Source: Candidatus Hodarchaeota archaeon (GTDB lineage Archaea; Asgardarchaeota; Heimdallarchaeia; Hodarchaeales; Hodarchaeaceae). From it: a DNA stretch of 35,839 nucleotides. Made by a program: the position numbers and the translations under genes. The stretch is from positions 1 to 35,839 of the forward strand of contig JAEOTM010000071.1 of the NCBI GenBank assembly GCA_016839815.1. The letters are read 5' to 3'. Numbering within the stretch: the stretch's first letter is position 1; the number at the start of each line of letters is the position of its first letter. The notes under the pieces are model-generated. The model worked only from the letters and a program-made list of their open reading frames with translations, was not told the origin of the DNA and ran no database searches. This document shows positions 1-35,839 of this stretch, piece by piece.

Positions 1-186
1 GGTAAATCGTTTAATAATCCCTTCCTGTTCAAGACTCTTTACACGCTTTCGGACAGCCACATCGGACACTTTCAGAACTTTTGCTATATCAGTCCATTTC
101 TGACTAGAGTTCTCTAATAATAAATCTAATAGCTCTTCAATAATGATTGAATTTTTACGGTCCTTTACTTCGATACGTTGTGCCAT
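1..186 (-). CDS. Lrp/AsnC-family transcriptional regulator (5' part only; runs off window start)
   Basis: Not in ORF track. Manual translation from ATG at 186: MAQRIEVKDRKNSIIIEELLDLLLENSSQKWTDIAKVLKVSDVAVRKRVKSLEQEGIIKRFT, a classic Lrp HTH (IAxxLxVSxxxVxxRVxxLxxxGIIxxF). Divergent from ferritin. Confidence 0.9.
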   Translation of the reverse strand, partial: MAQRIEVKDRKNSIIIEELLDLLLENSSQKWTDIAKVLKVSDVAVRKRVKSLEQEGIIKRFT

Positions 187-248
187 AGCTAACTGATCCG
201 AATGTAGGTGGTTCATATTTCCCTATGTTTACTTAGGAATATGTAGTT

Positions 249-266
249 TTAGGTTCGAAATCCTAA
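249..266. promoter_or_regulatory. Inverted repeat TTAGG-N8-CCTAA upstream of ferritin; candidate DtxR/MntR-type metal box
   Basis: TTAGG (249-253) and CCTAA (262-266). The arms match the ends of the DtxR/IdeR consensus TTAGGTTAGCCTAACCTAA, with a spacer one base shorter. It sits in the lrp/ferritin divergent region. Confidence 0.4.
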
Positions 267-385
267 CCATGAACTACTTTAGTTGAAAAAAAAAAGTGCG
301 GTTAGATATCAGCTTATACAAATTTAATGTGTAAACTACCTATCAATAGTTAAAACAATAAAAATTAATTAGAGGATGTATCAAA

Positions 386-883
386 ATGGCTTTAATTAGT
401 GAAAAATTTAATGATGCGTTAAACGCTCAAATTGGTGAGGAATTAAATTCCGCATATATTTACTTGTCAATGTCCAGTTGGTTAAAGGAAAATAACTTTA
501 ATAATTTAGGTGAATGGTTCTTTTCTCAGTATAATGAAGAATTAGCTCATGCTTACAAGTTTATGGACTATGTTGTTGAAACTGGTGGAACAGTAAAATT
601 ACCAGGATTCAATGCTCCAAAGAATGATTGGCAAAATGTCGAAGAAATAGTAAAAGCGGCATATGCCCATGAGCAACATATCACAGGCAAAATCAATGAA
701 CTAGTTGTATTAGCAGAAGAATTAAAAGATTATGGTCCACGTGAATTACTAACATGGTTTGTATCAGAGCAGATCGAAGAAGAATCATCTACAAGCGAAT
801 TGGTTGATCGTCAGGCTGCATTTCGTAATGATATGCTATTCGATCATCACACCCATCGCGTTAGCGAATCATCTGAAGAATAA
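386..883 (+). CDS. ftnA: Non-heme ferritin
   Basis: 165 aa; LNxQIxxExxSAYxYLSM, EExxHA, HEQHIT and WFVxEQxEEE ferroxidase-centre motifs; SD GAGGA upstream. Confidence 0.95.
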   Translation: MALISEKFNDALNAQIGEELNSAYIYLSMSSWLKENNFNNLGEWFFSQYNEELAHAYKFMDYVVETGGTVKLPGFNAPKNDWQNVEEIVKAAYAHEQHITGKINELVVLAEELKDYGPRELLTWFVSEQIEEESSTSELVDRQAAFRNDMLFDHHTHRVSESSEE

Positions 884-943
884 AGAGACTATAACTGACT
901 TATTATTAAGTCAGTATTCCAATTTTTTTTTAAATGAAGCTGC

Positions 944-3139
944 TCATTCGTATAGAAAGAGCTTAATTTCATCCACAAGTTTATTTAATGCTCTTTTCTC
1001 ATCTCGTGGGAGTAATAGATCTTGAACATGAGGTTCTATGACATCGTCAATAGATCTAGCTTCTGCAACGTCAAATTCATATTTGAGTTCCATAGGGTCA
1101 ATAATTAATTCAAAGAACTTAGCTACTTTTCCAGGACGTGTAGCCCTCCCAACACGTTGGATTTGCTCTCTTCGATTTTTTGTACCAGAAACAATGATAA
1201 TAGTGTCAGCCGGAGCATCGAATCCTTCATTCAACATTTTTACTAAAATGAGTGTATTTATTTCCCTCTGCCGAAACTTATCAAGGAGAATATTGAACTC
1301 TTTATCATTAAGAACAGTTTCTCCTGTTAATAAAGTGGTAGTGATTTTTCTTTCTTTTAAAAATTTGTGAAGGATTTTAGCATGATTAATACGACTAGTA
1401 AAAATCAGTGTTTGAGAGGTTAAGGGGGATTCCAACAATTTTTGGACTGCAAACATCTTATACCTTGATTCTCGCGAGACTTTCCCATAGGAAGACTTGC
1501 CTTTTTGGTTAATGATAGTTTTTTCTTCAGAAGTCAAAGGAATATGAATTCGCTCTGAGTAAATTGGTGCAATAAATCCCTCTCGAGCGAGTAAACCATA
1601 ATTTATTTTGTGAATAATGGGGCCCATGCAGCTCACAACTAGACTTGAGTGTAAGGTTTTTTCGATGGTTGCACTCAACGCCATCCGTCGTGGGATCTCT
1701 AAATCCACTGCAATATGACGAAATGTCTCGGCCTGAATATGATGTGATTCATCTGCGATTAGTAATCCAAATTTATCTGTAAAGAAACCTATCGTATCTT
1801 TTACCAGAATTTTATCTCTAGAAACTTTATCCATTTCTTTTTTCTCTAGCGCGTGGAAATCCTGTAAGTATTGAGCTAATAATTGAAATGTAGAAATGAC
1901 AATTTGATATTGCCGAAAGGCTTTCTTCTGTCCAGTAAATATCCCAATTTCAGCAGATTGAACTCCAATAAACTTTCCAATTTGATCTATCCATTGATCA
2001 ACCAATGCAAGATTTGGAACTAATATTAATGTTCGTTGTTTAATTTGTCGAATTGCATCAATACCGATAATAGTTTTACCTGCTCCAGTAGGTAATTGGA
2101 TTGTCCCAAATTCCTGATTTTCAAACCATTTATCAATGCCGGCCTGTTGGTAAGAACGAAGTTCATAATCGTGCTTCATCTCTGTTTTCCATACTTTCTT
2201 ACTTCGTGCTGGAGTAAATGGTGTATAATTCAAGTCGAAAATGGATCGTGCTTTAGACTCCTTGATACTATGCTCCACCATTCGCCAAAAATGATTCGCT
2301 CGAAAAGCTGCCCAATAAGCGACCTCAATCTCCCGTTCCTCAATTTGAGTGATACAAGGTAGATAGTCTGAATTAGGATCATCTTCGGATCGGATTGCCA
2401 TATACCTGGCAAAAATATCAAACAAAGTATGAAACCATGTGTTAAATGCTTTATTCCATTTAATTCTTAGTTTTTCATCTATCGATTCTACCGTGATTGA
2501 GTATTTTTTATGGCCTGTTTCTGCAAGTTCGTCTAGTTTTTCTTTTGTCTCTGGGCTGTATTTGATTGTCACACCAGTTCTTTGTAAGAGGTCAAGATCT
2601 TCCTGAATAAGATGAGGAAATTGGAGAATAAATTTTGTAGGACGATGGGTTCGTTTATGTTCCCAGTACCCATTGTGCTTTCGCCAATTACGTTCCCAAA
2701 TTCGAAATTGCTCCCCTACCCAGGGAGTATAAAAAAATTTCCTATCATATTCCTCTGAATCTTCTTCCTTCTTGAGATATTCGAAATAATCCTCTACGTT
2801 TAAACTACGTGACCGTTCTTTCTTATAATGGGAACGTCGAATAGGGATCCATGCATTAATTTGTGTAAAGGGATACCAGGGGAAATCAACCATGAAACTA
2901 AAGTCATCTTGAATTTTTATCTGGAACTCATTCTTTTGTGAAGTAATGAAGTTTATCCAAGCTTCTTCTGTGACTGATGCACCTTCCATTCTTGGACTTT
3001 GTTTTCCACGTAATCCTAAGTTTGGGGATGAACATACATGTGTTCTAATTTTATGCCGACACAGGGGAGCAGAACATTTACTACAACGGTAAATCTTTGC
3101 ACCTGCTTCTGCGCATTCATTACAAATTTCTAAGCTAAT
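944..3139 (-). CDS. XPB/Rad25-like superfamily 2 (DExH) helicase with N-terminal Cys/His zinc finger; probable ATT start
   Basis: LRSYQQ Q-motif, LPTGAGKT (I), DESHH (II), SAT (III), QRVGRATR (VI). The frame is open for 50 further codons upstream of ATG 2989, encoding SLEICNECAEAGAKIYRCSKCSAPLCRHKIRTHVC. The in-frame upstream stop is reached with no ATG/GTG/TTG; ATT at 3139 lies 6 nt after GAGGG. Confidence 0.85.
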   Translation of the reverse strand: MSLEICNECAEAGAKIYRCSKCSAPLCRHKIRTHVCSSPNLGLRGKQSPRMEGASVTEEAWINFITSQKNEFQIKIQDDFSFMVDFPWYPFTQINAWIPIRRSHYKKERSRSLNVEDYFEYLKKEEDSEEYDRKFFYTPWVGEQFRIWERNWRKHNGYWEHKRTHRPTKFILQFPHLIQEDLDLLQRTGVTIKYSPETKEKLDELAETGHKKYSITVESIDEKLRIKWNKAFNTWFHTLFDIFARYMAIRSEDDPNSDYLPCITQIEEREIEVAYWAAFRANHFWRMVEHSIKESKARSIFDLNYTPFTPARSKKVWKTEMKHDYELRSYQQAGIDKWFENQEFGTIQLPTGAGKTIIGIDAIRQIKQRTLILVPNLALVDQWIDQIGKFIGVQSAEIGIFTGQKKAFRQYQIVISTFQLLAQYLQDFHALEKKEMDKVSRDKILVKDTIGFFTDKFGLLIADESHHIQAETFRHIAVDLEIPRRMALSATIEKTLHSSLVVSCMGPIIHKINYGLLAREGFIAPIYSERIHIPLTSEEKTIINQKGKSSYGKVSRESRYKMFAVQKLLESPLTSQTLIFTSRINHAKILHKFLKERKITTTLLTGETVLNDKEFNILLDKFRQREINTLILVKMLNEGFDAPADTIIIVSGTKNRREQIQRVGRATRPGKVAKFFELIIDPMELKYEFDVAEARSIDDVIEPHVQDLLLPRDEKRALNKLVDEIKLFLYE

Positions 3140-3373
3140 AATAAGCCCTCGTATGGCTGGTTAAGAGATTTTAAGTTGTTTTTTATGTGAATTAAGTATT
3201 GTCTGTTCCAGATTATTAGAGATATACTCTTATTTAGTAAAAAATGGTAAGTAACGACACATCTTATAATTTCTGAAAAAATCCCTCTGTTTTCTCTCTC
3301 CTTATGGGAAAATTAAATATTTTTCGTTATTGTACTCCCTTCTGAAGAATGTCATAAGAAATATTTTAGGATA

Positions 3374-5590
3374 TTAATTTTTGGGAAATGTAAGGAGAAT
3401 TTCTGTTCCCAATCCCTTTCCTTTACTATAAGCGATTATTGATCCTCCATGAGAGTTCATGATTTCTCTAGAAAGGTACAGGCCGATTCCTGTCCCTTGT
3501 GTAGAGTATTCTGTTTCAATAGTAACGAATTGCTCAAAAATTTTTTCTAAATCCTTGGAATCGATACCTGCCCCGTTATCAGTTATATTGACCTCAATAC
3601 TCTTTTTTAAATTTTTAATTTGCACTTTTATTATCCTACCGTCCTTTGAACTATTTTTTATAGCATTATCAATGACATTGTCAAAAACCTGTTGAATTCT
3701 GTCACTATCAAGCTCATAGAGCTCGGGAGTACCTTCAATAAAGTTTTCAAAAGTAAAATCGAATTGATCACCAATTAAATTCTGATAAGGAGTAAGTATT
3801 TTTGTGATAAACTCTCTAAAATCTGTGGGTTCAAGATTGATCTGAAATAACCCTCGTTCTAATTGAGTAATTGCCTGACTATCAGAGATTAATCGTTCTA
3901 AACGGTAAAGGTTTTTTGTGACGATTGAGAATACATCATCTATTTGCTTGGCACTCATAGAATCGATTTTTTTCTGTAAAAATTCATTATACCCAAATAA
4001 CACGGTTAAGGGTGTTCTTAATTCATGATTAACCATTCTAATGAAATTATCACGCCTTTTCTGTAACTCAATTCTGATTTCTTCAGCCTGTTTTCTTTCT
4101 TCAACGTTTCTAAATATACCGATGTGAAATTTTTTGTCTTCAAGAGTTACTGGAGAGACATTGATATCAGCGTGAAAAAGGGTTCCATCTTTCTTTCGTA
4201 AGGGGATTTCTGTTGCAGATGTCAAGTTTTGTTGGTTGATCTCTATCATATCTTCTTCATAATTTTTATAAATTTGATCCTGACGTAGATCTGCTAAAAC
4301 TAAGGCATTTACTTCCTCCTGAGAGTATCCAAACATGTTACAAAAGGATTGATTAGCAAGGAATATTTCTCCGTCTTCAGGATTAACAAGTATTATTCCA
4401 TCAGTAACGTTATCAAAGATGGTTTTAAACCGTTTTTCTGACTCTCTTAGCTCTTTTTCGGTCATTTTGAGGTCAGTGATATCTAGAACAGATGCCGTTG
4501 ATTTAGCAGAAACTCCTTCCTCAATATTCCAATTCGCTCTTAATAATACCCATAGTTTTCTTCCAGATTTCGTCACAACTTGGTATTCTACCGTTTCGTC
4601 TATTTCCTCATTCGTAAGAAGCTTAGCTGATCTTTTCAACCAGATTTCCTTACTTTCCTCCGTCAACAATTCATAAAGGTTTAGAGAAGAAACCTCTTCT
4701 GCAGTAAATTCGAAAAGGTCTAGGAGAAGATCATTTGCAAATACAATCTGCGTTTTACCACTCGTGAAATCAAATTCAATTTCATAAATTCCTGTTGGTG
4801 CCTTTTTAACAAGCTGACGATAGCGCTGTTCACTTTCTTGGAGAGCTGTCTGAATTTTTTTCATATGAGAAATATCAAGAATTACTCCCCTCAAACCTAC
4901 AGGCTTTCCTTCTCTGAATATCGGACTAGAATAAATCAGTACAGGGAACTTTTTTCCATTTTTGTGGACAGCTGTGAATTCATGGTCATCGAATACCTCT
5001 CCTTTCATTATTCTGTCAATATTTGACCGAATTCGTGCCATATCTTCTGGTACAAACAGATGTGAAACATTGATCCCCAGCTTTAGTTCTTCTAGAATAT
5101 ACCCAAAAGTATCTAGACCTTTTTGATTAGCATAAGTTATCCTGCCAGCTGTATCGAGTTCAAAAACCGTTTGCGGTAATAATTCTGCTAATTCTTTTTT
5201 ACTTTGCTCACTATACTTTAATTGAATATCAAGAGCTTCTGCATGTAGGTACTGCCGGTAAAAACCGTAAATACCTAATAACGTACCAGTAAAAAAGAAA
5301 ATCATGTCAATATCATCAATGAAGTCAAGAGAAATCCATGTAACCGAATCAGGTGCGAATAATTCTTGAAAATCTTGCATTATATCAAAAAATACTGGTA
5401 TTAGGAGTAGACACAATCCAACAAGTGCCCAAGGTCCAGCACCGTGTCTAAAGGCGACATTTCTTTTCATACTATAATAAATGACAATTACAAGAGTGAA
5501 GATTAGGATAAAAGTGGCAATTTCTAAAATAAAATCAAAAAATTGAACGGGAGAAAGGCCTACTACTGTTAAGAATGAGTTTTGGGTCAT
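3374..5590 (-). CDS. Membrane-anchored multi-PAS sensor histidine kinase
   Basis: About 3 N-terminal TM segments and three PAS/PAC repeats (ending LDIS, LDIT, RNVE). H-box NHELRTPL, N-box NVIDNAIK, G1 DNGAGI, G2 GTGIGL. Confidence 0.95.
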   Translation of the reverse strand: MTQNSFLTVVGLSPVQFFDFILEIATFILIFTLVIVIYYSMKRNVAFRHGAGPWALVGLCLLLIPVFFDIMQDFQELFAPDSVTWISLDFIDDIDMIFFFTGTLLGIYGFYRQYLHAEALDIQLKYSEQSKKELAELLPQTVFELDTAGRITYANQKGLDTFGYILEELKLGINVSHLFVPEDMARIRSNIDRIMKGEVFDDHEFTAVHKNGKKFPVLIYSSPIFREGKPVGLRGVILDISHMKKIQTALQESEQRYRQLVKKAPTGIYEIEFDFTSGKTQIVFANDLLLDLFEFTAEEVSSLNLYELLTEESKEIWLKRSAKLLTNEEIDETVEYQVVTKSGRKLWVLLRANWNIEEGVSAKSTASVLDITDLKMTEKELRESEKRFKTIFDNVTDGIILVNPEDGEIFLANQSFCNMFGYSQEEVNALVLADLRQDQIYKNYEEDMIEINQQNLTSATEIPLRKKDGTLFHADINVSPVTLEDKKFHIGIFRNVEERKQAEEIRIELQKRRDNFIRMVNHELRTPLTVLFGYNEFLQKKIDSMSAKQIDDVFSIVTKNLYRLERLISDSQAITQLERGLFQINLEPTDFREFITKILTPYQNLIGDQFDFTFENFIEGTPELYELDSDRIQQVFDNVIDNAIKNSSKDGRIIKVQIKNLKKSIEVNITDNGAGIDSKDLEKIFEQFVTIETEYSTQGTGIGLYLSREIMNSHGGSIIAYSKGKGLGTEILLTFPKN

Positions 5591-5728
5591 TTTTAGAGCT
5601 GCACCCTTTAGATATATCAGGAATCTATTTCATCTCAGTTAATGTATGATTTTCGATTCCATGATTGAGTACTGATACCTAATCGAACCGCTCTTACTAT
5701 TTATTCACTTCGAAATAAAGGGAATATT

Positions 5729-6706
5729 TCACTCGTTTTCTAGAGCAGAGCCACATGTTTCACAAAACCGGTCTTCTTTAAGAACCATTTCACCACATTG
5801 TGAACAGTAGCGAAGAAAATCGTTAATTTGAACATCTGGAACGGTCATAAATTGTTCTAACGAAGCTTGAGCTCGTTCACCTGCTCTTCTTCTAACAGTG
5901 GCCATGTTGATAGTTTCTAGCTTCTTGAGGGGTTGCTTCAATAAGATAGCTAATTGGCGGGCATTAGCTGGTGCAGATCCCGCAGGATGATTATTAAAAT
6001 AAGTAAATATTTCTTTAGTAGCCTGGTCTTTGAGAGCTTCTATCTTCTCTTTCCAGACCAGTAATTCTTTCCGAGAATATAGGTAACGATACCATAATTT
6101 CAATCCATGACCATGGAGACGAATATATGAGAAATCAGCTGTAACAGGAGTAATAGGTGGTAAAAGAGGTTCATCCACAATGCAATAGGCAGCATTAAAT
6201 TTTGCTAGTAAGCTGATGGTTCGATTTACATGGGTTTTTCGAACCCAAGTTTTCTCTCGAAATTCTACAGCCAATTTTAATTCTGAAGGCCAATGTCTAA
6301 GGAATACAGCGAGTGCCTGTCGATTTTCATCTGAGAACTTAGGAGGAAGCTGAAGCAAGGCTGGACCCATTTTTTCTCGTAATCCAGTGGACATCGTATC
6401 TAGGAACCGTTCGAGATCTGAGTGAAAATCAATAAGGCGTTTTTCGTGGGTGATAAGTTTGGGAATTTTGAATGCAAATAAAAAATTGTCTGGAACCTGT
6501 TTTTCCCATCTTCGTACTACATTTAAGCGGGGAAAATGATAGAAACTTGTATTAATCTCTACAGTAGAGAAAACTTCCGAATACCAGGCAAGGCGCTGTT
6601 GTTCAGTGAGGATGGAGGGATAGAAAGCGATTTGGGTTTTTTCATTACGGGCATGCCAATCAGAATATCCAAAACCTGAGGTTCCAATTAATACTTTCGC
6701 AGTCAC
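5729..6706 (-). CDS. DUF72 (YecE-like TIM-barrel, putative nuclease) with C-terminal PIP box and zinc ribbon
   Basis: IGTSGF.Y.DW, VEINTSFY, FKIPKLITH, LLQLPP, AVEFR, YIRLHG and YFNN are DUF72 signatures. The tail has QASLEQFM followed by CSQC-x10-CETC. Confidence 0.9.
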   Translation of the reverse strand: MTAKVLIGTSGFGYSDWHARNEKTQIAFYPSILTEQQRLAWYSEVFSTVEINTSFYHFPRLNVVRRWEKQVPDNFLFAFKIPKLITHEKRLIDFHSDLERFLDTMSTGLREKMGPALLQLPPKFSDENRQALAVFLRHWPSELKLAVEFREKTWVRKTHVNRTISLLAKFNAAYCIVDEPLLPPITPVTADFSYIRLHGHGLKLWYRYLYSRKELLVWKEKIEALKDQATKEIFTYFNNHPAGSAPANARQLAILLKQPLKKLETINMATVRRRAGERAQASLEQFMTVPDVQINDFLRYCSQCGEMVLKEDRFCETCGSALENE

Positions 6707-6724
6707 TAGATCAGCCCAAATAGG

Positions 6725-6922
6725 TTATTTTGTTTCACTTTCTTGTTGGAGATGAAAAATTGAGCCAGAAATCGTAAAGGCCATACCAATCATTCCATAA
6801 ACAATAATTCTTGTTGACTCTAACACTGTAAGATCATATCCACCTGCTGTAATATCACTGAGTGCAAGGATAAAGAACAGGACTCCAATCGCCCAACAAA
6901 TGACATCTTGTCCATTAACCAT
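6725..6922 (-). CDS. Small two-TM membrane protein (65 aa), paralog of 7824-8039
   Basis: ATG at 6922 after SD GAGGAG; two hydrophobic helices; shares CWxxGxxFF and IVYGxxGxAxTISGSIFH with the 7824-8039 product. Confidence 0.75.
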   Translation of the reverse strand: MVNGQDVICWAIGVLFFILALSDITAGGYDLTVLESTRIIVYGMIGMAFTISGSIFHLQQESETK

Positions 6923-6933
6923 TTTTGCTCCTC

Positions 6934-7734
6934 TCAAATCCTACTTCTTCGTCTCCTATAAAAGAGAAATACTGCACCTATAGCTAGTACAACTCCAACG
7001 GTATCAATGGAAGTTATATCAGGACTTGTAGTCGGAGAAGTTGAATCTCCTTCGGTTGGGTTTAGAGTCTCCGTCGTCGTTAACGTTGTGGAACTTTGGG
7101 GAATATCAGTCTCAACTGTTGGATTCAGGGAAACCTGATAAGCTATACCTGCGAAACGGTGAAGTAAAATTGAGTATTGACCAGCAGACTCATTTTCATA
7201 ATGCCAGAATGCAATATCAATGGAATCCGTCAATTGCAGACCTAAATCAGCTAGTAAAAAGTAATATTCCACCGTCCGATTGGTGCTAATGTCAATTGCT
7301 ACAGAGTTCTGATAGTCTACATATTCGGGATTTGTTTTATTATTCAAGAAACTAGTTAAATTCCTTCCAGGAAAGATAGCTGAAAATGACCAGAATGGAT
7401 ATGTCTCGTACACGATCTGATACATAAGTATGTAAATCTCATTACTCGGTGTACGTATGGTAATATTGCCCATCAGAGATTTCCAGTAATCAAGTGGAGC
7501 AGCATAGTCCAAACGAATAAATAAGGTCGTATCATTTGCCGCTACAAATCCTTTTTGGATATCAATCCAGTATTCTGGATGAATATCTTCCTCTTCGAAG
7601 ATTGGTGTAATCCCATTCCAATCTGAGAAATCACCATCAATATTAATAGTTATTCCACTTCCCATACTTGGGGATACCAAGCTACTAATGATTAGAAGTA
7701 GCAATCCAAGATGTAAACTTGTTTTCTTCTTCAT
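6934..7734 (-). CDS. Secreted, C-terminally anchored surface protein with DOMON/CBM9-like N-terminal motif
   Basis: ATG 7734 after GGAGGAG; signal peptide MKKKTSLHLGLLLLIISSLV; IDGDFSDW motif; Thr-rich linker; ITS + TM helix + RRRR tail; several N-x-S/T sequons. Confidence 0.75.
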   Translation of the reverse strand: MKKKTSLHLGLLLLIISSLVSPSMGSGITINIDGDFSDWNGITPIFEEEDIHPEYWIDIQKGFVAANDTTLFIRLDYAAPLDYWKSLMGNITIRTPSNEIYILMYQIVYETYPFWSFSAIFPGRNLTSFLNNKTNPEYVDYQNSVAIDISTNRTVEYYFLLADLGLQLTDSIDIAFWHYENESAGQYSILLHRFAGIAYQVSLNPTVETDIPQSSTTLTTTETLNPTEGDSTSPTTSPDITSIDTVGVVLAIGAVFLFYRRRRSRI

Positions 7735-7823
7735 TATTTCTCCTCCTGTATTTGTCAAAACTTCCAGTTAAAAATATTCAGATGACAGACTGAGTTCAAA
7801 TGATCTCAATGCAGTTCACAATC

Positions 7824-8039
7824 TCACTCTGGGTTATGAGTATGGAATATTGACCCTGAAATTGTTAATGCAAGACCAACGAGTCCATATACAATGACAG
7901 TCGCTAGCTCACGAACTTCAATTGGATCCAATTGTGTGGAGTCTGCACCAATTCTATTTGCCGTAAAAAGAGCAAAGAGAAAGAATATTCCTCCAAGAAT
8001 CCAGCAGAATGTTTCTTTTATCATCCATTCACTCACCAA
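7824..8039 (-). CDS. Small two-TM membrane protein (about 70 aa), paralog of 6725-6922
   Basis: Strong SD AAGGAGG upstream; two hydrophobic helices; conserved IVYGLVGLALTISGSIFH. Confidence 0.75.
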   Translation of the reverse strand: MVSEWMIKETFCWILGGIFFLFALFTANRIGADSTQLDPIEVRELATVIVYGLVGLALTISGSIFHTHNPE

Positions 8040-8138
8040 GTGTTGTTACGCCTCCTTCGGTCTCCTGATTTATTAAGCTTAATCTATCGGAATGTCAGAT
8101 TTTGTCACAATCCCCATTTTCGTCATTTTCATTGATGT

Positions 8139-8155
8139 CTCTGACTGTATCAGAG
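8139..8155. promoter_or_regulatory. Palindrome CTCTGA-N5-TCAGAG just upstream of the PolB2 cassette; candidate operator
   Basis: Perfect 6-bp arms ending 12 nt before ATG 8168, inside the 128-nt divergent intergenic region. Confidence 0.35.
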
Positions 8156-8167
8156 TAATTAGCTCAG

Positions 8168-8989
8168 ATGAGTACAAGTACTTCGAGACAAATGAGTACT
8201 GATGCTGATCCATGGTCCTCGGCCTGGGAATTACAGCGAAGACCGAGATATAAATCAGGTGTTCTCGCTCTCGATGCGTTGATACATGACGGTATGATGC
8301 CTGGTAGCTTGTTTCTAATACAAGGCGATGTCCCTCGGAAATTACTTCGGCAATTCGTGACTAAAATTGTTATAGGTCTGTTAACCGTGAATGATCCCTC
8401 GGAGCTAGCTTTTATTGATGGGGCTAACTTATTTCCTTATTATGAAATAGCTTCTGAAGCACGAAGAACTGGATATGATCCACTGGTAATTCTGGATCGC
8501 ATTCAGTTATCACGGGCTTTCAATTTTCATCAAATGACTGAGATCATCACCACTAGACTTCCCAAACTCCTAGAGGTAAAAAAACAGCTCAAAATTGTCT
8601 TTATACCCCAAATATCGTCATTATACCTGTCTACGGAAGCATTAGAATATTTAGAATATGCAAATCTGTCACCAGCAGAAGGGGCGCTATCTGAATTAAC
8701 ACAAGCGATTGGAACTCTGAAGAGTCTGGCTTTACAACATAACTTGATGGTCATTATGACAGCTGCTAGCGCAACGGGATCAAAGACCAAAGGTCTCGGA
8801 GGGACGTATCTCACTCATTCAGCATCTTCTGTCATTCGGATGGCCTCCTCAGCAGAAAGCTCGGCCAAAGAATACGATATTCATTTTTCCCTGCAAAAAG
8901 ATCCAGCCCGGCCAGTAATTCAGCTGACGCACTCACATAGGCAAAAAAAACCATCTACTAGTCAAACATTACTGAATCGTTATTGGTGA
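8168..8989 (+). CDS. Catalytically inactive RadA/RecA-fold protein (ImuA-like partner of PolB2)
   Basis: RadA-like blocks SGVLALDALIHDG, FIDGANLF, LDRIQLSRAFNFHQM and GGTYLTHSAS. Walker A is replaced (QGDVPRKLL) and the Walker B Asp is lost (IVFIPQI). N-terminal WSSA; C-terminal QTLLNRYW. Confidence 0.85.
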   Translation: MSTSTSRQMSTDADPWSSAWELQRRPRYKSGVLALDALIHDGMMPGSLFLIQGDVPRKLLRQFVTKIVIGLLTVNDPSELAFIDGANLFPYYEIASEARRTGYDPLVILDRIQLSRAFNFHQMTEIITTRLPKLLEVKKQLKIVFIPQISSLYLSTEALEYLEYANLSPAEGALSELTQAIGTLKSLALQHNLMVIMTAASATGSKTKGLGGTYLTHSASSVIRMASSAESSAKEYDIHFSLQKDPARPVIQLTHSHRQKKPSTSQTLLNRYW

Positions 8990-8993
8990 TAAT

Positions 8994-9278
8994 ATGGGAC
9001 GAACCTTACCTTCCTATCGAATGGTGTTGGAACATGAACGTGACCTCTGGATAAAGCATTTTGCGAAACGATTACGAGAACCTTATCGTACAAGCTTTGA
9101 CTATCTTTGGGAGAAGGCATTTCAGTTAGCGGATGCCTCCTCGGCCAATACACGACCAGTTGCTCTAGACAACATTCTCATGAGTATGGTAGTGGCTCAA
9201 CAGGCAGAAATTCAGCTTTTGCAAAAAGATCTCAAGGTTTTGCAGAAACAAGTGAATGACAATAGTGAGTTGCTCTGA
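8994..9278 (+). CDS. Small helical PolB2-associated protein (arCOG07300-like)
   Basis: MGRTLPSYR N-terminus typical of the small gene found directly upstream of archaeal polB2; C-terminal coiled coil; 4-5 nt gaps to both neighbours; SD GGTGA overlaps the upstream stop. Confidence 0.8.
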   Translation: MGRTLPSYRMVLEHERDLWIKHFAKRLREPYRTSFDYLWEKAFQLADASSANTRPVALDNILMSMVVAQQAEIQLLQKDLKVLQKQVNDNSELL

Positions 9279-9283
9279 TTATA

Positions 9284-11518
9284 ATGGTTACCCAACGTGC
9301 ATGGCTACATGATGTAGCAGCTGCAAATTGGGGCGTACACACCTATTGGATTACATCAAAAGGAGGAATTAAGGCTTATTATCCAATGACAGTTGAGTTT
9401 TTCCTGGCAAAAACCGATCAAGAAACCCAAAAGCGTGTGTTAAGCCATCCCGAAGTCGAGGCAGTCGAAGAAATCTCTAAGTATGTGTCAATCCACGATT
9501 GGCAACCAAGTCCTGTTCTTCGAGTACGAGTGAATCCCACCAAGATACGAACAACCTTTGAGGATTTACGTAAATATTGGGGCAAATACCTCTATAATGC
9601 TGATCTCAGTATTTATCAGCAGTTTAGTTTTCAAACAGGACTTTTCCCCTATGTCTACGCGAAAATTAATGTAAAAAATGGACGCTTACAAGAGAACTGG
9701 AAGCTTCTCGAGCATTATCTACAGGCTGACTATCGCGTTGTTCCTTTCCGTACCCTTTGGATGCAACCATTCTTTGAAGAGCAAAATTTCGCACGAGGGG
9801 CGATTCAGGAAATACATATGCGACATTCCCTGGCAGATGAAGGAGAGGGGCCAATAATATTTGTAGAAGATACAGAAGCAGAGACTATACGGGAAAGTAT
9901 GATGTATCTCAACAAGTTTGATCCAGATATCTTGTTTACATCTGGTGGGGACACCTTTTTTCCGATATTGGCCCAACGAGCAACAGATCTGGGAATAGGA
10001 TATTTACATCCAGGCAGAGGAAGACGTAGACTGTATAGCTATATCAGAAAAAACTCTCAACCCCGTGGCCATAGTTACCAGTCGTATGGAAGAGTGTATT
10101 TTTCCCAACACGGAGTCTATTTTGACGGTGGACGTCATCATTATGATGTTGGAAATTCGTTCATGTGGAAAGAAGGAAATATTGATGGAATCCATGAACT
10201 TGTCCGGTTAGGGTGCTCTGACCCGCAACGAATTGCTCGAGCTACAATTGGTACCGCATTAACCGCTGTGCAGATGCGGACAGCTTATCGACGAAATATT
10301 CTGATTCCAGCAAGAAAAGCTGACAGTGAAGACTTTCGACCTGGTTCAACGATGATGAGCGATGTAGGAGGACTGGTATTTTCCCCTCAGGTAGGTTTCC
10401 ACCAGAACCTCGTAGAACTCGATTTTTTGTCCATGTATCCCTCAATCATGACATATCGAAACGTTAGTCCTGATACAATCAATTGTGGGTGCTGTAAGCA
10501 TGACCAACGGCAATTTGTCCCTGGAACGGATCACTATATTTGTACCCAACGACCAGGTTTGATTAGTCTAGCTTTAAAAAATGTTCTTGATAGAAGAGCT
10601 TATTTTAAAAGTAAACGGAACATTAAATCTTATGATCGTCGTCAGAAAGTCCTTAAATGGCTACTTGTATGCTCATTTGGATATCAAGGTTACCGTAATT
10701 CCCGTTTCGGACGTATTGAAGCACATGAGGCTATTTCTGCCTATGGTAGAGAGGCTTTAACTCGTACCAATCAAGTTGCTACTGAATTTGGACTTGAGGT
10801 AGTAGCTGGGATTGTAGATTCGATTTGGTTAAAAAATCCCAATAATACGCCTATTGAACAGTCGATTATCGATAAAATCTGCCAAAAAATTCAAGAAGAG
10901 GTAAAACTTCCGATCGAACATGCTACCAATTATCATTGGATTGTATTTCTTCCTAGAAGGCACGAAAAATCGATAGGTGTACTCAATCGCTATTACGGAT
11001 TGAAAACTACTGGTTCTTACAAGATTCGAGGCATTGAAATTCGTCAATCTAGTAGTCCATTATTTGTCAAAAAACTTCAGCGCCAGCTCTTGAAGATCCT
11101 GTCCACAGCACGTACACCAGAACAGTTTGAAGAGTGCGCTCATAAAGCCAAGAGAGTGATGCGCAAGTACTTAGCTGATTTGAAGGCAGGAAACATTCCG
11201 TTGAGCGATCTTTTAGTAACTATTCGTCCCTCACGAGGTCCAGATGAATATGTGAGTAATACACGCCAAGCTATCGCAGCTCGTCAATTGAAGACGGCAG
11301 GAGTGAAAGTGGAAGCAGGAATCAAACTCAGCTATCTCATTCTTGATGCTTATGCCTCTGATCCGACCAAGCGAGTGAAAGTCACTCAGCTCTTGACGGG
11401 TAAAGAGCAGTATGACTACCAGGAATATCGCAAGCTGTGTATTCGTGCCTATGAGGGATTAATCCCTCCGGAAATGGAGCAAAAAAGATTGACAATAGAT
11501 GAGTATCTTCTGGCATAG
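9284..11518 (+). CDS. polB2: Family B DNA polymerase, PolB2 (Dpo2) group
   Basis: Motif A DFLSMYPSIM, motif B KWLLVCSFGY, motif C AGIVDS (the first Asp of YGDTDS is lost, diagnostic of PolB2), KIRGIEIR; exonuclease motifs degenerate; operon context with dead RadA and the small protein. Confidence 0.92.
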   Translation: MVTQRAWLHDVAAANWGVHTYWITSKGGIKAYYPMTVEFFLAKTDQETQKRVLSHPEVEAVEEISKYVSIHDWQPSPVLRVRVNPTKIRTTFEDLRKYWGKYLYNADLSIYQQFSFQTGLFPYVYAKINVKNGRLQENWKLLEHYLQADYRVVPFRTLWMQPFFEEQNFARGAIQEIHMRHSLADEGEGPIIFVEDTEAETIRESMMYLNKFDPDILFTSGGDTFFPILAQRATDLGIGYLHPGRGRRRLYSYIRKNSQPRGHSYQSYGRVYFSQHGVYFDGGRHHYDVGNSFMWKEGNIDGIHELVRLGCSDPQRIARATIGTALTAVQMRTAYRRNILIPARKADSEDFRPGSTMMSDVGGLVFSPQVGFHQNLVELDFLSMYPSIMTYRNVSPDTINCGCCKHDQRQFVPGTDHYICTQRPGLISLALKNVLDRRAYFKSKRNIKSYDRRQKVLKWLLVCSFGYQGYRNSRFGRIEAHEAISAYGREALTRTNQVATEFGLEVVAGIVDSIWLKNPNNTPIEQSIIDKICQKIQEEVKLPIEHATNYHWIVFLPRRHEKSIGVLNRYYGLKTTGSYKIRGIEIRQSSSPLFVKKLQRQLLKILSTARTPEQFEECAHKAKRVMRKYLADLKAGNIPLSDLLVTIRPSRGPDEYVSNTRQAIAARQLKTAGVKVEAGIKLSYLILDAYASDPTKRVKVTQLLTGKEQYDYQEYRKLCIRAYEGLIPPEMEQKRLTIDEYLLA

Positions 11519-11525
11519 TATCTTT

Positions 11526-11539
11526 GAAAAGTATTTATA
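11526..11539 (+). promoter_or_regulatory. Archaeal BRE/TATA promoter for the ADP-ribosylglycohydrolase gene
   Basis: GAAAAG purine run followed by TTTATA (11534-11539), about 40 nt before ATG 11579. Confidence 0.5.
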
Positions 11540-11578
11540 GGGGAATTATTTCTCTCTACTTCCTTCAGGGTTATTTTC

Positions 11579-12589
11579 ATGAAGCCGACTCTTTCTCAAT
11601 TCCAAGGATGTCTCGTTGGCCAATGTCTTGGAGATGCATTAGGATTTCCAGTTGAAGGACATGGCCCCGAAACCTGTGCAAAATATGTTCAGGAGAATAT
11701 TCAGCATACTCCTGATAAGATGTTAGGACGAGCGCACTTTCCTTTTGGCCAGTATACTGATGATTCACAATTAGCACGTGAGCTCATCCAAAGCTATATT
11801 ACCAGTAATGGCCAGTTTCATCCCGAGGAGTATGCAACACGAATAGCTGCTATTTTTGCAGATAATCGTATAGTTGGAAGGGGTTTAGCTACTCATCAAG
11901 CGGCTGAAAATCTCATACATGGTGTTTCGTGGAAGGAGTCAGGTATTCCTGCTCCAAATGCGGGGAATGGGAGCGCAATGCGCGCTGCCCCTATTGGGAT
12001 GTTTTTTTTTGATAATATAGACCTTCTTACCAGACATGCGGTTGATCAAGGTCGAATTACACATACTGATCCTCGTTGTCATGCGGGTGCAATGGCAATT
12101 GCTGGAGCTGTGGCTCTTGCATTCCGCGAAGAGGAAATAATTCCTTCTACATTCCTACCTACATTAGTTGATTATGTAAAACCAATTGATAGTACTTTTT
12201 CCCGCGGACTTGAAAAAATGGAAATATGGTTGGATTGGGATATCAAAGCAGCAGTAAAAGTAATCGGTCCATATGGTCGAAAAACAGGATACGAAGAGAG
12301 TTATACTTGGCGGAATATCTCACCTTACGTTATTAGTAGTGTTTTATGGAGTCTGTACGCGTTTTTAAAAACCCCCGAATCTTATACAGAAGCAATTATC
12401 ACCTCTATTATTGTGGGAGGTGATGTTGATACAACAGCCGCCATGACTGGGGCAATCAGTGGAGCATACCTAGGAATTGATATGATTCCTAAAGAAATGG
12501 CACATCAATTGACAGACCAAGGTACATGGGGGTTTGAAGACTTAATGGAGCTTGCTAAAAAGTGTTATGCGATAAAAATGGGGAATTGA
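11579..12589 (+). CDS. ADP-ribosylglycohydrolase (DraG/ARH family)
   Basis: GDALGFPVE, YTDDSQ, GNGSAMRAAPIG, THxDP and GGDVDTTAAMTGAISGA motifs. Confidence 0.93.
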   Translation: MKPTLSQFQGCLVGQCLGDALGFPVEGHGPETCAKYVQENIQHTPDKMLGRAHFPFGQYTDDSQLARELIQSYITSNGQFHPEEYATRIAAIFADNRIVGRGLATHQAAENLIHGVSWKESGIPAPNAGNGSAMRAAPIGMFFFDNIDLLTRHAVDQGRITHTDPRCHAGAMAIAGAVALAFREEEIIPSTFLPTLVDYVKPIDSTFSRGLEKMEIWLDWDIKAAVKVIGPYGRKTGYEESYTWRNISPYVISSVLWSLYAFLKTPESYTEAIITSIIVGGDVDTTAAMTGAISGAYLGIDMIPKEMAHQLTDQGTWGFEDLMELAKKCYAIKMGN

Positions 12590-12607
12590 ATTGCGTTTAG
12601 ATATTCC

Positions 12608-13471
12608 CTATTCAATTTCTTTACGATAGAATACAGATTTACTCCGCTTAGAAAAGCCAAACCTCTCCATTGTTTCAATAATGGAATCATCTTCTTCTAA
12701 AGTTATACTTACATGCTTCTGATGACGATTTTGAAGCTCTTCTAAAGTAATCTGAATAATGTTGTCAGTAGACGTGGAATAGTCCTCATCCACCACAATA
12801 AGATTCATTTCGGAATACCCTGTATCTTCACGGTTTGTCACTGCAGCTAAACTGATTACTTGACGGTCATCATGTAAGGAAATAATTAGATCAAAATCGA
12901 TATCTCTATAGAAATTAGTGAGTTCAGAGAGATTATCTTTAGCATACCTAGAATCTTTTGAGGCAAGGTTAATGAGAATGTCATTTGGAAGAGTAGAATG
13001 AATTTTTGTTGTGAATTTAGTCTTTATTGGGTCTATAGGAGAGTCGAGGTTGCGGATATAAATTGGATAACCAAACGCATAATTAAATCCTTTATTTAGA
13101 AAAAAATTAATCTGTGTGTTCCATTCTTCTCTGAAACGCTGAAGAAAACTTGTACCGTTCAACGGTCCTACAGCTAGATCATAGATTCTCTGATAAAGTT
13201 CTTCTTGAACTTCTCCTTCAAAGCTTTTTCGAACCCAAGGGTATCCAAATGGGATAAATGTTTCATGTTTGATACAACTCATGTAACCAATCAAGGTATC
13301 CTTCTCAAATGCAAATACTTTGGTTCTGGGGTCAAAAATTGGCTTTTGAGCGAAATGTAATTGACTTTTATTTGGCTTCCAAGCCCAAGGTAACTCCTTT
13401 GTCACTTCCATCCAAAAATCTCGTTGTAATTCTAAATCCTCCATTTCTTGGTAATTTCGATAGGTGACCAT
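12608..13471 (-). CDS. Tandem GNAT-fold acetyltransferase-like protein
   Basis: Two GNAT-like halves, each ending in a Fx/ExxGF-type element (FFLNKGF, MERFGF); ATG 13471 follows SD GGAGAG (ORF track start 13522). Confidence 0.6.
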   Translation of the reverse strand: MVTYRNYQEMEDLELQRDFWMEVTKELPWAWKPNKSQLHFAQKPIFDPRTKVFAFEKDTLIGYMSCIKHETFIPFGYPWVRKSFEGEVQEELYQRIYDLAVGPLNGTSFLQRFREEWNTQINFFLNKGFNYAFGYPIYIRNLDSPIDPIKTKFTTKIHSTLPNDILINLASKDSRYAKDNLSELTNFYRDIDFDLIISLHDDRQVISLAAVTNREDTGYSEMNLIVVDEDYSTSTDNIIQITLEELQNRHQKHVSITLEEDDSIIETMERFGFSKRSKSVFYRKEIE

Positions 13472-13653
13472 AAATAACTCTCCAATTAATGACTGTGGTA
13501 ATAGAAAATATTCCTTTTTCACCTTAATTATTTGTTTGTTCCTAAATCAGAACAGAAAAATTTTCTCTGTTCTAATGTGTATTAATATGAATTAGGTTGT
13601 TCTGTAAAAGAAATAGAAGTAAAACAATTTTGTATACAGATGTGTTGAGTAAA

Positions 13654-14919
13654 ATGGTTTTAAATAAGTTATCGCTAATGAAAATGTCTTCATTCTTTGT
13701 AGGTTTGTTTTTTCTCATCATACTTCTACTTCCACAAGTAGCTCTAGCTACAACAGGTGAAGATATTCCGATTGACTCTGAATATGCGTCAGGGGTTATT
13801 ACACAACCAGGTAGAACCATGAAAATGTCCTATGCATGGGTAAATTCCAATTCTTCAGAATTTCTATCAATTACGATGTTTGACGATATCTACAAAGTAG
13901 CACTATTCCGTCCATTTTTTGGTCAAGCATACAACGTAGACAATAGTGAATTCTTTGTGGGGACAATGCTAACGGGGTTTGAATTATTTCAAGATAGTAA
14001 TGGTAATAACGTTTTAGACCTAGCAGAGGAACTCAAATACTATATCATGCTGAATGCCTCTCAAGAATATATATTACCAGTCATAGAAAAGACAGTCGGT
14101 GACGTGACCCAGTATTCGTGGAAAGTATGTTATTTAGAGATTGATGGATTTTTTAATCCGTATGAAGGACCTTATATGGCAAGAACGATCATCGAAAGCG
14201 TCAATCTTTCATACATCTTTGAAGTTCATGAGAACCATACTGAATTGAAGTTAGCAATTGAAATGGGTGAATGGGATGCCTATGAATTTGATTTTGATAT
14301 GAACACTGGTCAGCTGATAAGACTAGACGATGTAAATCTCGAGGAGTATAGTCTTTCTCTATTATTTGGTACAACAGTAAGCAGTGAAGAACCTTTTACA
14401 ATGACTATGTATAATGGGTCTACAGGTTTGGAAGATTTGCGTGTAGAAGTTAATGGTGTACCGATTTTCCAGTCATTATTTCAAGATACATATGATCTTG
14501 GATTGAATGGTTCTGCATTCCAAGCAACCACTACTCCTGCAAATGTAGAGACGCTGTACGATGATCAATTACAGTTCTGGGGAACTCCTGCTTCATTTTA
14601 CGATTGGTGGCAAAGCTGGTTCCCATCTATGAGTAATTTAAGCGTCCCTGCTGTTGGACTGGAAGAAGCATCTTTCCTATATAGAATTTGCTATCCAATA
14701 TGGGGTGGAGAACCCTTCAATCATGATCCTCGATATCGTGCATTATTTGATGGAGAATTGAACCTTCCTCCAACAACAACAGAGCCTACCTCAAATCCTC
14801 CCGAAACTAGCACAACGAATACGACGACAACAATCGGAATAACATCGCTAGAAATATCAGCAGTTTTGATGAGTATTTTCCTAATAACTATCCCCTTGAG
14901 TAGAAAACGCAGGAACTAA
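13654..14919 (+). CDS. Secreted, C-terminally anchored acidic surface protein of unknown function
   Basis: Signal peptide ending VALA; DSNGNNVLD Ca-loop-like motif; HDP near the end of the globular domain; Pro/Thr-rich linker; ITS + TM + RKRR tail. The exact start among several Met codons is uncertain. Confidence 0.7.
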   Translation: MVLNKLSLMKMSSFFVGLFFLIILLLPQVALATTGEDIPIDSEYASGVITQPGRTMKMSYAWVNSNSSEFLSITMFDDIYKVALFRPFFGQAYNVDNSEFFVGTMLTGFELFQDSNGNNVLDLAEELKYYIMLNASQEYILPVIEKTVGDVTQYSWKVCYLEIDGFFNPYEGPYMARTIIESVNLSYIFEVHENHTELKLAIEMGEWDAYEFDFDMNTGQLIRLDDVNLEEYSLSLLFGTTVSSEEPFTMTMYNGSTGLEDLRVEVNGVPIFQSLFQDTYDLGLNGSAFQATTTPANVETLYDDQLQFWGTPASFYDWWQSWFPSMSNLSVPAVGLEEASFLYRICYPIWGGEPFNHDPRYRALFDGELNLPPTTTEPTSNPPETSTTNTTTTIGITSLEISAVLMSIFLITIPLSRKRRN

Positions 14920-14928
14920 TAATTCCTG
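14910..14928. terminator. Short hairpin between convergent genes, followed by T-runs on + strand
   Basis: CAGGAA-N7-TTCCTG spans the 14919 stop and is followed by TTTCATTTTTTACTTTTTTTT. Confidence 0.35.
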
Positions 14929-14930
14929 TT

Positions 14931-16454
14931 TCATTTTTTACTTTTTTTTCTTACATAAAATAAATATTCATCCTTGCCCTCAATAAGTTCTAATTCATCA
15001 TCTTTAGCAAGATTCAATTTTGATAAAAACTCCTTGGGGATAACGAGCTTATTATCAAGTAGTTTAGAACCAATCTTGTCCACTCCTTTAAATGATGGAG
15101 CAGGAACACCCCGAATTCGACTTCTTACCTGTTCCTGAATTTTTACTGTATTTTGAACAGCTTCAACTAGTTTCTGATCTAGCTCATCAATGCTCTTAAA
15201 ACCTAAGAAAGTTGCGAACTCTTCTCTGGAGAGTTGAATTAATTGCTCTTGTAGTTTTTCCCAATCCTCGATAGATATTCGGTGGACAGTACTTCCTTCT
15301 AAATGCAATGATGTCTCTGATTTAACAACCTTTTTTTCTGTTTTCTGTTTCTGAACAGTCATGGTAAATCGACGTTCAGTTCGAATTCCAGATCGTTTTT
15401 TAACACCTTTCATCATGCCTTGACGATTAAGATGAAATAGAAATACCCCAGTTGAGTCTTGTAATTCGTTTGAAAAGGGAAAGTGCAGAATGACATCATC
15501 AGGATAGAGAGTAGCAACTTCACGTGACTTTTGTATAGTGATTTCTTTAGGAACGCGAAATGCCTTATCAAACTGCTGAAGCTGGTCTAGGGAACTCATA
15601 CCGACAACTTCGTCAATTACTTTGGGTATAACTCGTTGACCCTCCTTTGCTCTAGATTCAATGACTCCACTCGACAAGGTAAGCTTTGTAATGGACGTCC
15701 CAAGCGATATTATTCCTACAAATATGGCTGCAAAAATTAAGGAGAGTGTAAATATATTTAATTCCATTTGACCTAGAATAATAAAAATAAACGGTAAAAG
15801 AATCCATTTAAAGGCCTGTTTCAAACCCGCAAGTAAAGTACCAACTAATTTCAAGGGATTTAGAATCAAATCAACATAATTAACAGTAATTTGTCTTCCA
15901 TAAAAGAGAATTAACTCAAAATATCCAATGACTAGAAAGCAGATAACAGCGATTTCAGTGAGGAAGTTTAACTCGCGTAAACTAACTAAGAACAGGAAAA
16001 GAATGGATAATTTCCAGAGATTTAGAACCAGATTACTAAGATGAGGGGGAAGCCCCAAAACCAGCTCTTGAGTCACTTTTCGAGGTGTGATCACGAACCA
16101 CGAAACAAAAGTTAATGCAAGGAGGAGAACCATTACTTCATTTAATGAAAGTTGTAGTGACTGTATTAATACATCCTTTTCATGATAAATGAAATAAGCA
16201 AGCATCCATGTTACAAGGTATCCGAAAATTCCTCCTTCATTGTCCATTTGCCGATTTTTCCTGGCTTGGACACGAACGGTTAGCATAAGAAGAAAATTCA
16301 AAGCCCCAAGTGCTAAAAATAGGTTTGGATCTTCTTGGAGAATACTGATCATAATCCAAGCAAGCGCAAACAGTACACCTAATCCAGTTAATCGTGAGGG
16401 TCGAATATTTGAGGGATCTTGCCATGAAAAAGACTTATCAGACATAAAATTCAC
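14931..16454 (-). CDS. Polytopic membrane protein with cytoplasmic C-terminal region ending in an AbrB/SpoVT-like domain
   Basis: About 8 hydrophobic helices in the first 260 aa. The C-terminus KLVIPKEFLSKLNLAKDDELEL matches the AbrB pattern (R/K)xxIPKExxxxLxLxxGDxLE. Confidence 0.65.
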   Translation of the reverse strand: MNFMSDKSFSWQDPSNIRPSRLTGLGVLFALAWIMISILQEDPNLFLALGALNFLLMLTVRVQARKNRQMDNEGGIFGYLVTWMLAYFIYHEKDVLIQSLQLSLNEVMVLLLALTFVSWFVITPRKVTQELVLGLPPHLSNLVLNLWKLSILFLFLVSLRELNFLTEIAVICFLVIGYFELILFYGRQITVNYVDLILNPLKLVGTLLAGLKQAFKWILLPFIFIILGQMELNIFTLSLIFAAIFVGIISLGTSITKLTLSSGVIESRAKEGQRVIPKVIDEVVGMSSLDQLQQFDKAFRVPKEITIQKSREVATLYPDDVILHFPFSNELQDSTGVFLFHLNRQGMMKGVKKRSGIRTERRFTMTVQKQKTEKKVVKSETSLHLEGSTVHRISIEDWEKLQEQLIQLSREEFATFLGFKSIDELDQKLVEAVQNTVKIQEQVRSRIRGVPAPSFKGVDKIGSKLLDNKLVIPKEFLSKLNLAKDDELELIEGKDEYLFYVRKKSKK

Positions 16455-16583
16455 TATTAGTTTTCCCTTGTAAGCGTAATTAAGATTAATGATGGGATTA
16501 GAGGTACAACTTCTATTATCGAAAGAAGACTAAAGCAACTCGAAGAGCAGTTTTTTTAAGGTTTAGAAAACGAGTGATCCTGA

Positions 16584-17306
16584 ATGAGAATGTCAAACGA
16601 ACCAAATTTGTCTGATAATATCTTATTAAAGGACTACATCGATGGAAGTTCTGGTTTAGTCGATTATCAGAAACTAAAGAATGATGATTGGTTACATAAC
16701 AAATTAGAGGTATGGGAACAGGCTGATCTTTCAGGCTACTCCAAAAACGAAGAATTTGCGTTCTGGTTAAATGCCTATAATTTATTTACGTTAAAAGGGG
16801 TTCTCTATGAATTAGAAAAGAACCCTTACTGGAAAGGGAATACTTCACTATATACCAAATTTAAGTTCTTTGTTAGACGTAAATTCATCATTGCAGGGAG
16901 GAAGATCAATTTACGGAATTTAGAGAATAAGATTTTACGTAAACGCTTCCAAGATCCTCGTCTACATTTTGCTATAAATTGCGCAAGCTATAGCTGTCCG
17001 TTCTTACCTGGACGCTTATTTCAAGCAGAGACATTAGAAGAGTACTTGAACCAATTAACAAGTAATTTTATTAATAATCCACAGAATATCAGGTTTAATG
17101 TGGAGAAACAAGTTGTAAAAGTAAGTATGATTTTCAAATGGTACCAAAAGGATTTTACAACGAGTGGGGGAGTTCTAACGTTTATTGAGAATCATCACAA
17201 GACATCACCATCTGGGATCAAGAAATATAAAGTTGAATATTTTAAATACAACTGGGCATTAAACGATCAGTCACCCAAGAAAAGCAAATTATCATTGAAC
17301 ATATGA
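16584..17306 (+). CDS. DUF547 domain protein
   Basis: VDYxxL, AFWLNAYN, LENKILR, DPRLHFAINCASYSCP, SMIFKWYxxDF and YNWALN motifs. Confidence 0.9.
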   Translation: MRMSNEPNLSDNILLKDYIDGSSGLVDYQKLKNDDWLHNKLEVWEQADLSGYSKNEEFAFWLNAYNLFTLKGVLYELEKNPYWKGNTSLYTKFKFFVRRKFIIAGRKINLRNLENKILRKRFQDPRLHFAINCASYSCPFLPGRLFQAETLEEYLNQLTSNFINNPQNIRFNVEKQVVKVSMIFKWYQKDFTTSGGVLTFIENHHKTSPSGIKKYKVEYFKYNWALNDQSPKKSKLSLNI

Positions 17307-17318
17307 AAGAAGTATTGC

Positions 17319-17362
17319 AAAAAGAAAAAGAGGATTAACAAGAAAATTTGGAATTAATCCTC
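17319..17362 (-). terminator. Hairpin plus U-tract terminator of the padR-hsp20 operon
   Basis: Perfect 9-bp inverted repeat GAGGATTAA (17330-17338) / TTAATCCTC (17354-17362), followed on the minus strand by TTTTTCTTTTT. Confidence 0.55.
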
Positions 17363-17893
17363 GGTAGAAGTAACATTGATATCCACTGCTGGATCTAAAG
17401 CATCGATACCGAAAAAAGTCAGTTTTAGAATACCTGTTTTATATTCTGCATCGATTTTATCAGGATTGATCGGAAAAGATAGACGGATCTTCTCTGTAAC
17501 CTTTTCACCATAGAGTTTTTGAAATTCATGGAGATAATTGCTTTCAATTAAGACTGCTTTTTTCTTTGCTTTGACTGAAAGAGTTGATTTATCAATACCA
17601 GGGAGGGTTAAGAACATAATCCGATTTCATTCATCCTTAAGAACTTGGACAGTTACGCATTTCTTCATTTTATGCATCTTATGTAAATCAGATCCAGAAC
17701 CTGTTTTTTTAATAATCATGTGGCGTTGACCTTGTTCACAACAATCATCATCTACAGCCATATGCATACTTTTGTGTTTCCCACCTGGGAATCTGAATTT
17801 TTTCACAATTTTCTTATGAGGACCACCTGCTATCTCATCAAGATCAATATTAATATCAATGTCCTCTTCAATATGTTTTTCGTGTTCATCCAT
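17354..17893 (-). CDS. Small heat-shock protein (Hsp20/alpha-crystallin) interrupted by one in-frame TGA at 17627-17629 (readthrough, recent nonsense mutation or sequence error)
   Basis: The two track ORFs (17627-17893 and 17354-17617) are in the same frame: ...VTVQVLKDE-TGA-NRIMFLTLPGIDK...; LPG, AEYKTGILKL and the C-terminal I-x-V motif are alpha-crystallin features. Confidence 0.75.
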
Positions 17894-17900
17894 ATTTAAT

Positions 17901-18374
17901 TCACCGAATCTTTACATCTTTCCATCCAGAATTCCCAGATTGAGTATCTTTCTTTACTTGTTCAAATACTAGTTTAGATTGATCAAAGAATTCAAGTAGC
18001 CTTAGTAGGAAGTCTGCTCGTAACTCGGGAAAGTTATCTTCAAGATTTTCCTGAAATAGGGCAACAAATTCAAAGAATGTTTTGATATTATCTAATAACT
18101 CTGAAACTAAGTGAGGTAACCGTGTTTCTCCTTCTGAAGAGAGCCAAACGCGCATTGGGCGTCCATCTGTCTTTATTAAGTATTTTTTGTTTACTAATTG
18201 ATTAACAGCTGGATAGATCGACCCACGTTTTGGGATCCACACATCCTCAAAATCTTCGGAGAGAATTTCGATAATTTCTCCCAGAGTATACTTTTTTTCA
18301 AGATTGTCTGCAAGAGTCGATAGAATAAGCAGTTGTAACATCGAATTTCGATCTTCAGACATCCAACCAATCAT
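17901..18374 (-). CDS. PadR-family winged-helix transcriptional regulator
   Basis: LLILSTL...WIPKRGSIYPAVNQLVNKKYL PadR signature; ATG 18374 follows SD GGGTGA (track start 18416); 7 nt upstream of hsp20. Confidence 0.85.
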   Translation of the reverse strand: MIGWMSEDRNSMLQLLILSTLADNLEKKYTLGEIIEILSEDFEDVWIPKRGSIYPAVNQLVNKKYLIKTDGRPMRVWLSSEGETRLPHLVSELLDNIKTFFEFVALFQENLEDNFPELRADFLLRLLEFFDQSKLVFEQVKKDTQSGNSGWKDVKIR

Positions 18375-18398
18375 AGAATCACCCTGAATGGAAAAGAT

Positions 18399-18428
18399 AC
18401 TACCCCTCATAAACATTGAGGGGGTAGT
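18399..18428 (-). promoter_or_regulatory. Strong GC-rich hairpin in the predicted padR-hsp20 5' leader
   Basis: ACTACCCCTCA / TGAGGGGGTAGT (11 bp, one bulged base), about 25 nt downstream of a minus-strand TTTATATA box. Confidence 0.5.
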
Positions 18429-18473
18429 TCTAATTTTATATTTATCAGATATCTTATATAAATTTTATGACTA

Positions 18474-18489
18474 TTTCGTATATACGAAA
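18474..18489. promoter_or_regulatory. Perfect 16-bp palindrome TTTCGTATATACGAAA; candidate PadR operator
   Basis: Exact self-complementary 16-mer in the divergent padR/MBL intergenic region. Confidence 0.5.
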
Positions 18490-18711
18490 AGTAATTTAAT
18501 CTATTTTTTATAATAAAAAAAAAATAAATTTAAATATTTTTGAATTTGGAGACGATAAAACTAATATTTATAAAATTCAAAGCTAAAATGGGGTTGAATT
18601 TCAGTGTTATCGTTTTTTATCTTAATACGAAATGAATTCTCTACTTTTGAGAAATTAACGATTACTATTATGAATCTAATAAGCAAGCACCTCTATGAGC
18701 AGGTTTATCCA

Positions 18712-19626
18712 ATGGAGCTCCGAGAAATTACAGAGAATGTTTGGTATATCCCAAATGTAGTCAATCTTGGTATTATCAGGGATACCGATGCTTCAGTTAT
18801 TTTAATTGATACAGGAATTGATTCTGGTGTTGGAAAAAAGATCAAAAAACTTCTAGACCAAGAGAATCTTCACTTAAAATATATAATTAATACTCATTCT
18901 CATGCGGATCATTGTGGGGGAAATAAATACTTACAAGAATCAACTGGAGCACAAATTTTTGCACCAGAAGTTGAAGAAGCAATTATTCAACATCCTTACA
19001 TGGAACCCTGGTATTTATTTTCGGGTGCTGCTCCAATTAAAGATCTTCAAAATAAATTCTTAATGGCAAAATCATCTTCGGTTGATCAAGTTATCAAAAA
19101 TAAGGATAAAACTTTACAATTTGAAGAAGCAGAATTAAACATTCTTTCTTTACCAGGCCATGCGTTAAATCAAATAGGAATAGAATATAAATCCGTGTGC
19201 TTTTGTGCCGATAGTATTTTTTCGGAGGAAGTATTAGCAAAACACAAAGTCCCATTTTTTATTGATATTGAAAAGTCATTAGAAACCCTAAACTACTTAC
19301 TTTCCACAAATTTTTCATTCTATGTTCCTGCACATGCTACTCCGAGCTCGAAGATATCAAATGTTATTCAGGAAAATATTAAATGTCTAAAAACAGTTGA
19401 AAATCTAATATATGAGACCTTAACGAAACCTAAAACAACTGAACAGTTATTAAGAGATGTAGCAAATCACTTTGGAATATTATTAACACGAGTAAATCAA
19501 TATTTTCTCTTAAAAACTCCAATTCAAGCTTATCTCAGCTATTTAAGGAACCAGAATAAAATAGATATCAATCTGTCGTCAAATGAGCTGTTGTGGTATA
19601 GAGACGCTAAGGAAATCAAGAATTAA
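18712..19626 (+). CDS. Metallo-beta-lactamase-fold hydrolase with C-terminal wHTH-like region
   Basis: LIDTG, THSHADHCGG, LPGH, ADS and PAH metal ligands; ATG 18712 after CAGGT (track start 18604). Confidence 0.9.
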   Translation: MELREITENVWYIPNVVNLGIIRDTDASVILIDTGIDSGVGKKIKKLLDQENLHLKYIINTHSHADHCGGNKYLQESTGAQIFAPEVEEAIIQHPYMEPWYLFSGAAPIKDLQNKFLMAKSSSVDQVIKNKDKTLQFEEAELNILSLPGHALNQIGIEYKSVCFCADSIFSEEVLAKHKVPFFIDIEKSLETLNYLLSTNFSFYVPAHATPSSKISNVIQENIKCLKTVENLIYETLTKPKTTEQLLRDVANHFGILLTRVNQYFLLKTPIQAYLSYLRNQNKIDINLSSNELLWYRDAKEIKN

Positions 19627-19655
19627 GAACATGATAAGTTGGAGTGTAAAACCAG

Positions 19656-20129
19656 ATGAGTGAGCTCAATTTAGAATATGAAACTAAACTTAAGGAATAT
19701 GTCAACACGAATAAAATTAAAGCAGAGCATTTAGTGTATGAAGAATCGTTACATACAGTAGCAGATGCTATACGAGTCTCTGGAATAGGAATAGAATTGA
19801 TCGCGAAAACGATTGTGATGGTAGGTCAGAACGGAGAAACTATTGTAGCATTCATACCTGGAAAAACACGAGCTAGCACAAAAAGAGTGGGAAAAATTTT
19901 GAATCAAGATCCTCCAAAAATTGCCTCTGCAGAGGAAGCACTAGAGACAACTGGTTATCCAATTGGTGGAACTCCTTTCATTGGTTATCCTGCAATACGA
20001 CTTGTAGACAAAAAGATACTAGAAGTTGAAGCCGTTTACTCGGGTGGAGGTTCTGATAGATCATTACTAAAATTTTGGACAAGCGAGATTCAAAAGTTTG
20101 ATGTCATCATTGGCCGAGTACGTAAATAA
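19656..20129 (+). CDS. YbaK/ProXp-family aminoacyl-tRNA deacylase (trans-editing)
   Basis: Conserved Lys in IAKTIV, TGYPIGGTPFIG and YSGGGS motifs. Confidence 0.88.
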   Translation: MSELNLEYETKLKEYVNTNKIKAEHLVYEESLHTVADAIRVSGIGIELIAKTIVMVGQNGETIVAFIPGKTRASTKRVGKILNQDPPKIASAEEALETTGYPIGGTPFIGYPAIRLVDKKILEVEAVYSGGGSDRSLLKFWTSEIQKFDVIIGRVRK

Positions 20130-20143
20130 GTGATTGGTTCGAT

Positions 20144-20890
20144 GTGTTACCCATGAACTTTGATCGATCGTCTCTAGAATTGGGTGTCCAGTTAATGTCT
20201 CCAATTATCCCCTCTATAGTTTTATTCGGCTTAATCTTTGGTTATACAGGAGGGAATGCGGATTTGCCAATCCTATTAGTATCCTCGACATCTTTTATTA
20301 TTTTTGCAGGGACTGCACAATTCTTTATTATCTTAGCAATTATTGAGAAGGATCCTCTAATTACCGTTGTACTGACTGCTATTGTTATAAATTTACGACA
20401 TCTGTTATATGGTGCGGCTTTGCATGATGATATCAAAGTTAAAGGATTTAAAAAACTTTTAGTATCCTATTTTCTTACTGATGAGGTTTTCATTGTCTCT
20501 TCTGAACTTAAAAAGAAATTTGCTAATAAAAACTTAGTATCGGACAACGTGGATTTTGAAGATACGCTCATTGGAGCTGGTTTTTTTGCCTGGTCAGTAT
20601 GGAACCTCTGCACAATTCTTGGCTATCTTTTTTCTGATTTCTTGGAGGATTTATTTGCAATATCCTCTGAATTCATTGTAGCAGGCACATTTCTGGGGTA
20701 TCTTGTGATTCGTTGGAAAGATTTTCCTTCTGATAGACTCTTTTTACTCGAAGTAATGATTATAGGGTTTTTCTTGAGTTTTTTGGTTCAAAGCAGTATC
20801 CTATTATTTGGTATCTTGGTAATTAGTGCAATAATTGCAATGGTTGAACAGTCCAGAGTCGACCTCAATGTTAGGAGTAGGGATGGATGA
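20144..20890 (+). CDS. azlC: AzlC-family branched-chain amino acid exporter subunit
   Basis: FAGTAQF, INLRHLLYG, LTDEVF and WSVWNLCTILG motifs. Confidence 0.9.
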   Translation: MLPMNFDRSSLELGVQLMSPIIPSIVLFGLIFGYTGGNADLPILLVSSTSFIIFAGTAQFFIILAIIEKDPLITVVLTAIVINLRHLLYGAALHDDIKVKGFKKLLVSYFLTDEVFIVSSELKKKFANKNLVSDNVDFEDTLIGAGFFAWSVWNLCTILGYLFSDFLEDLFAISSEFIVAGTFLGYLVIRWKDFPSDRLFLLEVMIIGFFLSFLVQSSILLFGILVISAIIAMVEQSRVDLNVRSRDG

Positions 20891-21225
20891 GTCTGGATAT
20901 TACTGAAATCACGGTTTATATCCCTGTGTTCCTCCTTATTGGATTAGCTACGTTTCTACTAAGAGCTGTATTCCTCTTTTCTTTACCAAGACTTATGGAG
21001 AATACGATTCTAAAAAAAGGATTAAGTAGTGTCTCTAGTTCACTTTTAGTGGCACTGGTTATTCCTTATACTTTCTTTATTGGAGGAATCTTCTCTCCAT
21101 GGCGTGTGGAAGTTCTAGTATTACTGCTTGTTATTCCCATAGTCTGGTTCAGTAAAAAGCCCGGTTTTAGTTTAATATTCGCTGTTCTAATATTCTTTGG
21201 AGTAGATATTCTGATCCCAAAATAA
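20887..21225 (+). CDS. azlD: AzlD-family exporter small subunit
   Basis: TFLLR motif, 4 TM, ATGA overlap with azlC. Confidence 0.8.
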   Translation: MSLDITEITVYIPVFLLIGLATFLLRAVFLFSLPRLMENTILKKGLSSVSSSLLVALVIPYTFFIGGIFSPWRVEVLVLLLVIPIVWFSKKPGFSLIFAVLIFFGVDILIPK

Positions 21226-21255
21226 AGAAGATAAGTACTTGTGGGGAAATTATTC

Positions 21256-22446
21256 ATGAAAGGAGATTTGCAGAAAGAAGAAGAAAGGAAATCGATTAAA
21301 TTTCTCTTCTTATCCGATACTCACTTCGGGGTGCATTATGCAGTAAAACCACGTAATATGTTAAGACACCAGTATGGTAAAAGTTTTTTTAATAAAGTAG
21401 AACAGATTTTTCAATCAAATATTAGGAAAAATAAGATCGATTTTATCTTACATGGAGGAGATTTTTTTAATCGATCGGAACCTTTTCCAGATGTAGTTAA
21501 GAAAGCCACATCATCATTGTTGTGGGCTGCGAAATATGTGCCGATTTATTTGATTCCAGGTAACCATGAGCGTAGTAAATTACCTATTGGATTGCTTGAA
21601 TACCACGAAAATATTCATATTTTCTCAAAACCTTGTTCGTATCTATTTGAGAAGGATGAATTCAGAGTTAAAATTGCTGGTTTTCCATATATTCGGCATC
21701 ATGCACAAAAAAAGATTAAACCCGTAGTATCCAAGGCGTGGAAAAACGAAATCACAAAATTTCGGACACATCCTCATTACAGTATTCTCTTGATGCACCA
21801 ATTAGTACAAGGTTCTAGAGTTGAACATTATACATTTAATCGAGGGCATAATGTAGTCAAAAGTAGAGATATTCCACCGTATTTCGATTTGGTTGCAACT
21901 GGTCATGTCCATAGATATCAATCTCTTTATGAAGATAATAAACGAATTGTTTCTTCACATACACAACATCGAATGTCACAGAATGTTCCAAGCAAAACAT
22001 GGTGCTTTATTAGCTCATCTAAACAGGAATCAAAGAGTTTTCCAAATCCAATGATTTGTTACTCTGGATCATGTGAACGAGTATCGATGATGGAGCGAAA
22101 CGAAGATAAGGGATATATTTATGGTAGGATAGATTTTAATGAGACCATTAACCATCAATCTCTGAAAATGGAATTAGAATTCATTCCTCAACCTTCCGTA
22201 ATAATGAAATATCTTAAATGGGACCTTACCATTAAACCTCTTGAACAATCTATGGATGAATTAAAATTCCTGATCCAGAAGTTATATACAAATCATTCTG
22301 ATTCCTCTCTTGCTGGAATCATCCATGTTTCAATTCAGAATCCTGAAAGTACACAGTTTTCAGAGATTTCTCCATTAGTTAACTATGCGAAGGAGAAAGG
22401 AGTACTTCTAACCTTTCGATGGAAAAAAAAGGAAAAAGAAAGTTAA
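21256..22446 (+). CDS. Mre11/SbcD-like metallophosphoesterase (putative nuclease)
   Basis: LSDTHFG, HGGDFF, PGNHE, LMHQ, TGHVH and YSGSxERxSxxExxxxKGY motifs; ATG 21256 after GTGGGG. Confidence 0.85.
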   Translation: MKGDLQKEEERKSIKFLFLSDTHFGVHYAVKPRNMLRHQYGKSFFNKVEQIFQSNIRKNKIDFILHGGDFFNRSEPFPDVVKKATSSLLWAAKYVPIYLIPGNHERSKLPIGLLEYHENIHIFSKPCSYLFEKDEFRVKIAGFPYIRHHAQKKIKPVVSKAWKNEITKFRTHPHYSILLMHQLVQGSRVEHYTFNRGHNVVKSRDIPPYFDLVATGHVHRYQSLYEDNKRIVSSHTQHRMSQNVPSKTWCFISSSKQESKSFPNPMICYSGSCERVSMMERNEDKGYIYGRIDFNETINHQSLKMELEFIPQPSVIMKYLKWDLTIKPLEQSMDELKFLIQKLYTNHSDSSLAGIIHVSIQNPESTQFSEISPLVNYAKEKGVLLTFRWKKKEKES

Positions 22447-22456
22447 AAATCCAGAA

Positions 22457-23596
22457 TTATAGGAGATCTGAGGGATCTACCTGACGATTCATGGCTTTTT
22501 GGGTCATCCATTCACGAAAGTCGGAAGGTGGAATAGTTTTTTCCTCATCTGGTCGTTCAACAAGTGTTAATGCATCTTCAGGGCATACGATAGCACATAC
22601 ACCACAGCCTACACATTTCGTTGAATCAATCACAAGAAGATCGTCTGGAACGTCAAGTGCGTGGAATTGACACCGATCAACGCAAGTTTCACAGCCTACA
22701 CAAAGGCCCTCGTCGACAGACATAACAAAATTAGCATTAAGGAATGCTAGTGGTTGTTCGCGTTCTGTTAATCCTCTTAGTACTCCACAACAACAAGAGC
22801 AACAATTACAAATATAATAATGTCCTGTCTGAATATTCATTGAACAATGAATAAGTCCTTCCTCCTCGGCTGTTTTCAAATATTCTAACGCCTGTTCTTT
22901 GGTAATTGGATCTGTGAATTTACTATTGTCAAAAGCGTTCTCTTTTTCAGAAAAAGGAAGGCAGACTGTTTTATTCGTGGTTACTTTGCAGGGATCATTA
23001 ATCAGATCCTTTTGTAGCTTGCAAATACATTCTCTTACACCCCAGCTTCTTGCTTTTTGGATCATATCCTCTGCGGTTTCATAAGGATAGATTTCCAATT
23101 CAGGCTTAATCACACGATTAATCGGTACTACTCTAAAGATCGAAGGTTCAGTATCAAACATGTTATTGGGAAGAGCCTTTCTGAAATACTCCTCAATCAA
23201 CAAAGCAAACTCCTCATCCATTCTTTTCCATTGTTCTTCATATATTCCGACAGCAAAGGGCATTAAGCCATATTTTCTGCCAGTTCGGGTATCATAAACC
23301 GTGATTTGGCCTTTATCATGCATAATTTCAAGTTTTTCTTTAAGTCCCTCAATTGGAATATCCAATCGCTCTGCAAGCTCTTCTACTGTTTCTCCCCTTA
23401 ATTTCATTTTGCTGGTGAGTTCAGCTTCATCTTCAGTGTATATCCATTGTAGAACTCGTAAGTATGTATCATCAGAAGTTTTTGCATACCCATTTGGTAT
23501 CTTTTCAAGAGTTTCAGCAAGATCCTCATATGCTTGAGGAATTAAATCCTTTGCTTCAGTCATTTCATTAGCCATCCTATGTGCAAAATTATTCAT
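22457..23596 (-). CDS. Multi-[4Fe-4S] protein with N-terminal HTH-like region and C-terminal dicluster ferredoxin domain
   Basis: CICK...C...C, ICNCCSCCCGVL, and CVGCETCVDRC / CVGCGVCAIVCP ferredoxin motifs. The start may be a downstream Met (23563). Confidence 0.88.
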   Translation of the reverse strand: MNNFAHRMANEMTEAKDLIPQAYEDLAETLEKIPNGYAKTSDDTYLRVLQWIYTEDEAELTSKMKLRGETVEELAERLDIPIEGLKEKLEIMHDKGQITVYDTRTGRKYGLMPFAVGIYEEQWKRMDEEFALLIEEYFRKALPNNMFDTEPSIFRVVPINRVIKPELEIYPYETAEDMIQKARSWGVRECICKLQKDLINDPCKVTTNKTVCLPFSEKENAFDNSKFTDPITKEQALEYLKTAEEEGLIHCSMNIQTGHYYICNCCSCCCGVLRGLTEREQPLAFLNANFVMSVDEGLCVGCETCVDRCQFHALDVPDDLLVIDSTKCVGCGVCAIVCPEDALTLVERPDEEKTIPPSDFREWMTQKAMNRQVDPSDLL

Positions 23597-23629
23597 AATT
23601 AGTCTTTTTTATATGTTCTCCTCATTGAA

Positions 23630-24874
23630 TTATTGTGAATTTCTCTTTTTCTTCCGATATCTTAACCATGGAACAATTATACTCAATGTTATCACAGTAT
23701 AAACAACGCTCATATTAGAAGTAATAGTGGGTGTAGTGGTGGTAGATTCAGTATCAGGGATTTCTGATGTAGATGGAGCTTTCGTATTTGTAGTAGTAGT
23801 GGTTGGAGGGGGAGTCGTAATTATATACCAGGGATTGTCATCACTGACAAGAATATATCCTCCTATAATCTTCTCTCTGATATCTTGAATATGTTCCCAA
23901 CGGCTTTTAGTGACGCCATTTAAGGAGTACTGCCCTTCTTTGATGCCTTGAGTGTAAGTCATTGAACTAATTCCTACTCCATCTTCAATAAGACCCAAGT
24001 CGTGAATACCTGATCGCCAGGTACCATCCATCTTGGATTTTATTGCAGTAAAAACAGCTGTTTCAAATTTTTTTAACATAGAACAAAGAATTATTCCAGG
24101 ATACATGTAATCCTGATCTATATCTACCCCAATGGCGTATACTCCAGCGCTTTCGCTTGCTGCTTGGAAAATACCGTGATTTGAAAAACCTGCAGCAGGA
24201 TAAATAATATCAATACCTTGAGTGTAAAAATTTTCACCTATAACCTTAGCAGTGGGAGGATCATTCCAACAAGCAGGAGGAGGAACAGGCATATATGTTT
24301 TGGTAACATTGACTGCTGGATTAACGTACTTGGCTCCCTGTTCGTAACCATATCCAAATTTGTTGATTAGATAAAGGTCCATACCACCTAAAAAGCCAAT
24401 CTTGTCAGTTTGTGTCACCATTGCAGCCAGTGCTCCTACCAAAAACGATCCTTCATGTTCTTTGAAAGTAAAGACCTGCACATTCGGTACTTTAAGATAT
24501 TCATCAATAATCGCCCAATCTTGATCAGGATAATCTCTAGCTGATTCGTTTAATGCAGTTGCTTGTAAGAACCCTACACAGATAATCAATTCATAATAAC
24601 CAGTGTTGGCAAGATCATGTTGGAAAGTTGCAAATTCAGGAATAGTTTCTGGTTCTATATAATCGACATCAATAGAGCTACTATATTCTGTTATTGCAAG
24701 TTCGATTCCCCTATACGCAGCGTCATTAAAATAATTATCACCTAAACCCCCAGTCGCAAAGATTATAGCAAAGCGGGTGGCTTGAGTAGAACCAGTATGA
24801 GTTACTGCTTGTAAAGCTGGAATAAAAATAAGAGTCGTTATTATTGTAAGCAGAATTTTTATCTTTTTCTTCAT
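23630..24874 (-). CDS. BMP/PnrA-family (nucleoside-type) substrate-binding protein with C-terminal membrane anchor
   Basis: GGLGDxxFN, FKEHEGSFLVG, IGFLGG, AIGVDIDQ and SMLK motifs; signal peptide; Thr-rich linker + ITS + TM + basic tail. Confidence 0.92.
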   Translation of the reverse strand: MKKKIKILLTIITTLIFIPALQAVTHTGSTQATRFAIIFATGGLGDNYFNDAAYRGIELAITEYSSSIDVDYIEPETIPEFATFQHDLANTGYYELIICVGFLQATALNESARDYPDQDWAIIDEYLKVPNVQVFTFKEHEGSFLVGALAAMVTQTDKIGFLGGMDLYLINKFGYGYEQGAKYVNPAVNVTKTYMPVPPPACWNDPPTAKVIGENFYTQGIDIIYPAAGFSNHGIFQAASESAGVYAIGVDIDQDYMYPGIILCSMLKKFETAVFTAIKSKMDGTWRSGIHDLGLIEDGVGISSMTYTQGIKEGQYSLNGVTKSRWEHIQDIREKIIGGYILVSDDNPWYIITTPPPTTTTTNTKAPSTSEIPDTESTTTTPTITSNMSVVYTVITLSIIVPWLRYRKKKRNSQ

Positions 24875-25014
24875 TTTTCATAACCCTGAAAGGTAATTTG
24901 TGGAAAGAACAACTAATTGAAAAATTACCAGAAATATGGTGAGTCTGAGTTTAAAAAAATTGTGACCAAACCATCTGAAACGTTTTTTATCGAATATTAG
25001 TTAATTTATCCAGA

Positions 25015-25389
25015 TTATGAAAGAATCAGCTCTGTTTCGATACTGTAGTTGTCAGGCATTAAGAAAACCTCTCGAAAGACTTTTTCAAGTATAAGACTTC
25101 CTTGTTCAGGAGTTGCTTGGCCCTGAAAGGCTTCATCCATTTTTTCAAACAACACAAACACTCTCTCCAACGTTTTGACCTCATTTTTACTCAATGATAC
25201 TTTCGGTATATCAATGATCACTAATCTACCTCCGTTTCCACCAGCAGCTTGAACAAATCGTTTTGTGGATATTTCGCTAAAAATTACAAAATTATTGGGC
25301 CCTCCGTCATAAATCAGTGATTCTAAGTACGTTTTGAATATCTTCTTTCTCTCATTTTTTCTCAAATGAAATATTCCACCTAATTTCAT
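25015..25389 (-). CDS. Small protein, possibly YbjN/T3SS-chaperone-like (TY-Chap) fold
   Basis: Clean 124-aa ORF; FVIF...RFVQ beta pattern and C-terminal helix LEKVFREVF resemble that fold (visual impression only). Confidence 0.45.
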   Translation of the reverse strand: MKLGGIFHLRKNERKKIFKTYLESLIYDGGPNNFVIFSEISTKRFVQAAGGNGGRLVIIDIPKVSLSKNEVKTLERVFVLFEKMDEAFQGQATPEQGSLILEKVFREVFLMPDNYSIETELILS

Positions 25390-25469
25390 GTCCTTTTTTT
25401 CATTTCATACTTTGGTTCAAAAATTAAAAGTATTCTTAAATCAAAACTCAAAGAATGTTAAGCGACTGA

Positions 25470-26357
25470 TTGCTGGAGAGGTTTCATCTGAACGTTGATC
25501 TTGCTTCATATAATTATATTTCCACTCCTGAAATTGATATTACCATTAAATTAGCCTTAAAACTTAACCGTCCGATATTGATAGAAGGTCCCGCGGGTAC
25601 AGGAAAAACAAGCATAGCTATCTCTCTAGCAAATGCATTGAAGTGGGCCTTATATCGTATTCAATGCTACGAGGGAATCACAGTGGAGAGTGTTATTGGG
25701 GAATTCGATTATCGAAGGCAGTTATTGCATATTGAGCTGGAGCGTCAGAAACCACATAATCCAATGAATGTTGAAATGGATCTTGAAAATATCTTTTCTC
25801 GAGACTTTTTTATTGAACGACCTCTGTTTCTTTCATTTATTTCAAATCAACCTAACGTGTTATTGATTGATGAAATTGACAAATCAGATGAAGAGTTCGA
25901 AGCTTTCTTATTAGAGGCATTAGGGGAACGTCAAATTTCTATACCAGAGTTAGGGACATTTAAAGCCGATAATCATGATCAAGTAGTTATTCTTACCAGT
26001 AATTCGAGTAGAGATCTTAGTGAACCTCTCCGTCGACGATGCCTCTATCTTTATGTAGATTTTCCTTCAATAGAACGAGAAAAGGAAATTCTATCAGTTC
26101 ATACAGATATGTCACTTGATTCTCCTTTACTTTCAAGTATTACAAAAGTTGTTCATCACCTTAGATCATTAGATTTACGCAAAGTGCCTTCTATCGCAGA
26201 AACGATCGATTGGGCTAATTCACTCATTCATCTCGGAAAAACACAGCTTGATGAAGAAGTACTAAGGAATACTCTTCCAGTATTGCTTAAATATCAAGAA
26301 GATCTGCTTCTGATTAAAAATAAGCATAGTGAGTTGATAAGATTAAGTAATATGTGA
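25470..26357 (+). CDS. MoxR/CoxD-type AAA+ ATPase
   Basis: EGPAGTGKT, RIQCYEGI, LLIDEIDKSDEEFEAFLLE, LTSN and LRRRCLY. The true start may be CTG 25488. Confidence 0.95.
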   Translation: MLERFHLNVDLASYNYISTPEIDITIKLALKLNRPILIEGPAGTGKTSIAISLANALKWALYRIQCYEGITVESVIGEFDYRRQLLHIELERQKPHNPMNVEMDLENIFSRDFFIERPLFLSFISNQPNVLLIDEIDKSDEEFEAFLLEALGERQISIPELGTFKADNHDQVVILTSNSSRDLSEPLRRRCLYLYVDFPSIEREKEILSVHTDMSLDSPLLSSITKVVHHLRSLDLRKVPSIAETIDWANSLIHLGKTQLDEEVLRNTLPVLLKYQEDLLLIKNKHSELIRLSNM

Positions 26358-26364
26358 TCTTTCT

Positions 26365-27786
26365 ATGTCTGTAATCCTCAATTTTGTTGAATCATTACGC
26401 TTTCTTGGTTTACCGATTTCTCCTTCCGAAACTATTACCGCTCAGCAAGTCTTTCAGTATTTAGGTGCAGTAAACAAAGAAGTATTACGGATGGGGCTAA
26501 AAGTAGCGATCTTAAAACGTTATGAGGATTTTAACATTTTTAATGTGTGTTTTGATCAATACTTTGTGGGAATTGAATCACGAGAGAAAGAAAATGATCC
26601 ACACCTCTCACCTGAATCTGAATCCTTTTTGAGGGCAATGCAACGCTCAACAAATACTAATGATGCACTCATTGCGGAGCTCATTGTAACTGATCAACTG
26701 AATGAAGCTGTCCAAACAGCAATGATGATGGTTCCCACAGGAGGGGGAACTGCAGGTGGACAACCAGCTGAACAAGAGAGATTTAACCTTCAACAACGAC
26801 TTTCACGTGCATTAAATCGTACTTTTAATCTGGAAGTTCCAATTAGAGGATTAACTCCATCTCAACGTATGGAATTAAGTTCAGAAATTATTCGAATTGG
26901 TTTTAATTTGTATCAGCTATTCAATGAAATTGAAAAAAGAGAAGTTACGGATACCAAGGATAATATTTCTCGTGAAGTCATTGTTAATGAAACACCAGAG
27001 GATTTGTATCAACTTGATCAGTTTTTAACCCAGGATTTAGCGACTGTTTCGGCCACTATGGCTAACATTAAAGAACATCTTTTAGAGATTGGAAAGATCC
27101 TTGCATCTCGTGAACGACGACGGAGAAGATTAGCCAAACATGGAAAATTAGATTTCCGTAGAACCATCAGAAAGAATCTCAAAAACAATGGAGTTATGTT
27201 GGAACTTGTTCATAAGCATAAACGAATCGAAGATCCTGAAATTATAATATTAAATGATGTATCAGGATCTACACGCTGGATTGCTGATTGGTTTTTTGTT
27301 ATCTGTTATACTGCGCAGCAGGTTTACAAGAAGATTCGAGTTTTTGAATTTGATAATACAATGGTTGAAGTGTCTTCTGCATTAAGTCGAAAAACGATCG
27401 ATCGGGCCATGAAAGATAGGCAAGAATGTTGGAAGCGACCATTACGAACGCGAAGAATCCATTCAGACTACCAAGATAGCTTTGAGGATTTTTTTCATCT
27501 AATCAAGCATAAGCCGCTCAATAAGAGAACTTCTATCCTTATTCTAGGGGATTGTCGAGATTTTGAAGGAATGTGGAGGCATGATCACCCAATTAGTAGT
27601 GAATATATCCAGAAAATGGTTAATACCGCTAAAAGAGTATTAATATTAAATCCTGAAAGTCATAATCTCTGGAATGCTGGTGATTCTGTTGTTAAATATT
27701 ATCAACAGGTCGGCGCGTATGTTTATCAAGTGGCCACTCTTCAAGACTTACTAGATTTCGTATTTCAATTAAAAATTCCGAATTAA
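26365..27786 (+). CDS. CoxE-like VWA domain protein
   Basis: FVxxLRxxGLxIS N-terminus, LDFRRTIR, MIDAS DVSGS, ILGDCR, LNPE and WxxGDS; directly follows the MoxR ATPase. Confidence 0.92.
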   Translation: MSVILNFVESLRFLGLPISPSETITAQQVFQYLGAVNKEVLRMGLKVAILKRYEDFNIFNVCFDQYFVGIESREKENDPHLSPESESFLRAMQRSTNTNDALIAELIVTDQLNEAVQTAMMMVPTGGGTAGGQPAEQERFNLQQRLSRALNRTFNLEVPIRGLTPSQRMELSSEIIRIGFNLYQLFNEIEKREVTDTKDNISREVIVNETPEDLYQLDQFLTQDLATVSATMANIKEHLLEIGKILASRERRRRRLAKHGKLDFRRTIRKNLKNNGVMLELVHKHKRIEDPEIIILNDVSGSTRWIADWFFVICYTAQQVYKKIRVFEFDNTMVEVSSALSRKTIDRAMKDRQECWKRPLRTRRIHSDYQDSFEDFFHLIKHKPLNKRTSILILGDCRDFEGMWRHDHPISSEYIQKMVNTAKRVLILNPESHNLWNAGDSVVKYYQQVGAYVYQVATLQDLLDFVFQLKIPN

Positions 27787-28298
27787 GTAGATCTTTTACC
27801 TTTCTTTGCCACAGGTTTTAAAATTTGAGTAATAAATGGAGTTTTTCCTTCGGTATATTTATTTCGTTCAGTCGGAAACTTCTTAGCAAGCTCTATCTTT
27901 AATTTTTGATAACGAATTTTCTTCCCTTCATCGCGTAAGAGGATGTCGCGAAATAATATATGATTACTCCATTCTTTTGATTCATACTCAACAAAATGTA
28001 AGTGAAAAAGACGGGGAGATCCTTTCTTAAAAAAACGACGTTTTTCATCCCCTGCTTCGGCAGTGTAACTGTAATCTAATACCTCAAGGACATTTAGAAC
28101 ATTTTTGTTGAAGACATCCCTCAGATCATTAATTCCTATCAAGATATCAATTACAGGTTTGGCAATAATTCCTGGAATAGCTGTACTTCCGATATGTTCA
28201 ATCCCTAGAATTAGTTCACCCAGTGCTAACAGAATCATAGCACTTTCGAATTGGAAGCGATAATCCCATGATTTTTGATATTCAACCAATTGGATCAT
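27783..28298 (-). CDS. GrpB-family (nucleotidyltransferase-like) protein
   Basis: IEHIGSTAIPGxxAKPVIDI, HLH, FRDxL, YxxLKxxLA and YTxGKTxFI motifs; likely ATG at 28298 (track start 28343). Confidence 0.9.
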   Translation of the reverse strand: MIQLVEYQKSWDYRFQFESAMILLALGELILGIEHIGSTAIPGIIAKPVIDILIGINDLRDVFNKNVLNVLEVLDYSYTAEAGDEKRRFFKKGSPRLFHLHFVEYESKEWSNHILFRDILLRDEGKKIRYQKLKIELAKKFPTERNKYTEGKTPFITQILKPVAKKGKRST

Positions 28299-28539
28299 AT
28301 CATCGCCAAAACCCAGTAAAGTCATTTTAGTATTTACATCCAATTTGACAAATAGTTATATTTTAGAATTCCTTACGGGGGAGAAAACAGTTCTCAAGAT
28401 CTGATATTTAATATTTCCTCGCGATGTCATAGAAAAAAAAATCTTTGAGCTGTTGATTGAAACCATCCTTTTCCCAAAGATTAAAAAAATAATTAAGAAT
28501 TTCAATGAAGGCACAGGACTACGTTCGAGGTGAAAAACA

Positions 28540-29193
28540 ATTCCAGGTGATTACTTTTCCAAAATTCTTTCTGAGAAGGATATTCACAAGAAAGGGACTG
28601 AACTCTTCTTAAAGCTTGTTGAATCAATAGAAGTTGCTTATAAAACATATGTTAAGGCTATCTATGCATGGAGAGAAAAGGATTACGAAAAGGGGTATAA
28701 ATTAAAGGACGAAATAATTACTCTTGAGAAAAATGCCGATAAAGTCAAAGATGTGTTCTTTGAGAGTATCTTCAGGAAGAAAGCTTATCTTCCCCAAATT
28801 ACGGAGGAAAGGCATAAACTAATGCTTAATGCGGATGTTGTGCTAGACTGTATCGAGAGAGGAGTCAGAGTTCTTTGCTTAAAAAAGCTAGATGAAAGTT
28901 ATTTTCCCCCAGAATTTGATGAAATCCTAGATAAGACCGATGATGTCATCGAGCTATATATCGAAGCACATAAGGCCTTTTTTGATGATTATGAAAAAGC
29001 AGCAAAAAAAGCTAGAAAACTCGAAAAAACAAGGGATGAAGTCAGGGATCTGTATTATAAGGCATTAGGAAGAGTTCTCAATGATGAATTTCCTCGTGGT
29101 ACAAGAAGATTACTGAATGATACCGTTCGCATAAGTATACGTGCAGAAGAAGGAATTGACTATTTGAAAGTGCTGATCGCAAGGCACAGTTAA
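28540..29193 (+). CDS. DUF47/PhoU-like phosphate transport regulator; ATT start
   Basis: The frame is open 71 codons upstream of track start 28753 (MPGDYFSKILSEKD...IITLEKNADKVK), restoring the first ExxAD repeat. ATT at 28540 lies 6 nt after a perfect GAGGTGA; the gene is adjacent to pit. Confidence 0.88.
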   Translation: MPGDYFSKILSEKDIHKKGTELFLKLVESIEVAYKTYVKAIYAWREKDYEKGYKLKDEIITLEKNADKVKDVFFESIFRKKAYLPQITEERHKLMLNADVVLDCIERGVRVLCLKKLDESYFPPEFDEILDKTDDVIELYIEAHKAFFDDYEKAAKKARKLEKTRDEVRDLYYKALGRVLNDEFPRGTRRLLNDTVRISIRAEEGIDYLKVLIARHS

Positions 29194-29204
29194 TAATAAA
29201 CAAG

Positions 29205-30197
29205 GTGGTTTTCCTGACTGATCCAGAAGTCCTTGCACTGGCTATAGGAATCGGATTATTTGTAGCTTTTACCATCGGTGCTAATGATGAAACAATGACA
29301 CCCGCAGTAGGTGCAGGTTTGCTAGGTCTAGGAGCAGCTGTTGTGATTGGAGGTGTCTTCAATCTGATAGGAGTTTTCTTTTTAGGTGAAAGTGTTGCAA
29401 AGACTGTAGGTAATAATTTCACTTATCCAGAATACCCGTTAACACTTCCCATGGTGTTTATTATTTTAATATCAATGGCTGCTTGGTTACTCATTGTTTC
29501 AATAAAAGGAATTCCAATAAGTACCACTCAATCAATCGTAGGCAGTGTTTTAGGTATTGCAATTCTTAAATATAATATTAACGCAATTCGTTTCGATACA
29601 GTAGCCATTGTGGTTCTGAGTTGGGTTGTAAGTCCTTTACTAGGTCTTTTGGGAGGTTATCTGTTCTACAGATTAATACAAGCGTTCCAAAGGTCACTGA
29701 AACGAACAGGGTACTCTGATTATGAGCGGCAGGAGAAGTATGCTGCGTATGCCTTAGCATTCTTTTTACTATTCTCAGTTTTTTCAAGAAGTGGGAATGA
29801 TGTAGCTAAGGCCATAGGTCCATTAATGGCATTAGAAGAAATAGCAGCAGATCCATTTATTGCTCTTCTTGCTGGAGGAGTGGGGATGTGTCTTGGAGTT
29901 ATTATCTTGGGACGACGAGTAGTAAAAAAGTTGGCAAAGGATATTGTTGCTTTATCACCAACTTCTGCTTTAGCAGCTAGTGTTTCTGTTTCAATTATTA
30001 TGTTTGTGGGAACATTGATGGCTATGCCTTTGAGTGGAAGTCATATTCTGGTAGCAGCATTTATTGGTGTAGGCTTTGTAAATCAAGAGAAGGTAGATAT
30101 GGATTCTTTGAAGGAAATTGGTATAAGCTGGGTCATAACAACTCCTGCATCAGCAATCTTTTCAGGTGCACTCTTTTTACTGACAACATTAGTGTAA
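29205..30197 (+). CDS. pit: PiT-family inorganic phosphate transporter
   Basis: GAND, PISTTQ, second repeat GNDVA, PLSGSH and SWVIT. The true start may be CTG 29214. Confidence 0.93.
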   Translation: MVFLTDPEVLALAIGIGLFVAFTIGANDETMTPAVGAGLLGLGAAVVIGGVFNLIGVFFLGESVAKTVGNNFTYPEYPLTLPMVFIILISMAAWLLIVSIKGIPISTTQSIVGSVLGIAILKYNINAIRFDTVAIVVLSWVVSPLLGLLGGYLFYRLIQAFQRSLKRTGYSDYERQEKYAAYALAFFLLFSVFSRSGNDVAKAIGPLMALEEIAADPFIALLAGGVGMCLGVIILGRRVVKKLAKDIVALSPTSALAASVSVSIIMFVGTLMAMPLSGSHILVAAFIGVGFVNQEKVDMDSLKEIGISWVITTPASAIFSGALFLLTTLV

Positions 30198-30198
30198 A

Positions 30199-30729
30199 CT
30201 AGACTAATTCCTCATCTGTAAGATAGGCTCTATATCGTCCTACCAAAATTACAGCACCAATTATAAAACAAACTAGACAAAGGAAATAAACTAATTCCTG
30301 GGTTAATAAATTTAAAAAAGGATTTTCCGCGGGAAAAATGTAAAATAGCTGCTGATCCTCATAGAGAAACGCGTCTAGAAGAACATGAGACATAGTTCCG
30401 ATCCATGCACTCAGTAAACACATCTGTAAGGAATAATTAGGGAGAGTAAAAGGTGTAGGGTTATCAAACTTAAAATCTATGCGATGAATAAGCTTGTGCG
30501 TTAAGAATGAACCTATACCAACAAAGATACCTAATATGAATGCTCCAATAAAGGAATGCATAAACCCGTGAAGTGGAACTCCCGAGTTTGGGAATAAAAG
30601 CGAATATACACCTTCAACATCAATAATTACACTTCCAACAAATAGACCAATGGGATCTAATGTAATCACAATTGCTTGAATTAGAAGAGAAATTCCTAGA
30701 TGAAATGGTGTGAAAACTATCGTACCCAC
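30199..30729 (-). CDS. Membrane-bound metal-dependent hydrolase-like protein
   Basis: FTPFH, DVE, HGFMHS and SHVLLD metal-ligand pattern among TM helices. The true start may be ATA 30720. Confidence 0.75.
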   Translation of the reverse strand: MGTIVFTPFHLGISLLIQAIVITLDPIGLFVGSVIIDVEGVYSLLFPNSGVPLHGFMHSFIGAFILGIFVGIGSFLTHKLIHRIDFKFDNPTPFTLPNYSLQMCLLSAWIGTMSHVLLDAFLYEDQQLFYIFPAENPFLNLLTQELVYFLCLVCFIIGAVILVGRYRAYLTDEELV

Positions 30730-30884
30730 CTACTCAATACTGCCTTTTTTCAGATAGTAACTGCTATTTATACACCGGTATTTAAAAAACCTATTAAACA
30801 AATATACTTAAACCATCTTATAATTATCCTTGAAGCTCAAAGAATTTATCTCAAAATAGTTTATCTACATGAGAAGGTCGTTAA

Positions 30885-31643
30885 TTGTATACACTAGCAG
30901 TAATTTCAGATATTCATGCTAACCTAGAGGCCTATGAAGCTGTCATGGAGCATATGCGAGTTAACTTTCCTGAAATTGCTGAAATTTTATGTCCTGGTGA
31001 TCTCGTTGGGTACGGACCAAAACCCCGTGAAGTCATTGAGGCAATCGTAAGTGATCAACAGGTACTTGCGATTACTAAAGGGAATCATGATCACGCCATA
31101 GGTGGTGGCGGTCGAGATTTGAAAAATATAGATACTTACGTGTCTAAATTTAACCCTCTAGCTCAGATTGCCATTCGATGGCAGGTATCGATCCTTTCTG
31201 AGGAATTAAAGACATTTCTTTATCAGCTCCCCCATACACGAACCTGTCTTCATCATAGCGAGGCTAATGCTCAGATTGGAATCATTCATGGTTCTCCTAA
31301 TTTTCCTCTTGATGAGTATATTCTTCCTAAAACACCTGCTCAGATGGCTCTATTCCCGTTTATGCAACTCATAGAAATTAACGTTCTCCTTCTAGGCCAT
31401 ACTCACATCCCATTTATCGAGAAAGCTACCTCCGATGATGATTCGGAATTATTAATGATTAATCCTGGTAGTGTCGGTCAACCCCGTGATAAGGATCCCC
31501 GAGCTTCGTATGCGGTAATTGATCTTAAAAATTTGGAAGCAGAAATCATTCGTGTAGATTATGATATTGACAAAGTCAACAAGCAAATAGCTAAAGTCGG
31601 ATTACCAGATTTTTTGGGTGACCGTCTCGCTCAAGGAATTTAG
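30885..31643 (+). CDS. Calcineurin-like metallophosphoesterase (YfcE/MJ0912-like)
   Basis: ISDIHANLEA, GDLVGYG, GNHD, HGSP, GHTH and NPGSVGQPRDxDPRASY motifs. Confidence 0.93.
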   Translation: MYTLAVISDIHANLEAYEAVMEHMRVNFPEIAEILCPGDLVGYGPKPREVIEAIVSDQQVLAITKGNHDHAIGGGGRDLKNIDTYVSKFNPLAQIAIRWQVSILSEELKTFLYQLPHTRTCLHHSEANAQIGIIHGSPNFPLDEYILPKTPAQMALFPFMQLIEINVLLLGHTHIPFIEKATSDDDSELLMINPGSVGQPRDKDPRASYAVIDLKNLEAEIIRVDYDIDKVNKQIAKVGLPDFLGDRLAQGI

Positions 31644-31704
31644 ATGTCCACTCAGTTGTCCCTATCAAAGAATTTATATTTTTTAACAAAGTATCTTACA
31701 TCTA

Positions 31705-31911
31705 ATGTCAGACACAGATAAAGATGACCCCACTTCCGGTGCAGATACTAAGGAATATGTTATCCCTCAAGGTTATAGTTGGTATGGCATTTCAAGTGGT
31801 CATTCCGTTCCTGTAGATCGTGTGCAAAGTAGAAATATATTAAAAGACTTTCTCTTTGGGGTTATTATAATTTTAGGAGTTATTCTACTTTTGCTCATTC
31901 TTTATAATTAG
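31705..31911 (+). CDS. Small tail-anchored membrane protein (68 aa)
   Basis: Polar N-terminus and a single TM helix at the extreme C-terminus; TTTATA box about 30 nt upstream and no SD (probably leaderless). Confidence 0.65.
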   Translation: MSDTDKDDPTSGADTKEYVIPQGYSWYGISSGHSVPVDRVQSRNILKDFLFGVIIILGVILLLLILYN

Positions 31912-32161
31912 AAAAAATAACCCACGTTTTGATGAGTGAAGTAGATACGTTTATTGTCTTATCTCTTTATTCTAGGAATTGTAAATTATTCTAGAATGAA
32001 CGTTCCTGAACTTTATCCAATGTACCAAAGGACCTCCTTCAACTCTTTTTACTTATTGAGAATAATGGAATATCTAGAATTATTTTAAAAATGATATTCT
32101 ATTAATTCAATAGAGTTAAGGAAATAACTTTATCTATAACAATTTAAACTCCTCTAATTAC

Positions 32162-32269
32162 GTAAAGAACATAAGAATCTAAGTCTAGGACGACCAGCTG
32201 GCACGAAGCCTGTTAAATCTTGGAAATAAAAACTCCGTAACGGACGATCTAGAAATCCCAGTTCTTTAC
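32162..32269 (+). ncRNA. Candidate structured RNA leader upstream of the Rab-like GTPase
   Basis: Nested complementarity: GTAAAGAAC/GTTCTTTAC (perfect 9 bp) encloses TCTAGGACGACC/GGACGATCTAGA and two small hairpins. Confidence 0.4.
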
Positions 32270-32293
32270 CATATAGAACATGGATCGATCTTA

Positions 32294-32812
32294 ATGGCTG
32301 AAGATACGCTAAAATATAAAGTTGTTTTAGCAGGTGAAGGCGCGGTAGGAAAAACTACCCTTATAAATCGGTTTGTTACTGGGGGATTTTCAGCTGATTA
32401 CAAAGCCACGATTGGAGTTCAAATATTCTCCAAGGCTGTTGTTTTAGATGGCGATAAAGAAGTGAATCTTCAAATTTGGGATATAGCAGGGCAAACGCTA
32501 TTTCGGAATCTCCGTACCAAGTTTTTCCAAAATGCTTCGGGCGCATTACTTGTTTTCGACTTAACAGTCCCAGCTACCTTAGAAAATCTACATACATGGA
32601 TTGCTGATATTAAGAATATTACTAATAGTATTCCTTTTGTATTAATAGGCAATAAAGTTGACTTAACTGAACTAAAATCAATTTCTCAAGATGATGTTAA
32701 CGCTTTTATTATACAATACTTTGATGATATTCGAGTTCATTATAATACAAGTGCATTAACAGGTGTCAATGTAGAACAGGCTTTCCTTGAATTGGTTAAG
32801 AATATGGTTTAG
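32294..32812 (+). CDS. Rab-like small GTPase (eukaryotic signature protein)
   Basis: G1 GEGAVGKT, G2 ATIG, G3 WDIAGQ, G4 NKVD, G5 TSA; RabF-like IGVQI, NLQIW, LFRNL, FFQNA, LVFDLT; no C-terminal Cys motif. Confidence 0.95.
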   Translation: MAEDTLKYKVVLAGEGAVGKTTLINRFVTGGFSADYKATIGVQIFSKAVVLDGDKEVNLQIWDIAGQTLFRNLRTKFFQNASGALLVFDLTVPATLENLHTWIADIKNITNSIPFVLIGNKVDLTELKSISQDDVNAFIIQYFDDIRVHYNTSALTGVNVEQAFLELVKNMV

Positions 32813-32910
32813 TAAATTCAAGAGTCCTTCAAGTCTTTAAGAAGAGTTTATAAGGAACTCTAATTCTTATAGATTAATTCTCTTCAGGTTCTACCTTTTG
32901 TTGAAGAAAT

Positions 32911-34422
32911 ATGGTTTCTCGTCGAGAAAACATGAAGCGTTATATTAAAGTAATAACAAATCAACTTCCAAAGTATATTTTAAAATACTCAACTGAAGAC
33001 CAGTTGTTTTTAAACAAATTTATTGAACCGTTGCGCTTTAGCGAAGAGGCAAACTATAAACGAAATGATCTTGCACGACGATATCGTGAGGTCCGTGAAT
33101 TTTTCATTAGACATGAATTCTATATTTCATCTCCATTTTTTTGGTTTGTGGACACTTATTTTGAAAATGCTGAGGTTTCTCTTCGAAGCTCGTCCTTTCA
33201 TGCTGACTTGTTTTACGATTATTTATTACCAATATTAAGAGGAACTGCAGGACAGGATGATGGAGTGTTTCAATTGTTAAAGGATGGAATCCCTCTTACT
33301 GATTTCAAATGGGAAAATTTGCAGTATAAAAGTGCAAAGTTACATATTCCTCTCAAATCTTATGAATTAGATATTATTAAAGCCGTCTATGCTCAGCTAA
33401 GATCAAAACCTTTGAATATTCTTAAACCACGACGTGTTCGATCAAATATTTTGAGTCATTTTGAGCTTGCTAAATTATCAAGTAATTTACCTAAGCTTTT
33501 TACCATTCTTAATTCACGATGGACTGTCTGGCCGAATTATCCAGCTTTTGGGATTCAATCTTTTTTTTTCCACTTTCACCTTTCCAATAGAATGACTCTT
33601 GATCAGATAATAGACTTTCAAGCAAAATCTAATGGAATTCTAACTACCTCTAGTGTATATTCGACTAGGGGATTTGAAAACCAATACCTCGGAATTATGC
33701 ACATACCTGAAGGCTCAAATCAATCATTATTTAGCTATCTCGAGAAAAAGAAAGAAGAAAGACATCTTTCAGAAATTTTGTTGGTACCGATAACTGAAAA
33801 TCGATGGACTTATTCATTAGCTCAATATCAAACAGAATCAGGATGGCAAACACTGAATCGCTCGTCTTGGATGGGGAAAGTCCGTTTGATGAAGTTGAAA
33901 GCTCTTCCGCGGAGACGGAAGGAAATTGAGCTAGAATTTGTAACCCCTTCGATGGATCAAAAATGGAATTTTAGGCAGCTAGACAATCCACATACTGCAA
34001 TAGAGTTAGTGTGCAAAAAAAATATTTTTGAATATTCAGATCTACTGTCCGAGATATATACTCCCAAGGAATTGGATCTTCTCAATTTCCTGATTAAGAA
34101 AAAGGCCCTCTTTATCGACTTCTTTCCCTATCGTCTAGGAGCAGAATACTCACTGGATTATTATCTAGTAGAAATTCCAAGAATTTCTTTTTACCAGTTA
34201 AAACGGTTGCTGGAACTCATTCCGTCTACACGAATCGCAAGTACATCCGATAAATATTACATCTTTGCGTACCTGTCACCTACAATGGTGCAACAAATAA
34301 ATACTGATTTAGAATGGTCACTTTATTCTTTGTTACCTACTCATACTGCCGCTCCACGGACACTAGATATGTTTAATATGAAATTACTCAAATGGCAGTT
34401 ACCAAAAATCTTAGCAGAATAG
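32911..34422 (+). CDS. Hypothetical 503-aa protein, possibly a divergent tandem Lrp-like (wHTH + ferredoxin-like) protein
   Basis: Long clean ORF; ELDIIK...PNYPAFGI and ELDLL...PYRLGA segments resemble Lrp HTH-linker repeats. The function call is weak. Confidence 0.5.
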   Translation: MVSRRENMKRYIKVITNQLPKYILKYSTEDQLFLNKFIEPLRFSEEANYKRNDLARRYREVREFFIRHEFYISSPFFWFVDTYFENAEVSLRSSSFHADLFYDYLLPILRGTAGQDDGVFQLLKDGIPLTDFKWENLQYKSAKLHIPLKSYELDIIKAVYAQLRSKPLNILKPRRVRSNILSHFELAKLSSNLPKLFTILNSRWTVWPNYPAFGIQSFFFHFHLSNRMTLDQIIDFQAKSNGILTTSSVYSTRGFENQYLGIMHIPEGSNQSLFSYLEKKKEERHLSEILLVPITENRWTYSLAQYQTESGWQTLNRSSWMGKVRLMKLKALPRRRKEIELEFVTPSMDQKWNFRQLDNPHTAIELVCKKNIFEYSDLLSEIYTPKELDLLNFLIKKKALFIDFFPYRLGAEYSLDYYLVEIPRISFYQLKRLLELIPSTRIASTSDKYYIFAYLSPTMVQQINTDLEWSLYSLLPTHTAAPRTLDMFNMKLLKWQLPKILAE

Positions 34423-34513
34423 ATTAGAGAAGAAAAGTTCAAATAGTTACTCCCGACAATCCTTCAGATAACCTCTAAATTACTTTTAATTTTAGACAGG
34501 TGATTAAATACCT

Positions 34514-35839
34514 ATGGTAAACCCTCAAAATAGTCCCAAATATCCATTGTTACCTAAATCATTAGATTATCCTGATAAGCCTTTGTACAATCTTTTAGAC
34601 AAAGCTGTAGCTTCATTTCCAAACGCTACTGCACTAACTATAGAATCAGGAAGCTTTGATAAGATTGGTACTATGACTTACAAAGAATTTAGCGATGCTA
34701 CCGACAAATTCGCTGCATATCTTGCGAGTAAAGGAATTAATCCTGGTGATCGTGTCGCTGTTTTTTTACCGAATATGATTGAATTCGTCATTGCTTATTA
34801 CGGTATTCTGAAAACTGGTGCTACAATAGTCAGTTTGAATTTTCAGTATCCAGCTCGAGAATTGGAATTTCAATTGAAAGAAACAGGTACAAAGGGGATT
34901 GTCACAGCTGATATGATAACCCCTGCTGCACAACCCTATGAAGTAGTAAAGAAAGTAAGAGATGCAGGGAATACTCCTCTCGAATTCATTGTAGTTGCCA
35001 CCATTGGACAATACTTATCCAAGATCAAGAGTGTTCTTGCTGGAGTAATCGGAAAGAAGTCCAAAAAGGATAAACGTGACACGTACATTCATGAAATTTA
35101 CGGACAGTTTAAGGCTAGTGATCGACCGAAGATAAATCCCCCTAAACCCGATGATATTGCTGTTTTAATGTTCACTGGAGGAACTACTGGTGCTCCAAAA
35201 GCTGCGATGCTTACTCATCGGAATTTATACGCTAATGTCCTTCAAGGTGCAACATGGTTAGATCCACCACCACAAACTGGAAAAACATCAGTCATGGGAA
35301 GTTTACCCTTTTATCATTCATTCGGTGCTACAACAGCGATGAATGTAAGCGTCCATTTCTGTGGAAACTTAGTTTGTATGATGGATCCTAGAGAAAATAA
35401 GTTTACACAACTTTTACACCTGATTCAAAAGTACAAAATTGAAATCTTTTGTTCCATTCCTAGTCTTTATGCCGCCTTATTGAACCATCCTGACCTATCT
35501 AAATATGATTTATCAACTCTGATGGTATCTGTATCAGGAGCTGCTCCTATGCCAGTCGCCACTTTGAAGGAATATGAATCAGTAACAGGTGCAAATTTGG
35601 CTGAGGGCTATGGGTTAACAGAAACCTCTCCAATCGCATGTGCCAATCCTATGATACCTTGGCAAGAAGGCGGAAAACCTCTCAAAAAATCAGGCTCAGT
35701 TGGTGTGCCATTCCCAGATACAGAAGCAATGATCGTGGATCTAGATACAGGGAATACCTCATTAGCCACCAATGAAGAAGGGGAAATTGCCCTCGGTGGA
35801 CCTCAGATTTTCAAAGGATATTTCAAAAAAGAGCAAGCA
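34514..35839 (+). CDS. fadD: Long-chain fatty-acid--CoA ligase (adenylate-forming; runs off window end)
   Basis: Not in ORF track. ATG 34514 after CAGGTGA; GDRVAVFLPN, MFTGGTTGAPKAAMLTHRNL, LPFYHSFG, SGAAP, EGYGLTETSP, GSVGVP and GEIALGGPQIFKGY motifs. Confidence 0.93.
   Translation, partial: MVNPQNSPKYPLLPKSLDYPDKPLYNLLDKAVASFPNATALTIESGSFDKIGTMTYKEFSDATDKFAAYLASKGINPGDRVAVFLPNMIEFVIAYYGILKTGATIVSLNFQYPARELEFQLKETGTKGIVTADMITPAAQPYEVVKKVRDAGNTPLEFIVVATIGQYLSKIKSVLAGVIGKKSKKDKRDTYIHEIYGQFKASDRPKINPPKPDDIAVLMFTGGTTGAPKAAMLTHRNLYANVLQGATWLDPPPQTGKTSVMGSLPFYHSFGATTAMNVSVHFCGNLVCMMDPRENKFTQLLHLIQKYKIEIFCSIPSLYAALLNHPDLSKYDLSTLMVSVSGAAPMPVATLKEYESVTGANLAEGYGLTETSPIACANPMIPWQEGGKPLKKSGSVGVPFPDTEAMIVDLDTGNTSLATNEEGEIALGGPQIFKGYFKKEQA

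Follow-up and report, generated by a model that had tools for sequence, protein, structure and literature searches.

A DUF72 protein with a putative clamp tag and a PolB2 mutasome operon as neighbours in a Hodarchaeales archaeon

Operons of PolB2 mutasome group 1a (Makarova 2014, PMC4104785; Timinskas, Timinskas & Venclovas 2025, PMC11791011) carry three genes in the order iRadA–PPB2–PolB2, the first encoding an inactivated ATPase and the last a polymerase with the motif GIVDS. The 2025 study (PMC11791011) described clamp motifs on iRadA and PolB2, though “rarely in both,” reported a modest enrichment of DUF72 genes near polB2 (119 of ~1823 neighbourhoods), and likened DUF72 to UVDE. Members of the DUF72/UPF0759 family (PF01904) include E. 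coli YecE, B. subtilis YunF, T. maritima TM1631 (1VPQ), and E. faecalis EF0366 (1VPY/1ZTV), and their barrel belongs to the same superfamily as UVDE and endonuclease IV (EndoIV), the AP endonuclease 2/xylose-isomerase-like TIM barrels. Two further systems bear on the locus studied here, namely the archaeal XPB–Bax1 helicase–nuclease pair and the Orc1-2 damage-response element of Sulfolobales, ANTTTC, with the 20-bp consensus AATAGTTTCRGWDTACTCWS, which controls Sulfolobus dpo2 (PMC6061795).

Here, we analyzed a 35,839-nt stretch of DNA (the window) from a Hodarchaeales archaeon (Asgard). An original prediction had described a co-regulated divergon in which a DUF72 protein, a dead RadA, and PolB2, each with a clamp-binding motif near its C terminus, face away from a shared intergenic gap. 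All its ORFs, families, and gene and motif positions proved exact, but the DUF72 motif does not lie near the C terminus, nor does the DUF72 gene border the 128-nt gap (8040–8167). DUF72 is gene 4 of the left arm, behind three genes on the minus strand (6725–6937, 6934–7758, and 7824–8039) that encode two paralogous 2-TM microproteins and one secreted, TM-anchored protein. A profile search of the three translations matched no family, and these genes are not part of the repair system.

The right arm, at 8168–11518, is an ordinary, textbook member of the published PolB2 operon, with the same genes, gene order, inactivated ATPase, and GIVDS as group 1a, as well as the clamp motif at the C terminus of iRadA and a DUF72 neighbour. 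Its first gene (8168–8989, plus strand) encodes iRadA, a RadA/Rad51 paralogue with a weak match to Rad51 (PF08423, 7.8e-6). Alignment with the genome's real RadA bore out that this protein is catalytically dead: Walker A changes from GENGCGKT to GDV---PRKL and Walker B from IIVDS to VFIPQ, and there is no N-terminal HhH domain. Across 15 genomes of the genus, the iRadA orthologue is always followed directly by the small gene and PolB2. The small protein (8994–9278, plus strand; 94 aa) is classed as PPB2-type by its position between iRadA and PolB2; no Pfam or NCBIfam model matched it, and BLASTP revealed homologous small ORFs in the same position in Bathyarchaeia and in bacterial PolB2 loci. 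PolB2 (9284–11518, plus strand) matches PF00136 (1.1e-27) and NCBIfam PRK05761 (7e-107 to about 1e-105) and has GIVDS in motif C where DTDS is expected; its orthologues in the genus are 60 to 90% identical, and some contain an intein.

At its extreme C terminus iRadA carries the canonical PIP box QTLLNRYW (8963–8986, plus strand), and PolB2 ends in a Q-less PIP-like tail, RLTIDEYL (11486–11509, plus strand). PIP-like tails thus occur on both proteins, in the window as in the other Asgard loci examined, which differs from the published survey. Chance levels were measured on the 3423 ORFs of the host genome. Only five of these have a strict Q-type motif in the last 12 residues (FEN1, a PolB, iRadA, a second DUF72 paralogue, and one Fe-ADH), so the PIP box of iRadA is significant by itself. 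Of all proteins, 1.5% have a relaxed Q-motif within the last 50 residues and 3.7% a Q-less motif like that of PolB2 within the last 12, which makes the PolB2 tail weak when taken alone; the PolB2 and DUF72 motifs are credible only because orthologues keep them. Such conservation, which the original prediction had named as a test, was seen for all three motifs: iRadA orthologues carry QxPLTxFW or QxSLTxFW, all PolB2 orthologues share x[LPQ]T[IL][DE]x[FY][LWF], and the DUF72 motif is treated below. Among more distant polymerases, PolB2 proteins of another family (28–36% identical) have the PIP-like tails SLTSFL and SLETFL, and a Lokiarchaeia-type PolB2 ends in QKDLSCFI. PIP tails in the host genome include those of FEN1 (QNTLDKFFS), one PolB (QVNLMEFFS), another PolB (IIPLTEFFHLES), RNase HII (REKLDKYF), and the second DUF72 paralogue (QMTLQEFFS), and the genome has one PCNA gene, of the homotrimer type.

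A promoter or 5′ element conserved in the genus (8116–8155, plus strand) lies ~43 nt upstream of iRadA. It consists of two copies of ATTTTC (8116–8121 and 8125–8130) and an inverted repeat, CTCTGA/TCAGAG (8139–8144/8150–8155), and each of the 15 genus loci has a single copy of the block ahead of iRadA. An extended S. islandicus damage box, ANTTTCRGWDNNCTCWS, based on the consensus of PMC6061795 and hence on a phylum other than that of the host, is fitted by the element in 7 of these 15 loci, compared with 4 matches across the whole 4.2-Mb genome; four positions of the window's copy do not match the Sulfolobus consensus. The best other match lies upstream of an orc1/cdc6 gene and is kept in the closest relatives only. 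Given the resemblance to the Orc1-2 box, the PolB2 operon is probably damage-inducible.

The DUF72 gene (5729–6706, minus strand; PF01904, 6.5e-65) encodes the full-length barrel common to the family, to which the window protein adds a PIP-like motif, QASLEQFM (5846–5869, minus strand; residues 280–287), in a disordered linker and a 4-Cys zinc ribbon (5741–5809, minus strand; residues 300–322; Zn_Ribbon_1, PF13240, 4.5e-6), features outside the survey of PMC11791011. The motif is located 46 residues from the protein end, ahead of the ribbon, which is among the 38 residues that follow it, and its last residue, M, is outside the consensus used in the original prediction. In 14 orthologues (54–86% identity), Q280, S282, L283, and F286 are invariant and the linker residues beside them vary; C301, C304, C315, and C318 of the ribbon are also invariant. 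This linker-PIP and ribbon architecture is confined to Hodarchaeales orthologues, and more distant archaeal DUF72 proteins stop exactly at the position of the linker motif, with PIP tails.

An AF2 model of the protein (pLDDT 79 overall, <50 at residues 283–289) is closest to the DUF72 structures 1vpy (Z 25.2, rmsd 2.4 over 232 residues) and then 1vpq. EndoIV (5zhz; Z 15.2, rmsd 3.3, 216 aligned) and SacUVDE with 6-4PP DNA (4gle; Z 14.0) follow at ~10% sequence identity, and these values are tied with those of sugar epimerases, isomerases, and MbnB, so that the fold is no proof of a nuclease. Numerous His, Glu, and Asp residues at the ends of the DUF72 strands are invariant and would be consistent with a metal site. 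From membership of the EndoIV/UVDE barrel superfamily, we infer that the likeliest activity would be that of a metal-dependent damage- or AP-type endonuclease.

Modelling of the tails with PCNA had been proposed, and we ran it for the DUF72 tail. The predicted complex passed our mark (ipSAE 0.55, compared with 0.02 for the best control), with contacts agreeing to at least 62% between runs and a partner pLDDT of at least 55. We grade this as weak support: of 80 solved complexes used in calibration 58 passed, as did 2 of 110 mismatched pairs, and passing scores of ≤0.60 came from just 7 of the 80 and from both mismatches. As PIP–PCNA structures are abundant, the pass may also mirror likeness to solved complexes.

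Tails of this kind recur across the DUF72 family. Among more distant archaeal DUF72 clusters, 49 of 74 show [LIM]xx[FYW]h among their final 15 residues (background, 11.7%; shuffled tails, 1.6 of 74), and among 150 family representatives (50% identity) a Q-type PIP occurs in 17 (expected 1.2) and Qxx[LM]F in 6 (expected 0.18), homologous tails being non-independent observations in all these counts. Bacilli proteins have the β-clamp motif QLxLF at the C-terminal end; Q[LMIV]x[LMI]F closes 115 of 118 Enterococcaceae-type clusters, and the same is seen in the Listeria and Bacillus proteins examined. The putative tags thus recurrently suit the clamp of the domain of life concerned: archaeal proteins carry a PIP box, bacterial ones Qxx[LM]F or QLxLF. 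Clamp tethering is not universal, since at least 57 of the 150 representatives are barrel-only proteins. Judged from these tails, the PIP of DUF72 is a trait of the whole family, also carried by paralogues remote from polB2, rather than a specialisation of the cassette, as had been proposed, or something special to the window locus. As to novelty, the mutasome, the clamp motifs of iRadA and PolB2, and the DUF72 enrichment were already in PMC11791011, whereas we found no description of a DUF72 clamp motif in the searchable literature.

One could instead read DUF72 as a small-molecule enzyme, acting on sugars or phospho-sugars or related to 7-deazapurines, with the motif serving, for example, oligomerisation or barrel packing. 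Sugar epimerases and isomerases do dominate the structural neighbours, DUF72 follows queD-queC-folE2 on two Nitrososphaerales contigs, many family members lack the tail, and the support of the complex prediction for clamp binding is weak. We nevertheless consider this reading very improbable: the motif changes with the domain of life in the way each clamp requires, the strict terminal PIP in the host genome is otherwise found on FEN1, PolB, and iRadA, the motif sits in a low-confidence linker off the barrel, and some DUF72 genes are embedded in polymerase operons.

How closely DUF72 and the mutasome are coupled was assessed from gene order. In 12 of 15 genus contigs, DUF72 lies 0.3 to 10 kb from iRadA, always divergent, and the spacer holds unrelated genes (mannosidase, Ras/Arf GTPases, TrmB, CheC, and NosD); G013 lacks the three intervening genes of the window, G020 and G018 keep part of them, and the remaining relatives have other unrelated genes in their place. 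The two are 730 kb apart in G015 and on different contigs in G007 and G012. The proposed linkage is therefore loose within the genus, yet it recurs outside it: of 80 PolB2 loci from many archaeal and bacterial phyla, 12 have DUF72 within 10 kb, and in Kryptoniota, Ignavibacteria, Nitrospirota, and Sumerlaeia the gene sits within the operon itself. Bathyarchaeial DUF72 neighbours of polB2 end in QSNLGSFLS and QMHLGSFFS.

The original prediction went further and placed DUF72, iRadA, and PolB2 on the three sites of one PCNA ring, as an incise-and-resynthesise toolbelt expressed from a divergon. Conservation of the three motifs, the single homotrimer-type PCNA gene, the association in other lineages, and genome G013, where the genes diverge directly across 325 bp, speak for such an arrangement. 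The divergon itself was not supported, given the three membrane-protein genes in the window, the kilobases of unrelated genes in most relatives, the unlinked genomes, and a promoter element found on the operon side only and absent ahead of both DUF72 and the helicase in the genus loci compared. Moreover, iRadA and PolB2 already share one published heteropentamer, so that two of the supposed tools belong to a single machine, and a homotrimeric PCNA offers no site specificity to clients that compete with FEN1, two PolBs, RNase HII, and the second DUF72. We regard the toolbelt as improbable.

The constant neighbour of DUF72 in the genus is an XPB/Rad25-like SF2 helicase (944–2989, minus strand; ResIII 1.8e-27, Helicase_C, ERCC3_RAD25_C), whose best PDB matches are all XPB/RAD25 (2fwr at 2.6e-27). 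Wherever the helicase gene occurs in the genus, DUF72 adjoins it on the same strand; in the window, a PAS histidine kinase gene (3374–5590) is inserted between them. As in the XPB–Bax1 pair, an XPB-family helicase gene is thus kept beside a putative nuclease gene throughout the genus, but the partner is DUF72 rather than Bax1, the pairing is seen in the genus only, and the N-terminal region of the helicase (270 aa) is different, with a possible Cys-rich extension.

This constant pairing, the variable spacer, the unlinked genomes, and the one-sided promoter element would also fit neighbourhood without partnership, in which DUF72, like FEN1 or RNase HII, is a general housekeeping client of PCNA and the synteny is inherited. 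Consistent with this, the PIP-bearing second paralogue and all seven DUF72 neighbourhoods examined outside the genus lie away from polB2, the latter having neither PolB2 nor a helicase. Against it stand the 12 of 80 loci, where we estimate that fewer than one would be expected for one or two copies per genome, the embedding in bacterial operons, the published 119 neighbourhoods, and the joint absence of helicase, DUF72-ribbon protein, and cassette from G002, G006, and G010. We hold this alternative to be rather unlikely, although clearly less so than the toolbelt.

Our favoured explanation, in which we place somewhat more confidence than doubt, is that the window contains two distinct DNA-damage modules whose proximity is inherited and which may cooperate loosely, with DUF72 as a clamp-tethered DNA enzyme acting at times alongside the mutasome. 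In the first module, the PolB2 operon, the complex would be held on homotrimeric PCNA through the canonical PIP of iRadA and the degenerate, Q-less PIP of PolB2. In the second, the partner of DUF72 in this genus would be the XPB-like helicase and not the polymerase operon. Its recurrent but facultative placement beside or inside PolB2 operons suggests that DUF72 is able to serve the mutasome, for which it could supply or process the lesion-bearing substrate. Because the tags recur and match the clamp of each domain of life, the DUF72 family is probably a sliding-clamp-tethered enzyme acting on DNA, and a clamp tag that recurs in archaea and, in its bacterial form, among bacteria points to a role in DNA repair for this uncharacterised family.

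The DUF72 gene lies at 5729–6706 on the minus strand. Its product matches PF01904 over profile positions 1–215 of 217 (6.5e-65), gives a profile match to the structure 1vpq (1.6e-37), and continues beyond the TIM barrel into a linker that carries the PIP-like motif QASLEQFM (residues 280–287), followed by a zinc ribbon (residues 300–322). DUF72 proteins (also YecE or YunF) are widespread in bacteria and archaea, and crystal structures have been available since 2004; we know of no function assigned to the family. The motif is internal, 46 residues before the end of the protein, and has the Q, L, and F, with M, L, I, or F at the last position. Q280, S282, L283, and F286 are invariant in 14 orthologs (54–86% identity), the linker around the motif being otherwise variable and having an AlphaFold2 pLDDT below 50. 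E44, E50, H87, E148, D178, E179, H198, H200, N238, N239, and H240 are invariant as well. The combination of PIP-like motif and ribbon is confined to Hodarchaeales.

Distant archaeal DUF72 proteins (Nitrososphaerales, Thermoproteales, Bathyarchaeia, and other Asgards) stop exactly at the position of the Hodarchaeales motif, with the terminal sequences QKKLDSFF and QIGLSEFFRF, or with QSQLTRWI, EGSILEFV, and similar tails. Because DUF72 tails, archaeal and bacterial alike, are homologous, their counts measure conservation and not independent events: [LIM]xx[FYW]h occurs in the last 15 residues of 49 of 74 distant archaeal clusters, compared with 11.7% of tails in this genome and 1.6 of 74 shuffled tails, and among 150 DUF72 representatives, clustered at 50% identity, Qxx[LIMV]xx[FYW] is found in the last 14 residues of 17 (1.2 expected) and a Qxx[LM]F end in six (0.18 expected), at least 57 being bare barrels. 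As an independent check, bacterial proteins were compared; they terminate in KQLDLF (Enterococcus faecalis EF0366), EQLNLFE (a Bacillus protein), or MQMDLFSE (Listeria), and 115 of 118 Enterococcaceae-type clusters have a Q[LMIV]x[LMI]F terminus, which is the β-clamp consensus. In Bradyrhizobium, Streptomyces, and Hymenobacter, the DUF72 proteins end at the barrel and the clamp motif is absent. The type of motif switches with the domain of life, which would be hard to explain if it were not a clamp tag, and the motif is a trait of the DUF72 family and not a feature of the PolB2 cassette.

Other DUF72 forms were seen alongside. A second paralog in the genome of the window (G000:C36:49433–50266, plus strand; L085:1934–2767) is 277 residues long, about 31% identical, and without the ribbon; it terminates with a canonical PIP box, QMTLQEFFS, is not linked to polB2, and is also present in most genomes of the genus. 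Forms of about 390 to 400 residues (P0050, P0056, P0075, P0085, P0127, and others; L136:4287–5468) carry a PIP-like motif (ESKLEAFV, VESLSIYM, and STLENFAE) immediately behind the barrel and then add a C-terminal domain of about 110 residues, which ends in a CxH-containing, SWIM-like segment, a layout paralleling the barrel–PIP–ribbon layout of the window protein.

Three small or secreted membrane-protein genes (6725–8039, minus strand) and a 128-nt intergenic gap (8040–8167) separate DUF72 from three plus-strand genes: iRadA, an inactive RadA/Rad51 paralog with a weak Rad51 match in Pfam/NCBIfam (8168–8989); a PPB2-type gene for a protein of 94 residues (8994–9278); and PolB2, a B-family polymerase (9284–11518). 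The ORFs lie where the original prediction had placed them, and the coordinates it gave for clamp motifs in DUF72, iRadA, and PolB2 are all exact. PolB2 is of the PRK05761 type (NCBIfam, 7e-107); its motif A (LDFLSMYPS) is retained, and motif C reads GIVDS instead of DTDS, the first Asp being replaced. Aligned to the RadA of the same genome (C9:37687–38709), iRadA is without G....GK[ST], is substituted at the Walker A and B positions, and lacks the HhH domain, which bears out its description as a dead RadA. The 94-residue ORF, spaced 4 nt and 5 nt from its two operon neighbors on one strand, is kept in 13 relatives and has BLASTP homologs at the same position in Bathyarchaeia and in bacterial PolB2 loci; neither this protein nor the three membrane proteins have a matching model in Pfam or NCBIfam. 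The three genes are tightly packed in every genus locus that carries them (21 genomes plus that of the window).

An iRadA–PPB2–PolB2 operon has been described and modeled as a heteropentamer, in a data set that includes Asgard operons (PMC11791011; Timinskas, Timinskas and Venclovas 2025). By gene content, 8168–11518 qualifies as such an operon, PPB2 being assigned by position and BLASTP homologs. Since the operon is published, the right (plus-strand) arm is a new member of a known system, of which the locus is otherwise an ordinary member. In several genus members (L012–L014 and L044; G014, G007, and G005), PolB2 is split by about 530 residues between query residues 465 and 466, giving open frames of 1275 to 1288 residues; this insertion, just upstream of motif C, is presumably an intein. 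An ADP-ribosylglycohydrolase gene (11579–12589, plus strand) begins 60 nt 3' of the codirectional PolB2 gene; G018 alone keeps it at this position, where another gene is found in G013. On the minus strand, 6725–6937 and 7824–8039 encode two paralogous two-TM proteins of about 70 residues, on either side of a gene for a secreted protein that has a stalk rich in Thr and Ser, is anchored by a TM segment, and carries the tail RRRRSRI. The presence of these genes varies among the closest relatives, so that they appear to have been inserted between DUF72 and iRadA, ancestrally a divergent pair. Judging by the source names of homologs, the organism belongs to the Hodarchaeales, in the Asgard archaea. 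The DNA of the window was found in only four sequencing runs, all marine-sediment DNA from one study, with no RNA run among those listed.

The C terminus of iRadA, QTLLNRYW, matches the PIP pattern Qxx[LIM]xx[FYW][FYW], sought at or near the terminus in a flexible region, at every position; the motif in the PolB2 tail is without the Q. Among PCNA clients of the same genome used for calibration, FEN1 ends in QNTLDKFFS, one PolB in QVNLMEFFS, another PolB in IIPLTEFFHLES, and RNase HII in REKLDKYF. A strict Q-type motif within the last 12 residues occurs in five of the 3423 ORFs, namely FEN1, PolB, iRadA, the second DUF72 paralog, and one Fe-ADH (C19:2278–3414); we rejected the latter as a clamp client and read its terminal motif as a chance match, which puts false matches at about one in five. 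Q-less motifs of the PolB2 type are found in 3.7% of tails, and relaxed Q-motifs like that of DUF72, counted over the last 50 residues, in 1.5% of the genome's proteins. At these chance levels, the iRadA box is significant by itself, and the motifs of DUF72 and PolB2 need conservation. All three motifs proved to be kept in orthologs while their flanks vary, and conservation reaches distant homologs of each protein. iRadA orthologs end in Qx[PS]LTxFW, and PolB2 orthologs, including those of another family with 28–36% identity, retain x-T-[LI]-[DE]-x-[FY]-[LWF]. Lokiarchaeia-type loci have the tails NMTLDLWF on iRadA and QKDLSCFI on PolB2, so tagging of both proteins looks usual in Asgards. This differs from the mutasomes in PMC11791011, where clamp-binding motifs are reported at iRadA C termini, less often at PolB2 C termini, and “rarely in both.”

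Interaction of DUF72 with the clamp was modeled for host PCNA (residues 1–262) and DUF72 residues 258–325, with DUF72 as the only partner. The ipSAE was 0.55, compared with 0.02 for the best control, with at least 62% of contacts agreeing between runs and a partner pLDDT of at least 55. In calibration, 58 of 80 solved complexes and two of 110 mismatched pairs attained the mark, scores of 0.60 or less comprising seven of the 80 solved complexes and both mismatches; a pass in this range is more likely to be false than true unless the interaction was already plausible in advance. Since PIP–PCNA complexes have been abundantly solved, the pass may also reflect likeness to solved structures. The model weakly favors binding of DUF72 to host PCNA through the motif. 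The single-ring toolbelt that had been proposed, with DUF72, iRadA, and PolB2 filling the three sites of one PCNA ring, overreaches.

Within the genus (21 genomes plus that of the window), a DUF72 protein with PIP-like motif and zinc ribbon encoded on the same contig as the operon is always divergent from it, at distances of 0.3 (G013), 0.5, 1.35, 1.46 (window), 2.8, 3.3, 4.7, 5.3, 7.4, 8.5, 9.7, and 9.8 kb; the two are 730 kb apart in G015 and on separate contigs in G007 and G012. The genes in between are unrelated (GH38 mannosidase, Ras/Arf GTPases, TrmB, CheC, and NosD). The two arms had been read as a divergon, which does not hold: in its arm, DUF72 comes fourth, after three unrelated genes, and direct divergence is seen in G013 only. 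The constant neighbor of DUF72 in the genus is an SF2 helicase, from which it is separated in the window by an inserted PAS histidine kinase. The top 14 PDB matches of the SF2 core are all XPB/RAD25 (2.6e-27 to 3e-15), with a match to ERCC3_RAD25_C of 2.7e-6, and we assign the helicase to XPB/Rad25 on the sequence of this core. Helicase, ribbon-bearing DUF72, and operon are missing together in G002, G006, and G010; the three modules being neighbors, their joint absence could be a single deletion. A PIP motif on the helicase was considered and dropped, the conserved tail (VVDDIKISFY/VDEIKLFLYE) being without PIP spacing. A Cys/His-rich segment (ICNxCAE..YRCSKCSAPLCRHxIRTHVC) lies in frame upstream of the first canonical helicase start (window 2990–3139 and L045:4540–4740, both minus strand); it is nearly identical in the genomes of the window and G007, and in the former it is not preceded by ATG, GTG, or TTG. 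The true start of the gene is probably a noncanonical codon further upstream.

Outside the genus, DUF72 lies within 10 kb of PolB2 in 12 of 80 fetched archaeal and bacterial PolB2 loci, where chance would give less than one by our own rough estimate, made by hand from one to two DUF72 copies per genome. Five of the 12 are from Bathyarchaeia, two of them with the DUF72 tails QSNLGSFLS and QMHLGSFFS. In Kryptoniota and Ignavibacteria, DUF72 immediately precedes iRadA in the same orientation; in Nitrospirota, two tandem copies immediately follow PolB2, as does a copy with the tail QTDLFG in Sumerlaeia. Seven distant archaeal neighborhoods chosen from the DUF72 side contain neither PolB2 nor a helicase. 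The neighborhood survey thus upholds the association as real but shows it to be facultative. As to novelty, the association was already in PMC11791011, which reports DUF72 (likened to UVDE) and SRAP as enriched within five genes of polB2 (119 of about 1823 neighborhoods); that study did not screen DUF72 for clamp motifs. The literature searched (subscription journals lay outside the search) contains no clamp link for DUF72, YecE, or YunF, and a 2024 β-clamp review does not connect them with the clamp. On two Nitrososphaerales contigs (L074:5676–9652 and an ENA contig), DUF72 follows queD (PTPS), queC, and folE2 (GCHY-1) on the same strand and is itself followed by a conserved gene for about 262 residues, an order that possibly links it to 7-deazaguanine metabolism or modified DNA.

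A block of about 40 nt upstream of iRadA is common to all 15 genus loci. In the window (8116–8155, plus strand), two ATTTTC copies precede the inverted repeat CTCTGA-n5-TCAGAG. Across the genus, the consensus is CATTTTCGGTGATCTCTC, which conforms to the extended Orc1-2 damage-response box of S. islandicus, published as AATAGTTTCRGWDTACTCWS at −23 to −55 (PMC6061795); the copy in the window is four positions off the Sulfolobus consensus. The expression ANTTTCRGWDNNCTCWS matches seven of 15 iRadA promoters, compared with four sites in the whole 4.2-Mb genome; counts of bare ANTTTC have no discriminating power. Scanning 234 kb of loci with a PWM built from the 15 blocks gave one site per locus, on the iRadA side only, and nothing comparable in front of DUF72 or of the helicase gene. 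Coregulation of the two arms, as originally proposed, is not borne out, the left arm showing no sign of shared control. The conserved Sulfolobus-like element makes it plausible that the PolB2 operon is damage inducible. In several relatives, if G–U pairs are counted, the downstream arm of the element is complementary to a GGAGG-type ribosome-binding stretch, so that it may also form a hairpin in the RNA. In G003, the block occurs a second time, between iRadA and PPB2 (L035:8873–8892, PWM score 20.4). The second-best match in the genome of the window lies 76 nt upstream of the start of one of four orc1/cdc6 paralogs (G000:C30:28511–29749, minus strand; L082/L086), immediately 5' to a TTTAAAT box. 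Only G013 and G018, the closest relatives scorable, retain this match, and 15 others lack it, so we do not claim an iRadA–orc1/cdc6 regulon.

The DUF72 model aligns with the DUF72 structures 1vpy and 1vpq (Z 24–25), EndoIV 5zhz (Z 15.2, rmsd 3.3, 216 aligned), MbnB (Z about 15), and S. acidocaldarius UVDE with 6-4PP DNA (Z 14.0), sugar epimerases following close behind (Z 13–14). Foldseek and VIA-align do not separate the nuclease from the sugar-isomerase relatives, and because EndoIV/UVDE and epimerase scores are nearly tied, the function cannot be read from the fold alone. What favors a DNA substrate is the clamp tags and the occurrence in polymerase-operon settings. Most likely, at even odds or slightly better, DUF72 is a metal-dependent endonuclease that is tethered to the clamp and attacks damaged or abasic DNA, where we infer both clamp binding and catalysis. 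A wider scheme, which we regard as speculative and rather improbable as a whole, has DUF72 serving as a clamp-tethered damage endonuclease in both prokaryotic domains and feeding the PolB2 mutasome. The PIP box in archaea and the β-clamp motif in bacteria would tether DUF72 to the sliding clamp; DUF72 would make or process a nick or gap at which the PolB2 mutasome resynthesizes, with an XPB-like helicase assisting in Hodarchaeales by analogy with XPB–Bax1; and the outcome would be a clamp-organized, error-prone “alternative excision repair.” The observations behind the original prediction were mostly right, subject to two corrections; its interpretation was partly right, namely on the conserved clamp tags and the DUF72–PolB2 association, and underrated the earlier literature.

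For the DUF72 family, a putative clamp tag that switches between the two domains of life, combined with a recurrent position next to or within the operon of a translesion polymerase, provides a specific and cheap hypothesis, that of clamp-dependent action on damaged DNA, which is testable in tractable carriers such as S. acidocaldarius, M. acetivorans, B. subtilis, and E. faecalis. S. acidocaldarius and S. islandicus each encode Dpo2 as well as DUF72. Asgard PolB2 mutasomes seem to dock to PCNA via both iRadA and PolB2, have a promoter element that resembles the damage switch of Sulfolobus, and may draw on an accessory nuclease.

Follow-up and report, generated by a model that had tools for sequence, protein, structure and literature searches.

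A conserved FxxA-type motif at the N-terminus of the inactivated RadA encoded with PolB2 in Asgard archaea

Results

Gene arrangement of the iRadA-PPB2-PolB2 locus

The window analysed here is the whole 35,839-nt stretch of contig JAEOTM010000071.1 (assembly GCA_016839815.1) from Candidatus Hodarchaeota archaeon, an Asgard archaeon of the Hodarchaeales. It carries three closely packed plus-strand genes (Table 1), separated by gaps of 4 nt between iRadA and PPB2 and 5 nt between PPB2 and PolB2. We identify the first of these, almost beyond doubt, as iRadA, the opening gene of the published iRadA-PPB2-PolB2 operon. The operon was recognised by Makarova, Krupovic & Koonin in 2014 as a combination of PolB2, arCOG07300 and an inactivated RadA (PMC4104785), and Timinskas, Timinskas & Venclovas in 2025 inspected 40 complexes and predicted a PolB2-iRadA-3xPPB2 heteropentamer (PMC11791011). 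A Heimdallarchaeota operon with the same gene order was already present in the latter data set, in which the MGRT arm of PPB2 is conserved. The closest relatives of the window iRadA come from Hodarchaeales/Heimdallarchaeia MAGs, and the order iRadA-PPB2-PolB2 is complete in 13-14 of 16 Asgard loci, that is, wherever the contig permits.

Table 1 Features of the PolB2 locus in the window
Feature	Position	Strand	Basis and remarks
DUF72 protein with C-terminal zinc ribbon	5729..6706	-	Pfam DUF72 (E 6.5e-65), Zn_Ribbon_1 (E 4.5e-6)
iRadA, ATPase-dead Rad51-fold subunit of the PolB2 mutasome	8168..8989	+	273 aa; Pfam, orthologue profile, fold, operon
WSSA, apparent retained RadA/Rad51 FxxA-type polymerisation (donor) motif	8213..8224	+	HMM alignments, orthologue conservation
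PIP box QTLLNRYW at the C-terminus of iRadA	8963..8986	+	Match to Qxx[LI]xx[FY][FYW], conservation
PPB2 (arCOG07300), small helical subunit with MGRT N-terminal arm	8994..9278	+	94 residues, starts MGRTLPSYR; homologues carry Pfam DUF8156 (PF26485)
PolB2 (Dpo2-type family B polymerase)	9284..11518	+	744 residues; NCBIfam and Pfam matches
PIP-like C-terminal motif of PolB2, RLTIDEYL	11486..11509	+	Conserved at the C-terminus of 13 Asgard PolB2

PolB2 is needed for damage-induced mutagenesis in Sulfolobus. The PolB2 of the window matches the NCBIfam models for type B DNA-directed DNA polymerase PRK05761.1-4 and -2 (E = 1e-105 to 1e-107, both under the curated cut-offs) and Pfam DNA_pol_B (E = 1.1e-27), and its exonuclease domain is vestigial (E = 8e-4). 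Motif C, read by eye, is GIVDS, in which the first Asp is replaced, as it is in S. islandicus (IID; PMC11791011). Two Asgard PolB2 orthologues (L010:4268-8095 and L019:7040-10897) are over-long, with 1275 and 1285 residues compared with the usual ~745, and their length suggests an inserted element such as an intein.

The DUF72 domain is a TIM-barrel and a structural relative of UV-damage endonuclease. In the window, the DUF72 gene is on the strand opposite to iRadA and 1.46 kb upstream of it; two further minus-strand ORFs lie between the two genes. DUF72 genes are enriched near polB2 (PMC11791011). Downstream, on the same strand as PolB2, an ADP-ribosylglycohydrolase gene (11579-12589, plus strand) begins 60 nt past the PolB2 stop codon.

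The iRadA frame contains two in-frame ATGs, at 8168 and 8192, and a clear Shine-Dalgarno sequence precedes neither. The orthologues begin at the second, which corresponds to a protein of 265 residues; judged by this comparison, 8192 is the probable true start. Residue numbers below refer to the 273-residue frame.

Fold and lost ATPase site of iRadA

We built an alignment and profile of 35 orthologues with 45-86% identity to the window iRadA (hereafter A1). While the Pfam Rad51 match of the single protein is partial (residues 76-220 only, E = 7.8e-6) and the NCBIfam matches to RadA, RadB and Dmc1 are all sub-threshold, the A1 profile searched with HMMER against all PDB sequences retrieved P. 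furiosus Rad51 (1pzn) with an E-value of 5.6e-11. The AlphaFold2 model computed on A1 has a mean pLDDT of 76 and a pTM of 0.76, with a confident Rad51-type core, and Foldseek aligned it to RAD51, Dmc1 and RadA chains (E = 1.7e-15, TM about 0.65). A sequence-only reading of this DNA had described the protein as a dead paralog of RadA that lacks the HhH domain at its N-terminus, and this description is confirmed. Walker A is absent from the window iRadA, where the P-loop position reads GDVPRKLLRQ, and the motif G-x4-GK[ST] occurs in none of the 148 distant representatives checked. The Asp of Walker B is also replaced (IVFIPQISS). The HhH domain is missing, leaving only 7-15 residues ahead of WSSA.

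The most conserved part of iRadA in A1 is its pocket region, where A81, F82, D84, G85, N87, F89, P90, I112, R116-N119, H121 and Q122 are invariant. The published model has iRadA as a fixed subunit, one per complex, with a beta-alpha loop of PolB2 in its acceptor pocket (PMC11791011). This loop was not located with confidence in the Asgard PolB2s that we compared, since these sequences are too alike. The PDB sequence search retrieved no solved structure of iRadA, PPB2 or PolB2; the PolB2 holoenzyme is known from AlphaFold models only, and a 2026 review describes its experimental verification as awaited.

Both ends of the iRadA model are of low confidence, with pLDDT values below 50 at residues 1-13 and 260-273. 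Residues 11-20 average 57, and a helix (H19-23) opens immediately after WSSA. Because of the low pLDDT of these tails, WSSA and the C-terminal PIP box look, in the model, like short linear motifs on flexible ends.

An FxxA-type motif precedes the iRadA core

The tetrapeptide WSSA occupies residues 16-19 of iRadA; a start at 8192 would make these residues 8-11. WSSA had initially been aligned by eye with the FxxA polymerisation motif of RadA and Rad51, and HMMER alignments to recombinases of known structure and to the RadAs of the host now place it there. A1 profile positions 15-18 ('Fisa') fall on F97-MRA100 of P. furiosus Rad51, and when hmmsearch --max is run against the two canonical RadAs of the host, the same columns land on their FVSA and FETA. 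For human RAD51, S. solfataricus RadA and yeast Rad51, the alignment opens one or two residues ahead of the FxxA motif.

The motif is strongly conserved among the orthologues. Position 16 is aromatic in all 34 sequences (W in 12, F in 22), position 18 is Ser in 32 of 34, and position 19 is Ala in 32 and Gly in 2 (n = 34). Averaged over the motif, the frequency of the top residue in A1 is 0.74, as opposed to 0.36 in the flanking N-terminal tail (the seven columns before the motif). At positions 1, 3 and 4, WSSA agrees with the consensus of the RadA donor motif. The spacing from the F/W to the LD motif is 23 residues in host RadA and 19 in the window iRadA clade, whose linker after the peg is thus 4 residues shorter than that of RadA. 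Judged by these alignments, WSSA is the ancestral RadA polymerisation peg, evidently kept when the HhH domain was lost. A retained FxxA on iRadA is mentioned neither in the main or supplementary text of Timinskas et al. 2025 (PMC11791011) nor in Makarova 2014 (PMC4104785), and the conserved motif is apparently undescribed.

Binding data for related peptides indicate what such a motif can do. Measured on humanised P. furiosus RadA, the affinity of WHTA exceeds that of FHTA three-fold (93 vs 280 uM). Position 3 of the FxxA consensus is usually Ser/Thr, and Gly at position 4 weakens binding six-fold yet occurs in natural RadAs (PMC4855620). The preference for Trp, the Ser/Thr at position 3 and the natural Gly at position 4 together support the chemical competence of the iRadA peg.

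The host genome encodes four Rad51-fold ATPases (L001-L004), all of them full-length and with both Walker A and an HhH domain. Contamination as the source of the four genes was rejected, as genomes of the same genus show 3-6 matches. The two canonical RadAs carry the pegs FVSA and FETA and, since they have an FxxA of their own, must possess the matching pocket. The pegs of the two other paralogs are degenerate: PTTA, which has no aromatic residue, and LKPG. The A1 profile scores these two paralogs at 29-32 bits and the canonical RadAs at 12 bits.

Distribution of the motif among iRadA relatives

An exhaustive phmmer search for iRadA relatives gave 207 clusters at 50% identity. Among the 81 representatives (50% identity) with an aligned N-terminus, 37 carry a hydrophobic-x-[STD]-[AG] motif 14-30 residues before the LD motif; in 300 shuffles of the N-termini, 7.7 +/- 2.5 carried it and the maximum was 17. 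The motif-to-LD spacing is 23 residues, the same as in host RadA, in 19 of the 38 motif hits among the 81 representatives, and 18-19 residues in 11 of the 38, which include the window clade. Fourteen relatives begin with the motif itself, in the forms MFxxA, MITA and MxFxSG, and the motif is still present in relatives at 20-30% identity. One family (f13, loci L028-L049), found in a scan of 150 Asgard genomes, consists of iRadA-like genes that start with M-x-F-x-S-G and have a conserved C-terminus TLDxW[FLIV]; most of them have neither PPB2 nor PolB2 within 1.5 kb. These are unlinked copies.

Every taxon-labelled relative that bears the motif is from Asgard archaea, and the cluster names of 20 distant representatives are all Asgard or blank. 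Homologue searches with PPB2 and with a diverse alignment (A2) retrieved Asgard relatives only, the related-locus search with A1 retrieved Asgard loci only, and the ESM Atlas gave only archaeal 'Rad51 domain' clusters. Since all taxon-labelled carriers are Asgard, the retention of the motif in iRadA, as read from these sequences, is stated for the Asgard phylum only. A tblastn search of PolB2 against plasmids found PolB2 operons in haloarchaea only. A Chroococcidiopsis plasmid polymerase was considered as a further PolB2 operon and rejected, as it sits in a dnaN/dnaX replication module. C-terminal endings of the 'LDLF' type were likewise rejected as a bacterial marker, one such protein being named archaeal.

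The iRadA of Haloferax volcanii pHV4 begins at the LD motif, and the peg is absent. Thus, mutasome function does not require the peg in all cases. In the same pHV4 operon, a TnpB gene interrupts the order between PPB2 and PolB2, and the iRadA ends in a PIP-like LLDAW.

A PIP box on iRadA and a PIP-like motif on PolB2

The last eight residues of iRadA had been read as a PIP box. They fit the consensus in the form Qxx[LI]xx[FY]W, and the reading stands with a qualification on the Gln. In A1, position 4 is Leu or Ile in 35 of 35 sequences and position 7 is Phe or Tyr in 34 of 34; position 8 is Trp in 29, and Gln is found in only 21 of 35. PCNA-binding motifs lie at the C-terminus of many archaeal iRadAs, with AlphaFold models for other iRadAs (PMC11791011). 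The host genome has one PCNA gene. With this strong precedent we infer that the C-terminal PIP box of the window iRadA probably binds PCNA.

The C-terminus of PolB2 follows the pattern xxT[LI][ED]x[FY][WLF] in 13 Asgard PolB2; in the window, the Gln of the PIP consensus is replaced by Arg. By motif comparison, PolB2 and iRadA of the Asgard mutasome thus each seem to have a clamp-binding motif, and this pairing is rare in the published set (PMC11791011).

Comparison of the window iRadA with the published iRadA proteins (arCOG04294/07763/08101) reveals no difference in kind. Both have a Rad51 fold without the N-terminal domain and have lost the ATPase motifs, and they share the order iRadA-PPB2-PolB2 (group 1a), the MGRT arm, the C-terminal PCNA-binding motif and a DUF72 gene nearby. 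The differences are the FxxA-type donor motif, which goes unmentioned in the published descriptions (PMC4104785, PMC11791011), and the conserved PIP-like motif at the end of the window PolB2. The initial proposal of a new two-headed adaptor therefore stands as to the two motifs and falls as to novelty: the protein is the known iRadA, and earlier work had already described its PIP box, its part in tethering PCNA and the parallel with the Pol V mutasome (PMC11791011). What is already known comprises iRadA, its operon and the PIP box on iRadA; what appears to be new is the retained donor motif, together with its RadA-like spacing in many Asgard relatives.

Discussion

Possible partners of the N-terminal peg

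We consider that the window iRadA is best explained as a dead mutasome subunit with a core that holds PolB2, a PIP tail on PCNA and a peg that docks in a RadA-type pocket, although we hold this explanation tentatively and place it a little short of an even chance. In such a complex, the surface of the iRadA core would accept the RadA-like beta-alpha loop of PolB2, as in the published models, and the PIP box would hold PCNA and so place the complex at the end of the primer. At the N-terminus, the [FW]x[ST]A peg would enter the pocket that accepts FxxA in a partner with the Rad51 fold. This partner would most probably be the RadA at the end of a RadA-ssDNA filament, and a head-to-tail chain of the form RadA(n) <- iRadA <- PolB2 would result. 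The pocket of XRCC3 receives the FxxA of RAD51 (PMC13186703), and the XRCC3 complex caps the 5' ends of filaments (PMC7618403); therefore, the free acceptor pocket would be at the 3' end of the filament. In a gap, this end would adjoin the primer terminus where PolB2 and PCNA act. The filament polarity, like the docking itself, is deduced rather than observed.

Docking of the peg on RadA is plausible from the sequence comparisons, though we would not call it probable, and several points count against it. The published heteropentamer was modelled with high confidence although RadA was absent; in these models, the RadA filament plays no part, the N-terminus of iRadA is given no role, and the pairwise models cover PolB2 with RadA and PolB2 with iRadA only (PMC11791011). 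The shorter linker after the peg in the window clade and the loss of the motif from haloarchaeal iRadA also count against RadA docking, as does the weak affinity of tetrapeptides for the pocket, about 0.1-0.3 mM. This affinity implies that further contacts are needed, which a protomer without an ATP site may not offer. Since all taxon-labelled carriers of the motif are Asgard, its conservation could also serve another, Asgard-specific partner, for example the two RadA paralogs with degenerate pegs.

The complete arrangement, in which the peg of Asgard iRadA sits on the 3' tip of a RadA-ssDNA filament while PolB2 occupies its own pocket and PCNA is bound by its PIP box, is possible but doubtful. 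Under this arrangement, iRadA would form a bridge by which the mutasome is delivered to, or licensed at, RadA-coated gaps. The result would be a structural counterpart of RecA*-activated Pol V in which a dedicated dead paralog is used. The remark in the sequence-only reading that such a system needs no LexA is without bearing on the evidence.

An alternative is that the peg is functional and its partner is not RadA. It may enter the pocket of another iRadA before PolB2 binds, as self-association or autoinhibition, or that of a host paralog with a degenerate peg. The exceptional conservation of the iRadA pocket region is consistent with the former, and the presence in the genome of two extra Rad51-fold ATPases with the pegs PTTA and LKPG, which the A1 profile scores above the canonical RadAs, with the latter. 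However, the iRadA pocket is occupied by PolB2 in the published model, with one iRadA per complex, and the paralogs have no link to the operon. We regard a partner of this kind as unlikely.

A peg that acts inside the mutasome, through contacts with PolB2 or the PPB2 trimer or by stabilising the iRadA fold, and that has nothing to do with recombination filaments, seems improbable to a similar degree. [quoted passage not shown] On the other hand, no such contact was reported among the 40 complexes inspected (PMC11791011), the residues around the motif have low pLDDT in the monomer model, and a match to the RadA donor consensus at three positions, combined with the RadA spacing in many relatives, is unexpected for an unrelated interface. 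That the peg is a mere relic of the RadA ancestor is very unlikely: while iRadA descends from RadA and haloarchaeal iRadA has lost the motif, the Ser and Ala are 94% and the aromatic residue 100% conserved down to 45% overall identity, the neighbouring tail columns vary freely, and the motif persists in relatives of 20-30% identity.

If the peg truly docks on RadA, this contact would explain how the mutasome finds RadA-coated gaps, and the Pol V/RecA* principle would extend to the closest archaeal relatives of eukaryotes. In eukaryotes, RAD51 paralogs have by now been shown to cap the ends of filaments via this same contact. Without such docking, the gene would be a normal member of its operon. 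In both cases, W16 and A19 offer a cheap and precise mutational handle on the predicted complex.

Comparison with other recombinase-linked systems

[quoted passage not shown] Both also combine a clamp-binding motif with a small subunit that has an N-terminal arm. While the RecA used by Pol V is active and comes from a filament's 3' tip, iRadA is a dedicated dead paralog encoded in the operon, and any contact of the PolB2 mutasome with a RadA filament would, unlike in Pol V, be made via the peg of iRadA itself.

In the XRCC3 complex, a Rad51-fold paralog is similarly joined to a filament end via an FxxA/pocket contact. There, XRCC3 serves as the acceptor at the 5' end, which it caps, whereas iRadA would be the donor and hence be located at the 3' end. 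Unlike XRCC3, iRadA lacks an ATP site, and it bears a PIP box together with a polymerase.

The BRC repeats of BRCA2 also present a [FW]x[TS]A motif on a flexible segment, which fits the Phe and Ala pockets of RAD51 and RadA and in which Trp is tolerated or even better (PMC4855620). In contrast to these unrelated peptides, which have a second LFDE module, the iRadA motif appears to be the homologous ancestral polymerisation motif itself.
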